From a virus (Duplodnaviria; Caudoviricetes): a stretch of 57,479 nt of DNA. A program made the position numbers and the translations under genes. Below are positions 1-57,479 of this stretch, in pieces. How positions within the stretch are numbered: the first letter of the stretch is position 1; each line of letters begins with the position of its first letter. Below the pieces are notes generated by a model that saw only the letters and a list, made by a program, of their open reading frames with translations, was not told the origin of the DNA and made no database searches. Where the stretch lies: positions 1 through 57,479 of the IMG/VR virus record IMGVR_UViG_3300036790_000341; one strand, written 5' to 3'.

Positions 1-6
1 CCCAGA

Positions 7-36
7 CTTGACAGGTGGGCAAGATGGTGGGGTAAT
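7..36 (+). promoter_or_regulatory. Promoter/operator: TTGACA -35 inside the 17-bp pseudo-palindrome CTTGACAGGTGGGCAAG
   Basis: TTGACA at 8-13, weak -10 GGTAAT after 17 nt; motif recurs at 18678, 19055, 49199, 56498. Confidence 0.6.
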
Positions 37-44
37 GGGGGCAA

Positions 45-128
45 GCCTTTCGAGCTCGGCGGAACGAGCACCGGCCCCACATCCCCGGGGGCCGGAAGGA
101 GTCGGTTCAACCCCGGCGCAAGGCACCA
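45..128 (+). ncRNA. tRNA-like RNA with enlarged anticodon arm and encoded CCA
   Basis: Acceptor GCCTTTC/GCAAGGC, D arm GCTC/GAGC, T arm GTCGG-TTCAACC-CCGGC, 3' ACCA; anticodon arm is an 8-bp stem with a 9-nt loop. Confidence 0.7.
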
Positions 129-171
129 GGCCGGTCCCGCGGACCGGTCGAAGGGGACGCGATAGCGACCC

Positions 172-255
172 TGGGACCTGGTGTAACGGCAGCACGCCCC
201 GCAGGGCCCCGGCCCGTTGGGGGAGGTGTCCGGTTCGAGTCCGGGCGGTCCACGA
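172..255 (+). ncRNA. tRNA-like RNA (tRNA-Gln-like D arm) without a canonical anticodon loop
   Basis: TGGTGTAACGGCAGCAC D arm, TCCGG-TTCGAGT-CCGGG T arm, GGACC/GGTCC acceptor pairing; anticodon arm is a long GC hairpin; ends ACGA, not CCA. Confidence 0.65.
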
Positions 256-294
256 CAGAGCACGGCCGACGCGACGACGAAGAGGTCGAACCCC

Positions 295-483
295 ATGATG
301 ATGAAGATGACCGTCCACGAGCTGGACCGGATCGCCGAGCTGGTGCACCTGCAGGCCGACACCCTGGCCGAGGAGGGCGACCTCGAGGCCGCGGCGCCGG
401 CGGCGAACCTCGCCGCGCGGCTGGACCAGGTGCGCGAGTCCGGGCGCCGGCGCGGCACGGACGTCCCCGTCCTGGTCGTGTGA
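295..483 (+). CDS. Hypothetical protein (62 aa)
   Basis: GAAGAGG upstream of ATG 295; GC3-rich codons; upstream ORF extension overlaps the tRNA-like RNA. Confidence 0.7.
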   Translation: MMMKMTVHELDRIAELVHLQADTLAEEGDLEAAAPAANLAARLDQVRESGRRRGTDVPVLVV

Positions 484-498
484 CACGAGGGCCGTACT

Positions 499-548
499 GA
501 ACGCACCGACGCCATGACCACTGATGCGGTCATGGCGTCGGTGCGTTC
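499..548. terminator. Bidirectional terminator-like hairpin
   Basis: Perfect 21-bp inverted repeat GAACGCACCGACGCCATGACC between converging genes. Confidence 0.8.
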
Positions 549-569
549 GCGCTTGCCGGGCGCGGCCTG

Positions 570-878
570 CTACCTGAGGTCCTTCTCCTCGGTGCCCTGG
601 TAGCGGGCGCGGGCCTGGGCCGAGACCTGGTCGGCGATGTGCCAGTACCGGTTGAGCCGGTCGTCCTCGCGGGCCTGGCGGCTCGAGAGGTACCGGACCG
701 CGGCGGTGATCAGGATGCTGGGGTCGGTCTCGGTGTTGCGCTGGTGGGCCATGATCGCGTAGATCATGGAGGCCGGGAGGGCGCCGCGGGCGCCGGACGC
801 GGCGAGCCACGCCAGGGCGTCGGCGAGCTGCCGCGACGGCGTCGGCAGCCCCGGCTCCATCTCCCGGAAGTCGGTCAA
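570..878 (-). CDS. Hypothetical protein
   Basis: TTG start overlapping upstream TGA; protein-like composition from LTDFREMEP onward. Confidence 0.6.
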   Translation of the reverse strand: MTDFREMEPGLPTPSRQLADALAWLAASGARGALPASMIYAIMAHQRNTETDPSILITAAVRYLSSRQAREDDRLNRYWHIADQVSAQARARYQGTEEKDLR

Positions 879-1378
879 GGACGGCGCCCGTACTCGCGGA
901 CGTACACCGCGGCCAGCGCGAGGACCGCGGCCTGGATGCACGGATACTTCTCCGCACGCACCTGCCCGAGGGCGGCTTCCTCGATCTGGTCGAGGTTCTC
1001 GGCTGTGGAGAGCCAGCAGCCGAGCTCGAGGGCCTCGGTGTCGCCGATCGTACGGTCCTGGGCGCGGGCGTACCTGCGGCCCTTCGCGATCAGGCTGTTC
1101 GAGCCCGGGGCCGTGACCGCGGCCTCGGCCAGCGGCGCGTAGGCGTCGATCCACTTGCGCACCCACTGCGAGAAGTCCGGGGGGCCGGGCGGGTCGAGGA
1201 ACGGGGCGGTGGGGTGCGGGATCGCCGGACGCGTCTGCGCTACGGCGCCCGGGTTCCGGAATTCGGACCCGGGAGCGGGTTCCGGAAGGACTTCGGTGAC
1301 GCGCTCGGGGATCAGCGCAGCCGCCTCGTCGCCGTCGATGGCGGTCATCAGCTCGGTGTTGCCGTCCTTGACGCTCAT
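875..1378 (-). CDS. Hypothetical protein
   Basis: ATG 1378 in ATGA overlap; operon tiling. Confidence 0.65.
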   Translation of the reverse strand: MSVKDGNTELMTAIDGDEAAALIPERVTEVLPEPAPGSEFRNPGAVAQTRPAIPHPTAPFLDPPGPPDFSQWVRKWIDAYAPLAEAAVTAPGSNSLIAKGRRYARAQDRTIGDTEALELGCWLSTAENLDQIEEAALGQVRAEKYPCIQAAVLALAAVYVREYGRRP

Positions 1379-1605
1379 GCCAGGATCACCTCTACCCAGT
1401 CGAGTTCCGGACTGTCCGGATGGACGTGCCACGTGGTGGCCTTCACGTCGTGCGGGACGCCGCGCACGGACACGGCCGAGCCGGCCGCGGGCGCCGGGGC
1501 AGTGAATAATGTGGCGGCAGCCGCGCCGTCGGCACCGGGCCGGGCGAACCGCATGACGACCCTGACCGGTTCGGCGTCGTCCTCGGCCTCGTACTCGAAC
1601 CTCAC
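1375..1605 (-). CDS. Hypothetical protein
   Basis: GTGA overlap with upstream gene. Confidence 0.6.
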   Translation of the reverse strand: MRFEYEAEDDAEPVRVVMRFARPGADGAAAATLFTAPAPAAGSAVSVRGVPHDVKATTWHVHPDSPELDWVEVILA

Positions 1606-1979
1606 GGCAGGTACTCGGTCCAGCCGCACGCGAGCATCAGCGGCAGCGGGTCGCCGTCGAACCCGGTGAACCAGGGCCTGCTGTACCGGCTGCTCGGCGC
1701 GCCGGCCGACCTGGTGTTGAAGTGCTCGAGCAGCGGGCCCTGCGGGTCGACGTGGATGCCGGGCAGCTCCAGGTTGGCGGTGCCGGCGAAGTTCCAGTAC
1801 CGGCGCTTCACGTCGACCATCGGGCCGGCGCCGTGCCCCTCCTCGCGGTACAGCTCGATACAGGCCGTCTCGTCACCGCCGGGGATCGCGCCCATCTCGA
1901 CCTCGCGCACCAGCAGCACGCCGAACGAGCCGAAACCGCTGGCGCCGTGGGTGACGGTGCACCACTGCTTGACCTTCAC
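1602..1979 (-). CDS. Hypothetical protein
   Basis: GAGGAG RBS, GTGA overlap. Confidence 0.7.
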   Translation of the reverse strand: MKVKQWCTVTHGASGFGSFGVLLVREVEMGAIPGGDETACIELYREEGHGAGPMVDVKRRYWNFAGTANLELPGIHVDPQGPLLEHFNTRSAGAPSSRYSRPWFTGFDGDPLPLMLACGWTEYLP

Positions 1980-2608
1980 CGGTACTCCTCGTGGTGCGGC
2001 CAGATGAACGGCATGACTTCCGGCGACGAGGCGAGGTGGTCGCGCTCGCGGCGCATCAGGTACTCGTGGACGGCCTTCGCGTTGAGCGCGTCGCTGAGCG
2101 CGTTGTGCTCAGGCCCGACCAGCGGCACCGGCGGCTCGCTCAGGTCACAGCATGTTCTGGCCGCTTCCTGCTGGATGTCGAAGGTGGCCATGGGGAATCC
2201 GTCGGGCAGATCGGCCATCCGGCCGAACAGTTGCGCGTAGACCACGTGGTCGTAGGCCGAGAAATCGGCCCACAGCTGGGGCGACGGGGTGGCCGCGATG
2301 AAGTCTTTGACACGGCGCGCGATCTCGGGGCGGTGGTGCACGGCGGCGCGCAGGTAGTCCGGGTGCTTCTTGTCCCACTCCCAGGCCCACCGGTAGCCGA
2401 ATGAGTCCCTACCGCGGTCCCACATCCGGATCGGGAGGTGGGCGGCGACGTTCTCGCGCAGCCACGTGTCGTTGACCGTGCGGGAGATGGCGCCGTGGTC
2501 GGTGTTGACGAGATACAGGCTGTCGCCGTCCTCTCGGACCATGCCGATCGACAGCAGCTCGATGACGTGGCCGTCTTCCACGAATTCTGAATCCACGTAG
2601 ATCCGCAT
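1976..2608 (-). CDS. 3'-5' exoribonuclease, Rv2179c/RNase AS-like (DEDDh)
   Basis: YVDSEFVEDG..ELLSIGMVREDG, WLRENV, LWADFSAYDHV..QLFG.M..LP, HNALSDA. Confidence 0.85.
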   Translation of the reverse strand: MRIYVDSEFVEDGHVIELLSIGMVREDGDSLYLVNTDHGAISRTVNDTWLRENVAAHLPIRMWDRGRDSFGYRWAWEWDKKHPDYLRAAVHHRPEIARRVKDFIAATPSPQLWADFSAYDHVVYAQLFGRMADLPDGFPMATFDIQQEAARTCCDLSEPPVPLVGPEHNALSDALNAKAVHEYLMRRERDHLASSPEVMPFIWPHHEEYR

Positions 2609-2853
2609 CAGCCTGTTTCCACCCATTTCTTCAGTTCGTCGATGGAGCACTGGGCGATGGTGCCCAGGCAGGCTGTGAGCCTGCCGATCAGGATCGCCGT
2701 CTCCTTGGGGCCCAGGCGCGCCTTCACGGTGTGGCGCCCGGTGTGGCGGTCGTGGTAGGTCAGGGAGAGTTGAGTCTCGAGGGTGTCGGGCAGCAGGTCG
2801 ACCAGGATGTCGCCGAGCGCGGCGGCCGCCTCTTCGGGTGCGTCGGCGCTCAC
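2608..2853 (-). CDS. Hypothetical protein
   Basis: GTGA overlap; operon tiling. Confidence 0.6.
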   Translation of the reverse strand: MSADAPEEAAAALGDILVDLLPDTLETQLSLTYHDRHTGRHTVKARLGPKETAILIGRLTACLGTIAQCSIDELKKWVETG

Positions 2854-3176
2854 GGTGCGCCCCCGGCCTTCATGGTGATCTTGTAGGGTGCCGGGCGGCC
2901 GGCGCGCAGCCGCAGGGTCAGCGGCCCGTACTCGCCGTGCACGTACTCGGCGCTCCGGTTGACCGCCCTGGCCGGCGGGTAGCCGGTGCTGTTGCACAGG
3001 GCGAGGCGAGGGCCGTCCTGGGTGTCCACGACGGCCCAGTCGTCGCCGGCTGTGTCGGTCCACCGGTCGTCGAGCCGCGGCTTGGACATGCCGAGGTCGA
3101 CGGGGATGGGGCGCGACACGGGGCCGGCCGGATCGGTGTCCACGTACATCACTCTTCCCTGGGTGAAGGTGCCCAC
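2850..3176 (-). CDS. Hypothetical protein
   Basis: ORF tiling; alternative ATG at 3149. Confidence 0.6.
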   Translation of the reverse strand: MGTFTQGRVMYVDTDPAGPVSRPIPVDLGMSKPRLDDRWTDTAGDDWAVVDTQDGPRLALCNSTGYPPARAVNRSAEYVHGEYGPLTLRLRAGRPAPYKITMKAGGAP

Positions 3177-3180
3177 GGGC

Positions 3181-3375
3181 TCAGCCGCCTGTGGTTCGGC
3201 AGAACTCGGAGCGCCGGTAGGTGCCCACGAGGCCGGAGGGGTGCAGGGCGATGCCGTACCGGCGCCGCGGCCAGCGCCCGTAGATCCCGACGACGGTACC
3301 GGGTCGTCGCTCCCAGCCGTCGATGCCGCGGTCGCGCAGGACCGCGACCTTCTCGCCGGGCTCGACCCTACTCAT
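3181..3375 (-). CDS. Small hypothetical protein
   Basis: ORF tiling. Confidence 0.55.
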   Translation of the reverse strand: MSRVEPGEKVAVLRDRGIDGWERRPGTVVGIYGRWPRRRYGIALHPSGLVGTYRRSEFCRTTGG

Positions 3376-3589
3376 CGTCCGGGTCCCTTGGCCAGAGCGT
3401 GTCGCTGTCCACGACGAACCGCGGCCCGGAGGGCGTCACGGCGCGCACCAGCACTCGGTCGCGCTTGACGCCTTCGACGACTGCCTGACGCGCCGTGATG
3501 GTGCCCAGCTCAGTCAGGACCTCCACCCAGCACAGGTCGCCGACCTGCCAGGGCGTGACCACAGGGTGGGCCGGTCTACGTCCGAACAT
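3368..3589 (-). CDS. Small hypothetical protein
   Basis: GAGGA RBS before ATG 3589. Confidence 0.6.
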   Translation of the reverse strand: MFGRRPAHPVVTPWQVGDLCWVEVLTELGTITARQAVVEGVKRDRVLVRAVTPSGPRFVVDSDTLWPRDPDDE

Positions 3590-3854
3590 CCTCTTCCTCC
3601 TCGTCTGCCACGGTGGCGACTTCCCACACCACGTGCTCGTCGTTCCACCACTCCCGGTGGTACTCGGTGACCAGATGGGCGCCCTGGGCGACGAACAGCC
3701 AGCCGCCTTTCTCGGGTCCGTGCGCCCGCTCGTGCAGGGCGGCGAGAATCCGTTCGGCCAGCACGGTGGCATCGGGCTCGCCGAGCCTCCACATCGGGTC
3801 CTTGCGGATCGCCTTCTCGATCAGCTCCTGGAGCTGATCGTCAGCCTTACTCAT
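3576..3854 (-). CDS. Hypothetical protein
   Basis: ORF tiling; acidic C-terminus similar in style to neighbour 3847-4125. Confidence 0.65.
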   Translation of the reverse strand: MSKADDQLQELIEKAIRKDPMWRLGEPDATVLAERILAALHERAHGPEKGGWLFVAQGAHLVTEYHREWWNDEHVVWEVATVADEEEEDVRT

Positions 3855-4125
3855 CGTCGGTCTCGTCGTCGTGGGTGGACACCATCCAGATCGTGAACGG
3901 GCCGTCGCCGTCTTCGTCGTTCCCGGCGTGGTCGGTCTCCTTGATGCGGTATACGTCGCCGCTCCGGATCAGCCAGGAGAAGCCGTCCTTGTAGCTCTGA
4001 CTGAATTCCTTCAGGTCTGCCACGATCTGCTCGGCCAGGGCCTCGGCCGAATCGATCTGGGTGTCGCAGACGCGCCACGCGGTTCCTGCGATCAGTTGGG
4101 CGAGCTGCTGCTCGGCGGTGCTCAC
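3847..4125 (-). CDS. Hypothetical protein
   Basis: AGGAG RBS, GTGA overlap. Confidence 0.65.
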   Translation of the reverse strand: MSTAEQQLAQLIAGTAWRVCDTQIDSAEALAEQIVADLKEFSQSYKDGFSWLIRSGDVYRIKETDHAGNDEDGDGPFTIWMVSTHDDETDDE

Positions 4126-4502
4126 TGTTTGTCTCCTGTTCTGGGCCGCAGCCACGAGTTGATGGTTTCGTGGGTGCCGTCGTCGTGCCGGATCAGGTAC
4201 GGCTTTGCTGTGCGCGCGGCACGGTACTCCTCGGTCGGGTTCGCGAACGGCGGCAGCGTGCTCTTGTTCAGGAGCCCGGTGCGCAAGGCGACGGCGACGG
4301 CGCCCGCGGTGGGCCGGGAGCAGCGGCCGGATACGCCTAGTTTGCGTGCGATGTTGTATTTGCAGATTTTGACCGCGTAGGGCGGCATGTCCAGGATTGC
4401 GGCGAGTGTGAAGCCGTCGCTTCCGTGGATGGCGATGGCGGTGAGGACTGCGAGCTCTTGTTTGCTGAGCGGGGTGTCGGGCGCGGGGTCGCGTCGTCCC
4501 AT
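4122..4502 (-). CDS. LuxR-type HTH DNA-binding protein
   Basis: LSKQELAVL..IA..G....LAAIL......VK....NIARKLGV...AVAVALRTGLL follows the LuxR HTH pattern. Confidence 0.7.
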   Translation of the reverse strand: MGRRDPAPDTPLSKQELAVLTAIAIHGSDGFTLAAILDMPPYAVKICKYNIARKLGVSGRCSRPTAGAVAVALRTGLLNKSTLPPFANPTEEYRAARTAKPYLIRHDDGTHETINSWLRPRTGDKQ

Positions 4503-4507
4503 GACGG

Positions 4508-4711
4508 TTACCGTCCGCGCAGTGCGCGGCGGATGATGCGGGCGACCTGGGCGGCGGCGGCGAAGGTGATGCCGGTGGTGGCGCAGGCCAGTATCCCGGC
4601 GCCCCCGATCTCGGCGGATGCGGCCCACAGGCCGGTGGCTGTCGCGAACATGGCGGTGCCGGCCGCGATGGTCGAGGCGACTGTCGCGATCGCGCCTGCG
4701 AACTCCCACAC
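4508..4711 (-). CDS. Small membrane protein
   Basis: GGGGAG RBS; two hydrophobic Ala-rich segments. Confidence 0.55.
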   Translation of the reverse strand: MWEFAGAIATVASTIAAGTAMFATATGLWAASAEIGGAGILACATTGITFAAAAQVARIIRRALRGR

Positions 4712-4785
4712 GTTGGCTGTTCTCCCCTGGTGAGTCGTTTTGATTTGATCTTGGCAGAGTCGGGGGCGCGACGGCCGGTGCGACG

Positions 4786-4998
4786 CTACTGGCCGAGGGT
4801 GCGCAGTGCCTGCTGGGGTGTGACGCAGGCGAGCAGCTCGTGCAGGATGCCCTTGGGGATGTCGTAGCGGATCGCTTCATCCTCGGGGAAGAACGATGCG
4901 CTGTTGATGCGGCCGATGATCCGGGTGCTGCAGATGTGGACGCGTCCGACGCCGGTCTTGGTCAGGTTGTCGTGGTGGTGGGTGAGCCGGTGGTACAT
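4786..4998 (-). CDS. Hypothetical protein
   Basis: TGATG overlap, GGAG RBS. Confidence 0.6.
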   Translation of the reverse strand: MYHRLTHHHDNLTKTGVGRVHICSTRIIGRINSASFFPEDEAIRYDIPKGILHELLACVTPQQALRTLGQ

Positions 4999-5384
4999 CA
5001 GTCGTCTCCGTCGTCGGGGTCGCCCTTGGTTTCGGGGTGCAGGTCGAGGCCCAGGTCGATGGCGATCGCGCGCACGGCCGTATGGGCGTCGGTGTTCCCC
5101 GCGATCCACTGCTCGGCCAGGGCCCGGATCTTGACCTTCTGCAAGGCGGTGATGGGCTCCGGGTGACTGGTGTCGCCCCGGGGGCCGTCCGGGATGGCAC
5201 CGCGCACCCGCAGGCGTTGGACGACCTTCACGTCCTGGCCGAAGGAGGCGCACCACAGCTTGGCGTCCATGGCGCCCGGGTCGAGCTGCTCGACCTGCCG
5301 GGCGAACGCCAGCACGTCGTTCAAGGTGATGCCGCGCGAGTCCCCGGCCTCGACCGTGTACTGGGCTCCTGTGGATGCGGTCAT
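4998..5384 (-). CDS. Hypothetical protein
   Basis: AAGGGA RBS; ORF tiling. Confidence 0.65.
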   Translation of the reverse strand: MTASTGAQYTVEAGDSRGITLNDVLAFARQVEQLDPGAMDAKLWCASFGQDVKVVQRLRVRGAIPDGPRGDTSHPEPITALQKVKIRALAEQWIAGNTDAHTAVRAIAIDLGLDLHPETKGDPDDGDD

Positions 5385-5409
5385 AGCGGTGATCCCTTCT
5401 CGTGACTGG

Positions 5410-5580
5410 TCATCCGTCGAATTCCTTGAGGTGGGTGCCGCAGCGGCGGCAGGTGCGGGTGCGGTAGAACGCGCCGCGGCCTGCGTGGATCCAGGTGGTC
5501 CACGAGGCCGTGTCGCCGATGGACGCTCCGATGAGGGGAGCGGGGTGGCCGAGGAGGGCGCAGCGGGCCTTGCCGAGCAT
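5410..5580 (-). CDS. Small Cys/His protein (C..LGH...CRRC)
   Basis: GGAGG RBS, TGATG overlap; motif typical of small phage Zn-binding proteins. Confidence 0.55.
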   Translation of the reverse strand: MLGKARCALLGHPAPLIGASIGDTASWTTWIHAGRGAFYRTRTCRRCGTHLKEFDG

Positions 5581-5765
5581 CAGGTGACCTCCGCTAGTCC
5601 GACGCACAGCTGCATGATTCCGACGATGCCCGCGCAGAACACGGCGAGCTCGAGGAGCAGGGCGCTGGCGGGATGCTCGTTGAACCACTGCTGCATCTTC
5701 TTGTCGAGGACGATCACGGCGGCGAGTACGGCCAGGAGGGCGGCGCCGATGGCCAGGTGTGTCAC
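5580..5765 (-). CDS. Small two-TM membrane protein
   Basis: Two hydrophobic helices; GTGA overlap. Confidence 0.6.
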   Translation of the reverse strand: MTHLAIGAALLAVLAAVIVLDKKMQQWFNEHPASALLLELAVFCAGIVGIMQLCVGLAEVT

Positions 5766-6058
5766 GGGCGGCGCGTCCTGCCGGGCCGGTCGAGCCACGC
5801 GGCGCCCCTGGCGCCGGGGGCGAGCCACAGCCATCCGGCGTCGGCGTCGTGGGTCAGTTCGAGCCATCCGGCGTCGGCTGCGGCGGTGATCTCGTCCTGG
5901 GTGAACATCATCTGCCCGATCCGGATCAGCGGGTAAGCGGAGCCGGGGATGCGTTCGGAGGCGACGCGGGCCCTGCGGTCGGGGTCGCCGTGCTTCTCGA
6001 CCAGCATCAGGATGCCGCCGGCGGTCAGCGGGGGCGCTTCGGGGGCCGTAGTGTCCAC
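5762..6058 (-). CDS. Hypothetical protein
   Basis: TAGTG overlap; tiling. Confidence 0.55.
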   Translation of the reverse strand: MDTTAPEAPPLTAGGILMLVEKHGDPDRRARVASERIPGSAYPLIRIGQMMFTQDEITAAADAGWLELTHDADAGWLWLAPGARGAAWLDRPGRTRRP

Positions 6059-6504
6059 TACGGGGCGACCAGCTCGCCGGCGGGAGTGTCTTCGGCGCGG
6101 GGGGCGAAGCGGGCGAGCTGCTCGAGCAGCTGCTTCACGAGGGGTTCGCCGGCGACGTAGCTCTCGGCAGTGGGCACGTCGGCCAGGAGCCGGGTGTACA
6201 GCGCGCGGGCAGAGGCGGCCAGCCAGCCGTCGAGGGGCGCCCAGGCCATGACGTCCGGGTCGAGCAGGTGCCAGTGGTCGGAGGGGCTGATGCGGATGCC
6301 GACGTTGGGTTTGCTGGTCAGCAGCCCCTTGGTGGTGAGGGTGACGAGGGCTTCGCGGACCGCGGTGCGGGAGACTCCGTAGCGCTTCTGGATGTCGTCG
6401 GCGACGAAGCGGTAGCCGACGGGGAGCACGCCGGTGAGGATGTCGCGGCCCATCTGTTCGGAGATCATGTAGGAGAGGTTTCGCTGCATGCCGTCGAGGT
6501 TCAC
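6058..6504 (-). CDS. GntR-family (FadR-like) winged-helix regulator, short
   Basis: ILTG.LPVG.R......YGVSRTAVREAL..L..KGL..SKPNVG; WHLLDPDV; AGGAG RBS. Confidence 0.85.
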   Translation of the reverse strand: MNLDGMQRNLSYMISEQMGRDILTGVLPVGYRFVADDIQKRYGVSRTAVREALVTLTTKGLLTSKPNVGIRISPSDHWHLLDPDVMAWAPLDGWLAASARALYTRLLADVPTAESYVAGEPLVKQLLEQLARFAPRAEDTPAGELVAP

Positions 6505-6549
6505 GCGGGGTTTCTCCTGGGGGTTGCTGCGAATGTTGTCGTGCCGACT

Positions 6550-6578
6550 ATCCTACCACTCGGGTTGACTGTAGGGAA
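6550..6578 (-). promoter_or_regulatory. Putative promoter for the GntR-led operon
   Basis: TTCCCT-N17-TAGGAT on minus strand. Confidence 0.45.
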
Positions 6579-6608
6579 GGTCCCGGGCGCGGTGCGGACG
6601 GATACGTT

Positions 6609-6644
6609 GAGACCCCGTGCGCCGGTGGGGACGCACGGGGTCTC
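6609..6644 (-). terminator. Terminator-like hairpin downstream of ro60
   Basis: 13-bp inverted repeat GAGACCCCGTGCG/CGCACGGGGTCTC. Confidence 0.7.
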
Positions 6645-6697
6645 GACGGGCCGTGCTCGCGGCGCGGCCTACACGGGTCGGACACCTCGAACTGTCC

Positions 6698-8407
6698 TTA
6701 GCTCACCGTGTCCTCGGGATCGGCCGCAGCGCCAACTGCGGTACCGATGAAACTCGCGATCAGGGTCGCCAGGTGGCTGTCGAACCCTGCGATGTTCAAG
6801 ACGCCCCCGTCCTGCGGATCGACGACCTGGTAGCCGTTGGCGGTGGTCGCGGCCACCACCACCCGGGCCGCGGGATTCACGACGCGCCGGTAGTCGCGCA
6901 GGACCGCGGACGGGTGGCCGCCGGCCCAGGTCACGTTGTCCGTGATCAGCACGAAGCCGTCCACGTGCAGCCGATTCGCCAGAGCCCAGGCGATCGGGGA
7001 GCCGATGTCGGTGCCGCCTCCGGTGTGCGGCAGGTTGAACACCTCGGACAGGGACATGTCCTCGCGCAGCTTGGACGCCAGGACCTCGGTGTCGAACTCG
7101 ACCGGCCACACGCCGGCCGAGCCGTGGGTGCGCATCAGGATCTGCGCCACCGCGCTGCCGACGTGGTAGGCCGAGCCCAGCATGGAGCCGCCGGAGACGA
7201 CCTGGTTTCCCATGGAGCCGGACTTGTCGACCGCGACCACGAGCTTGGCGTGGTAGTTCTCGGCCACGGCGAACGACAGGTTGTAGGCAGCGTTGAGTGC
7301 AGTGACGACTTCCGGAACCGGGGTCCAGGTGCGCAGCGGGGCGTTCGGGTTGGGCTGCGCCCGGCCGGACTCGTAGACCTTCAGGGCGAGCAGCAGGTCG
7401 AACGGGTGGATGCGGGCGCGGTACAGCGCCGCCTGATCGGTCAGGCGAGCCGCGACGCGGCCGTTGGACTGCTTGAACGGGCCGAGGGCGCCGTTCTGCG
7501 TCATCCGGGACAGGTTGCGGATCAGCGCAGTCAGCCCCAGGTGCGGGACCAGGGCCTCCCAGACCTCCGGGTGCTTCAGGACGGCGTCGGGCAGGAACTC
7601 CCACGGGACGCCGTACAGGTTGATCGCGCGCACGGCCTTGGCCGGGGTGTCGGCGAGCTGCGCCTCGTGGAACGCCTTGGCGTTCGGCAGCAGCCTGCCG
7701 GCGTGTTCGGGGGTCGTCTTGCCGACCGCTAGGGCGAACAGGACCTCTTCGGCCTCGTTGCGCGGCCGCGGCCGGGCCACGCGCAGCAGGTCTCCGGGCT
7801 TGAACGGCTCGCCGTCGCCGGTCTTGCGGGCACGGGACTTCAGCAGCCGGTAGGCGACGGCGTCCGGGTTGTCCTGGATGAACCAGTTCGTCCAGGCGCG
7901 GCGCACGACCGGGCTGCTGTTGCCCGAGCGTCCGGTGCGGCCCGACGGCTTGCCCTTCAAGTTCTTGTAGTAGCCGAAGAGCCGGGCCAGGTGGTCGGTG
8001 GTGCGGGCGACCATGTGGCATGCGCCGGCCGCGGCCTGCCGGGTCGCCAGGTCCTCGGATGCCAGGGCGGCCGCGAGGACGAACAGGGCCGGCTGGTTCC
8101 TCGGCGCGCGGGCCGGGCGCGCGGTGGAGACCTCGACGGCGAGCCGCACGGCGCGGACACCGTCGGCCGCGAGCGCGTCGCGCACCACCTGCACGTTGGC
8201 GTAGGTGTGCTCGCGCTCGCCGACGCAGTAGGCGCCGCCCTCGGTGCCGAGGATCAGGAAGTCCGCCAGGCGCGTCCACACGTCCTTCGCGAAGACATAC
8301 CCGCCGCCTTCGTTGCGGACCATCTCCGTCTCGCGGCCCGGGATCGGGTTCGTCGCCGGTGTACTGGCGGGGCGGTAGTCGGACAGCGGATCGTTGGTCT
8401 GGGCCAT
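6698..8407 (-). CDS. rsr: Ro60/TROVE-domain RNA-binding protein with C-terminal vWA domain (569 aa)
   Basis: NEGGGYVF, FLILGTEGGAY, ALIRNLSRMT, ARIHPF, MIDAS VDKSGSM, GGTD, ITDN, AGFDS; AGGAG RBS before ATG 8407. Confidence 0.95.
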   Translation of the reverse strand: MAQTNDPLSDYRPASTPATNPIPGRETEMVRNEGGGYVFAKDVWTRLADFLILGTEGGAYCVGEREHTYANVQVVRDALAADGVRAVRLAVEVSTARPARAPRNQPALFVLAAALASEDLATRQAAAGACHMVARTTDHLARLFGYYKNLKGKPSGRTGRSGNSSPVVRRAWTNWFIQDNPDAVAYRLLKSRARKTGDGEPFKPGDLLRVARPRPRNEAEEVLFALAVGKTTPEHAGRLLPNAKAFHEAQLADTPAKAVRAINLYGVPWEFLPDAVLKHPEVWEALVPHLGLTALIRNLSRMTQNGALGPFKQSNGRVAARLTDQAALYRARIHPFDLLLALKVYESGRAQPNPNAPLRTWTPVPEVVTALNAAYNLSFAVAENYHAKLVVAVDKSGSMGNQVVSGGSMLGSAYHVGSAVAQILMRTHGSAGVWPVEFDTEVLASKLREDMSLSEVFNLPHTGGGTDIGSPIAWALANRLHVDGFVLITDNVTWAGGHPSAVLRDYRRVVNPAARVVVAATTANGYQVVDPQDGGVLNIAGFDSHLATLIASFIGTAVGAAADPEDTVS

Positions 8408-8455
8408 CGTGTGCTCCTGTTCAACTCGCGGATGCGGGTGAGGTGAGGTGGGGTG

Positions 8456-8532
8456 CGTCCCCGTCCGTACACCGGGCTGGGACGGACGGGGACGACTCGG
8501 TCGGGCACGCGGCGGTCCCTGCGTGCCCGACC
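8456..8532. other. Two tandem strong hairpins between tRNA-Asn and ro60
   Basis: CGTCCCCGTCCGT/ACGGACGGGGACG (8456-8494) and GGTCGGGCACGC/GCGTGCCCGACC (8499-8532). Confidence 0.75.
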
Positions 8533-8608
8533 TGGCTGCCGCGGCAAGATTCGAACTTGCAACCAATGACTTAACAAGACACTGCTCGGCCAGTTGAGCT
8601 ACACGGCA
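8533..8608 (-). tRNA. tRNA-Asn (GTT), CCA encoded
   Basis: 76-nt cloverleaf TGCCGTG TA GCTC AACTGGCC GAGC A GTGTC TTGTTAA GTCAT TGGTT GCAAG TTCGAAT CTTGC CGCGGCA G CCA; one T-T mismatch in anticodon stem. Confidence 0.9.
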
Positions 8609-8622
8609 TCCGTGGGACGGAG

Positions 8623-8760
8623 GGCCGGGCGGGTCAAGGTGGTGGCGACCGGTATATAAGTGCTTTGCCAATTAAGCTACGCCCCTGCGGGCGACGGGAC
8701 TCGAACCCGCAACACTCTCTTACTAGGAGATAACCGACTGCCGTTCAACTCGCCCGGACC
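8623..8760 (-). ncRNA. yrlA: YrlA-type Y RNA (long terminal stem plus circularly permuted tRNA-like domain)
   Basis: Termini pair (CCGGGCG/CGCCCGG); T arm GCGGG-TTCGAGT-CCCGT precedes looped acceptor stem CGCCC-GCAG-GGGCG and D arm TAGCTTAATTGGCAAAGC; adjacent to ro60. Confidence 0.9.
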
Positions 8761-8780
8761 GAAGTCCAGGGTGGTGCTGT

Positions 8781-8848
8781 GCTCCCGGGCGAGCAGTGCG
8801 TGACCGCGGGGATCAGCCAGATAACCCACGGTCGTTCAGCTCGGAAGC
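8781..8848 (-). ncRNA. Short Y-RNA-like hairpin RNA 2 (~68 nt)
   Basis: GCTTCCG/CGGGAGC and GACCGTGGG/CCCGCGGTC stems; shares CGAGCTGAACG..GGTTATCT with YrlA. Confidence 0.7.
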
Positions 8849-8891
8849 CGGTGGTGCAACCCGTGGCACGAGGCGCCCGGGTGGTGGAGAC

Positions 8892-8959
8892 GATCGGGCG
8901 AAGGGAAGAAGCAGCGGGAGGAATCACCAGAAGATAACCCGCTGCCGTTCAGCTCGATC
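8892..8959 (-). ncRNA. Short Y-RNA-like hairpin RNA 1 (~68 nt)
   Basis: GATCG/CGATC and GCAGCGGG/CCCGCTGC stems; same 5' motif; starts at predicted TSS. Confidence 0.7.
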
Positions 8960-8967
8960 TGGAGAAC

Positions 8968-8997
8968 AACCTACCCGCGGAATTGCGCGGGTGTCAA
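8968..8997 (-). promoter_or_regulatory. Housekeeping-sigma promoter for the Y RNA/tRNA/ro60 operon
   Basis: TTGACA-N18-TAGGTT, with -10 ending 7-8 nt before RNA 1. Confidence 0.8.
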
Positions 8998-9503
8998 GCC
9001 GTATTTCGTGTTGGCGCCCCCGGGGCGTCTGCGTGCCGGTCCGAGCCGCCGGGGTCGCGGAACTCGCGCTCGGGCAGCGGCTGCCCGCTGGCCAGCGCCC
9101 ACCACCCGGCGCAGACCATCGCACCGAGCGGGAGACCGTTGTCGAGGTTCGCGGCCGAGACGTAGCCGTCGTCCTGCCGGAACAGCCCGTGGTGGCAGTA
9201 GAACGGCTGCGTCGCGCCCGGCGCGGTGGCATGCTCGGCCTCGGGCGACCCGGGCCGGTAAGCGCAGTCCACGCACGGGGCGCGCATCACGGCCGGCGGC
9301 GTGGGGGCGCGGGTGATCTCGCCTTCTTCCCAGCCGCGCACGTCGTCGGTCAGGCCGTAGCCGTGGCAGTTCATGCAGCGTTCGCCCTCCGACCAGGACC
9401 CGCTTCCTTTGCAGTAGGGGCACACGAACGGGTAGAAGGTGACAGTGGAGGTGTTCGGTGTCGGGCCACCACAGAAGCGGATCTGGGGCATCTCATCGGT
9501 CAC
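8994..9503 (-). CDS. Cys-rich zinc-finger protein
   Basis: CPYCKGSG, CMNCHGYG, CVDCAYRPGS, FYCH, CAGW. Confidence 0.7.
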   Translation of the reverse strand: MTDEMPQIRFCGGPTPNTSTVTFYPFVCPYCKGSGSWSEGERCMNCHGYGLTDDVRGWEEGEITRAPTPPAVMRAPCVDCAYRPGSPEAEHATAPGATQPFYCHHGLFRQDDGYVSAANLDNGLPLGAMVCAGWWALASGQPLPEREFRDPGGSDRHADAPGAPTRNTA

Positions 9504-9787
9504 TGCGCGGACTCCTCGGCGTCGATGAGGGCATCCGCGCGGTCCTGGACCTCGCGGACGAGCTCGAGCCACTGGTGCTGAGTTTCGGGGACCGCGGATT
9601 CGGAGCGGTCGAAATCGAGCCGACCGACGCAGGCGGCGAGGAGCTCGTAGGCGTTGCAGAGCCGATCCACCTCGGCGATCAGTTCGGCGCGGTGCCGGAA
9701 GACGCTCGTCGCGGTGGGATTCTTCAGATCGCTCTCAAACCAGCGTGCAGCCTGGGCACGGATCTCGTCGAGACGTTCAGGCGTCAT
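9500..9787 (-). CDS. Hypothetical protein
   Basis: MTPERL.EI...ELIAEVDRL; N-terminus resembles 11019-11630. Confidence 0.65.
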   Translation of the reverse strand: MTPERLDEIRAQAARWFESDLKNPTATSVFRHRAELIAEVDRLCNAYELLAACVGRLDFDRSESAVPETQHQWLELVREVQDRADALIDAEESAQ

Positions 9788-9790
9788 CGT

Positions 9791-10141
9791 CTAGTCCTTC
9801 GGGTCGGCGGTAGGTAGGGGCTTGCCTTGCAGGACGGCGACGACCTGATCCCAGTCGGCAGGGCGCCACAAGGCGACCTCGTTGCGTGGGTCGCGTGCGG
9901 CAGCGGCGAGGAATTCGTGCTGCTTCGGCCGGACGCGGCCGCCCGCTTTCTTCAGCTCCGCGAACACGATCCGGCCGGACGCCATGTGCAGCAGGATCAG
10001 ATCGGGGAGTCCGCCGGTGGTGGCGTGCCGCGAGTCGGGGTGGTGGTAGACGCGCCAGCCCTTGAGGGCTGCGAGGTCCAGGACGCGCTGCTGGAAGTCG
10101 GCTTCGGACAGTACGGGCGCGCTGCGGCGTGCTACGGGCAT
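9791..10141 (-). CDS. VRR-NUC (PD-(D/E)xK) nuclease, probable junction resolvase
   Basis: SEADFQ..V, GLPDL, FAELK, GRVRPKQ, WRP.DW. Confidence 0.85.
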   Translation of the reverse strand: MPVARRSAPVLSEADFQQRVLDLAALKGWRVYHHPDSRHATTGGLPDLILLHMASGRIVFAELKKAGGRVRPKQHEFLAAAARDPRNEVALWRPADWDQVVAVLQGKPLPTADPKD

Positions 10142-10431
10142 CAGGAGCGTTTCTTCGTAGGTGGGTGGCGCATGGCTCGGCTCAACGCCGCGTAGCCGGC
10201 CGCTGTGAGACGCACCCCGCGCCGCGCGCCGGTGAACGCCTGGTCGGGCCGGACGAGCCCGCGAGTGATCAGGGCGCGCATCGAGGACGTCACGACGTGC
10301 GAGTAGGCTCCCTCGCCCTGGTACCAGGTCCCCAGCTTGGTAAGGGTCATGAAGACCTCGTTGCGGACGATGGCCTTGAGGACCTGTAGCTGGGAGTAGG
10401 TGAGCGGCTTCTCGGCCGGGTCGGGGGTCAT
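10141..10431 (-). CDS. Hypothetical protein, possible winged helix
   Basis: LTYSQLQVL...ALITRGLV...LTAAG.AAL. Confidence 0.6.
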   Translation of the reverse strand: MTPDPAEKPLTYSQLQVLKAIVRNEVFMTLTKLGTWYQGEGAYSHVVTSSMRALITRGLVRPDQAFTGARRGVRLTAAGYAALSRAMRHPPTKKRS

Positions 10432-10724
10432 TGGGGGTTCCGGTTGGCGCGGGCGGCGTGGAGGGCTGCTCTGGCGGCTTCCGCGCCGGCGGTGGAGTCT
10501 CCGTGGGCTTCGGGGTCGCCGCGCATCGCGGGGTCGGTGCGCGGGTCGGCGGCGGGGTCTTCGATACGCCTAGGGGGTTCGGTGATCAGGAGGCCGGCGG
10601 CGTCCAGCTTTAGGGCGAAGTGGCGGGCGAAGTGGGAGGCGTTTTCGTTTCCGGCGGCGACGCATTCGGCTTCGAGGAGGTCGATGAATCGGCGGCGGGG
10701 GTCAGGGGGCGGTTTCGTGGTCAC
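10428..10724 (-). CDS. Hypothetical protein
   Basis: ORF tiling. Confidence 0.6.
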   Translation of the reverse strand: MTTKPPPDPRRRFIDLLEAECVAAGNENASHFARHFALKLDAAGLLITEPPRRIEDPAADPRTDPAMRGDPEAHGDSTAGAEAARAALHAARANRNPQ

Positions 10725-11022
10725 CGTCGTCTCCCGTGGACTCGAGCTCGGCGATTTCGGGCCAGTAGGTGATGAAGGTCTCTAGTGCGTCGCCTGTGAG
10801 CGCCGCGGCGATTTTGCGGGCCTTGGCGATGTGGGTGTCGTCCCGGATCTGGCAGAGGACCGTGGTGTCGGGTTCGCCGTTCCCTGTCCACCAGTCCACA
10901 TCTTCGGCGTGGCTGAGGGCACTCGCGGTATCGGGGTGGTGGATGACGCCTCCCTCGTAGGAATCGACTTCCTCGCCGCAGATGTCGCAGGCAGCGGTGT
11001 AGCAGGTGTGCGTCTTGATCAT
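10702..11022 (-). CDS. Hypothetical protein with CxxC
   Basis: ATGA overlap, AGGA RBS; CDICG. Confidence 0.6.
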   Translation of the reverse strand: MIKTHTCYTAACDICGEEVDSYEGGVIHHPDTASALSHAEDVDWWTGNGEPDTTVLCQIRDDTHIAKARKIAAALTGDALETFITYWPEIAELESTGDDGDHETAP

Positions 11023-11630
11023 TCTTGGGTTCCTGTCTGCTGGCGACTTCTCGCCGCGGTGCTCCGGACGGGCAGCGAGTAGACGATCATGTTGGCCGGG
11101 TACATGCGGCCGTCGACCATCCCCCAGAGTTCGTGCGAGCCGTCTTCGTCGTCGGGGACGTACCGCCAGTCGATGTCGGTGATGGGCTGGCGTTGGGCGT
11201 GCTCGCGGACGTACGCCTCGGCCGCGGTGCGCGCGGCTTCCTCGGTGACGTAGACGCTGATGGTGTCCTGGTAGGTGCAGTCGATGATCCAGACGCGTGA
11301 TGCGGGAGCTGGAGCGGCCGGAGTGTTGGTCCACCGCGCGCCGGGGTATCCGGGCCACTCGACCGGACTGGGCGCCTGGTGCATGCCGTCGTGGCCGTGG
11401 TCGAAGATGCAGGGGCCGATCGGGGGTTCGTTGATGAACACGCTCGGGGTCGTGGCGCCGCAGCGCGGAACGGACTGGGCGTTGGCGAGCTCGCTCCGGA
11501 GCCGGCCGAGCTCGGCGAGCAGCTCTCCGCGGTGGTGTTCGGCGATGAGGCCAGCCTGGGTGTGGGGTAGCGGGTGTTGGCGTTCGTATGCGTCGATCGC
11601 GGTGATCTCGGCGAGTCGTTCGGGGGTCAC
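11019..11630 (-). CDS. Hypothetical protein
   Basis: GTGA overlap; GPC....GHDG.H motif. Confidence 0.65.
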   Translation of the reverse strand: MTPERLAEITAIDAYERQHPLPHTQAGLIAEHHRGELLAELGRLRSELANAQSVPRCGATTPSVFINEPPIGPCIFDHGHDGMHQAPSPVEWPGYPGARWTNTPAAPAPASRVWIIDCTYQDTISVYVTEEAARTAAEAYVREHAQRQPITDIDWRYVPDDEDGSHELWGMVDGRMYPANMIVYSLPVRSTAARSRQQTGTQE

Positions 11631-12040
11631 AGCGCGGCCTCGGCGACGTCCACGACACTCGCTCCATAGCCGACGCCCGTGTTCTCGAGCTCGGTGCGCC
11701 CCATGTCCTCGAGGAGCGTGTCGCGCTGCTTCGGGGTCATCGTGTCCCAGTCGTCGGGGAGGTCGTAGTACTCGACGATGTCGGAGACGGTTGCCCAGGG
11801 GAGTTCAACGGTCACGCGGATCTTCTTCGTCATGGTCGGGGTCCTGTCGTCGGTGGGGATCTGGGTTTGTCCTGGGACCTGGCTGCGGGTCCTGCGCGGC
11901 CGGGGTGCCGGAGACGGCTGCGGGGCCGCTGTGGGCGCCGTGGGGGGCCGTACGAGGCGCCAGCAGTGCGGGCCGTAGCCGTGCGGCGACGGGCGCTTCA
12001 GGAGGCGGCGACAGCGGCGGCAGCGCGCCGGGCCGGTCAC
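11627..12040 (-). CDS. DUF6011-like Zn-binding domain in frame with an acidic domain (internal ATG at 11833)
   Basis: CRRCRR.L......GYGPHC; GTGA overlap at 12040; second RBS/ATG at 11833. Confidence 0.6.
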   Translation of the reverse strand: MTGPARCRRCRRLLKRPSPHGYGPHCWRLVRPPTAPTAAPQPSPAPRPRRTRSQVPGQTQIPTDDRTPTMTKKIRVTVELPWATVSDIVEYYDLPDDWDTMTPKQRDTLLEDMGRTELENTGVGYGASVVDVAEAAL

Positions 12041-12477
12041 AGCGGGCCCTCGCGGCGGTTCGCGGGCACCGGGCACGACGGCTCCCACCGGTCGCTTACC
12101 AGGCGCCACCGGCACTGGTCTGCCGCCGCAGCCTGCTCCCTGGTCCATTCCGAGCCGTCGGCCAGGGTCGTCTTGCGGAACGCGATCGCGCCGTCGTCGC
12201 GCATCGCGACCAGGGCGCCGCACCGGCATTTCGCGCCGGTCAGCAGTTTCTCGGCGAGCTCCATCGCCGCGTCGGCGGGGCCGTCGTGGTTCTCGACCTG
12301 GATGCGGGCGCCGCGGTACATGGCGTGCGCGTACCACCGGTGTGGCGCCGTCTCGTTCAGGAAGCCGATCTCGAACTGGCGCGCTCCGGCGCGGCCGACG
12401 AGGTCGGCGCAGGCGAGGACCTGGTCCCTGTCGCGCGGAGACAACCCTGCGGTGACGTCGTGGTGCCAGTCGTTCAC
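12037..12477 (-). CDS. Hypothetical protein
   Basis: GGAG RBS, GTGA overlap. Confidence 0.65.
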   Translation of the reverse strand: MNDWHHDVTAGLSPRDRDQVLACADLVGRAGARQFEIGFLNETAPHRWYAHAMYRGARIQVENHDGPADAAMELAEKLLTGAKCRCGALVAMRDDGAIAFRKTTLADGSEWTREQAAAADQCRWRLVSDRWEPSCPVPANRREGPL

Positions 12478-12959
12478 CGGGACTCCGGCTGCACGTTGAA
12501 GGCCGCGGTGGCGCCCTGCTCGAACTTCTCCAGGGCATGGCGCATCTTCGAGCCGGTCATGCGCCGGGCACCGCGGGGGATGTCGTAGTGGGCGATCCCT
12601 TCGCCGACGGGGATGCCGAACAGTTCGCAGAGCCGCATCGAATCCTCGGGGGAGAACTGCGGGTTGGTGCTGAGCAGCAGCCGGTAGGCCTCGAGCGCCT
12701 TGGCCTGCTGCTGGGCGCGTTCGGCCGCGACGAGTTCGCGGGCCTCGGTGCGCGCCTGGTTGATGCTGGCGTCGGCCAGGGCGCCGACTTCGCGGGTGAG
12801 GCGGCCGGCGAGCTGCTGGACCTGGTTCTTCAGGGCCGTGGTCTCGGCCGCGTGCTCGGCGCGTTCCTTCGCGAGCAGCGCCTCGAGGCGCTGGAGCTTG
12901 TCGGCGACGTTCTCGGCGCGCGTGTTGGCGGCTTTGACCGCATATTTTCCCTTTGCCAT
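12474..12959 (-). CDS. Coiled-coil hypothetical protein
   Basis: AAGGGAG RBS; heptad-rich. Confidence 0.7.
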   Translation of the reverse strand: MAKGKYAVKAANTRAENVADKLQRLEALLAKERAEHAAETTALKNQVQQLAGRLTREVGALADASINQARTEARELVAAERAQQQAKALEAYRLLLSTNPQFSPEDSMRLCELFGIPVGEGIAHYDIPRGARRMTGSKMRHALEKFEQGATAAFNVQPESR

Positions 12960-13013
12960 GGATTCAGTCTCCCTTGGTCGATGGTTGTTTGGCTGCGCAG
13001 GTCATGGGAGCTT

Positions 13014-13673
13014 CTAGGCCCCCAGAGGTGGTGGCGCCCGTGGCGGATCGGTTCCGTTGACGCCTTTGGGGTTATCCACACCCCGAGTGCCTACGCACTG
13101 AGGGTGGTCGCCTAGAGGAAGTGGAAGGGGGTTAGTGGTCAATAGTGGTAGTGGGAAGTGGGCTTCACTCCAATCGCTGGCCGGCTTCACATGAAAGTGG
13201 TTTTCAGGAGAAGTGGGCTTCACGTCAATCTTCGGATCCTGCTCGGTGGGATCCGAGTTATCCACAGGCGATTGAGGTGAAGCGGACTTCCCTTCAATCC
13301 GGCGCGGCGGCCGCTTCCCCACCTTCCTGGGAATGAGCCGGTTCCCGTCTGGGTCGAGTCGGAAGATCAGGAATCCCGGGCCCGGGTCGGTCAACTGATA
13401 CACGTTCACGGTGCCAGCGCCGGCGCGGCCCCCACCTCGCCTGACGAGCGTGAGGAATCCCATCGACACGAGTGTCTCCCGGTTGGTCGACACCGTGTGT
13501 TCCGAGTCGTCGAGGATGTCCGCGAGCAGCTTTCGGCCCACGCGTACATTGGAGCCGTCGTTGTTCGCGTAGTGCGCCATCAGGTATGCCAAAGCCTTGA
13601 GGTGTTTAGGCATCTCGGCGCGGTCGACGAGCCGCTCCCAGTCGAAACGGCCAACTGGCTGCGGCTCGGCCAC
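13014..13673 (-). CDS. Replication initiator-like winged-helix protein
   Basis: KALAYLMAHYANNDG.......LA......TV......L...GFL; internal iterons and DnaA boxes. Confidence 0.7.
   Translation of the reverse strand: MAEPQPVGRFDWERLVDRAEMPKHLKALAYLMAHYANNDGSNVRVGRKLLADILDDSEHTVSTNRETLVSMGFLTLVRRGGGRAGAGTVNVYQLTDPGPGFLIFRLDPDGNRLIPRKVGKRPPRRIEGKSASPQSPVDNSDPTEQDPKIDVKPTSPENHFHVKPASDWSEAHFPLPLLTTNPLPLPLGDHPQCVGTRGVDNPKGVNGTDPPRAPPPLGA
13072..13299. other. Putative replication origin (iterons plus DnaA boxes)
   Basis: TTATCCACA at 13072-13080 and 13258-13266; GAAGYGGRCTTCMCNNCAATC at 13155, 13210, 13279. Confidence 0.7.
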
Positions 13674-13724
13674 GTGAGATCCCGTCCTCGTTGTGCGTTC
13701 CCACGTGGTGGCATCGGCGGCTGC

Positions 13725-13931
13725 CTACCCGTTGTGTTCGGCGAGCCAGGCGTCCAGGGCGAGGCGCGGGTAGCGCACTTGTGCCTTGGCGCTCGAGCCG
13801 AGCTTGATGAAGCGCGGGCCGGTGCCCCGGCGTCGCATGTTGGCGAGGGACTGCTCCTTGAATTGGAGTATCGCGGCGACCTGCTGGGTGGTGAGCAGTT
13901 CGTCGTTGATGTCGGTGGGTTGGAGAGACAT
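13725..13931 (-). CDS. Excisionase/AlpA-like HTH protein
   Basis: LLTTQQVAAIL....SLANMR..GTGPRFIKLG...VRY....LDAWL. Confidence 0.85.
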   Translation of the reverse strand: MSLQPTDINDELLTTQQVAAILQFKEQSLANMRRRGTGPRFIKLGSSAKAQVRYPRLALDAWLAEHNG

Positions 13932-13969
13932 TCCCTTCCTTCCGATCGGGTTGAACGGGTGCTTTCGGG

Positions 13970-13999
13970 AGTATATGGAGCAGTGGTCGGGTGCGTCAA
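13970..13999 (-). promoter_or_regulatory. Promoter for the HTH/replication operon
   Basis: TTGACG-N18-TATACT. Confidence 0.75.
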
Positions 14000-14098
14000 G
14001 GGGTCAAGCCGACTGGCCGCCGAGCGGTCCTGGGAACGCCGAAGCCGGCCCTGCCTCGACCGAGACAAGACCGGCTCACGCCACACGCCAGCAGCCCG

Positions 14099-14302
14099 CT
14101 ACCCGCGGGCCACCTCCTCGCGCCACGCCCACTCACACGGACACGGCTCCACAGGCCACGTCTCCAGCGACGGCCACAGATGCCACTCCCGCCGCTCACA
14201 CACGAACGCACGACAACACCGGCAGCCCGGACACTCCTGCGACTGCGGACGCACCCACCTGTGGCCCTCAGGATCCTCCAGGGGCACGAGACCGAACGTC
14301 AC
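14099..14302 (-). CDS. Small Cys-rich protein
   Basis: GTGA overlap; CPGCRCC..C, CPC. Confidence 0.5.
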   Translation of the reverse strand: MTFGLVPLEDPEGHRWVRPQSQECPGCRCCRAFVCERREWHLWPSLETWPVEPCPCEWAWREEVARG

Positions 14303-15180
14303 TTCCCATCACCGCCATCGCCGAGGGCGAGCACGGTGAACGAAGCGTAGAACTTCGCCAACTGGCCGATCGCCTCGTCCCCCTCGGTGAGCTCGAACGG
14401 GTCGCCGAAGACGAACAGCGCCGGGAAGTCCCGGTTCGGCGACCGGTGCACGTGCTCGACGCCAGTGCTCCTCTGGCACGGGTTGCCGTTGCGGTCGGAC
14501 AGGATCGTGCGCTGCGGGAGCGCACGCAGCCATGCGCCGAGCTCGGCCGGCTCCGTCGGGGATGTCGAGGCGACACGCACCCCGGCAGTGGCCCTCGCGG
14601 CGTCGTACCGGGCGATCCCCGCGACGATGCCATGCAGCGCCCAGAGGAACCACCAGTCGAAGTCGCGCAGGTCCCACTCGCACGTGTCCGTGAACTGGAA
14701 CTTGCCGTGCTGGAAGTCGCGCAGCGCCTCGCGGGCGCAGTCCTCGTCCTCGACGTCCCAGTCGAGGCCTTCCTCGGTCGCGAACGTCCAGGCGTCGGTG
14801 ACGCCCGGGTACTCCTCTTCGGCGCCCTTGAGCACCGCGGCCACCTGTTCGTCGAGACGCTCGCGTGAATAGACCTCCACGCAGTCGCGGTTCGAGGTCA
14901 GCTTCTCTGCCCAGTAGTCCGGGCTGATCCGGTGCGTCTTGCGGTCGGGGTTGGAGCGGAAGAACTCGAACATGTCGGCGAGACGGTGGAACACGTACGA
15001 CTCGCCGTCGCCGCGGAAGGTGAGCGAGTTGGGGGCCGTGATCAACTCGTACCAGTAGCCCGAATTCCCGGGGTTCTTGAACTTCAGGTGCCGGTAGAGG
15101 CCGTCGTCGTGCAGGATCGTCATCTCGTGCGCCGCGGTCTCGCGGGCGAAGCGTTCGGCGATCGGGTCGGCTTCAGACAC
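14299..15180 (-). CDS. Conserved-looking phage protein
   Basis: GGAGGA RBS; HEMTILHDDGLYRHLKF...LTFRGD...DMFEFFR...YWAEK. Confidence 0.75.
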   Translation of the reverse strand: MSEADPIAERFARETAAHEMTILHDDGLYRHLKFKNPGNSGYWYELITAPNSLTFRGDGESYVFHRLADMFEFFRSNPDRKTHRISPDYWAEKLTSNRDCVEVYSRERLDEQVAAVLKGAEEEYPGVTDAWTFATEEGLDWDVEDEDCAREALRDFQHGKFQFTDTCEWDLRDFDWWFLWALHGIVAGIARYDAARATAGVRVASTSPTEPAELGAWLRALPQRTILSDRNGNPCQRSTGVEHVHRSPNRDFPALFVFGDPFELTEGDEAIGQLAKFYASFTVLALGDGGDGK

Positions 15181-15607
15181 TCTGTCCTCCTTCAGTGGTT
15201 GAAGCGCCATCCAGCCGTTCGAACTCGGTGTCCTCGTCGTATTCGCCCCAGTAGTCCGGGCCCGAGCCGGACGCCCGCACCCGGTAGACGCCCGACTTGG
15301 TCGCGGCGCCGGCCAGGTCGTAGTACTCGTGGATGTCGTGCTCGGTCATGCACCGGTAGTTGAACCCGGTCTGCCCCAGGCAGTCGTCGCGGCGCCCGGC
15401 GACGCAGTTCGGGCAGCGGTTCGGGGCGTCGTCGGCGCAGAAGTTGCGCAGGTCCTTGCAGTCGTCGGGATGGGTGAGCTGCATGTCGATCTCCGGCTCG
15501 GTCTCGATTCCCCACATGTTCGGGGCGTCGTGGCCGGGACAGTCGGCGCCGTGGAAGTGCGTGACAGTCACGGCGAGCGGGTGCCACGGGTCGCGCCAGT
15601 CGTTCAC
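15173..15607 (-). CDS. Cys/His-rich hypothetical protein
   Basis: GTGA overlap; tiling. Confidence 0.6.
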   Translation of the reverse strand: MNDWRDPWHPLAVTVTHFHGADCPGHDAPNMWGIETEPEIDMQLTHPDDCKDLRNFCADDAPNRCPNCVAGRRDDCLGQTGFNYRCMTEHDIHEYYDLAGAATKSGVYRVRASGSGPDYWGEYDEDTEFERLDGASTTEGGQSV

Positions 15608-17211
15608 AGGGGCGCCCCGTGGTCGGCCAGGGCCCAGTGCGACCATCCCTCGCGCGGGGGCTCGCTGGTGAGGAGGTCCTGCGCGCGGCCCTCGGCGAGG
15701 TTCGTGAGCACGCCGAGCTGCAGCGAGCTGAGCTCTCCGGCCGCATGAGCCCGGCCGGCTGCGGCGACCAGGGCGTCCACGCCGTCGTCGCCTTCCAGCC
15801 CGGCGCGCCCGATCAGGTCGGCCAGCTCGGTGTACCGGTCGGGCTCGGCAGGGACGGGCGCGGTCAGGGCCGTGTTCTTCGCCTGCCACACCGCGCTGAG
15901 CCGGTCTCGATGCGACTGGTGCAGGACGCCCTTCGCGGCCAGCTCCTTGATCCGCTCTGCGACGGCGTCGAGCTGCTCCTTGTCCATGCACGCCTCGATC
16001 GCGGCCTGCATGTCCGCGCAGATCCCTTCCGGCCCGACCGTGGGCGGCAGGTGGAAGCCGGCGTCGGGGCGCGGCGGCGAAGGCTGGGGCTCGACGGGGG
16101 GGGCCGTCTCGGGCATGCGCGGTTCCCGCTCCGGAGCGGGGCCGGCCGCGGGCCGCGCGGTGATCCCGGCCAGCGCCTCGATCGCCGCATGCGCCTCACC
16201 GGGAGTCAGGTCGGTGAAGGAATCGATCTGGCGTCCGAGGTGCTTCGACATCGCCGCGATCCGCCCCAGCTGCTCGACGATCCCGAGCTTGTCCCTCATC
16301 AGCAGCACCAGCGCCATACGCTGCCCTTCAGACGCGGGCGGCCGCTGGGCGCGCTGCTCCTGTTCCTTGCGCACGACCGCATCCGCCACCGCGTGCTGCG
16401 GCCCGTCCTGCACCCGCAGCGGCGTCACCGACCGGGGCGCCGTAGCACCCGGCTGATCGTGGCCGAGCTTGCGCAGGAACCCGTCCACCGTGAACCCGGG
16501 CATCGGCATCGGCTTGCCCGGCTCGAGCTGGAACCTGGTCGAACGCAACCCGGTGGCGATGAACGTCCGCGGCTCCCGCGCCTGGATCACCGCGTCGACC
16601 TCGAACGGCAGGTTCTTCTCGGCCCGCACCTTCCAGGCCTTCTCCGCCGTCGGCTTCCCGCCGGCCCCGACCACGGCGACCTGCTCCAGCCTGGCGGTCA
16701 CGATCGTCGGGCCGTCGTACTGGTACAGCTCGCGCATGATGTCGCCGAACTTCCCCTTCGCGACGTTCCACAGGTCCATCGTGACCTGGATCTCGTCGTC
16801 GGGTTCCTCGGCGTTGGGGTTCTTGTGGCGCCACCGCTGGTTCGCGGTGCGCTGCGCCTGGTCCGAGAGCATGTCCCACAGGGGCGTCGCCGAGTCGAAC
16901 ACGACGCAGTTCGGCTTGCCGTCGACCCGCGGCTGCCGGACGGCCCACTGCACGGCCGCCTTGATGTCCCGGTAGGTGCCGTCGTGCTCGACGATCTCGT
17001 ACCGGGTACCGGGGATCGCACCGTACTCGTCGGCGTAGTGCTCGCCGACCTCGATGAAGAACGTCTTGCCGACCAGGTCGGAGGAACTGAACTCGGCCGC
17101 CGTCCAGGACTTTCCGGACTTCTCGCCGCCTGCGAGCAGGATCATCGGCCACGGCGGCTTCCCGGTCGGGCGCCGGGTGCGCCGCTCGGGCGGCTTAGCG
17201 GGCGCCCCCAC
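15604..17211 (-). CDS. Sak4-like P-loop ATPase (ssDNA annealing/recombination)
   Basis: Walker A GGEKSGKS, Walker B VVFDS, IVTAR, EKNLPFEVD; Pro/Ala-rich C-terminal extension. Confidence 0.75.
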   Translation of the reverse strand: MGAPAKPPERRTRRPTGKPPWPMILLAGGEKSGKSWTAAEFSSSDLVGKTFFIEVGEHYADEYGAIPGTRYEIVEHDGTYRDIKAAVQWAVRQPRVDGKPNCVVFDSATPLWDMLSDQAQRTANQRWRHKNPNAEEPDDEIQVTMDLWNVAKGKFGDIMRELYQYDGPTIVTARLEQVAVVGAGGKPTAEKAWKVRAEKNLPFEVDAVIQAREPRTFIATGLRSTRFQLEPGKPMPMPGFTVDGFLRKLGHDQPGATAPRSVTPLRVQDGPQHAVADAVVRKEQEQRAQRPPASEGQRMALVLLMRDKLGIVEQLGRIAAMSKHLGRQIDSFTDLTPGEAHAAIEALAGITARPAAGPAPEREPRMPETAPPVEPQPSPPRPDAGFHLPPTVGPEGICADMQAAIEACMDKEQLDAVAERIKELAAKGVLHQSHRDRLSAVWQAKNTALTAPVPAEPDRYTELADLIGRAGLEGDDGVDALVAAAGRAHAAGELSSLQLGVLTNLAEGRAQDLLTSEPPREGWSHWALADHGAPL

Positions 17212-17779
17212 GGGTCGCCTCCCGGCCGGCCACGAGGACGGCGGTCAGGACGCTGGCGGGCGCGCGCTTGACGACAGTGAGTTCCGCCGAGTCCCAGCAC
17301 AGGTCGGCCAGGTCGTAGTCGAGCCGGATCGTCACGTCGGCGATGCACGTGGGATCGTCGCAGCCGAGCCGGGTGACGACACCGTAGCGGCCTGCCGGCG
17401 TGCGCATCCGGTCCCCCACGCCCAGGGGCGCCGGGGGCGGTGTGAACGAGCCGTCCACGTGCGTCCAGATCTCCACCGTCACATCGGCGACCGTGACCTT
17501 CACCGAGGCCCTGCGCCAAGAGCCGGACGGCTTGTGCGACCCCTCGCGCAACTTCTCGAGCACGGGCTCCTGCGCCAGGCCCCACGCCCGCAGCGCCTCC
17601 CATCGCTCCAGATCGGTCAGCAGGTGGCGCAGCTGCGCCTCCACTTCCCAGCCCGGGTCGCCGCTCGAGGCAGAGAAGCGGACGCTGGCCAGTTTCGGGA
17701 GGTCGAGGTCCTCGGGCAGGTGCAGGACGTCGCGGAGCAGCGGCATCAGGTCGAGCGGGTGCTGTGTGTTCGCGGTCAT
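17195..17779 (-). CDS. Hypothetical protein
   Basis: AAGGGG RBS; tiling. Confidence 0.65.
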   Translation of the reverse strand: MTANTQHPLDLMPLLRDVLHLPEDLDLPKLASVRFSASSGDPGWEVEAQLRHLLTDLERWEALRAWGLAQEPVLEKLREGSHKPSGSWRRASVKVTVADVTVEIWTHVDGSFTPPPAPLGVGDRMRTPAGRYGVVTRLGCDDPTCIADVTIRLDYDLADLCWDSAELTVVKRAPASVLTAVLVAGREATRGGAR

Positions 17780-17816
17780 GCCGGTCCCCTTCCAAGGGTG
17801 ACGGGTTCGGTGTGGA

Positions 17817-18593
17817 TCAGCGGGTCGTCAGGACCAGCATCAGCAACGGCAGCGATACCACCGCCATGAACCACCAGGCGATACGCGACCTGGGCTGGGT
17901 CAGCGAGAGAAGGTGCGTGGGCGACGGGGCCGGGCTGTCGGCTCGTGAGCGCGCCGGGGCGCCACGCAGGCGCGCCCAGGACGGTGCCCGCAGCCAGCGC
18001 CGCGGCCTGTCCCACGAACCGCCGAACACGAACCGGGCGAGGCCGGCGCTGGTGTCGTCCTGGTCCTCGCCGGTGGGCGCCGGCGTCTCGGCTTTTGGGT
18101 CTGCCCCACCGTCCTTGCCCGGGTCCGGGTCGACGACGACGGCCGCGACAGGACGCGGGACTAGGGTGCCGAGGCCGGAGCGGTGGTCCACGTCGCCGTT
18201 CTCCTGGTCCAGCAGGTCCGGGTCGAGCTGCTCGACGGGGTCGCGGTACCGGGGCAGCTCACCGGTCGCCGGACCGGGCTCGTCGGCGATGTACTTCTCT
18301 GCCTTGATCCTGGACCAGTCGCCGACGGACGGGAACCGGGGGGGCTCGACCGGCGGCGTGTAGTCGCCGACGTGCTCGAAGGTGACCCAGGCGCCGGGCG
18401 CGTAGCCCTTGATCGGGGGGGCGCCGGGCTGGCCCCAGCGGGTGACGATCAGTGCGCCGTTGGGCTGGACGGCGGCGACGGCGTCCGGGTGCTTCTCGTA
18501 GTCGCCGAGGGTGTGGGGCCAGACCGACACGTACCGCTCGGCGGGTGCCGGGGTCCATTCGCCGCTGGTCTCGGTCTCGTGCTGCTCACTCAC
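17817..18593 (-). CDS. Hypothetical protein with C-terminal TM anchor
   Basis: GAAAGG RBS; terminal hydrophobic WWFMAVVSLPLLMLVL. Confidence 0.65.
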   Translation of the reverse strand: MSEQHETETSGEWTPAPAERYVSVWPHTLGDYEKHPDAVAAVQPNGALIVTRWGQPGAPPIKGYAPGAWVTFEHVGDYTPPVEPPRFPSVGDWSRIKAEKYIADEPGPATGELPRYRDPVEQLDPDLLDQENGDVDHRSGLGTLVPRPVAAVVVDPDPGKDGGADPKAETPAPTGEDQDDTSAGLARFVFGGSWDRPRRWLRAPSWARLRGAPARSRADSPAPSPTHLLSLTQPRSRIAWWFMAVVSLPLLMLVLTTR

Positions 18594-18677
18594 CGTGTTG
18601 CCTTTCGTTCGTCCGGGTTCGTCCGTCTTCGGGTGGCTGTCGGATGGATGCTGGGTCGGTATCCATAATCCCCCAAC

Positions 18678-18694
18678 CTTGCCACCCTGTCAAG
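18678..18694 (-). promoter_or_regulatory. Operator/-35 motif copy CTTGACAGGGTGGCAAG
   Basis: Same motif as 7-23; GATTAT 17 nt after TTGACA. Confidence 0.7.
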
Positions 18695-18718
18695 CATCTG
18701 GGCATGGGTGTGCCACGC

Positions 18719-18747
18719 AAAAATCCCCCACCCCGCGAGGTGGGGAA
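18719..18747 (-). terminator. Intrinsic terminator after the XRE gene
   Basis: TTCCCCACC-loop-GGTGGGGGA followed by TTTTT on minus strand. Confidence 0.8.
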
Positions 18748-18750
18748 CCG

Positions 18751-19035
18751 TCACGCCGCCAACTTCTCCGACCCGTCCGAATTCAAATCCACCTTCGGCT
18801 CCGGACCGAACACGTTCATCCGCATGAAATGCCCGAACGCCTCACGGCCCGCCGCGATCGCACCCAGCACCTCACCCGGATCCAGGTTGTAGTACTGCGC
18901 AATCCGGTAGGCCACCCCCGTGGACGGCACCCGGTCACCGTTCCGGTAACGGCTCGCCGTGGTGAAATGCACGCCGACGGCTTTGCCGAACTGCATCAAC
19001 GTGGGCGACGGCGTGGTTCGGGTAGGACTGTCCAT
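18751..19035 (-). CDS. XRE/Cro-like HTH regulator, probably leaderless
   Basis: TLMQFGKAVGVHFTTASRYRNGDRVPS; TAGTGT -10 six nt before ATG. Confidence 0.85.
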   Translation of the reverse strand: MDSPTRTTPSPTLMQFGKAVGVHFTTASRYRNGDRVPSTGVAYRIAQYYNLDPGEVLGAIAAGREAFGHFMRMNVFGPEPKVDLNSDGSEKLAA

Positions 19036-19041
19036 GCTTGA

Positions 19042-19071
19042 ACACTAGCACGAGCTTGCCACGCGGGCTAG
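19042..19071 (-). promoter_or_regulatory. XRE gene promoter with degenerate operator CTAGCCCGCGTGGCAAG
   Basis: TAGCCC-N17-TAGTGT; operator in the same register as the TTGACA copies. Confidence 0.55.
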
Positions 19072-19379
19072 GCGTCCGGCGTCCGACGCCGGTTCAACGT
19101 CCACACGAGCCACAGCCGCAGCAGCTCGATAGACCCCGCCACGAAGAACGAGAACGCGAAATACCAGCCGAACCAAGAAGCCTGCCCTACCCCCCGCCAG
19201 ATGAAATGCAGAACGAACGGAGTCGTGAACAGCAGATCTGCCACGCCGTGCAGCGAAGCAACCCACCCCGGACGCCGCTCCCACCACGGAGTGATCCACG
19301 AATACCCGATCAGAAACACGAAACCGCAGGCCCACGCATACCACAGGGCCACGTCCAGCCCGTCAGCCTCCAGCCGCAC
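19068..19379 (-). CDS. Putative holin (three TM)
   Basis: Three hydrophobic helices, basic C-terminus, in lysis cassette. Confidence 0.65.
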   Translation of the reverse strand: MRLEADGLDVALWYAWACGFVFLIGYSWITPWWERRPGWVASLHGVADLLFTTPFVLHFIWRGVGQASWFGWYFAFSFFVAGSIELLRLWLVWTLNRRRTPDA

Positions 19380-19593
19380 GATGGTTTCCCCTATCCCGGA
19401 TCATCTGCTCGAACGCGTCCGCGAACCCGTTGCGCTCACTGTAGAAATCCAGCCGCACCAGCATCCGGTTCACCCGCGGCTCCGCCGCCTCCACGTTCCT
19501 GCGCGAGGCCCGAGACTCCTTGATCATCTCCCGGGCCTGGTCCTTCTCCTGCCGAAGCTGCTGCCTGACCCCCCTAAGCGGCCACAGTCGCAT
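19363..19593 (-). CDS. Lysis-cassette small protein
   Basis: GGAGGTG RBS; ERNGFADAF. Confidence 0.65.
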   Translation of the reverse strand: MRLWPLRGVRQQLRQEKDQAREMIKESRASRRNVEAAEPRVNRMLVRLDFYSERNGFADAFEQMIRDRGNHRAAGG

Positions 19594-19882
19594 CGGGGTC
19601 ACCTCCAGGATGGGGGACCCTGGGGACGCCAGGCTCGGCCGTGGCGACGGGAAGCGCGGAGATGACCTGGACAGCGGTAGCTGCGTACTTTGCCAGGAGC
19701 TCATCTCTCTGCCTCTCCGCCCGGATGCGTCCCTCCCTCTCCTCGTCACGCGCGATACGCACGAGGTCGATCAGCTGCCGCATGTCCCCCAGCCACATGC
19801 GCGCCCAGCCCAGGCCTATCAGCACTCCGGCGAGAATGCCGACCATCGCCCAGGGGCTGCTCGAGGACAGGTCGAAGGTCAA
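19574..19882 (-). CDS. Lysis-cassette membrane protein (N-terminal TM plus coiled coil)
   Basis: TTG start right after lysin stop; WAMVGILAGVLIGLGW. Confidence 0.6.
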   Translation of the reverse strand: MTFDLSSSSPWAMVGILAGVLIGLGWARMWLGDMRQLIDLVRIARDEEREGRIRAERQRDELLAKYAATAVQVISALPVATAEPGVPRVPHPGGDPDATVAA

Positions 19883-19884
19883 CG

Positions 19885-20790
19885 CTAGACCACGCAGGCC
19901 GCGTACCGGGCCGCAGTACCGACCGGCTGCAACTCCAGACCGTAAGCGTGCTCGATGTATTCGGCCGGGAACCGGAACACCTTCCCAGCCGGCGTGTAGT
20001 CGGGCTTCCACGGCGGCGGCTCGCTCGCGCTGCCGTCGCCGGCCAGCACGACCGGGCCGCCCGGCTCGACCAGGAGCACCACCCGCAGGACAGGCTGGTT
20101 GGCGCCCGAGTTCAGGTCGGCGGCCACCTGCACGATGTGCCGGGCGTCCTCGGACCAGGAGAAGGTGGCGAATCCGTCGACTGCCTGTGCCATGTCGTCC
20201 TCCGAGCGAGATACGGGGTGCGCGGCCGCACCGGTAGGCGGCGCGGCCGGATGCAGGTCCCACAGCATGCTGACGTCTTTGAAGTCGCCCAGGTCGTAGG
20301 CGGCGAAGTTGGCGAACTGGTCGGCAGCGTCGGCCGGCGCGTAGTCGCTGCCCGTCCAGGACGCCTCGTCGTAGCCGCCCGAGGGCCGCGCGTTCTGCAC
20401 GACGGTGGCCTTCGACCCGTACAGCAGCTCGTGCAGCCCGGACTGCGACTGCAACCGCTCGTCGACAGCCGTGAAGTACACGCTGTCGACGGCCGTCTCA
20501 CCGTCCCAACAGACCACGGTGCCAGACGGCTGCCCGTGGGCCCGGGCCCACGCGACCGCCGCATCCGCGTCGGCCACGGCGTCCGCGGACTGCGGATCCG
20601 ACCGCACGAAACACGGCACGATATACCGGCACCACGGCTGCGCCTTCAACGCCGCGATCTCCGCCTCGGTCCACACGTGCACCGCATTCCCGCCGATGTA
20701 CACCATCCAGCCCGACAACGGCTTTCCGTTGAAAGCGGTCGGATAGGACGCGGGCGGATACGCACTGTCGCCGATCAGCACGTCTGTCAT
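19885..20790 (-). CDS. Endolysin, GH25-like/DUF1906 TIM-barrel
   Basis: GGAGG RBS at ATG 20790; DSAYPP, YIGG, G.P.G..V.WDGE, LLYGS; upstream of holin-like genes. Confidence 0.7.
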   Translation of the reverse strand: MTDVLIGDSAYPPASYPTAFNGKPLSGWMVYIGGNAVHVWTEAEIAALKAQPWCRYIVPCFVRSDPQSADAVADADAAVAWARAHGQPSGTVVCWDGETAVDSVYFTAVDERLQSQSGLHELLYGSKATVVQNARPSGGYDEASWTGSDYAPADAADQFANFAAYDLGDFKDVSMLWDLHPAAPPTGAAAHPVSRSEDDMAQAVDGFATFSWSEDARHIVQVAADLNSGANQPVLRVVLLVEPGGPVVLAGDGSASEPPPWKPDYTPAGKVFRFPAEYIEHAYGLELQPVGTAARYAACVV

Positions 20791-20880
20791 ACCTCCAAAG
20801 TAGCAGTGTCCCCTGGATATCAGCCATAGACCGATTCGGGTAAGCTCGATCCAGACTTGACACACGAGCGAGGAGCTTGC

Positions 20881-21984
20881 ATGAAGATCGCAGTCACGGG
20901 TGGCGCCGGTTTCATCGGCGGCCACGTGGTGGACGAGCTGCTGCGGCGGGGCCACGAGCCCGTGATCTTCGACCACCGGGCCAAGCACCACGCTGTGCCG
21001 GATCACCCGGACCGGTACCTGCCGAGCATGTTGGGCGACACGCGGGACGAAGTCCAGGTCACCGAGCTCGCCGCGCACGTCGAGGGCATCATCCACCTCG
21101 CCTCCGTGCTCGGCACGCAGGAGACCGTGGCCAACCCGCGCCCGGCCGTGATGACCAACGTCATCTCCGGCATGAACGTGTTCGAGGCCGCAGTGCAGTA
21201 CGGCATCCCCGCGGTCAACATCTGCGTCGGCAACGCCGGCATGTCCAACCCCTACTCGGCCAGCAAGACCTGTGTCGAGTCGCTCGGCCACATGTACGTG
21301 CGGGATCGGGGCGCGAAGCTCAACCAGGTGCGCGTCGTCAACGCGTACGGGCCGCGGCAGCTGATGGCCAACCCGTACGGCGTCGGGAAGGTCCGCAAGA
21401 TCATGCCCGCGTTCGTGGCCCGCGCGCTGACCGGCCAGCCGATCGAGATCTACGGCGACGGCGAGCAGGTCTCCGACTGCGTGTTCGTCACCGACGTCGC
21501 CGCCGCACTGGTCAACGCCCTCGAGTTCGCGGCCCAGGGCACCGTCCTGGACCACGTGGTCGAGGTCGGCCCGACCGAGCACATGACCGTGAACGAGGTC
21601 GCCCGCATGGTCGCCCAGCTGGCGCGACCCGAGAACGGCGGACACGAGTCCGAGATCGTCCACCTTCCGATGCGGCCGGGCGAGACGCCGGGCGCGCGGA
21701 TCGTCGCGCGCAACGAGACGATGCACGACATCGGGATGCCGCCCGAGTACCTCAAGCCGCTCAGCCACGGGATCGCCGAGACGGTGGCCTGGTACGCCGA
21801 GCACTGGCTGCCCCAGTACGTGGGGCACCTCCAGTCGATCCACCCGAGCGGCAGGACGCCGCAGGAGAAGGCATTCCTGGGACGGACCTACAACGCCTTC
21901 TCGAACGGGGCCAGCCACCAGGACGAGCCGGTGACCAACCTCACCGGCGACCTCGGGAGCGCCAAGATCACCCGGCATGGCTAA
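20881..21984 (+). CDS. NAD-dependent nucleotide-sugar epimerase/dehydratase (extended SDR)
   Basis: VTGGAGFIG, HLA, NPYSASK (YxxxK), NAYGPRQ, IYGDGEQ..D..FVTDVA, RPGE; GAGGAG RBS. Confidence 0.92.
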   Translation: MKIAVTGGAGFIGGHVVDELLRRGHEPVIFDHRAKHHAVPDHPDRYLPSMLGDTRDEVQVTELAAHVEGIIHLASVLGTQETVANPRPAVMTNVISGMNVFEAAVQYGIPAVNICVGNAGMSNPYSASKTCVESLGHMYVRDRGAKLNQVRVVNAYGPRQLMANPYGVGKVRKIMPAFVARALTGQPIEIYGDGEQVSDCVFVTDVAAALVNALEFAAQGTVLDHVVEVGPTEHMTVNEVARMVAQLARPENGGHESEIVHLPMRPGETPGARIVARNETMHDIGMPPEYLKPLSHGIAETVAWYAEHWLPQYVGHLQSIHPSGRTPQEKAFLGRTYNAFSNGASHQDEPVTNLTGDLGSAKITRHG

Positions 21985-23029
21985 GGGCTGGTTGTGGGCT
22001 GCGGACGCAGGCGGGTGCGGCTGGTACCGTACGGTCATCGTCGCCGAAGCACTCCGCGGCCTCGGCCACGACGTCGGCCAGGGCATCACGATCGACGACG
22101 ACTACCAGGACGCCGACGCCGTCCTCGGCCAGCGCATCTGCATCCCCGGATCCTCGATCGCCTGGGCGCGCTGGAACTTCCAGCACGAGAAGACCACCGT
22201 CTTCGACGCCGACGACGACTACTTCCACATGTACCAGCACCCCGAGTTCGGGCCGGCCGCAGTCGAGTACGGCAATTCGCGCGTCCAGGCGCGGCTCCTG
22301 GCCAACGCCGCCAGCTCGACCTACACCACCTGCGCCACACCCAGGATCGCCGAGGCGTTCGCCCCGTTCTGCGACAACGTCCTCGTCGTGCCGAACGGGC
22401 TGCCCGAGAGGTACCTGGAAGTCGACGCCCCGTACGAGCGGCGGCGGTACAACCCCGAGACGCACCAGTACGACGACGGCTACACCTCACCGGCCCCGCC
22501 GATCGTCGGGTGGGCCGGGTCGTCGTTCACGCAGTGGGAACTGACCACCACCGTCAAGGACGCCCTGTCCCGGGTGGACGAGTGGGGAGGCCGGCTGCAC
22601 GTCGTCGGCGTCCCCTACCCGATCATGCGCAAGACCGGTCTCGTCAAGCCCGGCGTCTCGGTCACCGGCTGGATCGACGGCACCCACAAGTACCTCGACG
22701 CCATCGACTTCGACATCTGGGTCGCCCCCTACCGGCAGAGCGACTACAACAACGCCAAGGTGGCGACCAAGGCCCTCGAGGCCGCGTTCCTCGGCATCCC
22801 GATCGTCGCTTCCGCCACCACCCCCTACCGGCACTTCGTCCAGGACGGCGAGACCGGATTCCTCGTCGAACCCGGCGGCGACTGGGAGACCCCGATCCGC
22901 ACGCTGATCAACGACCCGGCGCTGCGCGAGTCCATGGGCCGCGCCGCCCGCGAGAACGCCCGGGAGTTCACCATCGAGAAGCTGGCCGCCCAACTCTGGG
23001 ACCCGATCCTGTTTGGAGACCGCAAGTGA
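21977..23029 (+). CDS. GT-B (GT4-like) glycosyltransferase
   Basis: GCGWYR, FDADDDYF, VVPNGL, GWAGS, DI..AP....YN.AK...KALEAA.LGIPIVAS, GETGFLV. Confidence 0.88.
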   Translation: MAKGWLWAADAGGCGWYRTVIVAEALRGLGHDVGQGITIDDDYQDADAVLGQRICIPGSSIAWARWNFQHEKTTVFDADDDYFHMYQHPEFGPAAVEYGNSRVQARLLANAASSTYTTCATPRIAEAFAPFCDNVLVVPNGLPERYLEVDAPYERRRYNPETHQYDDGYTSPAPPIVGWAGSSFTQWELTTTVKDALSRVDEWGGRLHVVGVPYPIMRKTGLVKPGVSVTGWIDGTHKYLDAIDFDIWVAPYRQSDYNNAKVATKALEAAFLGIPIVASATTPYRHFVQDGETGFLVEPGGDWETPIRTLINDPALRESMGRAARENAREFTIEKLAAQLWDPILFGDRK

Positions 23030-23886
23030 TCGCTGGCAAGAAGGTCGTCGCGTGGATTCCGTTCGGCCGGGAATCCACCGTCAGCATCCTGTTCCGGTAC
23101 CTGCTGCGCGACCACGAACGCGGCATCATCGACGAACTGTGGCTGTACCTGAACACGGACGACAGTCAAGTCGGCGACCTGGCCTACGCGTACAAGCTCG
23201 CACGCAAGCACAAGGACTGGGTGCGGCTCATCGAGCGCCCGGAGCACCTGCCGCGCCTGCAGCCCAAGCAGCGCAACACCGGCTACGCCTACCGGTACAT
23301 GGCCGACCCGAACGCCCTGTTCTTCCGGTTCGACGACGACATCGTGTACGTCCACGAGAACGCGGTCGAGACGCTGTGCAAAGCGAAGGTCGCACTGCCC
23401 GGGACGCTCGCCTGCTTCGCCCTCATGTGGAACAACGCCATCACGAGCTGGTATGCGCAGAAGCTCGACATCATCCCCGAATCGTTCGGGAAGGTGGCGT
23501 CGCCGTTCTGCATGGACCCGGTCGGCTGGGGCGACGGCGACTTCGCCGTGAAGATCCACCGGCTGCTCCTGGAATGGCTCGAGCAGGGCACGCCCGAGAA
23601 GGCGTACTTCTACCAGAACTACCCCCTCGCGCCGCGCCAGCAGTTCAGCGTCTCCTGCCACGTGATCGACGGCGCCGACTTCATGACGCTGCCCGAGCCG
23701 GGCGTCCTGGACTACCCGGAGGAGGAGCACTGGATCACCGTGCACCGGCCGGCCGTGGTCGGGAAGGACAACGTCATCGTGGGCGACGCCCTCGTGTCGC
23801 ACTACACGTTCTACCCGCAGGGCCAGATCGTGCGGGCGACGAACATCCTGGACCGCTACCGCAAGATCTCGGAGACACTGGCATGA
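23026..23886 (+). CDS. GT-A-fold glycosyltransferase-like protein
   Basis: GTGA overlap; IPFGR, FRFDDDIVYV (DxD), EEHWIT, VSHYTFYPQ. Confidence 0.7.
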   Translation: MIAGKKVVAWIPFGRESTVSILFRYLLRDHERGIIDELWLYLNTDDSQVGDLAYAYKLARKHKDWVRLIERPEHLPRLQPKQRNTGYAYRYMADPNALFFRFDDDIVYVHENAVETLCKAKVALPGTLACFALMWNNAITSWYAQKLDIIPESFGKVASPFCMDPVGWGDGDFAVKIHRLLLEWLEQGTPEKAYFYQNYPLAPRQQFSVSCHVIDGADFMTLPEPGVLDYPEEEHWITVHRPAVVGKDNVIVGDALVSHYTFYPQGQIVRATNILDRYRKISETLA

Positions 23887-24179
23887 GCGCCAAGGACATG
23901 AAGGCCACGCACGTCACGGTCGAGCAGGTCGCCGCCACCGCGGCCGCGGTGGTCGACTCCGTCAACCCCGGCGTCCAGCAGCCCCGCAGCGACCAGGTCG
24001 AGATCCAGGTCGACCCGCAGATGCTGCAGCAGGCCACGCAGATGAAGAACGCCCGGCTGATCGCGTCGCTGGTGCACGAGTCCGCGATGCTGGAGGTCGC
24101 GCTCGAGCAGGAGCGCCGCGGCCGCATGGAGGCCGAGGCCAAGGTCGCGGCGTTGCAGGCCGCCATGATGGCAGAGTAG
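23883..24179 (+). CDS. Coiled-coil hypothetical protein
   Basis: ATGA overlap; GGAG RBS. Confidence 0.65.
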   Translation: MSAKDMKATHVTVEQVAATAAAVVDSVNPGVQQPRSDQVEIQVDPQMLQQATQMKNARLIASLVHESAMLEVALEQERRGRMEAEAKVAALQAAMMAE

Positions 24180-24247
24180 ATTGCCTCCTGAGCAAGCATG
24201 TGCGTAGCCGCGCTGCGCACGCCGACACCCGCACCAGGGAGACCACA

Positions 24248-24508
24248 GTGAGCGACACCACCGCGCCGCAGGACAGCGGCGACGTGCCCGAGCAGAGCAC
24301 CGACACGCGCACCAGGCTGATCCTGGACTGCACGTTCAGCGACGACCTGTGCAAGGCGCTACTCGGCCAGCCGGCCACCTATAGCAGTGCGATCACCGGG
24401 ATGAAGGCCGCGCTGGCCGGCTGGGGCGCCGACGTCCGCATGTACGTGCCCGGCACACACCCCGACGAGAACCCGATCGCCCACGGGCAGGCCTCCCCGG
24501 CCGCGTAG
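24248..24508 (+). CDS. Hypothetical protein
   Basis: AGGGAG RBS before GTG 24248. Confidence 0.6.
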   Translation: MSDTTAPQDSGDVPEQSTDTRTRLILDCTFSDDLCKALLGQPATYSSAITGMKAALAGWGADVRMYVPGTHPDENPIAHGQASPAA

Positions 24509-24519
24509 TCGGAGCGCGC

Positions 24520-24553
24520 CCGTCCCCGCCCGTGTATCACCGGGCGGGGACGG
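24520..24553. terminator. Bidirectional terminator-like hairpin
   Basis: 13-bp inverted repeat CCGTCCCCGCCCG/CGGGCGGGGACGG between converging genes. Confidence 0.75.
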
Positions 24554-24557
24554 TGCG

Positions 24558-24797
24558 TCAACCGACGGTGGGCGCCGCGGCCGCGTCCTGGTACTGGGTC
24601 AGCTGCTTGCGCAGGTCGGCGTTCTGCTCCTGCAGCCCCCGGATGACGTCCTCCAGGTAGCGCCGGTGAGCGCGGGACGACACCGACTCGGACGTAAGCC
24701 GATGCACGGTGCTCTCCAGCTCGCTCACCACGAGCTGGATGGGGATCTCGTCCAGCAGATTGTTCAGAGGGTCCGGAGTCTCGGCCATGGCGCCCAT
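24558..24797 (-). CDS. Small coiled-coil protein
   Basis: Follows tail fibre gene; heptad pattern. Confidence 0.6.
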   Translation of the reverse strand: MGAMAETPDPLNNLLDEIPIQLVVSELESTVHRLTSESVSSRAHRRYLEDVIRGLQEQNADLRKQLTQYQDAAAAPTVG

Positions 24798-24798
24798 T

Positions 24799-25728
24799 TT
24801 AGTACGCGGCTCCCATGTCTTCCACGAACAGCTCCCGGTTGCCGACCGGGGTGAACGCGCCCGTACCTGTCAGCTTGGTGTACGACACGCCGAAGGTGTG
24901 GGTGCCGGTGACCGTGCACAGGAAGGTCTCGCCCAGGGAGATGGTGTCGCGGCCGGCGCCACCCGCGGCCGCCGCCTCCCATTGGGACTGGGCGATCAAG
25001 GCGGAGGCCGAGGTGGGGTTGGACGCCGACTGAGAGTCCCTGATCTGCACGGAGTAGGTGTCCAGGGCGACGCCGCCGTTGCCGATCAGCCCGTTCACGG
25101 TCGCCTGGTACCGGCGTCCGCTGACCAGGGCGCACTGGTAGTAGCCCAACACTGCGTCGAACACCTCGGTGCCGGTGGTACTGGACCCGGCGGTTCCGAG
25201 AGTGCTCGTGGTGACGGGGGTGGCCATGAGCATCTGGCCCTGCGGGACCCAGTTGGCCCCGTTGTACACCATGCTGCGGCCGGTATCGGTCTCGAAGATC
25301 GTGGTGCCGGCGCCGATCGCCCCGGTGGGGCGCGTAATGGAGGTGCACGACACGTTGGACCGGTACCGCCACGTGCTGGACCCGGTCGCCACGATCAGGG
25401 CGGCGGTGTCGGTCTCGTAGGCGATCTCGCCCGCGCCGACGCCGGAGCTGGGGCGCGAGCCGCTGGTACAGGTCATCGCCTGGTGGGACATGTACGTCCA
25501 GGACGGGCTGGCCTTGGACCCGGTGTTCTGGGCGTACCGCTTGCTGTCGGTCTCGTAGACGATCTGGCCGGCGTAGGTGTTGGACGGCCGGGCCGACGAC
25601 GTGCACTGGACGGCGCCCATCAGGGCGTCGATCGTGCTGAAGTTGTTCTCGACGTGCGCACCGAAGTTGAACGTGTCGTTCAGGTCCGGCAGCAGCAGCG
25701 CGAGATTGGCGGTATTCGTGTCAGCCAC
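24799..25728 (-). CDS. Minor tail/tail fibre protein
   Basis: Three repeats of CTS..RP.....G..I(V/A/F)(Y)ETDT; Ser/Thr/Gly-rich. Confidence 0.75.
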   Translation of the reverse strand: MADTNTANLALLLPDLNDTFNFGAHVENNFSTIDALMGAVQCTSSARPSNTYAGQIVYETDSKRYAQNTGSKASPSWTYMSHQAMTCTSGSRPSSGVGAGEIAYETDTAALIVATGSSTWRYRSNVSCTSITRPTGAIGAGTTIFETDTGRSMVYNGANWVPQGQMLMATPVTTSTLGTAGSSTTGTEVFDAVLGYYQCALVSGRRYQATVNGLIGNGGVALDTYSVQIRDSQSASNPTSASALIAQSQWEAAAAGGAGRDTISLGETFLCTVTGTHTFGVSYTKLTGTGAFTPVGNRELFVEDMGAAY

Positions 25729-26185
25729 GGTTCGTCCTGCCGTTCTTCATGCGAGCACGGACTTCCTGCATCCTGCGACATGCCTCGGTCAGTAGCGGGT
25801 CGTTCGGGTCGTACGCCTTCCGGATGGTGTCCAGCAGCCCGTGGGGATCCTGGTGCGTCACCCGCTGCTTGGCAGCCGCGACCCGGGCCAGGTGAGCCTC
25901 GCGTGCTGTCTTCTCGTCGGTGTTGTACAGGAAGGTGGGATCGGTGTGGTGCAGTTCGAAATGGTGCTCGTGGATGACGACATCCAGTAGCGTGTCGAAA
26001 TCGGACGGATCGAGCCCGTATTCCGCCGACCGGTGGAAAAACGTCGAGTGTGGAATCACGTAGATCCACGGATGCGCGCCTTCCACGTCCATGTCGATAA
26101 ACCAGATCGGGTGGGTTGGAGACGACTGCTGCTCGCTCGAAGCGTCTCTCACCCGGGTGATGGTTCTCTTCTGCGGTTCAGGCAT
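25721..26185 (-). CDS. Tail-region hypothetical protein
   Basis: AGGA RBS; position. Confidence 0.7.
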   Translation of the reverse strand: MPEPQKRTITRVRDASSEQQSSPTHPIWFIDMDVEGAHPWIYVIPHSTFFHRSAEYGLDPSDFDTLLDVVIHEHHFELHHTDPTFLYNTDEKTAREAHLARVAAAKQRVTHQDPHGLLDTIRKAYDPNDPLLTEACRRMQEVRARMKNGRTNRG

Positions 26186-26194
26186 GAGAGTGTC

Positions 26195-29095
26195 CTATCG
26201 GTTCCGGAAAGCCCAGTACAGGATCGACCAGGTAGCGGGGGTGGCGGCAGAGAGGCTGAAGCCGAATCCCGTGGCGCTGACGGAGGAGACGTCGGATGCG
26301 GGGACCGTGGTGAAGGTTCCGCACGAGTAGACGGCGATCGGGGTGATGCCGCTGAACATCGTGGTCCCGTAGGACAGGCTGGCGCCGGCCGAGCCGCCGG
26401 TCAGGCTGCCGACGCTGCCGCCGATGATGGCTTCCTGCGAGGCCGGGGTGAAAGCGCCGGAGTTGCTCAGATATCCGTCCAGCTCCCACATGGATTCGGC
26501 GTTGGATGCGCTGTAGTTGAACAGCAGTTGGCCGCCGTGCGTGGAAATGATCGGGAACAGTCCGAACAGTGCGCTGATGTATCCCAGAGAGACGATGCCG
26601 CCGTTGGTGGCCTGGTTGCTTGCCAGTGTCACGCGGAGGGAGCTGCCGCCGTTGCCTCCGCCGGCAGCGGCACCTCCGACGCTGAGCTGGTCGGCGAACG
26701 TCGTGCCGCTGTTGACGTACGTGCCCGAGGTGATCGCCATGGGAGCGGTGTTGCCGTTGTTGCTCGTCGTGTTGATAAAGGCATTGTTCGCTCCGGTCAC
26801 GTCGTACATGCGGAGCGTCGGGTACTGGCCGCTGCAGTCGATGACGATCTGGTTCCCGCCGGAGATCTTGGCCAGGGTAACCGATGTGGTCGCGGTGTTC
26901 AGGTCGAATACGAGGTTGCCGGCGGAGTCGTAGCTGTGGACCCCGGTGGAGTCCATGGACACGCGCTGCCCGGCCGCGGCGGTCTCGATCACGCCGCCCA
27001 TGATGATCGACGCTGTGATGGTGCCGGCGGTCAGCTTGGAGACGTTGAGGTCGGTGATGTACGCGTTCGACCACAGGGTCGCCGTCGACCCGGCGGACAC
27101 GGACGGGTTGGACTTGTTGCCCGCCGTGTCCACCGCGATCAGCTTGATGTACATGTTCTGCGCCGGCGGCTGCCCGGGCGGGATCGCGAACGACGCCACC
27201 ACCGGGATCTGCCCGGTGATGTTCCCGATGTTCGCCTGCACGTTGCCCAGCTTCGTGCCCGACGTCGGGGTGAACAGCGGATCGTAGGAGCCGTGCACCT
27301 CGATGTGGTTCAAGTCCACCGGCTGCGTGTACGTCCCGCCGTCCGAGGTCCCGCAGTCCCACGTCACCTGCACCGACGCCATGTTCGACGCCACCGTCGG
27401 CGCGTCCGGGGTCGGCGGCGGGATCGTGTCGACGTTCGCCTGGAACGTGGTGGTCGCCGACCACGCCCCGTAGTTGGGGGGGTCCGCGGTGTCCACGGCG
27501 CGGATCTGGAAGTCGTACTCGACCCCCGGCGTGAGCTCCTGGATCAGCAGGGTGTTCACACCGCCCCCGACGAACGTGACCTTCCAGTTCGCCAGCGCCT
27601 GCGGGATCAGCTGCTTGTAGGTGCCGCCGAGGCCGGCCAGCGCGTTGTACGTGTACGCGGCGGACTGCAGCTGGTTGTACGACGGATTCTGCGCGAAGAT
27701 ACCCAGGTCGGGCCGGTACTGGATCTCGTAGTGGTCCAGGTCCGTCATGGTGGTGCCGTCGGTGTTCGCCGGCGTCGACCAGTTGACCTGGATCTGCGCC
27801 TGCGTCTTGCCGTCCGACGGACCCTGGTACACGGTGGTGGAGAACGCCCCGAACACCGGCACGCCGGGGATGGTGTTGTCCGGGATCGGCCGGGACCCGA
27901 CCGGCTCGGTGGTGGACACCAGGTTCCGGTTGTACCCGCCCACGGTCAGGTTGGTGGTGTTGCCGTCCTCGAACTGGATGTAGTCGGTCAGGTCGTACCA
28001 GTTGCCGCTGCCGTCCCGGTACGCCACCGTCATGTCGGAGGTGACCGGCCAGTCGACCTGGATCACCCGCTGCTTGGTCGGGTTGATCCGCTGGCCCCGG
28101 TAGACGATCTCGTTGCCGCCGGTGGTGTCGATGAACCCGGCGTCCGGGTCGTAGAGCCACACGTAGTCGCCGCACTGCAGCTCGCCCTTGATGTCGTACT
28201 CGGACGACGAGAGGCGCACCTGGTCGGCGGGGGTGGTGTAGGGGATCAGCGCGGCCTGCGCGGACACGGTGGCGTTGACCGAGGACACTCCGGACGCGCT
28301 GATCATGCGGGTCATCTTGACGGTGTTGCCGTAGAAGTCCGTGTAGGGCACCGACGCCCCGACGTCGGCGCTGTTCGCCACCCCCACCGCGGTGCTCGCC
28401 CCGGACCCGGAGGCGAGGACCACGACGCGGGTGGTGTAGTCCTTCACGTCCTCGATGAGCTCGGCCACGCCGTCCAGGCCGCGCACGGACATGTCCAGGC
28501 CCGGGGCGTTCGGGATGATCGCGACGATGGGGGTGGTGCGGTAGAGGGACGCGACCGGCCCGAAGTCGACGGTGGCGTTGTTGTTCGCGCGCCACTCGGC
28601 GATCTGCGTCGGCAGGGCGCCCTGGGTGATCTGGGTGGCGAACGAGGACAGGGCGTCGGCCACGGTCGACCAGATGAACGTGCCCGTGTAGGTCGCGGAG
28701 CTCGGCATCGGGTAGGTCGTGCCGACCTTGAGGGAGGACACCCCGACCAGAGTGCTGACCACGCTCGAGTACGCGGCCGACGTGAAGATCGCGCCGTTGC
28801 CGGACGACCCGGGCGTGTTGTTCCCCTCGATGACCGGGCCGACCTTGGAGCCGTTGCCGAGCCACGTGGCCATGCAGTCGCCCGAGATCACCGGGCCGCG
28901 GCCCTGGTCCTCGGTCTGGAAGTCCAGGCCGGTGATCACCCCGGTGAACCGTCCGGAGGTGAACAGCGACGGCCCCTCCAGCGCCGGGTTGTGCCGCCCG
29001 GTGGAGACGACGACGTGCTGGTAGTACTGCAACGCGTCGATGATCGTCCGGGGGGTGTCCGGCGACAGCGTCACCGACCACGACCCGGGGCTCAT
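26195..29095 (-). CDS. Large minor tail protein with fibronectin-III-like domains (possible ATT start at 29116)
   Basis: LDHYEIQYR, LTPGVEYDFQIRAVD, AVDTAGNKS, VSKLTAGTI. Confidence 0.85.
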   Translation of the reverse strand: MSPGSWSVTLSPDTPRTIIDALQYYQHVVVSTGRHNPALEGPSLFTSGRFTGVITGLDFQTEDQGRGPVISGDCMATWLGNGSKVGPVIEGNNTPGSSGNGAIFTSAAYSSVVSTLVGVSSLKVGTTYPMPSSATYTGTFIWSTVADALSSFATQITQGALPTQIAEWRANNNATVDFGPVASLYRTTPIVAIIPNAPGLDMSVRGLDGVAELIEDVKDYTTRVVVLASGSGASTAVGVANSADVGASVPYTDFYGNTVKMTRMISASGVSSVNATVSAQAALIPYTTPADQVRLSSSEYDIKGELQCGDYVWLYDPDAGFIDTTGGNEIVYRGQRINPTKQRVIQVDWPVTSDMTVAYRDGSGNWYDLTDYIQFEDGNTTNLTVGGYNRNLVSTTEPVGSRPIPDNTIPGVPVFGAFSTTVYQGPSDGKTQAQIQVNWSTPANTDGTTMTDLDHYEIQYRPDLGIFAQNPSYNQLQSAAYTYNALAGLGGTYKQLIPQALANWKVTFVGGGVNTLLIQELTPGVEYDFQIRAVDTADPPNYGAWSATTTFQANVDTIPPPTPDAPTVASNMASVQVTWDCGTSDGGTYTQPVDLNHIEVHGSYDPLFTPTSGTKLGNVQANIGNITGQIPVVASFAIPPGQPPAQNMYIKLIAVDTAGNKSNPSVSAGSTATLWSNAYITDLNVSKLTAGTITASIIMGGVIETAAAGQRVSMDSTGVHSYDSAGNLVFDLNTATTSVTLAKISGGNQIVIDCSGQYPTLRMYDVTGANNAFINTTSNNGNTAPMAITSGTYVNSGTTFADQLSVGGAAAGGGNGGSSLRVTLASNQATNGGIVSLGYISALFGLFPIISTHGGQLLFNYSASNAESMWELDGYLSNSGAFTPASQEAIIGGSVGSLTGGSAGASLSYGTTMFSGITPIAVYSCGTFTTVPASDVSSVSATGFGFSLSAATPATWSILYWAFRNR

Positions 29096-29157
29096 GATGG
29101 CCTCTGTGACCGGAATCTAGAACACCTCCCTCTGGGTGCGCCGGGGCGCCGCCGTGT

Positions 29158-30423
29158 TCACCGGCGGATGCCCTGCACGAGCTCGGACGGCGTGGCGATG
29201 TACTGGTTGTACAGGTCCGTGGCGGTGTCTCCGGTGACGGCGCCGGTGCCCCCCACGACGGCGCCGATGAAGGCGTCCATGGCCAGCACGCTGGCCGACG
29301 AGCTCAGGCCGCCGTTGGTCGTGTCGGCGGTGGTGGTGAGCGCGCTCCCGAGGATGTACTTGTTGCCGGCCGCGTCGTTCGATGTGGCCGTGATGTACGC
29401 TCCGGAGCCGCCCGTGGTGCCGTTCTCGGTCGTCCCACGCACCACCTTGAACTGGCCGGCGATCTGGGACTGCAGGTACAGCTCGACATGCCGCGCGCCG
29501 CGCCGCAGCGTCAGGTCCCCGGTGACCCGCACCAGGGACGCGGTAGACCACAGCAGCCGGGCGACGACCATCTCGGGCTCGTTGCGCAGCAGCGAGATCC
29601 CGAGCGGCACCCCGAGGGTGGTTCCCGCGAACCTCAGGTCCCATGTCTTGGCCTGGTAGGCGCCCGACCCGGAGGTGTAGCTGGCCACGTTCAGCACGCC
29701 GCCGGAGGACAGCGGCGTGATGTTGATCAGCCCGTTGCTCAGAGCCCAGTTCGCCGGGGTGGCGGGGCTGAACAGGACGCCGGAGCGCTCGATGCTGTTG
29801 CCGTCCAGGAACTTGACCCGGCCGCCCAGGTAGTTGCCGACCGCGCACCCCCACCTGGGGATCGTGGACTGCGCGGTCGGCAGGTTCAGGTACACGACGT
29901 GCGCGCCGTCCAGGCCGATGCGGGTGACCACGGTGGGGGTGTTGCCCTGCGCCGAGAAGTAGGCGTAGTGCCCGATCGACGGACTGTGCCAGCGCACTCC
30001 CGTGATGGCGAACATGTTGTTGCGGGTGGTGCCGGTCATCCGGGACTCGATGTCGACCTCGAGGTCCGTGCCGATCCGGTTGAGGTCGGCCTTCCAGGTC
30101 AGGGTGACCGACTCGCCCTCCCAGTTCTGCAGGTCGGCCGAACTGTCCGACACGATGTAGTAGCCGTTCAGCTCCGCCTTGTCCGAGAACACGACCGGGA
30201 TGAACGACGAGGCGGACCCCATGCCGAGCAGGTCGGCCTGGCGCGCGGAGAGCTGCGCGGCCGTGGAGCCCGCGAAGTCCGGCAGCGACTCCTGCCCGCT
30301 CAACGCCAGGGTGTGCCCGGTCGGGGCCGTGCTGGTGGGTGCCGCGGCCGCGGGGGAGGCGACCATGGTGGGGAGTTCCACCAGGCTCAGGCGTCCCAGT
30401 GTGATGCTGCCGAACTGGGTCAT
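29158..30423 (-). CDS. Minor tail protein (distal-tail position)
   Basis: Immediately after tape measure, TGATG overlap. Confidence 0.75.
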   Translation of the reverse strand: MTQFGSITLGRLSLVELPTMVASPAAAAPTSTAPTGHTLALSGQESLPDFAGSTAAQLSARQADLLGMGSASSFIPVVFSDKAELNGYYIVSDSSADLQNWEGESVTLTWKADLNRIGTDLEVDIESRMTGTTRNNMFAITGVRWHSPSIGHYAYFSAQGNTPTVVTRIGLDGAHVVYLNLPTAQSTIPRWGCAVGNYLGGRVKFLDGNSIERSGVLFSPATPANWALSNGLINITPLSSGGVLNVASYTSGSGAYQAKTWDLRFAGTTLGVPLGISLLRNEPEMVVARLLWSTASLVRVTGDLTLRRGARHVELYLQSQIAGQFKVVRGTTENGTTGGSGAYITATSNDAAGNKYILGSALTTTADTTNGGLSSSASVLAMDAFIGAVVGGTGAVTGDTATDLYNQYIATPSELVQGIRR

Positions 30424-33400
30424 CAGCTGGTGTCCCTGTCTACCTGGAGCAGTGCGTCGCGGATCTGTCTCGCGTAGAGCTTGGCGTTGGCGTCGAGCGA
30501 GTTGGGCTTGCTGAAGTCGGCCAGCATCTTAGCGTCGATCTTCACGGTGAGGTTCTGGATCGTGATGCCGGCCGAGCCGCCGGGGGCGGAGTTGCCGACG
30601 CGGTTGGTGATCGAGTTCAGGTTCTTGTCGACGGTGGCGCCGGCGGGCAGGTACAGGGCTTCGGGGCCGCGTTCGCCGACGACGACGACGCCGGCCTGGG
30701 TGGTGGTGCCGCCGTCGGCGAGCTGCGGGATCTGCGGCACTCCGATGGTCCAGCCGCCGAAGTGGCCGAGGGGGCCGAGGTCGATGGACGGCATCGTGAA
30801 CTGCAGGCCGTCCCAGCCGCGGATGACCATGTCGATGGCGCTCTTGAACCCGTCCCACACAACATCCCACATACCGGACAAAGCGGACGTGATGTCGCCC
30901 GGGATGCCGCGCAGGAAACTCGTCAGGTCGTTCCAGTAGCCCTTGATGTGGGTCAGGAACGTCTCGATGCTGGATGCCGCCTGCTCGACTTCTCCTGTCA
31001 TGGATGTAATGAACTTGACAAGCTCTTGGGTGGCGGGCCCGACCACGTAGTCGATCAGCTTTCCCAGCCACACCAGCAGGCTCGTGATCGGCGGGATCAG
31101 CACCTGCAGGACGGTGACGCCCAGCTTCGTCAGGATCCCCTCGATCGGCTCCATGGCGATCGCGAAGTTGAGGAAGTCCTGGATCAGCGGCAGCAGCACC
31201 GGCAGCAGCTGGATCATGGCGGCGACGATCTGCAGCACCACCGGGATCAGCATCTGGATTTGGGAGGCCAGCTGCGCTCCGATGATGTTGGCCAGCTGGA
31301 CCATCAGCGGGATCAGCGGCTGCAGGACCGACTCCATCGCCGTCAGCAGGATCTCGACGACCTGCATGATCGGCGGGATCAGCGGCGCCGCGGCGCGCAC
31401 CAGGTCGCCGATCACGTCGACCACGGTGACCAGGATCGGCGACAGGTCCTTGATCACCGGCAGCAGTGCGGCCATCAACACGTTGACAACCTGGTCGAGG
31501 ATCGGACGCAACGCCGTCAACGCCGGCCCCAGCGCCCCCGACACGGCACCGACCAGCGTGCCGATAGGACCGAGGAGATCGCCGACGAATCCGAGCACAG
31601 CCTGGATCGAGTCGCCCGCGCCGGACGCGTTGTCGGTCAGGCCCACGAACAGCTGACCCAGCCCCGACAGGATGTCCACCAGCCCGGACCCGAGGCCGCT
31701 CAAGATCGGACCGGCGGAGTTCGCCGCCGTAGTCAGTCCCTGGAACAGGTCGAGGACACCCGGGAAGACCTGCGCCAGGAACCCGAGTCCCTCCTTGAGG
31801 ACGTTGAAGAACTCCTTGACGAACGACTGGTTGGTGAACAGCCCACCGATCTGGGCGACGAACCCGCCCATCTCCTGCCCGGCCGCACCGAACATCGTCT
31901 TGATCTCGGGCAGGATCGGCTCGATGTCCTGCAGGAACTTCAGGACACCCGGCAGGAACGAGTTCTGGGCGATCGTGTCGAACCCGGTGAACATGGACTT
32001 GAGCATGTTCACCACTTCGAGGCCCACCGGGGTGAGCTTCGACAGGGCGCTCGCGGCCGCGCTCGCCCCACCGGCGCTCTGGCTCGCCGCCGCCGCCGCG
32101 GCCAACGCCTGCGACTTGTAGGTGTCGGTCAGGTTCTGCTCGGCCTTGGCCACGGCCTGCGCGGACTGCTGCGCCTGATAGGAAGCCTGCTCCTGAGCCG
32201 CGGCCTGAGCACGCTGGGCGTTGCCCACCGCCTGCACCGCCTGCTGGTACGAATACTCGGCCTGCACGACCGAGGGCAGCCCCGTCACGCCCTCCTGGTT
32301 GGCCGTGTTGGCCGACTGGGTCGCCTCGGTCGAGCGCTGCTTGGCATCGGTCAGAGCCTGCTCCGCGTCGACCAGGGCCTGCTGCGCCTGCTTCTTCTGG
32401 ATGTCGGTCGACAGCGAGTTCGCCATGACCGCGGTCAGGCTCTGCTGCGCCTGCTCGACGTTCAACTGGGCGTCCGACACCCCGTTGGCCGCGTCGGCCG
32501 CCGAGTTGTTCAGGTCCGCGATCTGGTTGGCCGCGTCCACCTTGGCCTGAGCCATCGCCGTAGCGGCCTGCCCGACCTGGTACTCGGCCTGCTGGACCTG
32601 CTGGTCGGCCGAGATGATCGAGTTCGCGGAGGACACGGCGGCCTGTGCGGCCTGCTGCTTGGCCTGCACGATGGCCTGCTCGGCCTGGGTGATCGCCTGC
32701 GCGTTCTGGAACGCGGTCTGCGCCGCCTGCGCCGCCGTCGTCCCCGCGGCTCCCGCAGCGGCCGGGGCAGCCGACAGGGCGCCCATCACGTCCTTCAGCG
32801 CCATGAACGCCGCGCCGAGCCCCATGGTCAGGCCGCCCAGGATCGCGGGCAGCGCGGCCAGCGCCGGAGCCAGCGCCACCGCCGCACCGATCAGGCCCAT
32901 CATCACCGAAGACAGGCCGCCGGCGTCACCCGCCGCGCCCTGCGCCGCGCCTCCCGTGCTGCCCAGGGAGTTCACCAGCTGATCCATGGACTGGGACAGC
33001 GACTCGGAGCTGGACCGGTTGCCCTCCATGGAGCTCCGGCTATCGTCGAGCGCTCCCCCGAGGTCGTCGAGCGCGGCGCGAGAATCGCCCATGGACGACC
33101 GCATGTCGCCCATCGAGTAGGTCAGGTCGTCGATGGAGTTGCGCAGCTCGGAGAACCCCTCCGAACCGCCCATCTCGTCGGCCGCGGCCTTGACGGCCTC
33201 TTCCTCCGCAGCCAGCTCGGCCAGCTTCGCATCGGCGTCGGCAGTATCGACGTCGACCTGGATCTTGGCCTCTTCTTGGAGCTCCTCCATCTCGGTCTTG
33301 ACCTCGGCGACGGCCTCCTGGCCGTTGATGGTCAGGCCGACCTCGACGCTCTCGCCCTCGGCCGCCTCCTTGGTGGCGGCCTCGACCTCCTCCTTCAGCC

Positions 33401-33551
33401 CGGTGTTGTCGGCCGCGATCCGGACCGACATCGTCTGGCCCTCGATGGCCTCGGCCAGCATCTGCTGGACCTGCTCGCGCAGGCCGTCGTCCTTCGCTCC
33501 GAGCTGCACGTAGGCAGTGGCGATCTGGAAGCCCTGTCCGTCGTCGCTCAC
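30423..33551 (-). CDS. Tape measure protein
   Basis: 1042 aa; IATAYVQL N-terminus, Ala/Gln coiled coil, amphipathic repeats, IPQLADGG...VGERGPE. Confidence 0.92.
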   Translation of the reverse strand: MSDDGQGFQIATAYVQLGAKDDGLREQVQQMLAEAIEGQTMSVRIAADNTGLKEEVEAATKEAAEGESVEVGLTINGQEAVAEVKTEMEELQEEAKIQVDVDTADADAKLAELAAEEEAVKAAADEMGGSEGFSELRNSIDDLTYSMGDMRSSMGDSRAALDDLGGALDDSRSSMEGNRSSSESLSQSMDQLVNSLGSTGGAAQGAAGDAGGLSSVMMGLIGAAVALAPALAALPAILGGLTMGLGAAFMALKDVMGALSAAPAAAGAAGTTAAQAAQTAFQNAQAITQAEQAIVQAKQQAAQAAVSSANSIISADQQVQQAEYQVGQAATAMAQAKVDAANQIADLNNSAADAANGVSDAQLNVEQAQQSLTAVMANSLSTDIQKKQAQQALVDAEQALTDAKQRSTEATQSANTANQEGVTGLPSVVQAEYSYQQAVQAVGNAQRAQAAAQEQASYQAQQSAQAVAKAEQNLTDTYKSQALAAAAAASQSAGGASAAASALSKLTPVGLEVVNMLKSMFTGFDTIAQNSFLPGVLKFLQDIEPILPEIKTMFGAAGQEMGGFVAQIGGLFTNQSFVKEFFNVLKEGLGFLAQVFPGVLDLFQGLTTAANSAGPILSGLGSGLVDILSGLGQLFVGLTDNASGAGDSIQAVLGFVGDLLGPIGTLVGAVSGALGPALTALRPILDQVVNVLMAALLPVIKDLSPILVTVVDVIGDLVRAAAPLIPPIMQVVEILLTAMESVLQPLIPLMVQLANIIGAQLASQIQMLIPVVLQIVAAMIQLLPVLLPLIQDFLNFAIAMEPIEGILTKLGVTVLQVLIPPITSLLVWLGKLIDYVVGPATQELVKFITSMTGEVEQAASSIETFLTHIKGYWNDLTSFLRGIPGDITSALSGMWDVVWDGFKSAIDMVIRGWDGLQFTMPSIDLGPLGHFGGWTIGVPQIPQLADGGTTTQAGVVVVGERGPEALYLPAGATVDKNLNSITNRVGNSAPGGSAGITIQNLTVKIDAKMLADFSKPNSLDANAKLYARQIRDALLQVDRDTS

Positions 33552-33566
33552 TGCCCGTGCTCCCGT

Positions 33567-33965
33567 CTACCCGCCGAAACTGAACATGTCCCCGATGTCG
33601 GAGAACCTGAGCTCCGCTGCGCTGGAGCCCACCTGCTTGCCGCCCTGCATCGGCGACGGCGGCCCCGGCAGCAGACCCGGAGCCACCGCAGGCGCAGTGG
33701 CCGCAGCCGGCCGCACCGGCGCCGCCACGGGCCCTGCGGCCGCTTCCTCCTCGCGCTCCCTCTCCTGCTGGGCCTGCATCTTGAACCTGAACTGGACCGC
33801 ACCCGGGTAGGCGATCAGCCGCGGCACCAGCTGAGCCCACCGCCTCGACCCCATGTCGTACATGTTGTCGACGCGGTGCAGCGCGGAGAGGTCCGAGGCC
33901 ACATCGCCCTCCATGTCCACCGCCCAGATCAGATCCTTCACGCAGGCCCAGATCAGGCTTTTGGG
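33567..33965 (-). CDS. Tail assembly chaperone, -1 frameshift extension (gpGT C-terminal part)
   Basis: Slippery C CCA AAA at 33959-33965 shifts into PKSLIWACVKD frame. Confidence 0.8.
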   Translation of the reverse strand, partial: PKSLIWACVKDLIWAVDMEGDVASDLSALHRVDNMYDMGSRRWAQLVPRLIAYPGAVQFRFKMQAQQEREREEEAAAGPVAAPVRPAAATAPAVAPGLLPGPPSPMQGGKQVGSSAAELRFSDIGDMFSFGG

Positions 33966-34360
33966 CCTGCGTCCTTGTCCCCCAGCAGGGCCTTGGTGCA
34001 CGCCAGCATCACCGTCTGCAAATGGGCGACCTTGACGCCGGGGAAGTTCGAGAGAGCCTCGAACGCCTCGTCGCCGAGAACATCCAGCAGGAAGTTCGCC
34101 ATCGCCGCGTTCTCGCCCTCGGTCCGGATCAGCTTGAGCATCTTCATCGCCACCCCCGCACCGCGGTTGCGGTCGATGAAGTACGGCCGGCCGTCGAGCC
34201 GGAACACCTCGGCCAGATCCGGGTGCTGGCCTGCGGCGTCCTGAGAATGCAGGTCCAGGACGTCGATCTCGGGCATCGGGATGTCCTGGACCGGCGTGCG
34301 CGCCGGGCGACGCGGCGCCGTCTTCTTGGCGGCGGTCTTCTTCGCTGGGGTGGTGGGCAT
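33953..34360 (-). CDS. Tail assembly chaperone (gpG-like)
   Basis: Between major tail and tape measure; ends GPKA over the slippery site. Confidence 0.85.
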   Translation of the reverse strand: MPTTPAKKTAAKKTAPRRPARTPVQDIPMPEIDVLDLHSQDAAGQHPDLAEVFRLDGRPYFIDRNRGAGVAMKMLKLIRTEGENAAMANFLLDVLGDEAFEALSNFPGVKVAHLQTVMLACTKALLGDKDAGPKA

Positions 34361-34396
34361 CAGGTTTCCTTGCTACTCAGGCGGAGGTCACGCAGA

Positions 34397-34972
34397 TCAC
34401 GAGAGTTGGTCGACAATATGAATGGGGCTGATGGCGGAGGACACGTAGTGGCCGTTGAACGTCACCGTGAACACGGTCTGCTTCGCCTTGTCCATCGCCG
34501 TGTCGACCTTCGCCGTCGACAGCATCCGACGGAAGATCGCCCGGCGGCGCAGCGAGTTCGGCGCATACCCGTCGATCAGCAGCGCGATGTAGGTCGGCTG
34601 CGTGGCCGACGTCGCGAACAGCGGCTCCAACGTCGCATACGTGCCCGCGGCCGACGTGGCACCCGACGTCTGGGTGGAGCCGTTGAGCGCGACCGACAGG
34701 TTGTTCAGCGTCGGCTCGGCCAGCTGCGTCGTGATGACGAACTCGCGCTTCGTCAGCCGCCGGCCGATCGAGTCGACGAGCTGGTCGACCATCAGCTCCG
34801 TGTAGGTCTGGTCGACCGACAGCGTGATGCCGTTCAGCGTGCCGCCCATGTCCGTCCACGAAGAGGACGCGGGAGCGAGGTTGACGTTGTAGTCCGCGGG
34901 CTCGGCGGCCCCGAACAGGCCCTGGTACAGCGTGCCGGGGCCCATGATCAGGTTGGTAACGGTGACGGACAC
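34397..34972 (-). CDS. Major tail (tube) protein
   Basis: NLIMGPGTLY, WTDMGGT..GI, VDQ, TQLAEPTL.NL; AGGAG RBS. Confidence 0.85.
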   Translation of the reverse strand: MSVTVTNLIMGPGTLYQGLFGAAEPADYNVNLAPASSSWTDMGGTLNGITLSVDQTYTELMVDQLVDSIGRRLTKREFVITTQLAEPTLNNLSVALNGSTQTSGATSAAGTYATLEPLFATSATQPTYIALLIDGYAPNSLRRRAIFRRMLSTAKVDTAMDKAKQTVFTVTFNGHYVSSAISPIHIVDQLS

Positions 34973-35029
34973 CGGTATCTCCTAGTCTTGGTGAGAATCC
35001 CGACAGGCGGATCGGGCGTGAACGGGTGG

Positions 35030-35317
35030 TTACTTGCTCTTCTTGACTGCCTTCGCCGCGCTGGCGGCCGCGGAGGCTCCCTTTCCCTTGCTGGACGGCA
35101 GCCCCGGATAGGCTGCCTTCACGGCCTTGCGGACCTTGGCCTTCTCGACCGGGGTGCCGTTGGCCTCGACCCGGGCCAGCGCGGACACCGCGCGGCCCTT
35201 CGAGTTAAGCGGATAGGCGTCCGCACCGCCCGGGCCACCGCCCGGCAGGGCATACGACCCCTTCGGCGCCTTACTGTTCGGCGCCGGCCGCTTGGCCGCC
35301 TTCTTCGCTGCTGCCAC
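35030..35317 (-). CDS. Small basic Lys/Ala-rich protein
   Basis: GGAGGTGGAG RBS; YALP...YPL....RAVSALAR. Confidence 0.7.
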   Translation of the reverse strand: MAAAKKAAKRPAPNSKAPKGSYALPGGGPGGADAYPLNSKGRAVSALARVEANGTPVEKAKVRKAVKAAYPGLPSSKGKGASAAASAAKAVKKSK

Positions 35318-35525
35318 TGCTCTCCACCTCCTGCGACAAGGCCGACGCGCCCGCCTGCATGGCGACCGCGACCGACGGAATCTCAACCGACGCCGGAACC
35401 TCCTGCAAACCCGACGGCACCAGGGTCGCGACCACACCCATCCGGGTCAGGTCCACCAACCCCTCGTCGTCCACCGACACCACTCTGCCCGGCTGCATCG
35501 TGGTCGTGATCAGATGCTGCGTCAT
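35271..35525 (-). CDS. Hypothetical protein
   Basis: ATGA overlap; TTMQP...V.VDD...DL.RMG. Confidence 0.6.
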   Translation of the reverse strand: MTQHLITTTMQPGRVVSVDDEGLVDLTRMGVVATLVPSGLQEVPASVEIPSVAVAMQAGASALSQEVESSGSSEEGGQAAGAEQ

Positions 35526-35749
35526 AGCTGGAAGTCCTCTCGCCGCAACGGCCACTCGATGTGCCCCAGATCCGGATGCTGCCTGACCGGCAGCGTGTCG
35601 TACTGCGCCAACATCGCGCCGGGCTCCACCACGCGCACACCGGGGAACAGGAACTCCAGCTCGGCCCGGTCCTCGTGCACCAGGACCTTCCCCTGGTACG
35701 ACAGCAGCTGCCTGCTGTTCGGGCCCTCCATCGCGAAACGCCTGCTCAT
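35522..35749 (-). CDS. Hypothetical protein
   Basis: ATGA overlaps; VLVH..RAELEFL. Confidence 0.65.
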   Translation of the reverse strand: MSRRFAMEGPNSRQLLSYQGKVLVHEDRAELEFLFPGVRVVEPGAMLAQYDTLPVRQHPDLGHIEWPLRREDFQL

Positions 35750-36216
35750 GACGGCAGCTCCAGCCAGTACAGTTGAAGATCGAACTGGTAGACGGCCCAG
35801 TACGCCTTATCGCCGTACAGGCGCCGCGGCTCACCCAGCGGATGCGCCTGCTGCACCCGCGCCGTCGGATACCCCGACGGCAGCGTCAACACCGCATTGA
35901 AGCTCGACAGCTGGTAGCACGCCGCGACGATCTGCTCGGCCAGGCCGTTCGCGATGTTCCACTGCGGCTTACGGCTCGAGGAGTCGATCGGGAACCCGTA
36001 CGTGGTGATCTGCACCGCCGGCTTGCGCTCCGGAACGTACATGTCCGGGGTGCCGCCGACCGTCTTGTACGTCACGAACCCGGACGTGACCAGAGCCGTG
36101 TTCTGCTCGGCCTTCTCCGGCACCTGCGTCGCCACGATCCCGGCGTTCAACCCGGGCAGCGCGGAGAGCCACAGGCCGGCCACGAGCTCCGTGTTGGCCC
36201 GATACGTGGAAGGCAC
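35746..36216 (-). CDS. Tail terminator-like protein
   Basis: Size and position after gp10-like gene; VGG.P......P.VQI, Y.FDL.L.W. Confidence 0.65.
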   Translation of the reverse strand: MPSTYRANTELVAGLWLSALPGLNAGIVATQVPEKAEQNTALVTSGFVTYKTVGGTPDMYVPERKPAVQITTYGFPIDSSSRKPQWNIANGLAEQIVAACYQLSSFNAVLTLPSGYPTARVQQAHPLGEPRRLYGDKAYWAVYQFDLQLYWLELPS

Positions 36217-36501
36217 CTACCTCACCCCCGGGCCCGCATGCGCGTGGACGTCCGCGATATGCCCGGCCGTGATCCGGTCCGGGACCGCCGGATGGTGCTT
36301 GCGGCACACCCGGTACTCGCCGACCGGATGCCGCCCGAGGCGCCAGCAGCGGTCCACGTGACAGGTCTTGCCGCGGTAGTGCGCGACCAGCGCGCCGAAC
36401 AGGCCCAGCTCCGTGATGTCGGAGCCCACCCCGGACCAGAAGCCGTAGAAGGGACCGGAGAGGTTGTCGGTGCCGAAGAAGTGCGCCAGCCAGTGCATCA
36501 C
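36217..36501 (-). CDS. Small membrane protein with Cys/His tail
   Basis: YGFWSGVGSD, CHVDRCWRLGRH..VCRKHHP. Confidence 0.7.
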   Translation of the reverse strand: MMHWLAHFFGTDNLSGPFYGFWSGVGSDITELGLFGALVAHYRGKTCHVDRCWRLGRHPVGEYRVCRKHHPAVPDRITAGHIADVHAHAGPGVR

Positions 36502-36866
36502 GACTCCCCCAGATCCCTCGTCCGATAAAGCGCCGGCCGTAGGAACGGCTGCTCCGGGCTGTTGCCGTGCCGCATGTGCCCCCGCACCGGACGGCCCTGC
36601 CGCATGTGCGGACGCACGTACTCCAGGCCGTGGAACCCGAGCTCCACAGCAGCGCAGTACGGCAGGTGCGAGATGATCCGGGCTTGCCCCGGCGCAGAGT
36701 TGATCACGGTCAGGGAGGCCTTAAGCTCGCCCGTGTCCACAGGGCAGATCGCCTGAGCGTCCTTCTGGACCTCAGCCATCGCCTTAACGATCATCGTGTT
36801 GACCGTAGGCGCGAGCCGGTCGTACCAGCTCTCATCGATCTTCAACTCGGTGGCCACCTGCCGCAC
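36498..36866 (-). CDS. HK97 gp10-like tail completion protein
   Basis: CPVDTGELKAS, Y.AAVE.G, QPFLRPAL. Confidence 0.85.
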   Translation of the reverse strand: MRQVATELKIDESWYDRLAPTVNTMIVKAMAEVQKDAQAICPVDTGELKASLTVINSAPGQARIISHLPYCAAVELGFHGLEYVRPHMRQGRPVRGHMRHGNSPEQPFLRPALYRTRDLGES

Positions 36867-36983
36867 CCTTCTCTACGTCGGGCTCCCGCACCGCCCCGGC
36901 CCGGTCTACCCAGGCCACAGGGGCGATACGACGGTGCGTGTTCTGTTGTACCGCGACGCGCAGGCGGCACGCGTGACGCGTGT

Positions 36984-37421
36984 TTACCAGGGGTTCCAGT
37001 TCGTGCCGTTCGACACCAGCCGGAGCGACCCGTACGCCGAGTTCATGAACGCATACGCCGCAGCCGACGTCGAAGCCGTCGCCGCAGCCACGCCACCGAT
37101 CTTCCCGCCGCCCGTCGGAGTCTGCACCGACACCGTCGCCGAACCCGACACCGAACCCGCCGCATCGTGGATCAGCAGCACGTGACCCGGCGTCACACCG
37201 CTCGCAGCCGCGATCGTCAGCACCGTCGCCACACCGACCGCGCCGATCTCCACATTCGACGCCGACGCCGGGATCGTCGCCGCCGAAGAAGCCACCGAGA
37301 ACGGAGCCAGAGCCAGACCGAACTGCTCGACCACCTCACCGGCAGCCGAAAAGTACTCCAGGACGTTCGCGTTGACGTCCTTCTGCTCGCCGACGTCGCC
37401 CGCCGCACCAGCCTGAGGCAT
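36984..37421 (-). CDS. Putative virion structural protein
   Basis: Ala/Ser/Gly-rich; YGSLRLVSNGTNW end resembles fibre modules. Confidence 0.6.
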   Translation of the reverse strand: MPQAGAAGDVGEQKDVNANVLEYFSAAGEVVEQFGLALAPFSVASSAATIPASASNVEIGAVGVATVLTIAAASGVTPGHVLLIHDAAGSVSGSATVSVQTPTGGGKIGGVAAATASTSAAAYAFMNSAYGSLRLVSNGTNWNPW

Positions 37422-37472
37422 TTCGATTCCCAATCTGTTGATCGTGGACAGGTCAGGCGCAGAACAGTCGGG

Positions 37473-37697
37473 CTACTTGCTGTCGACCTTGAAACGGTTG
37501 CCCTGCGCATCGACGAACGGACCCTGCGGGTGCGCCACCTTCGTCGGCTGATGGCCAGCCTCCTGCGCACCCCCGATCGCGCCGCTCCCCTTCAGCAGCT
37601 GACCCTTCTGGCCCGGCGCCACACCGTTGCTCGCGTTGCGCGCAGGCATCGCGGCGCTCGCCGCATCGCGGGTTCCCAGGTCGGGAATGCTGGCCAT
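37473..37697 (-). CDS. Hypothetical protein
   Basis: GGAG RBS. Confidence 0.6.
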   Translation of the reverse strand: MASIPDLGTRDAASAAMPARNASNGVAPGQKGQLLKGSGAIGGAQEAGHQPTKVAHPQGPFVDAQGNRFKVDSK

Positions 37698-37751
37698 GAG
37701 TGACTCCGTCCCAAGAAAACACGCAATTAACGTACAAATCTAGACGTGTCC

Positions 37752-37781
37752 AGTATATCCCCCCCAACCCACACCTGTCAG
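37752..37781 (-). promoter_or_regulatory. Putative internal promoter
   Basis: CTGACA-N18-TATACT. Confidence 0.55.
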
Positions 37782-38107
37782 TTGACGTACGTCAAGTCCA
37801 ACCGCAAGTCAGGCGTATGCACCGGCGACCCCAACACCGACACCGCCGCAATCGAATACTTCCTCCCCGTCTGCTCATCCAAGATCCGATCCGTGTCCAG
37901 CACATCCGTCCCCGCCGGCAACCGACACGTCGTATACCGGTACACGCGCATGTCCTGCGCCACCGCATCCACCCCGGTCCGAGACCGCTCCATCACCGAC
38001 GCCGGAATCCCCGTATACACCGCCGTATCCGCATCCACCGTGTCCCCGGCCGGCGTCACCGTCGTGCCGCGCAGGATACTCACCGTCGTCGTCGGAAAAG
38101 CCATCAC
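37778..38107 (-). CDS. Head-closure/head-tail joining protein
   Basis: TTVSILRG...GD, GTDV...DRI.D..TG..Y.I; size and position. Confidence 0.7.
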   Translation of the reverse strand: MMAFPTTTVSILRGTTVTPAGDTVDADTAVYTGIPASVMERSRTGVDAVAQDMRVYRYTTCRLPAGTDVLDTDRILDEQTGRKYSIAAVSVLGSPVHTPDLRLDLTYVN

Positions 38108-38514
38108 GCCGAATCACCACCGATCTGGAACGAATGCGTCTCCATCCACGGCCCGTTCGCACTCGGCACATGACCCACCCACGCCAACACCCGGCCCTTG
38201 TGCATGCGCTCCCGGGCGATATACCGGTGATGCCCATCGATGATCACATACTGCGGGCTGCCACCCACCTGCACCGCCACAATCGGCTCAGCCGACCCGT
38301 CCTGCCACTTCTGAACCTCACGATCCACATTCTGCGGCTGACTCGCCGCCGCCCACGACGACTGGCCAGCCGTATCGAACCGATCCAGACCCACCTTCCG
38401 CACCGGCTCCCACACCGCCGACCTCACCCAGCCGATCGCCGACGCCGGAAACCGCTTCACCAACTGCGCATACACCTGCTGACGCGCAGCCAAAGCACCA
38501 GCCGACTTGGACAT
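38104..38514 (-). CDS. ParB/Srx-like domain protein
   Basis: EPIVAV...YVIIDGHHRY.A. Confidence 0.75.
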   Translation of the reverse strand: MSKSAGALAARQQVYAQLVKRFPASAIGWVRSAVWEPVRKVGLDRFDTAGQSSWAAASQPQNVDREVQKWQDGSAEPIVAVQVGGSPQYVIIDGHHRYIARERMHKGRVLAWVGHVPSANGPWMETHSFQIGGDSA

Positions 38515-38515
38515 G

Positions 38516-38755
38516 TCAGACAGCCGCCGGAGCAGCATACGGATAGACCAGGGCAGCGGCCGCCGCGTCGATGGTCTGATAGACCCGACTGACCGAGGAC
38601 CAAGGCAGCAACACCCGATCCGTCCCCGTCCGCACCAGGAAGACACCGTAATCAGTGAACTCGATCTCATCGGTGTCGTAAGTACCGGACGAAGTGTCGA
38701 CCACGGTGATCGTGTTACCCGCCTGGTCGAACGGATACTGCTCGATCGTGCTCAT
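38516..38755 (-). CDS. Hypothetical protein
   Basis: GGAG RBS; TGATATG junction. Confidence 0.6.
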   Translation of the reverse strand: MSTIEQYPFDQAGNTITVVDTSSGTYDTDEIEFTDYGVFLVRTGTDRVLLPWSSVSRVYQTIDAAAAALVYPYAAPAAV

Positions 38756-38756
38756 A

Positions 38757-39452
38757 TCAACTCCAGAGATCGGGGTGCTTGCGCGCCAGCAACTGCACAG
38801 TCTCGCCGTGACGCTCCATGCGACGGCTCTCCTCATGCAACTGGCCCTCACGCATACGGTAGAAGTACACCGGCTCCTCAACCACCTCATACCGGCCCAG
38901 CCCCAGCTTGAACAGCGACACCCAGAAATCCCAATCCTCCGCCGACCCGAAGGTGCCCGGCAGGCTCGTATCCGTGCTGTACCCGCCGACCGCCTGCCAC
39001 ACCTCCGACCGGATCAACGCCATGTTCACCATCGGCGGCCACTCCCGGAAGTCCCCCAGCACGGCGCCCCGCTTGGACACCTGCACCGTGTTCAGACCAC
39101 CCACCTGCTGCGCGTACACCACGCAGAACGACAGGCCCGGATCAGCCTCCAGCCGAGCCACACACCGCTCGATGCAGTCCTCACGCAGCCAGTCATCGCT
39201 GTTCGCCACGAACACGGCGTCACAACCATCCCCGATAGCAGCAGTGGCGCAGTCGTTCAACGTCAACGGCCAACCCATGCGCGCGGCATGAGACGCCGCC
39301 AGACGCGCACCCGCCAGCTCCGCCGTGCGGTCCGTAGACGCGTCATCCACCACATACCCCAGGGCCGGATAGGTCTGGCGCGCGACCGAGCCCAACATCT
39401 CACCCAGATACGGCTCGACGTTGTAGGCGGGCAGCAGAACCCCGACTCTCAC
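38757..39452 (-). CDS. GT2 glycosyltransferase
   Basis: LPAYNVEPYL...L.SV..QTY, VVDDASTD.T, NSDD, VGGY, EDWDFW, FYR. Confidence 0.9.
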   Translation of the reverse strand: MRVGVLLPAYNVEPYLGEMLGSVARQTYPALGYVVDDASTDRTAELAGARLAASHAARMGWPLTLNDCATAAIGDGCDAVFVANSDDWLREDCIERCVARLEADPGLSFCVVYAQQVGGLNTVQVSKRGAVLGDFREWPPMVNMALIRSEVWQAVGGYSTDTSLPGTFGSAEDWDFWVSLFKLGLGRYEVVEEPVYFYRMREGQLHEESRRMERHGETVQLLARKHPDLWS

Positions 39453-39508
39453 CTCGCCACCACCAGGCGGCTTGCATGGGTCATCCCTAGTCCGATACAG
39501 TCACGCCT

Positions 39509-40084
39509 ATGGATGATATTTGCAAGGAAGTCGGCTGCGGACGCCCGGTCGCCTCGCGGATGCTGTGCAACACGCACTACCACGCATGGCGCCGCGCCGC
39601 CCAGAGGAACGGCACCTTCGACAACCAGAAGCCGCGCAACCTGGCGGAACGCTTCTGGAAGTACGTGGACAAGTCGGGCGAGCACTGGATGTGGACCGGC
39701 CCGGTGAACAACGCAGGCTACGGACGGCTCGTCACCCAGACCGGCAGCAAGACCTCGCGCACCGCGGTCATGGCGCACCGGCTCTCGTACGAGCTCCACC
39801 ACGGGCCGATCCCGGAAGGCCACAAGGTCCTGCACCGCTGCGACATCCGCCTGTGCGTGAACCCCGACTGCCTGTTCACCGGCACCACCAAGGACAACGC
39901 CCAGGACATGTCCGCCAAGAGGCGCAACCACATCCCGACCAGGTTCAACACCGAAGAGGTCAGGGACATCAGGCAGGCGCGCGCCAGCGGCGTTCCCGTC
40001 GCGGATCTCGCGGCGTTCCACAGCGTCTCCCTTCCTCTGATCTACAAGGTGCTCTACAAGACCCAGCCCTACGACTTCGATTAG
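39509..40084 (+). CDS. HNH endonuclease with C-terminal HTH, antisense to structural genes
   Basis: RFWKYVDK...WMWTG...GYG, AHRLSYEL, VLHRCD...CVNP..L..GT.KDN..DM. Confidence 0.9.
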   Translation: MDDICKEVGCGRPVASRMLCNTHYHAWRRAAQRNGTFDNQKPRNLAERFWKYVDKSGEHWMWTGPVNNAGYGRLVTQTGSKTSRTAVMAHRLSYELHHGPIPEGHKVLHRCDIRLCVNPDCLFTGTTKDNAQDMSAKRRNHIPTRFNTEEVRDIRQARASGVPVADLAAFHSVSLPLIYKVLYKTQPYDFD

Positions 40085-40917
40085 GGAACGGAGGAACCGC
40101 GGTACCCGTAGTTGTACGTGTCCACCCAACGCTCGTACAAATCATTACTCTCACTGTCCGGGTCCGAAGACAACGGCGTCTGGTCGTCGATGAACGGTGT
40201 GCGAACACGTAGGCTGCGACTCTTCTGCCAGGACAGTTGTTTCAGCGTCCGGAGTGCGAGTGGTGCGAGCATGACGCTGCGGGGGTCGGTGATGTGGGTG
40301 GAGAGGCCGTCTTGGGAGAGTTGGTCGACGTCGTTGCGGTAGAGCAGTCCGGGTTGTTGGGTCATCCAGGCGGCTTGGTAGGCGATGCCGTAGCGGAGCC
40401 ACATGAGGTCGAAGGGCTGCATGTTGAAGCCGGATGATTCGGGGGTGTAGTTGCTGTACATGTTGAGGATTTGCTGGGCGTTCATGATTTGCTGGGTGGT
40501 GAGTGTGAGGCCGGTGACGCTGTTGACCCAGGTGACGGGGTTGACGGCGAGGACGTTGCCTTGGGGTGCGAGGAGGTCTTCGTTGAGGGTGATGTCGCAC
40601 CAGGTGAGGAAGGTGCTGGTGCCGTAGGGGAGTACGGTGACGACTTCGCTGGTTTGGACGGCGGAGGATGCGTAGGTGGCGTTCCAGATGGCGATGTAGT
40701 CGCCGGGGGCTTGGCTGGTGGAGACGGCCCATTGGAAGCTGTAGAGGCCGGTGGCTTGGTGGATGATGCCGGCGGAGGTGGGGCCGAGGACGTTGGAGCC
40801 GTCGGTGGCGCCGTTGACGGTGAGTGTGAGGCCGGTGACGTCTGCGGCGGGGCCGTTGGGGTATTCGTACCACTGGGAGAGGAGGTCGGCGGTCTGTCCT
40901 TGGTTGACGTCGGTCAT
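40081..40917 (-). CDS. Putative head-tail connector with extra N-terminal beta domain
   Basis: AAAGGAGG RBS; AYQAAWM, SQDGLS, LAPLA...LK.LSW. Confidence 0.6.
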   Translation of the reverse strand: MTDVNQGQTADLLSQWYEYPNGPAADVTGLTLTVNGATDGSNVLGPTSAGIIHQATGLYSFQWAVSTSQAPGDYIAIWNATYASSAVQTSEVVTVLPYGTSTFLTWCDITLNEDLLAPQGNVLAVNPVTWVNSVTGLTLTTQQIMNAQQILNMYSNYTPESSGFNMQPFDLMWLRYGIAYQAAWMTQQPGLLYRNDVDQLSQDGLSTHITDPRSVMLAPLALRTLKQLSWQKSRSLRVRTPFIDDQTPLSSDPDSESNDLYERWVDTYNYGYRGSSVP

Positions 40918-40930
40918 CTGCGTCCTCCTT

Positions 40931-42922
40931 TCAGTCCAGGTCCCAGGTCGCGGTGGGCGCGACCGAGCAGTTGATTTTGAGCCATTGGTAGGGCTGCAGC
41001 CTGACGGGGAAGGGTGCGGCCAGGGTGCCGGCGGCGGTGAAGTCGGCGATGGTGGACAGTGCGGGGACTGACTGGCCGCCCATGAGCTGGGATTTCTGGA
41101 TGGTGGTGACGCCGGAGCCGCCGAGCAGGTATACGTTGGCGGGGCGCCCGGTGGTGTTGTACATCGCCGTGTTGGCCGTGATGGCTGGCGGTGAGGCGTC
41201 GATGCCGGGGAGGGGCTGTTCGCGGATGAACTTGATGCCGGTGGGGAAGGTGAGTGTGATGTCGCTGGATGATCCGGCGACGCGGATTTCGCCGACGGCG
41301 GAGCCGAGGCCGGTGCCGTCGTTGGGGGCGTCGCGGCCCTGGATGGCGCCTTCGGTGTCCAGGATGCCGTGCAGTGTCGGTCCGATGCCGGATTCGCCGG
41401 GGCCGAACACGATGATGTGGTAGGAACAGCCTTCCACGGCGAGTTGCCCGAAGTTGATCGCGTGGAGGCAGCCTGCTCCGGAGCCGCCGTCGCCGTAGCT
41501 GCCGACCGGGCAGAAGCCGCCCCAGCAGTACAGCACTGTGTCGCCTTGGCCGACGGTGTGTTCGGTCCAGAGGGGTCCGTAGGTGAAGCCGCCGTTCCAG
41601 ACGCAGTCGCGGATGCGGTTGGAGGCGTTGTTGCCTGCGGCGGGCATGAGGCCGCCGATGGAGATGCCGCCGGAGAGGGTGTCGACGTTGGAGAAGTCGC
41701 CGAGGCCGGGGTTGTTCTTGTAGTACTGGACGACGCCGTTGGTGCCGAAGGAGCAGCGGTCGAGGTGGGCGCGGGCCATGCCGTGGAAGTTGAAGGGGCA
41801 GTAGGTCCAGCCGGATGCGCTGTGCGTGTTCATGATCACCATGTCGCGTAGGCACACGGTGAAGTTGTTGAACACGGGGTCGGTCAGGGAGGTGCCGTAG
41901 CCGTTTTTGCCGGTGGGTCCGCCGAGGCAGCTGGGGTTGCCGCTGCCGGTGACGGAGTCGGCCTGGGGGCTGGAGCCGGAGAATACGCCGCAGCTGAACC
42001 ATGTGGAGGAGCCGAGGATGGGGTAGTCCTGGTCCCAGTAGCGGGTGTTGCCGGCGTCGTCTGCTCCGGAGAAGATGAGGGCGCGGCCGGCGTTGCGTCC
42101 GCTGTTGAGGCCGATGGTGAGCTGGCTATTGTAGATCGCGTTGACGCCGTCGGTGGTCTTGAGGGGTCCGGCGATCATGTAGCCGCAGCCGTTGGGCGCG
42201 GCCGGGGTGACGATCTCGGCGGCGATGCCGAACGGGGAGTCGTATGCCACGGCGGCGTTGAGCGCGGCCTGGATCGCCACGGTGTCGTCGGTGCCCCACA
42301 GGCCTTGCAGGCCGCTGGCCGAGGTGGTGGCTGAGGCGTTGAGGGTGATCTGGGTGGCGCTCTGCCAGCTGGCGATCGTGCTCACCAGAGTGGTCTGGCC
42401 GCTGGACAGGGCTCCCTTGACGGCGATGGGCTGGCCGATCATGGCGGAGGTGAACTGGGCCGAGTTGGAGGTGAACACCGCGGAGCCGGAGGTCATCTGG
42501 CCGTCGATGACGCACTGCAGGCTGCCGGTGGCGCCGTACTCGGTGATCAGGAAGCGCCATGGCTGGTCGGGGTGGGTGTGTCCCAGGTCGGCCACGGTGC
42601 CGGTCGCGCCCAGGGCCGGGACGCCGGTGGGCTGTAGGGACAGTGAGGATGCGCCGAGCAGGACGACGCCGGTAGCGGAGGTGGTGGCGGCCTGCTTGAT
42701 GTTGGCGAACGACGACGGGGCGGAGGCGACGTCTGAGAGGTTGTGGGCGGCGAGGAGGGCGCCGCTGGTGCTGCCGCCGGAGTTGTTCAGGACGAACTCT
42801 CGGGTGGCGGCTTCCATGGCGGCGACCGGGTCCTCTGCGAGGAGCAGGGGCCCGGCCATGGTGTCGCCTGCTTTGGCGACCCGGGTCAGGTCGCCGTTGG
42901 ACCCGTAGCCGGTCGCCGTCAT
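40931..42922 (-). CDS. Fibre/spike protein with pectin-lyase-like beta-helix
   Basis: KAGDTMAG.L, AATREFV, HNLSDV, ITEYGA, GTDDTVAIQAALNAA; Gly/Asn/Ser-rich. Confidence 0.7.
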   Translation of the reverse strand: MTATGYGSNGDLTRVAKAGDTMAGPLLLAEDPVAAMEAATREFVLNNSGGSTSGALLAAHNLSDVASAPSSFANIKQAATTSATGVVLLGASSLSLQPTGVPALGATGTVADLGHTHPDQPWRFLITEYGATGSLQCVIDGQMTSGSAVFTSNSAQFTSAMIGQPIAVKGALSSGQTTLVSTIASWQSATQITLNASATTSASGLQGLWGTDDTVAIQAALNAAVAYDSPFGIAAEIVTPAAPNGCGYMIAGPLKTTDGVNAIYNSQLTIGLNSGRNAGRALIFSGADDAGNTRYWDQDYPILGSSTWFSCGVFSGSSPQADSVTGSGNPSCLGGPTGKNGYGTSLTDPVFNNFTVCLRDMVIMNTHSASGWTYCPFNFHGMARAHLDRCSFGTNGVVQYYKNNPGLGDFSNVDTLSGGISIGGLMPAAGNNASNRIRDCVWNGGFTYGPLWTEHTVGQGDTVLYCWGGFCPVGSYGDGGSGAGCLHAINFGQLAVEGCSYHIIVFGPGESGIGPTLHGILDTEGAIQGRDAPNDGTGLGSAVGEIRVAGSSSDITLTFPTGIKFIREQPLPGIDASPPAITANTAMYNTTGRPANVYLLGGSGVTTIQKSQLMGGQSVPALSTIADFTAAGTLAAPFPVRLQPYQWLKINCSVAPTATWDLD

Positions 42923-42924
42923 TG

Positions 42925-43611
42925 TCAGGCCGCCGGGTCCGCGGGGGTTGCGGGTGTTGCGGGTGTGGTCTCGGGCGCGGCGGGGGGTGCCTCGACGGCT
43001 GCGGCGACCGGCGCGGGCTCAGCCGGGACCGGAACCGCATCCGCATCCGAGGCCGGCGGCTCCGGCTCGGTGGAGGTCGGCTCCGGCGGGGATGAGTCCG
43101 CCGGTGGCGTAGGGCCCGGGGCCTCTGCGGCGTCCTGCTCCGCGGCTGCGGCCGGTTCCTGCTCGCCGGTGTGCTCGACGAGCTCGTGGACGCCGTCGTC
43201 GGCCGCCACGGCGTTCGGTGCGGCGAGGGCAGCGGCGTACGCCTGGGGGGAGACGAGGGAGCTGGGGGTGACCGTTGTGTGCGGCTCGGTGTCCGAGACC
43301 GCGGGGGTGACCGGGACTTCGTAGGTCAGGTTCGTGTTGCCCGGCGCGGTCGGGTGGGGCTGCTCGTCGACCAGCACGGGTGCGCCCTTGGGGTGCAGGC
43401 CGCGTTGGATCGCTTCCTGCAGCACGGCGACGGCGTTCTGCCAGTGGACCCAGTGGTCTTTCGGCAGTCCGAGCGTGTGGGACCTGTTGTGGACCGTGAA
43501 CACCTTCCGGAACACGCTTCCGGTGCTGTTGTTCTCGGCGGTGCGCTGGTTGACCTCTGATTCCGGGTCGCCGTCGAGCGACGGGAACTGGCCACGGGAG
43601 AAGTCGGGCAT
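42925..43611 (-). CDS. Hypothetical protein with Pro/Ala/Glu-rich tail, after capsid
   Basis: AAGGA RBS before ATG 43611. Confidence 0.7.
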   Translation of the reverse strand: MPDFSRGQFPSLDGDPESEVNQRTAENNSTGSVFRKVFTVHNRSHTLGLPKDHWVHWQNAVAVLQEAIQRGLHPKGAPVLVDEQPHPTAPGNTNLTYEVPVTPAVSDTEPHTTVTPSSLVSPQAYAAALAAPNAVAADDGVHELVEHTGEQEPAAAAEQDAAEAPGPTPPADSSPPEPTSTEPEPPASDADAVPVPAEPAPVAAAVEAPPAAPETTPATPATPADPAA

Positions 43612-43659
43612 GCTGGTTTCCTTACTCGCGACGCAGGTCCCATGCGGGTCCCGGGGGGA

Positions 43660-43690
43660 CGGGCGGCGTTCCGCCTGAAACCGCCGCCCG
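43660..43690 (-). terminator. Hairpin after major capsid gene
   Basis: CGGGCGGCG/CGCCGCCCG inverted repeat. Confidence 0.5.
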
Positions 43691-43712
43691 CCGTCTGAGG
43701 GACCCGTCAGGA

Positions 43713-44759
43713 TCAGAGGTTGATGTTGCCGGAGTTGTCCTCGTGGACCGAGAACGCCGCCTCGTGGCCGACGGCGAACGCGCGTCGGGCGCGGAGCTTG
43801 AGGATCGACTCGTCGGTCAGTGCCGCCAGGCCGTTGCGGCCGTCGATGAACACCGACTCCGGGCCGGACCGGCGACCGACGATCATGTAGTTGCGGTTGG
43901 CCCACGTGAGGAGCGGGTTGCCGGTCGGGGTGGGCGTCGCGGTGGCGGAGCCCATGTTGCCGAGCGACCAGTGGATCGGGATCCCGAAGATGGTGTCCGG
44001 GGACGCGGCCATACCGCCGCCGGGGAAGCCCGCGGTGGATTCCTGGAAGATCGGCCGGTTGTTGGTGTCCTTGATGTTGCGGAGCAGGTTGCGGTACGCC
44101 GGGTGGGCGATGCACACCATCTCGGAGATGTCGAAGTAGTTGCCGCGCTCGACGTTGCCCAGGGACTGGGACAGCGACGCGTACGTGGTGCCCGCGGACC
44201 CGGTCTGGGTGAGGTTCGCGTTGCCGGTGTAGCCGGTGTTGGAGTCGGACTGGGTCAGCGCGTAGTACACCGAGGTGAACGGGACGCCGACGCCGGGGGC
44301 GGCCGACACGGCCAGGCACGCGTTGTCGAAGATCTTCCCGTAGGAGGTCGCCCAGTCCTTCTGCTTCGTGGCGATGACGTCGGCGATCGCGTCGTCGATG
44401 TCCTCTTCCGCGATGCGGACGGCCTGGCCGAACTTCTGCGCGGTGAGGATCACGGAGTCGTTGACCGACTGGTCCTCGTTGTAGGTGCCGCCCTTGGCGA
44501 CGAGGCTGACGCCCACGCCGGCCGAACGCGGGACGCTGCGGGTGTCGGAGTTCATCGGGACCGGGGATCCGAGCGCCTCGACGCCGGAGATCTGGTTCAC
44601 CCGCATGATGACCTGCGAGTCGAACTCCTCGGGGATCCACGCGTCCATCACGTCGCGGGCGCCGCCCGCGATGGCGTAGATCGGCTTGCCGAATGCTGTG
44701 TGGCCGAGCAGCGTCTTGGGGGCGATGCCCGGTCCCGACAGCAGGTTTGCGCGGAGCAT
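43713..44759 (-). CDS. Major capsid protein (HK97 fold)
   Basis: AGGAGG RBS; WIPEE, LTAQKF, IKDTNNRPIF, TIFGIPI, LKLRARRAFAV. Confidence 0.92.
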   Translation of the reverse strand: MLRANLLSGPGIAPKTLLGHTAFGKPIYAIAGGARDVMDAWIPEEFDSQVIMRVNQISGVEALGSPVPMNSDTRSVPRSAGVGVSLVAKGGTYNEDQSVNDSVILTAQKFGQAVRIAEEDIDDAIADVIATKQKDWATSYGKIFDNACLAVSAAPGVGVPFTSVYYALTQSDSNTGYTGNANLTQTGSAGTTYASLSQSLGNVERGNYFDISEMVCIAHPAYRNLLRNIKDTNNRPIFQESTAGFPGGGMAASPDTIFGIPIHWSLGNMGSATATPTPTGNPLLTWANRNYMIVGRRSGPESVFIDGRNGLAALTDESILKLRARRAFAVGHEAAFSVHEDNSGNINL

Positions 44760-44895
44760 GCCGCGGCCTCCTGGGGATGTGGGGTGGGGTGGACTGCATC
44801 GACCGATCCAGGTCTTACCCACCCGCATCCGCAGGCTGAGGCCTATGTTACCGCTTTTGTGCTGTTGTCAACCAGCGTGGGGCATATCAGTGTTT

Positions 44896-45753
44896 CTATC
44901 GGCCGGACAGGACCTGTGCGGCGATCTGCTCGGCGGAGGAGCGGGGGCGCTCTTCGGCTTCCGCGCGGGCGGAGCCGTTGACGCGCGGCGGGGGGGTGCG
45001 CTTCTTGGACTTCTCGGGCTCCGGGGCCTTGAACAGCTGCGGCAGCTCGGCCTTGAGGGTCTCGATCTGCTCGTCCAGGCCGGCCGTGATCTCGCCTTCC
45101 TCGTCGATCTCGATCTCGTCCAGGTCGAGCAGTCGCACGAGGCGTCCCATGTTGGTGGCCTGGACGCCGGAGCCGGACAGGGCGGCGCGGGCGGCCTGGT
45201 TGACGGCCATGGAGCGGAACCTGGCGGACGCGGCCTGCTCGCCGTCGCGCTTCGCGGTTTCGGTCAGCTGCTTGACCTGCGCCTTGGTGAGGAGCCCTTC
45301 GGGGATCTTGGGTGCGTCGGGCGGGACGGCGGTGGTGGTGGTGCGCACGCCGGCCGGGGTGCCCTTGCGCTTCTTGCCGATCTCCTCGACGACGGTGGTC
45401 GCGGTGCCGCCGCCCTGCTTCTCCAGCAGTTCCCGGCGCTCTTCGGCCGCCTCGTATTCGGCGAGCCTCGCTTGGAGGTCGGCGGTTTCCTTGTCCTTGG
45501 CGGCCAGGGCCTCGCGGCGCTGCTTGGCCGAGCCGTTCGACTTGGACAGGGCGGCCTGGACCTTGAGCCATTCGGTTTTGGACGGGGCCTGCCAGGCGTC
45601 GCCGGTGCCTTCGCCTTCGGTGCCGCCTTCGCCTTCGTCGGAGGGTTCGATCTCGATGTCGCCGGAGCCGCCGGCGATCTGGTGGATCGGGTGTCCGTCG
45701 CTGCGGTAGCCGAGGATGGTGGGGGGGGCGGGCATCAGGCGGGTGATCTTCAC
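44896..45753 (-). CDS. Capsid scaffolding protein
   Basis: Acidic N-terminus, coiled coil, LK.ELPQLF; directly upstream of capsid. Confidence 0.85.
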   Translation of the reverse strand: MKITRLMPAPPTILGYRSDGHPIHQIAGGSGDIEIEPSDEGEGGTEGEGTGDAWQAPSKTEWLKVQAALSKSNGSAKQRREALAAKDKETADLQARLAEYEAAEERRELLEKQGGGTATTVVEEIGKKRKGTPAGVRTTTTAVPPDAPKIPEGLLTKAQVKQLTETAKRDGEQAASARFRSMAVNQAARAALSGSGVQATNMGRLVRLLDLDEIEIDEEGEITAGLDEQIETLKAELPQLFKAPEPEKSKKRTPPPRVNGSARAEAEERPRSSAEQIAAQVLSGR

Positions 45754-45815
45754 GTTGGCTCCCAGCCGGGATAGCGACCTATGCGCATCTGCGCATTAAC
45801 GCAACTTTACAGCGG

Positions 45816-46943
45816 TCACCGGCGCGCGGCACGCCGGCGAGACGGATGGATACGGTTGTCGAAGCTGCCCTTCGCCACAGCCCGGTGGCCGCGCTCCTCC
45901 ACCGACTTCGGCAGCCCGGCCCCGCGCTGAAGCAGCCGGGCCGCCGCATCCAGGCGCACCGTGCTCGACTCGCTGGGTAGCGACCAGCCGTAGACGACCG
46001 ACCGCTTCGCCTCCCTGCGCAGCGCCGCGGGCAGGTCGACGTTCGCACCGACACCAGGACGGTTGTACAGCGCGTTCTCCTCCGGACCCCCCACAGGCAC
46101 GTGCGGACCGAACCACAACTCCGGATGACACCGGCAATTCGGGTGAGCCGGGGGACCCATCAACGGCTGTCCAGGTGGCCAGACGTCGGGTGCCGACCCG
46201 GGTCTGCCGAACGTCGCCTCCTCGTCGAATCCCTCACCAGACATCGGATCGATCAGATGCCCTGATAGCGCTAAACAACGGACGCACGCGTCCGGTTCTG
46301 CGATCCAAAGCAGCGACGCGCCCTTGTTGACGGCGACCTGCCGGATCGCGTCCGAGCTCGCCTTGTTCACCGCCCACGTAGACGAACGCTCCAGACTCGT
46401 CGCGGCCTGGTTCGCGTGGCCCATCGCCTTGACGAGGTCGTCCCAGCCGGTGATCGGGAGCTGCTCGGCGAACGTCGTGGTGTCGGCCACGGACTGGGCC
46501 ATCGCGGTCGGGACGGCTTCGATCGCCTGCGTCAGCACGGTGGGCAGCTCGATCGTGTCCGCGGCCACGGGGTCGGGCAGGTGCCGGTTGGCGTATTCGA
46601 GGCCGCGCACCGCGGCCCGGGCGGCGAACTCCTCAAGTTGCGGCGTCGGGTCGTAGGTCGCGACCGCCTGCAGTTCGGTGACGAGGATCTGCACGAGCTG
46701 CTGCGCTTGAACCGGATCGGCGGGACGCTCTAGTCCGCCGAACATCAGGACGTACCGGCCGGCGAGCGTGCGGAAGATGTTGGACAGCAGCTGCCGCAGC
46801 GGTCCGGAGACGGCGGTGATGGCCTGCTTCTCCAGCAGGAGCAGCGCGGCCACGGCCGCCGCGTTCTCGACCGTGACCGCGCTGACCGCGGCCTGTTCCG
46901 CGCTGCTGTTGCCGGCGGTGTTGACCTGCGGCTGCTCGCTCAT
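45816..46943 (-). CDS. MuF-like minor head protein
   Basis: LWIAEPDACVRC..L.G, PPAHPNCRC. Confidence 0.8.
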   Translation of the reverse strand: MSEQPQVNTAGNSSAEQAAVSAVTVENAAAVAALLLLEKQAITAVSGPLRQLLSNIFRTLAGRYVLMFGGLERPADPVQAQQLVQILVTELQAVATYDPTPQLEEFAARAAVRGLEYANRHLPDPVAADTIELPTVLTQAIEAVPTAMAQSVADTTTFAEQLPITGWDDLVKAMGHANQAATSLERSSTWAVNKASSDAIRQVAVNKGASLLWIAEPDACVRCLALSGHLIDPMSGEGFDEEATFGRPGSAPDVWPPGQPLMGPPAHPNCRCHPELWFGPHVPVGGPEENALYNRPGVGANVDLPAALRREAKRSVVYGWSLPSESSTVRLDAAARLLQRGAGLPKSVEERGHRAVAKGSFDNRIHPSRRRAARR

Positions 46944-46958
46944 CGCGCTCCTGCCGGG

Positions 46959-47183
46959 CTACTTGCCCTTCTTGGGCGCCGCCGTCTTCTTGACCTTCGC
47001 TACCGGGTGCTTGTCGACGGTGCCGTTGTCGTGCTTGACGGTGACCGTGCCGGCGGCGACCTTCGTCACGGTTCCCTTGTTGCCCTTCGGGTCGACCACG
47101 CGGGTGCCGGTGCCGATACCGCCCGCGGCCTTGGCCTTCTTGATGTTCGCCAGGAACGCGGGGGGCAGGCTCTTCTTCGCCAT
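46959..47183 (-). CDS. Small basic Lys-rich protein (KOW/SH3-like core)
   Basis: GAGGA RBS; G.RVVDPKG.KGTV.KV....VTVKHD.G. Confidence 0.7.
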   Translation of the reverse strand: MAKKSLPPAFLANIKKAKAAGGIGTGTRVVDPKGNKGTVTKVAAGTVTVKHDNGTVDKHPVAKVKKTAAPKKGK

Positions 47184-47196
47184 GGGTCGATTCCTC

Positions 47197-47475
47197 TCAG
47201 TACATCTTCGACGGTGCGGGGGTGCCCTTCGGCGGGTCGACGGTGCGCTGCCCCGGCGCGACGACGTGCCCGGCCGGCGACGGCCCGGCCATGTCGGACG
47301 TCGCCTTGGGCCGGCCGAGCGTGGCGCCCATGCCCGCATCGGCGCCCTTGGCGGTCGAGCTCGTGATGTCGGGGTGCCGGGCGCCCGGCGCGAGGACGGG
47401 ACCGCCCTGGCCGGCGCCGTGCAGGAGGTCGGCGTCGCTGGGGGCGGACTTCGAGTATCCGTCGGCGGCCATCAT
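47197..47475 (-). CDS. Hypothetical protein
   Basis: ATGA overlap with portal stop. Confidence 0.6.
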   Translation of the reverse strand: MMAADGYSKSAPSDADLLHGAGQGGPVLAPGARHPDITSSTAKGADAGMGATLGRPKATSDMAGPSPAGHVVAPGQRTVDPPKGTPAPSKMY

Positions 47476-49109
47476 GCTGTCCCTTGGTCGAAGGTGGTGG
47501 AGCGTTCTTCGGGCAGTGCCAGAATATCCGTGATGATCTTGTTGACCTGTTGCGGGTCGAGCGCGCCCAGATTCGCCGCGGTACCGAGGGCCTGTGCGGC
47601 GGTCGCGACCTGCGTGAGGATCTTCACGCGCTGCTCGAGGTCGTCGCCCTGGTACGGCAGCCACGCGTCGACCTGGTCGTCCTCGTACCCGGCCTCGAGC
47701 AGCGTCTGCCTGGGCGGTACGCCGAGGTTCTGCTTCAGGCCCATCATCTGCCAGCCGGCCAGGTCGTCGATCGTCGCGCCGGGGGTCCATCGGATGATGG
47801 TGTTCGGCTGGACGATGCGGCCGGCCTGGGCGTCGTCGTCCCAGGTCGCGACTTTCAGCGCGAACGCCATGACGTCCGTCCAGCCGCGGCCGTAGGTGAT
47901 CTGGCGGCGGCGGACGCGCTTGAGGAGCGGGACCTCGGCGGCGCGGATCGACTCGCCGGACGGGGGAAGCCGCGTGTAGGTCTGCGGGTCGAAGTAGTGC
48001 AGCGGTGTGGAGGTGACCTGCGCCATCATGCGGATGTACACCTCGAGCGGCGCGAGGAACACGGCCGGGTCGGGCGGGTTGAACTGGCCGGCCTGCCGGA
48101 CGCCGTTGAGCCACCACACCTCGCCGGGGCCTGCGCGCAGCGTGGAGTCGTGGCCGGTGTCCTCGAACCGGTTGATGTCGTCTTCGGTGTCGAAGTCGGC
48201 GAGCTCGTCGGAGCCGTGCTGCGTGTCCGAGAGGAGGTACCGCTGGGGGAAGCCGTAGTAGTCGATCGTCGCGGCGTGCGTGATGATCAGCTTGTTGACG
48301 GCGTCCTGGGGGCCGTAGGCGGCGCGGTGCTCCGGGTCGCCGTAGGGGATGCCGGTGCGGAAGTGGAACACCGGGATCTCGCCGAACGGGTTCGCGACCG
48401 GCCAGCCCTCGTCGCCCTCGTCCTGGAACTGGATCCAGTCCCGGCGGTTGTTGCCCTTGGAGTTGGGGGTGGTGACGTACTTCTCGATGCGGTCCTGGTA
48501 GTACAGGTTGACGCGGGTGGGGGGCTTGGCCTTGATGCCGAGCTGCGCGGGCATCGTCCACTTCTTGACCGCGAACTTCTTGTACAGCGGGTTCTCGGTG
48601 TCGTAGACGATGCGGGTGGTCTTGGGGCTGTTGTAGAAGATGTCGACCTGTTGGAAGTCGAGCTGCTGCTCGTCGGCGAGGTCTTCGGGCTGCATGTACG
48701 GGTTGTCTTCGACGGTTTCGGAGCTCGGCCAGACGATCATGTAGGCGTCGCCGAACTCGCCCGCGCGCCGGTGGATGTTGGTGGACTCGAGGTCCATCAT
48801 GTTGCGTTCCCAGATCTTCTGCAGGATCTGGTCTGCCTCTTCGTCGTCGGCGACTTGGACGGCGTTGATCTCGAGGCGGTCGGCCATGACGTCGACGGGG
48901 GTCTTGGCGAGGTTGAACCGGAAGGTGATGCCGGTGCGCTCGAGGGCGCGGCGCAGGCGGATGGAGGCGAAGAACTCAGGGTTCGTCGCTTCGTAGTACA
49001 TTTCGGCGCGGTGGTAGTCCGGGAGCGAGTTGGCGAGGGCCTGGAGGCCTTCCATCAGGTCCGGGTTGCCGGCGAGGGTCGGTTGTAGGGCGCTGTTGTC
49101 GCCGGCCAC
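47472..49109 (-). CDS. Portal protein (SPP1 gp6-like)
   Basis: FNLAKTPVD..ADRL, IWERN.MD, FGDAY..VWP, NPFGEIPVFHF, YYGFPQR, PSGESIRAAE; GAGGTG RBS. Confidence 0.92.
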   Translation of the reverse strand: MAGDNSALQPTLAGNPDLMEGLQALANSLPDYHRAEMYYEATNPEFFASIRLRRALERTGITFRFNLAKTPVDVMADRLEINAVQVADDEEADQILQKIWERNMMDLESTNIHRRAGEFGDAYMIVWPSSETVEDNPYMQPEDLADEQQLDFQQVDIFYNSPKTTRIVYDTENPLYKKFAVKKWTMPAQLGIKAKPPTRVNLYYQDRIEKYVTTPNSKGNNRRDWIQFQDEGDEGWPVANPFGEIPVFHFRTGIPYGDPEHRAAYGPQDAVNKLIITHAATIDYYGFPQRYLLSDTQHGSDELADFDTEDDINRFEDTGHDSTLRAGPGEVWWLNGVRQAGQFNPPDPAVFLAPLEVYIRMMAQVTSTPLHYFDPQTYTRLPPSGESIRAAEVPLLKRVRRRQITYGRGWTDVMAFALKVATWDDDAQAGRIVQPNTIIRWTPGATIDDLAGWQMMGLKQNLGVPPRQTLLEAGYEDDQVDAWLPYQGDDLEQRVKILTQVATAAQALGTAANLGALDPQQVNKIITDILALPEERSTTFDQGTA

Positions 49110-49198
49110 CCGGACACCTCTTTCGTCTGCGCATATTCGTACATGGCCAATTGAACCACCTGGGGAGGCCTGTGGCCACGGGCGACCCGACACGCCTA

Positions 49199-49228
49199 CT
49201 TGACAGGGGGGCAAGATGGGTGTGTGAT
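49199..49228 (+). promoter_or_regulatory. Operator/-35 motif copy CTTGACAGGGGGGCAAG
   Basis: Same motif as 7-23; TGTGAT 17 nt after TTGACA. Confidence 0.7.
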
Positions 49229-49293
49229 GGTCCACGGAAACACCAGCCGGAACCGATCCGGCCCGGGCCACACCGACAACCCTGGAGACGACC

Positions 49294-49968
49294 GTGAACA
49301 ACCCCGACCCGAACCTGCCTCCGACCGGCTACAGCCACACCCCGGCCTGGGACCACGCCCAGAACAGCGTCTGGAACCAGGCGACCCCCACCGGACAGCC
49401 GCCCTGGGCGCGGCCCCCGCAGCCCGGCTACCCCGCGCAGCCCCAGTACGCCCCGTACCAGCCGCCGCGGCCGCCGAAGAAGCACACCGCGCGCAACATC
49501 GTCCTCGGCGTCCTCGGCACCCTCCTCGTGATCATCGTGGCGTCCGCCGTGGCGGCCGGCGGCAAGACCCCCAGCACCGGCACCACGGCCAGCAGCCCCG
49601 GCACGAGCGCGCCGTCGAGCGCGCACGCCGCACCGGCGCCTGCCCCGGCGACCAAGGCCCCCATGCCCTCCCAGGTGACCTTCGCGTGCACCGGCAGCGC
49701 ACCCGACGGAATCAACATCACCTACGGCCCCGAAGGCACCAACGACTCCGCGGGCAGCCTGCCGTTCACGAAGACCGTGCCGCTCGACTCCGGCGCTCCC
49801 TACTACAACGTGACCGCCCAGCTGTCCGGTTCGGGCCACGTGTCGTGCACGACAGTCGTGGAATGGGACGGCCAGTCAGTGACCCAGTCGGGCTCGGCCA
49901 GCGGCGGCTACAACATCGCGTCCGCCGAAATGTGCTCCGCCTTCACCGGCGGCTGGGAGAAGTGCTGA
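49294..49968 (+). CDS. Membrane-anchored protein with MmpS-like domain
   Basis: Pro-rich N-terminus, one TM, VTF..TG.....ITY...LPFTKTV....VTAQ..G...SC. Confidence 0.7.
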   Translation: MNNPDPNLPPTGYSHTPAWDHAQNSVWNQATPTGQPPWARPPQPGYPAQPQYAPYQPPRPPKKHTARNIVLGVLGTLLVIIVASAVAAGGKTPSTGTTASSPGTSAPSSAHAAPAPAPATKAPMPSQVTFACTGSAPDGINITYGPEGTNDSAGSLPFTKTVPLDSGAPYYNVTAQLSGSGHVSCTTVVEWDGQSVTQSGSASGGYNIASAEMCSAFTGGWEKC

Positions 49969-50027
49969 CCGCCGAACCGCGTCCGGAACCGACCACCGCC
50001 AGCTAGCCGCAAATCAGGGGGAGAACC

Positions 50028-51701
50028 GTGTATCCGTCCCATGGCGCCGACAGCCTTGCCGACACCATCACCCTTCCAGCCGTCCCATTCCACGGGAGCG
50101 CCATCGAGACCGTGAGCCCCTCGCGCGTGGCAGTCGCAGCCCCCACGCGCCGCCGTGACCGGCGCGACACCAACCCGCTGCCCGCGTGCCCCACGGACGC
50201 CGAGACGCACCTGTACAGTCGGCGTCGCTACTATCCCGTCGCGGCCTTTTCCGCGATCTCCTTCGCGCTCCTGGCCGCATCGCAGAGCCGCTTCATCCTC
50301 ACCGCCGATTGGGCCTGGGCGCTCGCCCCGTTCTTCACCTTCACCACGGCCTACTTCCTCCTGGCTGGCTGGGTCAACCTGGGCACCCGCGACTTCAACC
50401 GCGACGCCCACGACGAACTAGTCCACCAACACACACACACACCCGCGCCTTCCCTCGACGTGTTCCTGCCCGTCTGCCGCGAACCCGCGGCCGTGCTGCA
50501 CAACACCTGGACCGGCGTCTTCGAGCTCATGGAGGCCTACCGCGGCCGCTGCAACGTCTACGTCCTCGACGACGGCGCCGACCCAGAATGCGCCCGCATG
50601 GCCGGTGACTTCGGCTTCACCTACCTCGCGCGCCCCGAAAAGGGCTACGCCACCAACTACCGCGGCTGGTACAAGAAAGCCGGCAATCTGCGCCACGGCT
50701 TCGCCCACTCCGATGGCGAGTTCATCCTCGTGCTCGACGCCGACTTCAACCCCCGCGCCGACCTTCCCGACCACCTGCTGCCCTACCTTATCGACGACCC
50801 GCAGCTCGGGATCGTCCAATCCCCGCAGTTCTTCCGCACGCACCGGGGCCAAACCCGGATGGAGCGCGGTGCCAGCGCCGTCCAGGAGCTCTTCTACCGC
50901 ACCGTGCAGGTTTCCCGGGACCAGCGCGGCGGCGCCATCTGCGTCGGCTCCTGCGCGATCTACCGGCGCGAAGCTCTCGAAGCGAACGGCGGGGCGACCC
51001 TGATCGGCCACTCCGAGGACGTGCACACCGGCTTCGACCTACGCCGCCAGGGCTGGGGCCTGCGCTACCTGCCGGTGCCGCTGGCCACCGGCGTGTGCCC
51101 CGACAACCCCGACTCGTTCTTCGCCCAGCAGTACCGGTGGTGCATGGGTTCGATGGCCCTGCTGTGCCATCGCCGCTTCTGGAAGCACCGCATGCCGCTG
51201 CGCACCCGCGCCTGCTACGTCTCCGGGTTCTGCTACTACGTGCACACCGCCGTATCCACCCTCGTGACGCCCGTGATCCCTTTGGTGATGCTCCTGGCGA
51301 TCCCCGGGCACGTGCGCCTGGTGAACTACGCCTACATCGCTCCGTCGATGCTCTACAACCTCCTGATCTTCCCGCTCTGGCACCGCTGCCGCTTCGGGCC
51401 CTCGGCGTACATGGCGAAGCTGCTCTACGGCTGGGCCCACCTGTTCGCTCTCATCGACCTGCTGCGCAGGCGCCCGATGGGCTGGAAGCCCACCGGCGCC
51501 GCTGGCGCGGCCCGGCGCAACGGGCGCCTGTGGGCCGGCATGTGGGGCTGGTCGGTCTCCACCGGACTGGCGTGGACCGGGATCGCCGCATGGCGCACCA
51601 CCACCGAAGGCATGCGGTTCGCGCCCATCACGCTGCTCGGCGCCCTCACCCTCTGGATCACGCTGCTCGCCATCGCCTCCCGGAAGGGGGAAGCCCGATG
51701 A
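50028..51701 (+). CDS. Processive GT2 polysaccharide synthase (cellulose-synthase-like)
   Basis: DVFLP...EP, LDDG, KAGNL, LDADF, QSPQ.F, SED, QQYRW (QxxRW); several TM helices. Confidence 0.92.
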   Translation: MYPSHGADSLADTITLPAVPFHGSAIETVSPSRVAVAAPTRRRDRRDTNPLPACPTDAETHLYSRRRYYPVAAFSAISFALLAASQSRFILTADWAWALAPFFTFTTAYFLLAGWVNLGTRDFNRDAHDELVHQHTHTPAPSLDVFLPVCREPAAVLHNTWTGVFELMEAYRGRCNVYVLDDGADPECARMAGDFGFTYLARPEKGYATNYRGWYKKAGNLRHGFAHSDGEFILVLDADFNPRADLPDHLLPYLIDDPQLGIVQSPQFFRTHRGQTRMERGASAVQELFYRTVQVSRDQRGGAICVGSCAIYRREALEANGGATLIGHSEDVHTGFDLRRQGWGLRYLPVPLATGVCPDNPDSFFAQQYRWCMGSMALLCHRRFWKHRMPLRTRACYVSGFCYYVHTAVSTLVTPVIPLVMLLAIPGHVRLVNYAYIAPSMLYNLLIFPLWHRCRFGPSAYMAKLLYGWAHLFALIDLLRRRPMGWKPTGAAGAARRNGRLWAGMWGWSVSTGLAWTGIAAWRTTTEGMRFAPITLLGALTLWITLLAIASRKGEAR

Positions 51702-52684
51702 AACACCGCCGCACCGCGGGCGCCGTCATCCTGCTCACGCTGCTCGGCGCCACCGGCTGCCACGCGCGGCAGCCGACGCCGCATACTGTGCACCAGGCTG
51801 CTGCCAGCATCCTCGCTTCCGCCAGTCCCGCTGCCTCGGCGAGCATCCTGGCAGCAGCACCACCCGCCGCGTCTGTCCTGGCGCCGGACGGGAAGTACCT
51901 GGGCGTCGCCGAGCCCTCGGCCGCTGCCGTGAAGGCTTTCGGCACGGCCACCGGGACAGTCCCCGACATGGTCGAGCAGTACATCGGATGGGGCGCCAAC
52001 GTTCCGGCCCTACCTGGTAGCGAGCTGCCGCTGCTCTCGTGGATGTCCACCGGCGACCTCGCGGCAATCGCCGAGGGCGCTGACGACGCCTACATCACGC
52101 GCGTCGCCGGGCAGATCCGGGCGCACGGCGCTGCGGTGGCGCTGACCTTCGACCACGAGTTCAACGGCGACTGGTATCCCTACGGCACCCAGGCGGATAG
52201 TGCGGCTGAGTTCGTCGCCGCGTGGCGCCACGTGCACGACCTGTTCGCCTCGGCCGGGGCGGTGAACGTCGTCTGGGTGTGGACGCCCAACGTGGTCAAT
52301 CCGATGCCGGCCGTGCAGCTCGCCCCGTACTGGCCCGGAGCCGCGTACGTCGACTGGGCCGGGATCGTCGGGTACTGGACCGGGGAGCTCGGCGAGGATT
52401 CCTGGTCGACGCTCTACGGCCCCACCGAGCAGCAGATCGAGGCCGTCACACCCGACCCGATCCTGATCGTAGAGACCGGTGCGGCGCAGGGCCCGCAGAA
52501 GGCCGGTTGGGTCACTGCGATGCTCGCCGGGCTCGCCGCCGATTCGCGGGTGGTGGGGATGGTGTATTTCGACTACGGCACCGCGCAGGGCAAACGCGCC
52601 GACTGGACCCTGCAGGACGATCCTGCGGCGCTCGCCGCATACCGGGCCGGAGCCGCACAGCTCCAGCTCGCCCGTATCCCCTAG
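51698..52684 (+). CDS. GH26-like glycoside hydrolase, predicted lipoprotein
   Basis: Signal ending LGATGC; HEFNGDWYP, FVAAWRHV, WVWTPN, YWPG..YVDW.G, I.ETG. Confidence 0.85.
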   Translation: MKHRRTAGAVILLTLLGATGCHARQPTPHTVHQAAASILASASPAASASILAAAPPAASVLAPDGKYLGVAEPSAAAVKAFGTATGTVPDMVEQYIGWGANVPALPGSELPLLSWMSTGDLAAIAEGADDAYITRVAGQIRAHGAAVALTFDHEFNGDWYPYGTQADSAAEFVAAWRHVHDLFASAGAVNVVWVWTPNVVNPMPAVQLAPYWPGAAYVDWAGIVGYWTGELGEDSWSTLYGPTEQQIEAVTPDPILIVETGAAQGPQKAGWVTAMLAGLAADSRVVGMVYFDYGTAQGKRADWTLQDDPAALAAYRAGAAQLQLARIP

Positions 52685-52714
52685 CCGACCACCCACAGAA
52701 CGCAGGAGAGTGCC

Positions 52715-53374
52715 ATGGCACGCGACGAGGAAGCGGTCGGGCAGGATACGCAGCCGATGACGCTGGGCGCCTTCGACACGGGGGACTGGCGCGACGGCTG
52801 GCCGACCGAGGAGATCGCCCGGCCGCGCACCGGTGCGCGCCGAAGCGCGGGCTGGGGGCGTGTGGCGCCGTGGGTGCTGCTTACGGTGTTGGGTGGTGCT
52901 GCGCTCGGGGGCGGTGCGTGGTTCGCTCTGACCGCGAACGCCAACCTGGCTCCGGCCGGCACGGCGACTACCAGTGCTAGCCCGACGGGTCCGGCGCCGA
53001 CCCAGGGCGGAGTGATCGTCATCCCCGCTGCGCCGACGCACCCCGCGCCGCCGGCCAGCTCGGCCGCGACCCTGCGCGCGACCACGCCCGTAGCGCACCC
53101 GGCGCCGGTCCGGGCAGGTACGACTGCGGCATCGACCCGTGCGCACGCACCGACGGCGCCCAGTAGCACCCGGGACGCACCGTCGCGTTCCGCAACACCG
53201 CCGCCCACGGGCTCGACGACAACGCCGGCGCCCGCTAAGCCTTCCCCGGTGAGCACTGCGCCCGACCCTGCCAACACGGACTGCGTCGTGGTCACGTACA
53301 GCGACGGCTCGACCATCGACGTCTGCGCTCCGTCTACGTCACCGTCCGTCGATCCCCCTACCGTGGGCCCCTGA
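52715..53374 (+). CDS. Single-TM Pro/Thr/Ala-rich protein
   Basis: AGGAG RBS; TM then low-complexity stalk. Confidence 0.7.
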   Translation: MARDEEAVGQDTQPMTLGAFDTGDWRDGWPTEEIARPRTGARRSAGWGRVAPWVLLTVLGGAALGGGAWFALTANANLAPAGTATTSASPTGPAPTQGGVIVIPAAPTHPAPPASSAATLRATTPVAHPAPVRAGTTAASTRAHAPTAPSSTRDAPSRSATPPPTGSTTTPAPAKPSPVSTAPDPANTDCVVVTYSDGSTIDVCAPSTSPSVDPPTVGP

Positions 53375-53386
53375 GAGAGGTGTTTC

Positions 53387-53542
53387 ATGTGGAGACGCGC
53401 ACTGTCGGCTATGGCGCTGACCTGGACCGGTCTGGCCGTGCTGTGCGGCTTGGCGCTGCGGTCGTGGGGCGGCTGCGTCCTGTTCGCCGTGCTCGCCGTG
53501 GCCAGCGCGGCCGCCTCGCGCACTGGAGCTGGCGACGCCTGA
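53387..53542 (+). CDS. Small hydrophobic protein (51 aa, not in ORF track)
   Basis: GAGGTG RBS; MWRRALSAMALTWTGLAVLCGLALRSWGGCVLFAVLAVASAAASRTGAGDA. Confidence 0.5.
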   Translation: MWRRALSAMALTWTGLAVLCGLALRSWGGCVLFAVLAVASAAASRTGAGDA

Positions 53543-53717
53543 TCGGCTGGTTCGCCGCCCGCGGCGTCTGGGTCGCAGCCGCCTGCATACTGCTGACCGG
53601 AACATACAACGCGAGCACGCCCGACTACCACTGCCCGGACAGCCGCGCGGCCCGCGCGGCCTCGGCCACCTGGCAGTGCCGGTGACCGGGCGTACGCCAA
53701 CCCCAGGAGGAGACCGC

Positions 53718-54035
53718 GTGGACAAGATCGGACAGGGCGACCCACCGACATTCGAGGAGGTGGTCGAGTGGTACGCCACCGTGCGCACGACACTGCCCGT
53801 GCTGACCATGCAGTCCGGCGACACCGACGCGGGCGACGCCATCGAACGCCGCCGACACACCGAGGGCCGCACCTGCGCGCGCTGCTCCTCACCCGCCGGA
53901 CCCGCGGTGGTCGGCCGGTACGAGAACGACGTCGACCGGCTCATCGACCTGTGCCCCGACTGCTTCCAATGGATCAGAGAAGCCGCGGCAGACACCGACC
54001 ACCACCCCGACAACGAGGAGATGCTGGAGCCGTGA
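53718..54035 (+). CDS. Zn-finger hypothetical protein
   Basis: AGGAGGAG RBS; CARC...DLCPDC. Confidence 0.7.
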   Translation: MDKIGQGDPPTFEEVVEWYATVRTTLPVLTMQSGDTDAGDAIERRRHTEGRTCARCSSPAGPAVVGRYENDVDRLIDLCPDCFQWIREAAADTDHHPDNEEMLEP

Positions 54036-54331
54036 GCCCTCTCATCGACCCCAGGCCGCGACCCGGAGTCCCTGACATCCCTCAGCGGGTCGACGTCAAC
54101 GGCATCCCTTTCCCCGGCACCTACTGGGCACTCTGGGACACGGACGGCAACCTCCTCGCGCACATCGAAACGCCCGTCGTGACGGCCGACTGGGCTCTCC
54201 GGATGCTCGGCTGGGACGGCTACACCAAGATCACGCTCGGCGAGTTCATCGGCGACAAGTGGGAGCGATTCCGCGAGGCCTACGTGACCGGCGCACCGAC
54301 CGACTTCGCGACATGGGGGCCAGCGACATGA
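54032..54331 (+). CDS. Hypothetical protein
   Basis: GTGA overlap. Confidence 0.65.
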   Translation: MSPLIDPRPRPGVPDIPQRVDVNGIPFPGTYWALWDTDGNLLAHIETPVVTADWALRMLGWDGYTKITLGEFIGDKWERFREAYVTGAPTDFATWGPAT

Positions 54332-54825
54332 TCGATAGTCCTCAGCTGAAGCTCACCCGCACGCTCGCCGTCACCTTGGGCGACATCACCAAGGTGCTGC
54401 GCGTCATGCACGTCGTCGCCACACAGGCGAGCTACGGTCCGATCGCGCTCTCCGTCCCGGACGGACCGTTCCGTCTCGTGGCGTCCGAGAAGGTCGAGAT
54501 CACCTTCCGCGCGAAAGGGACCGACTACGCCGACATGCTCCCGGCCATCCACGCGGACAGCGTGCCATACACCAAGATCCGGTTCGGCGAGCAAGACACC
54601 AAGGCGATGCTCGGAAAGGTCGAACCAATCCTCCGCCAGCACGACACCGCATGTCTGATCACCTTCCTGCTGCTGCGCGTGCCGGTCGCCGCGCTAGCGT
54701 TCGACGACGAGGACGAGTGGGAGAAGGACGAGGAGCACAGCTACTCGCGCAACGGCACCAACGTGATCGCGATCAAGCCGAAGCCACTGCCGCCCGAGGA
54801 CTACGTCGGCGGTGACGCCCCGTGA
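54328..54825 (+). CDS. Hypothetical protein
   Basis: ATGA overlap. Confidence 0.65.
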   Translation: MIDSPQLKLTRTLAVTLGDITKVLRVMHVVATQASYGPIALSVPDGPFRLVASEKVEITFRAKGTDYADMLPAIHADSVPYTKIRFGEQDTKAMLGKVEPILRQHDTACLITFLLLRVPVAALAFDDEDEWEKDEEHSYSRNGTNVIAIKPKPLPPEDYVGGDAP

Positions 54826-55034
54826 AGCGACCGGTCCCGCTGCTCCTCGAAGTCGAAGGCGCCGGCCTCTACAACGGCTGGAACGTGAAGCTCAACGGCG
54901 TCCCGATGTACCACAAGCCGTATGACGGCAGCGACGACGAGGAAGCCGCTGAAGAGTTCCTCACCGCGCTCGGCGCGCTGATCCGGCGCGAGGCTGGCTA
55001 CCCGCTCCTGGAGGATGGGGATGACCATGGCTGA
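54822..55034 (+). CDS. Hypothetical protein
   Basis: GTGA overlap. Confidence 0.6.
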   Translation: MKRPVPLLLEVEGAGLYNGWNVKLNGVPMYHKPYDGSDDEEAAEEFLTALGALIRREAGYPLLEDGDDHG

Positions 55035-55362
55035 TTTGGGCGCTTTCCTGACCGCCCGCTACGACGAGCGCCAGTACGCGGCCGAAGCGGCCGAACGCAC
55101 GGGCCGGTGGGAAGACCTGGCGTGGCCCGGCTCGTACGGCATCATCGAGGCGGTGGCGACCGAGCACATCCTCGCGTGGTCGCCCAAGTTCGTGCTCGCC
55201 GACATCGCGGCTAAGCGAGACATCCTGAACCACTGCCAGGTGATGGCCGCGCACGCGGTGCCAGGTTCGGCCATGGCGCAGTTCTGCAAGAACATCCTGC
55301 GCGCCGCCGCCGCGCCGTACGTCGAGCATCCCGACTTCCAGCCCGAATGGAGCGTGGCCTGA
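55021..55362 (+). CDS. DUF6221-like protein
   Basis: L.AFL.AR..E, HI..W.P..VLADIAAKR.IL, PY..HPDF..EW. Confidence 0.7.
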   Translation: MTMADLGAFLTARYDERQYAAEAAERTGRWEDLAWPGSYGIIEAVATEHILAWSPKFVLADIAAKRDILNHCQVMAAHAVPGSAMAQFCKNILRAAAAPYVEHPDFQPEWSVA

Positions 55363-55532
55363 TGCGGGTGGGTCTCGGGTTCGGATTCGGGCCGCTGCGT
55401 TTCTACATCCCCCTCGCCAGCACCAGACGCCGCAGACGCAGACACCGTGTCCGGTACTGGACGCACCCCGGCTGCCCGGTCCGGCACCAGCGCGAGGACA
55501 CCGCCAACAGCTGCGCACGGAGGATGAAGTGA
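55362..55532 (+). CDS. Small basic protein
   Basis: TGATG overlap. Confidence 0.55.
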   Translation: MRVGLGFGFGPLRFYIPLASTRRRRRRHRVRYWTHPGCPVRHQREDTANSCARRMK

Positions 55533-55744
55533 CGACCTGGCAACTTGTGATCTGGATCGTCGTCGGCGTCAATACGTGCGGCACGTTGTGGCTGGTCGCG
55601 TCGTGGATCGCCGTGTGGCATGACCGGCGTCAGGTGCGCCGGGCTCGGCGGAGGAAGCGACGTGAAGACCGGGCCCGGAGCTGGCGCGTGAGGAAGCTGC
55701 AACGCGAACTAGAGGCTCACAGGAAGCTGGAGACGAATGACTGA
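55529..55744 (+). CDS. Small membrane protein with basic tail
   Basis: GTGA overlap; N-terminal TM. Confidence 0.55.
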   Translation: MTTWQLVIWIVVGVNTCGTLWLVASWIAVWHDRRQVRRARRRKRREDRARSWRVRKLQRELEAHRKLETND

Positions 55745-55940
55745 CGCCCGGGACGACGCGTACACCGCGCTCGGGCGGCTGTTCCGGCCGGCGGTCGGCC
55801 GCGCACTCAGCGAGGACCCGGCGTTGATCCGCGAGACCGCGGCCAAGCTGGACGCATGGGCCGACGAAGTCGAGCGCCGAGCGCTGGGGTGGGCATGGCC
55901 GTACTTCAAGAAGCAGCACACCGACAGCAAGGAGACGTGA
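55737..55940 (+). CDS. Hypothetical protein
   Basis: GGAG RBS. Confidence 0.6.
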   Translation: MTDARDDAYTALGRLFRPAVGRALSEDPALIRETAAKLDAWADEVERRALGWAWPYFKKQHTDSKET

Positions 55941-56188
55941 TGGCTATCTGGTCGCGCCGCGAGCGCTCCATCAACTACGTCGAGTACACCGTCCCCGCTG
56001 GCGTCCTCGGCGCCCCGTGGGGGCAGGTCTCTCTCGCTCTTGACGCCGCCCTGGACGACGTGCGTCGCGAGGAGGGGCACGATTCCCTGTGGGAGCCATC
56101 AGACGACCGGATCCGCATCCTGCCCATGGACGACGAGATCGTGATTCGTTTCGAGAAGCAGCCCCGATCAGCCGGCGAGGAGATGTAG
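55940..56188 (+). CDS. Hypothetical protein
   Basis: AAGGAG RBS, TGATG overlap. Confidence 0.65.
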   Translation: MAIWSRRERSINYVEYTVPAGVLGAPWGQVSLALDAALDDVRREEGHDSLWEPSDDRIRILPMDDEIVIRFEKQPRSAGEEM

Positions 56189-56478
56189 TGAGCTACGAGC
56201 TGCCACCGGTTGGTGATTTCGCGGAGCAGATGAACGCTGCGGCCGGGCCGCTCAGGCGCATGTCCGCGATCATGGCCCAGATTGCGTCCTCGGCGATCCC
56301 TGTCGATGTCGCGTGTTACTGCCTGTGCTCGATTTATGAGCCGCATCAGTGTGGTGGTTGGCGCGGTGATGGGCTTGTGCGTGAGGTGCCGGGGGGCAAG
56401 CTGTTCGGTAAGCAGTTGCCTGTGGTCGAGGTGCCTGTGTGTGGTAGCTGCGATGGCGTGGCCGTGCGCAGGGTGTAG
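56188..56478 (+). CDS. Cys-containing hypothetical protein
   Basis: GAGGAG RBS, TAGTG overlap. Confidence 0.6.
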   Translation: MSYELPPVGDFAEQMNAAAGPLRRMSAIMAQIASSAIPVDVACYCLCSIYEPHQCGGWRGDGLVREVPGGKLFGKQLPVVEVPVCGSCDGVAVRRV

Positions 56479-56497
56479 GGGGACTCACCCGAGGCCC

Positions 56498-56527
56498 CTT
56501 GACAGGCGGGCAAGCATGGGGTTGGCT
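56498..56527 (+). promoter_or_regulatory. Operator/-35 motif copy CTTGACAGGCGGGCAAG
   Basis: Same motif as 7-23. Confidence 0.7.
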
Positions 56528-56568
56528 GGACACCCACACCCAACACACTCTCCGGAGGCCACACGACA

Positions 56569-56826
56569 ATGGGCATGCGGACGGAAGACATGCAGATCCG
56601 GCTGCACTACGCCGCGATAGCGGGCAGGCAGGCCACACCGGAGACGATCCACCGGTTCGAGGCCGTGGTCAGGTTCGGCGCCTACTCGCCCAACCCGGTC
56701 GACAAGCACATCCCGTACGAATGCCCGCTATGCGTGGCAACCGCCCGAAACCGCCCGAAACCCCGCACGGCGGCGCCCCCCACCGCACCGGTAAGCCGCC
56801 CTCCCGCTGACGAAGGACTGACATGA
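56569..56826 (+). CDS. Hypothetical protein
   Basis: GGAGG RBS; H....CPLC. Confidence 0.6.
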   Translation: MGMRTEDMQIRLHYAAIAGRQATPETIHRFEAVVRFGAYSPNPVDKHIPYECPLCVATARNRPKPRTAAPPTAPVSRPPADEGLT

Positions 56827-57479
56827 CCACACTCGACCTCACCAACCTCACCCTCGCCAAAGGCGGACACGCCGGCCTCGCCGTCGGCGCGTGCCTCCTC
56901 GAAGCGGCCTCGTACATGGCCGGCGAAACCTGGTCCGACCACCCGGAATGCGTCTGCACCGTCCTGGGAACATTCGGCCGGAGCCTGAACGACGTGCTCC
57001 CCGACGACAAGCGCCAGGCGCTCAAGCAGTTCCTCCCGGCAACGCACGAGGAGCTGGCTGCGGCGACGGACGAGCAGCGCGGCAAGTGGATCCTCGGCAC
57101 CGCTGGTGACGGGCATGCCGAGGCGCGTTCGTACATGGCGTTGGACTGGCTGATCCGCGTGTATCTGCCGACGTGGCTCGCGTTGACCGAGCGGGTTCCG
57201 GCGTCGGTGGCGCAGTCGATTCGGGAGCTGCCGCCGATTGTGGATCTGGAGTCGGCGCGGAGCGCCGGCGTGCTGGTGCGCGATGCCCGCGATAAGGCGG
57301 CCGCCGCGGGGGCCGCCGCGGGGGCCGCCGCGAGGGCCGCCGCGAGGGACGCCGCGGGGGACGCCGCGAGGGACGCCGCGAGGGACGCCGCGGGGGCCGC
57401 CGCGAGGGCCGCCGCGGGGGCCGCCGCGTGGGACGCCGCGAGGGCCGCCGCGAGGGACGCCGCGAGGGCCGCCGCGAGG
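56823..57479 (+). CDS. Partial CDS with Ala-rich AA(R/G/W)(A/D) repeats, runs off the window
   Basis: AAGGA RBS, ATGA overlap; CLLEAASYMAGE.WSDHP.CV....F.R.LND; no stop before the end. Confidence 0.8.
   Translation, partial: MTTLDLTNLTLAKGGHAGLAVGACLLEAASYMAGETWSDHPECVCTVLGTFGRSLNDVLPDDKRQALKQFLPATHEELAAATDEQRGKWILGTAGDGHAEARSYMALDWLIRVYLPTWLALTERVPASVAQSIRELPPIVDLESARSAGVLVRDARDKAAAAGAAAGAAARAAARDAAGDAARDAARDAAGAAARAAAGAAAWDAARAAARDAARAAAR
57303..57479 (+). repeat. 12-bp tandem repeat GCCGCG(A/G/T)GGG(A/C)C, about 15 units
   Basis: Directly visible. Confidence 0.95.

What the first reader, a model, noticed from the sequence alone, without database searches (positions are those of the whole stretch)
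45..255. Tandem tRNA-like RNAs with intact elbow but remodelled anticodon arms
Seen: two ~84-nt cloverleaves behind a promoter motif, separated by a hairpin at 129-149. D and T arms are recognisable, but each anticodon arm carries about 8-9 extra nt that extend the stem and remove the 7-nt loop. The first ends in CCA; the second ends in ACGA. The two sequences are unrelated, yet have the same kind of change with pairing preserved, which argues against simple decay. Inference: non-decoding tRNA mimics, for example decoys for anti-phage tRNA nucleases or tRNA-modifying toxins, or partners of the Ro60 system.
Basis: partly seen in the sequence, partly recalled or inferred. Interest (0 to 1): 0.7.

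Follow-up and report, generated by a model that had tools for sequence, protein, structure and literature searches.

The report
Two anticodon-less tRNA-shaped phage RNAs
A soil phage carries, behind one of its own promoters, two tRNA-derived RNAs whose anticodon loops are replaced by closed hairpins that selection has kept paired, so they look like tRNA mimics that cannot decode; their partner is unknown.

Summary
Positions 45-128 (E1) and 172-255 (E2) are tRNA skeletons whose anticodon arms are 25 and 27 nt long, not 17, and have no 7-nt loop. A hairpin at 129-149 separates them. A TTGACA promoter motif that occurs four times in the window precedes them. A skeleton scanner found E1 under strict rules (0 of 100 shuffles gave any hit) and E2 under relaxed rules (2 of 100).

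One homologous locus exists, metagenome contig L154, about 90% identical. It keeps both remodelled arms. Across 47 pairs there are 0 broken pairs, 2 compensatory double changes (one in each arm) and 2 one-sided compatible changes. Random substitution gives 0 broken pairs with P=0.003 (E1) and 0.029 (E2). Simple decay is therefore unlikely.

E2 derives from a phage tRNA-Gln type and E1 resembles a tRNA-Arg type. The encoded CCA of E1 is not conserved. Neither element is a Y RNA. The phage does encode Ro60, with its own Y-RNA/YrlA array at 8644-8960, but E1 and E2 lack that array's motif. Fifteen related phage contigs lack E1 and E2.

Best reading: non-decoding tRNA mimics acting in trans, partner unknown. 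No expression data exist. This is a new variant of a known kind.

The parts
8..38 (+). Promoter-like motif: TTGACA, then a conserved GGnGGGCAAG stretch, then TAATGG. Transcription would start at or just before E1 (inference).
   Evidence: Four copies of the 20-nt motif with at most 4 substitutions lie in the window, at 8+, 49200+, 56499+ and 18693-. The motif is conserved in L154. The copy at 49198-49230 is 85% identical. The generic sigma-70 scan found none.
45..128 (+). E1: a tRNA-shaped RNA. It has an acceptor, a D arm and a T arm. Its anticodon arm is 25 nt (8 bp plus a 9-nt loop) instead of 17 nt.
   Evidence: It folds as a cloverleaf. It passes the strict skeleton scan, where 0 of 100 shuffles gave any hit. 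The homologue at L154 859-942 folds as a perfect cloverleaf with z -3.89. Of 24 pairs, none is broken and one is compensatory. Model R1 scores 111.6 bits here, and the next unrelated hit is a tRNA-Arg at 53 bits.
129..149 (+). Spacer hairpin H1: 9 bp with a 3-nt loop.
   Evidence: -17.2 kcal/mol. It is kept in L154 through two one-sided compatible changes.
154..171 (+). Spacer hairpin H2: 3 + 3 bp, weak.
   Evidence: One pair (160-165) is broken in L154.
172..255 (+). E2: a tRNA-shaped RNA of tRNA-Gln ancestry. Its 27-nt anticodon arm is a closed rod of 4 bp, an internal loop, 4 bp and a tetraloop.
   Evidence: It passes the relaxed skeleton scan, where 2 of 100 shuffles gave a hit. Its D arm plus T loop pattern matches 92 IMG/VR stretches; of the 80 held, ARAGORN typed 79 tRNAs, 55 of them as tRNA-Gln. 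The homologue lies at L154 986-1069. Of 23 pairs, none is broken and one is compensatory.
295..483 (+). Small ORF of 62 aa in the same transcription unit. An AAGAGG ribosome-binding site lies 8 nt upstream.
   Evidence: GC3 is 1.00 and GC1 exceeds GC2. In L154 the differences fall 4, 3 and 11 on codon positions 1, 2 and 3. Three homologues at 92, 74 and 69% identity exist among 5.8 billion proteins. The model is beta-alpha-alpha-beta with pLDDT 91. No family matched.
499..548 (.). A 21-bp inverted repeat (499-519/528-548) between the convergent units; a likely two-way terminator (inference).
   Evidence: Read from the sequence. The core is conserved in L154 while its flanks have diverged to 62% identity. 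The terminator scan found none, because there is no T run.

Best explanation
E1 and E2 are two small RNAs derived from phage tRNA genes: E1 from an Arg-like type and E2 from a Gln type. In each, the anticodon stem-loop has been replaced by a longer, closed, GC-rich hairpin.

Shown here:
- They have a tRNA skeleton.
- They have no 7-nt anticodon loop.
- They sit behind a promoter of the phage's own family, ahead of a small ORF and a terminator.
- Their helices, including the remodelled arms, have been kept paired since the split from the one known homologous locus.

Inferred:
- The transcript starts at or just before E1.
- Host tRNA-processing enzymes (RNase P, 3' trimming, CCA addition) release two stable tRNA-shaped RNAs of about 80 nt.
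- These RNAs cannot pair with codons. They act in trans through the acceptor/T-arm/elbow half as mimics that occupy a protein which recognises that half of tRNA.
- The partner is unknown. Candidates are a host toxin or defence enzyme that works on the tRNA acceptor end or elbow, a tRNA-processing or modifying enzyme, or the phage's own Ro60 particle.
For: tRNA skeleton beyond chance:
- The strict T-arm motif occurs 4 times in the window against 0.26 in shuffles.
- E1 passes the strict scan, where 0 of 100 shuffles gave any hit.
- E2 passes the relaxed scan, where 2 of 100 shuffles gave a hit.

Conservation in L154 (found, aligned):
- E1: of 24 pairs, 21 are identical, 1 is compensatory (74-92, G-C to U-A, inside the arm), 1 is a one-sided compatible change, 1 window mismatch is a C-G pair in L154, and 0 are broken.
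- E2: of 23 pairs, 21 are identical, 1 is compensatory (207-212, C-G to A-U, in the inner helix of the new arm), 1 is one-sided, and 0 are broken.
- The terminal loops changed freely.
- Under random placement of the same number of substitutions, 0 broken pairs has P=0.003 for E1 and 0.029 for E2.
- Identity is 88.1% for E1 and 90.6% for E2. It is 82% at ORF third positions (11 of 62 differ), 82-84% in the spacers and 62% around the terminator.
- A 1-nt deletion and a 1-nt insertion inside E2 argue against a protein frame across it.

Other support:
- The L154 copy of E1 is a perfect cloverleaf (-47.5 kcal/mol, z -3.89, 60% of the ensemble).
- Ancestry from real tRNAs is shown.
- The promoter belongs to a family.
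- A relative, G002, has a third example of the same design between tRNA-Met and tRNA-Ile: 7 of 7 acceptor pairs, a canonical D arm, and a rod of about 46 nt (z -2.6).
Against: - There are no expression data.
- Only two sequences exist, so covariation rests on two double changes. The structure was also derived from one of the two sequences.
- E2 alone does not fold better than shuffles (z +0.6; z -1.2 for the L154 copy).
- E2 keeps two acceptor mismatches in both genomes.
- The L154 copy of E2 lost one D-loop G, which weakens the elbow.
- The CCA of E1 is CCG in L154.
- The unit is absent from 15 of 15 related contigs, 5 of them 94-100% complete, by BLASTN. The same sequence (whole genomes for the 5, the fetched loci for the other 10) also gave no hit to the covariance models. 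It is therefore young and dispensable for the group.
- No partner protein is identified.
- No Rfam family matches.
Confidence: 0.45

Rival explanations
1. Cis-acting leader. The two tRNA-shaped folds and the hairpins are processing and stabilising punctuation for the small-ORF mRNA. RNase P or RNase Z cuts would define its 5' end, or the stable 5' structures would protect it from 5'-end-dependent decay. The released RNAs would have no role of their own.
For: One promoter, one terminator and one ORF form a single unit. The leader, spacer hairpins and ribosome-binding site are all conserved. It is established knowledge that tRNA genes can be co-transcribed with mRNAs.
Against: The G002 homologue of the ORF has no tRNA-like leader. 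A processing signal needs only an acceptor/T-arm minihelix, so this reading does not explain why the long arms are kept paired by compensatory changes.
Confidence: 0.2
2. Recently inactivated tRNA genes (pseudogenes) that have not yet had time to decay and have no function.
For: - They are confined to one narrow lineage.
- E2 has acceptor mismatches, and its L154 copy lost a D-loop G.
- The CCA is not conserved.
- Rod-armed tRNA skeletons also turn up sporadically elsewhere. L119 is the clearest among 400 skeletons in 790 kb of other phage DNA.
Against: There are 0 broken pairs of 47 after about 10% divergence, with two compensatory double changes (P=0.003 and 0.029). The elements are more conserved than ORF third positions and the spacers. 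Two unrelated tRNAs show the same kind of remodelling side by side.
Confidence: 0.15
3. Additional RNA partners or substrates of the phage Ro60 particle. They would be a non-permuted counterpart of YrlA, or would be bound as misfolded-tRNA-like RNAs in the Ro60 cavity.
For: - Ro60 is encoded in the window (TROVE plus vWA_Ro60) and in 5 of 5 near-complete relatives.
- This phage group holds many tRNA-like RNAs around Ro60. One is an unpermuted tRNA-like element without an anticodon arm, directly upstream of Ro60 in G001.
- YrlA RNAs have a tRNA-like domain (PMC4201824, passages read).
Against: - E1 and E2 lie 6.4 kb from Ro60, on the other strand, with their own promoter.
- They lack the Y-RNA head motif, which occurs only upstream of Ro60: 3 to 4 copies in each of 6 genomes and none in 1-300.
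- There is no YrlA hit at E<=10.
- Relatives that have Ro60 lack E1 and E2.
Confidence: 0.12
4. Decoding tRNAs after all. Either the inserts are spliced out, or the odd loops read codons, for example as quadruplet or suppressor tRNAs.
For: ARAGORN in intron mode at a 90% threshold tRNA-Gly(ccc) with a 9-nt intron. In L154, removing 10 nt would leave a C-U-CCC-G-U loop (read).
Against: - That ARAGORN call is one of 55 mostly spurious ones.
- In the window the same removal leaves G at position 33.
- In E1 no removal of 8 contiguous nt gives U33, in either genome (read).
- E2 has a tRNA-Gln body, not a Gly body.
- From general knowledge, no splicing system for inserts of 8-10 nt in bacterial tRNAs is known.
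- The arm is not a bulge-helix-bulge motif.
Confidence: 0.03

Closest known systems
YrlA / bacterial and phage Y RNAs (Rfam RF02553; Chen et al. 2014, PMC4201824, passages read)
   Same: Both are non-decoding RNAs with tRNA-like D and T arms and no anticodon loop, encoded by actinophages that carry Ro60. The window itself has such an RNA at about 8644-8757(-), a YrlA hit of 34.7 bits with E 9e-6.
   Different: YrlA is circularly permuted: its acceptor is closed by a loop and its ends form the Ro60-binding helix. It carries the conserved binding motif and lies next to the Ro60 gene. E1 and E2 keep the normal tRNA order with an open acceptor end and a closed anticodon arm. They lack the motif, lie 6.4 kb away on the other strand, and give no YrlA hit.
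Ordinary phage-encoded tRNAs, including those with anticodon-loop changes proposed to evade tRNA-targeting defences (PMC10264068; only the search listing and the start of the abstract were seen)
   Same: They share tRNA ancestry, phage promoters and a clustered arrangement. The E2 D arm and T loop are those of a common phage tRNA-Gln type.
   Different: Those tRNAs keep a 7-nt anticodon loop and still decode. E1 and E2 have no such loop and cannot replace a cleaved host tRNA.
tRNA-like stable RNAs made by tRNA-processing enzymes, such as the two stable RNAs of the phage T4 tRNA cluster and mascRNA (recalled, not checked in any call)
   Same: They are small tRNA-shaped RNAs released from longer transcripts, and they are not used in decoding.
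   Different: There is no sequence relation. Those examples were not compared here.
tRNA-like structures at the 3' ends of plant RNA virus genomes (listing only)
   Same: They mimic the acceptor/T-arm half of tRNA.
   Different: Those structures are cis elements of RNA genomes, are built with pseudoknots and are aminoacylated. E1 and E2 are true cloverleaf derivatives in a DNA phage.

Membership tests
Canonical decoding tRNA (Rfam RF00005) | Cloverleaf with a 7-bp acceptor, a D arm with GG, and a T arm with a TTCRANN loop and the G53-C61 pair | tested here: met
   E1 has 6 of 7 acceptor pairs in the window and 7 of 7 in L154, and passes the strict scan. E2 meets this only under relaxed rules, with 5 of 7 acceptor pairs.
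Canonical decoding tRNA (Rfam RF00005) | 17-nt anticodon arm: a 5-bp stem and a 7-nt loop with U33 and a purine at 37 | tested here: not met
   The arms are 25 and 27 nt. E1 has 8 bp and a 9-nt loop. E2 is a rod that ends in a 4-5-nt loop.
Canonical decoding tRNA (Rfam RF00005) | Recognised by standard tRNA detectors | tested here: not met
   ARAGORN at default settings finds none at 45-255 or in L154. The Rfam tRNA model gives no hit at E<=10 in window 1-320 or L154 800-1110.
Canonical decoding tRNA (Rfam RF00005) | Aminoacylation and use on the ribosome | not testable with these tools
   This needs charging assays.
YrlA / Y RNA | Encoded next to the Ro60 gene | tested here: not met
   Ro60 is at 6698-8404(-). 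E1 and E2 are at 45-255(+), behind their own promoter. The real array is at 8644-8960(-).
YrlA / Y RNA | Helix formed by the 5' and 3' ends that carries the conserved Ro60-binding motif (GNCGAAN0-1G in PMC4201824) | tested here: not met
   The head motif shared by all 22 array members in 6 genomes does not occur in 1-300.
YrlA / Y RNA | Permuted tRNA-like domain (T arm, then closed acceptor, then D arm), and a score on the Rfam model | tested here: not met
   E1 and E2 have the normal order with an open acceptor. There is no RF02553 hit at E<=10.
YrlA / Y RNA | Binds Ro60 | not testable with these tools
   This needs a pull-down.
tRNA pseudogene | Uncompensated, random degeneration between homologues | tested here: not met
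   0 broken pairs of 47, 2 compensatory double changes, P=0.003 and 0.029. Only two sequences were available.
Intron-containing tRNA | Removing the insert restores a canonical anticodon loop | tested here: not met
   For E1 this is impossible in both genomes. For E2 it works only in L154 and not in the window (read).
Phage attP carrying part of a host tRNA gene | Only the 3' part of a tRNA, identical to a host gene, next to an integrase | tested here: inconclusive
   Both elements are full cloverleaves with a promoter. The 3' half of E1 differs at 5 positions between the two phages. No integrase family was found among the roughly 70 ORFs scanned, but a quarter of the genome is missing. The single genome scan used a D-arm pattern, not a 3'-half pattern.

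The most novel reading that the evidence does not exclude
E1 and E2 are a phage-made pair of anticodon-less tRNA decoys. They would be a new class of counter-defence or host-takeover RNA that titrates a host protein acting on the acceptor end or elbow of tRNA. Alternatively they would feed the phage's Ro60/Y-RNA machine as a second, non-permuted class of tRNA-mimic partners. The G002 rod-armed cloverleaf and the arm-less tRNA-like RNA beside G001 Ro60 would then be further members of a diversified toolkit of tRNA mimics in Ro60-carrying actinophages.
Probability: 0.2. Interest if true: 0.8.

Novelty: new variant of a known kind. Interest (0 to 1): 0.55.

Why it matters
Phage tRNAs are currently discussed either as codon supplements or as replacements for host tRNAs cut by defence nucleases. 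E1 and E2 can do neither, because they have no anticodon loop. Yet selection has kept their tRNA shape and their new closed arms. If they are made and stable, they would show that phages also use tRNA shape alone, in the normal non-permuted topology, alongside the known permuted YrlA mimics found in the same genomes. They would also give a compact cassette of about 560 nt (promoter, two RNAs, small ORF, terminator) in which to look for the partner protein.

Tried and rejected
Searches that found nothing:
- Megablast and blastn of 1-3000 and 1-300 against 50,697 phage records gave no match.
- BLASTN of 1-560 or 1-900 against 15 related IMG/VR records gave only chance-level hits in the RNA region.
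- The E1 pattern found 0 stretches in IMG/VR.
- The small ORF found no relative in JGI metagenomes.
- The small-ORF alignment found no relative in IMG/VR.
- The single Ro60 protein found no close relative in IMG/VR.

RNA runs: no RNA holder was listed. The only run listed is the probable source DNA sample, and read laying was not used.

Uninformative results:
- Folding the whole leader 39-300 gave z -0.25 and a non-cloverleaf minimum-energy structure.
- The generic promoter and terminator scan found nothing in 1-1000.
- The 9-mer AACGGCAGC shared by the E2 D arm and the Y RNAs occurs 3 times in the window and belongs to a common tRNA-Gln D arm, so it is not evidence of a Ro60 link.
- For the small protein, Pfam, PHROGs, the Atlas and a fold model gave only a generic helical hairpin. 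No fold search was run.

Readings rejected: splicing, attP, and a protein frame across the RNAs. Reasons are given under the rivals and in the membership test.

Literature: five full-text searches listed no paper on phage tRNA-like RNAs with closed, lengthened anticodon arms. Supplementary tables of PMC4201824, which list phage YrlA candidates, could not be seen.

Full report
What the window is. The window is a whole IMG/VR virus record of 57,479 nt. It is linear and about 75% complete, with 68% G+C. Its portal, capsid and scaffold proteins are of the actinophage type, and the nearest named phages infect Streptomyces at 30-40% protein identity. The one sequencing run that holds it is a soil metagenome.

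The observation. The sequence at 45-255 is as described.

E1 (45-128) has these parts:
- An acceptor stem with 6 of 7 pairs.
- A D stem-loop, GCTC-GGCGGAAC-GAGC.
- A 25-nt arm with 8 consecutive pairs and a 9-nt loop.
- A 5-nt variable region.
- A T arm with loop TTCAACC.
- A discriminator A followed by CCA.

Alone, E1 folds as exactly this cloverleaf (-40 kcal/mol, z -2.27, 0 of 200 shuffles as good).

E2 (172-255) has these parts:
- U8 and G9.
- A D arm, GTGT-AACGGCA-GCAC.
- A 27-nt arm made of 4 pairs, an internal loop, 4 pairs and a tetraloop.
- A T arm with loop TTCGAGT.
- A weak acceptor, with 5 of 7 pairs in the tRNA register.

E2's fold energy is no better than that of shuffles (z +0.6). 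A 9-bp hairpin at 129-149 and a weaker one at 154-171 lie between the two elements.

Standard detectors miss both elements. ARAGORN at default settings finds only tRNA-Asn and one other call at 8.5-8.8 kb. Rfam finds nothing at 1-320, even at E<=10.

More than chance. A strict T-arm motif (5 pairs, G53-C61, TTCRANN loop) occurs 4 times in the window: E1, E2, tRNA-Asn and YrlA. The mean in 100 dinucleotide shuffles is 0.26. I wrote a scanner for the whole tRNA skeleton that lets the anticodon arm have any length. Under strict rules E1 was its only hit in the window, and 0 of 100 shuffles gave any hit. Under relaxed rules it finds both E1 and E2, and 2 of 100 shuffles gave a hit.

The promoter motif is also real as a family. 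TTGACAGGnGGGCAAG-like sites lie at 8(+), 49200(+), 56499(+) and 18693(-), each before genes. The generic sigma-70 scan reports none, because the second hexamer is unusual.

Downstream lies a 62-aa ORF at 295-483. It is coding by composition (GC3 1.00, GC1 above GC2). A 21-bp inverted repeat at 499-548 faces the end of the convergent minus-strand operon.

The one homologue, and what it shows. No match was found in 50,697 phage records, in IMG/VR by pattern, or through the small ORF. A degenerate D-arm plus T-loop pattern found a single metagenome contig, L154, of 2,330 nt. L154 has the same unit: promoter, E1, two hairpins, E2, ORF, terminator and the end of the same convergent gene. Overall identity is about 90%. 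It also shows a divergent gene upstream of the promoter, a region that the window lacks.

The L154 copy of E1 is a perfect cloverleaf (-47.5 kcal/mol, z -3.89). Counting pairs between the two genomes gives:
- E1, 24 pairs: 21 are identical. One changed on both sides and is kept (G74-C92 to U-A, inside the long arm). One changed on one side and is kept. The window's U50.C119 mismatch is a C-G pair in L154. None is broken.
- E2, 23 pairs: 21 are identical. One is compensatory (C207-G212 to A-U, in the inner helix of the new arm). One is one-sided. None is broken.
- The loops at the tips of both arms changed freely, and in E2 the loop also changed length.

When the same number of substitutions is placed at random, 0 broken pairs has P=0.003 for E1 and 0.029 for E2.

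E1 and E2 are 88% and 91% identical between the two genomes. By comparison, ORF third positions are 82% identical, the spacers 82-84%, and the terminator region 62%.

Caveats:
- There are only two sequences.
- The structure came from one of them.
- The null model is simple.

Two features are not conserved. The CCA of E1 is CCG in L154, and the L154 copy of E2 has lost one of the two D-loop G residues.

Ancestry. The E2 D arm joined to its T loop is a common phage pattern: 92 stretches in IMG/VR match it. Of the 80 held, ARAGORN typed 79 tRNAs and called 55 of them tRNA-Gln. E2 also keeps the U1-A72 pair of that type. The E1 D arm recurs in a tRNA-Arg(CCG) in a tRNA cluster of a Ktedonobacterales genome. 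That tRNA is the best hit of the E1 covariance model outside the two loci, at 53 bits against 112 bits. Both elements therefore started as real tRNAs of different kinds and were remodelled in the same way.

Not decoding, and not spliced. Neither arm offers a 7-nt loop. In E1, removing any 8 contiguous nt cannot give U33 in either genome. In E2, removing 10 nt gives a canonical-looking CCC loop in L154, but the matching removal in the window gives G33 (read). ARAGORN's intron call for E2 is one of 55 mostly spurious calls at a lowered threshold.

Surroundings and the Ro60 idea. The window encodes a Ro60 homologue at 6698-8404(-), with TROVE and vWA_Ro60 domains. Directly upstream on that strand lie a TTGACA promoter, two Y-RNA-like hairpins, a YrlA (Rfam RF02553, 34.7 bits, E 9e-6, below the gathering score of 69) and tRNA-Asn. 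Ro60 is common in actinophages; 362 records match. Phage YrlA RNAs are in print (PMC4201824, passages read).

Five of 5 near-complete relatives also encode Ro60. Each has 3 to 4 array RNAs that share a head motif. Across 6 genomes that motif occurs only upstream of Ro60, 22 times in all, and never in window 1-300. E1 and E2 are thus not Y RNAs by sequence, topology or position. Binding to Ro60 cannot be excluded without an experiment.

Distribution. Fifteen related contigs were found through the portal protein (60-88% identity). None has E1 or E2 by BLASTN of its whole record. The covariance models, run on the five near-complete genomes and the fetched loci of the other ten, found none either. 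In relatives, the gene that faces the unit in the window is followed by other genes. The G002 homologue of the small ORF has no tRNA-like leader. The unit is therefore specific to one lineage.

The same design recurs, though. G002 has, between tRNA-Met and tRNA-Ile, a cloverleaf with 7 of 7 acceptor pairs, a canonical D arm and a rod of about 46 nt in place of the anticodon arm (z -2.6). G001 has a tRNA-like element without an anticodon arm next to Ro60. In 790 kb of other tRNA-rich phage DNA, the strict scanner found 400 skeletons, 386 of them with a 17-nt arm. The rest are mostly long-variable-arm tRNAs, plus one clear rod-armed case, L119.

How it most likely works. The shown points are these:
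- The elements derive from tRNAs.
- They cannot decode.
- They sit behind a promoter.
- They are kept under structural constraint.

The rest is inferred:
- They are released by tRNA-processing enzymes.
- They act in trans through the acceptor/T-arm/elbow half as mimics.
- The partner is unknown.

A decoy for anticodon nucleases is unlikely, because the loop those enzymes recognise is gone. Proteins that read the acceptor end or the elbow remain possible. The rivals are a cis role as leader punctuation for the small ORF, young pseudogenes, a Ro60 link, and decoding after splicing. Their weights are given in the Rival explanations section.

Novelty. Five full-text searches listed no paper that describes phage tRNA-like RNAs with closed, lengthened anticodon arms. 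The closest known kind is YrlA. I rate this a new variant of a known kind, of moderate interest. It has no expression evidence, and its comparative support rests on two sequences.

Noticed in passing
window 6698-8404(-) and 8644-9000(-): The window has a Ro60 gene. Directly upstream lie a TTGACA promoter, two Y-RNA-like hairpins (about 8891-8960 and 8786-8846), a YrlA (about 8644-8757; ARAGORN miscalls part of it as tRNA-Thr(agt) at 8687-8756) and tRNA-Asn at 8533-8608. All five near-complete relatives have arrays of 3-4 such RNAs.
   Followed up: partly
window 8, 49200, 56499 (+) and 18693 (-): A phage promoter family, TTGACAGGnGGGCAAG, with an unusual second hexamer (TNATGG-like at a spacing of 19). 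In L154 two such motifs stand back to back upstream of E1, around a hairpin.
   Followed up: partly
L041 18126-18226 (G002 37926-38026): A cloverleaf with a perfect acceptor, D and T arms and an irregular rod of about 46 nt in place of the anticodon arm. It lies between tRNA-Met and tRNA-Ile. It has the same design as E1 and E2 but an unrelated sequence.
   Followed up: partly
L038 7750-7813 (G001 47350-47413): A tRNA-like element with acceptor, D arm, T arm and CCA but no anticodon arm at all. It sits immediately upstream of the Ro60 gene, where the window has tRNA-Asn and G003 has tRNA-Asp. Its minimum-energy fold was not a cloverleaf.
   Followed up: partly
G003 4986-5063; G001 about 39170-39300; G004 64859-64970(-); G005 38056-38148(-): Further structured elements that carry a T arm and are not called as tRNAs. 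In G001 and G003 they follow the same small gene, which ends in GLPWG. The G004 and G005 copies are homologous to each other.
   Followed up: no
window 1976-2650(-): A 3'-5' exoribonuclease of the Rv2179c-like family (PHROG 'RNase H', 1e-44) lies in the same minus-strand operon as Ro60. The assignment of the Pfam Rv2179c-like hit to this ORF is inferred, because the batch scan does not give positions.
   Followed up: no
L119 (minus strand, positions 9287-9385 of the reverse complement): An unrelated 120-kb IMG/VR phage has a tRNA skeleton with a 46-nt hairpin-rich arm. Rod-armed tRNA look-alikes therefore occur sporadically elsewhere.
   Followed up: no
L155 601-676: A Patescibacteria genome has a tRNA with the E1-type D arm. 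ARAGORN gives it an undetermined anticodon.
   Followed up: no
window 8533-8608(-): The one ordinary tRNA (Asn, GTT) has 54% G+C in a 68% G+C genome.
   Followed up: no
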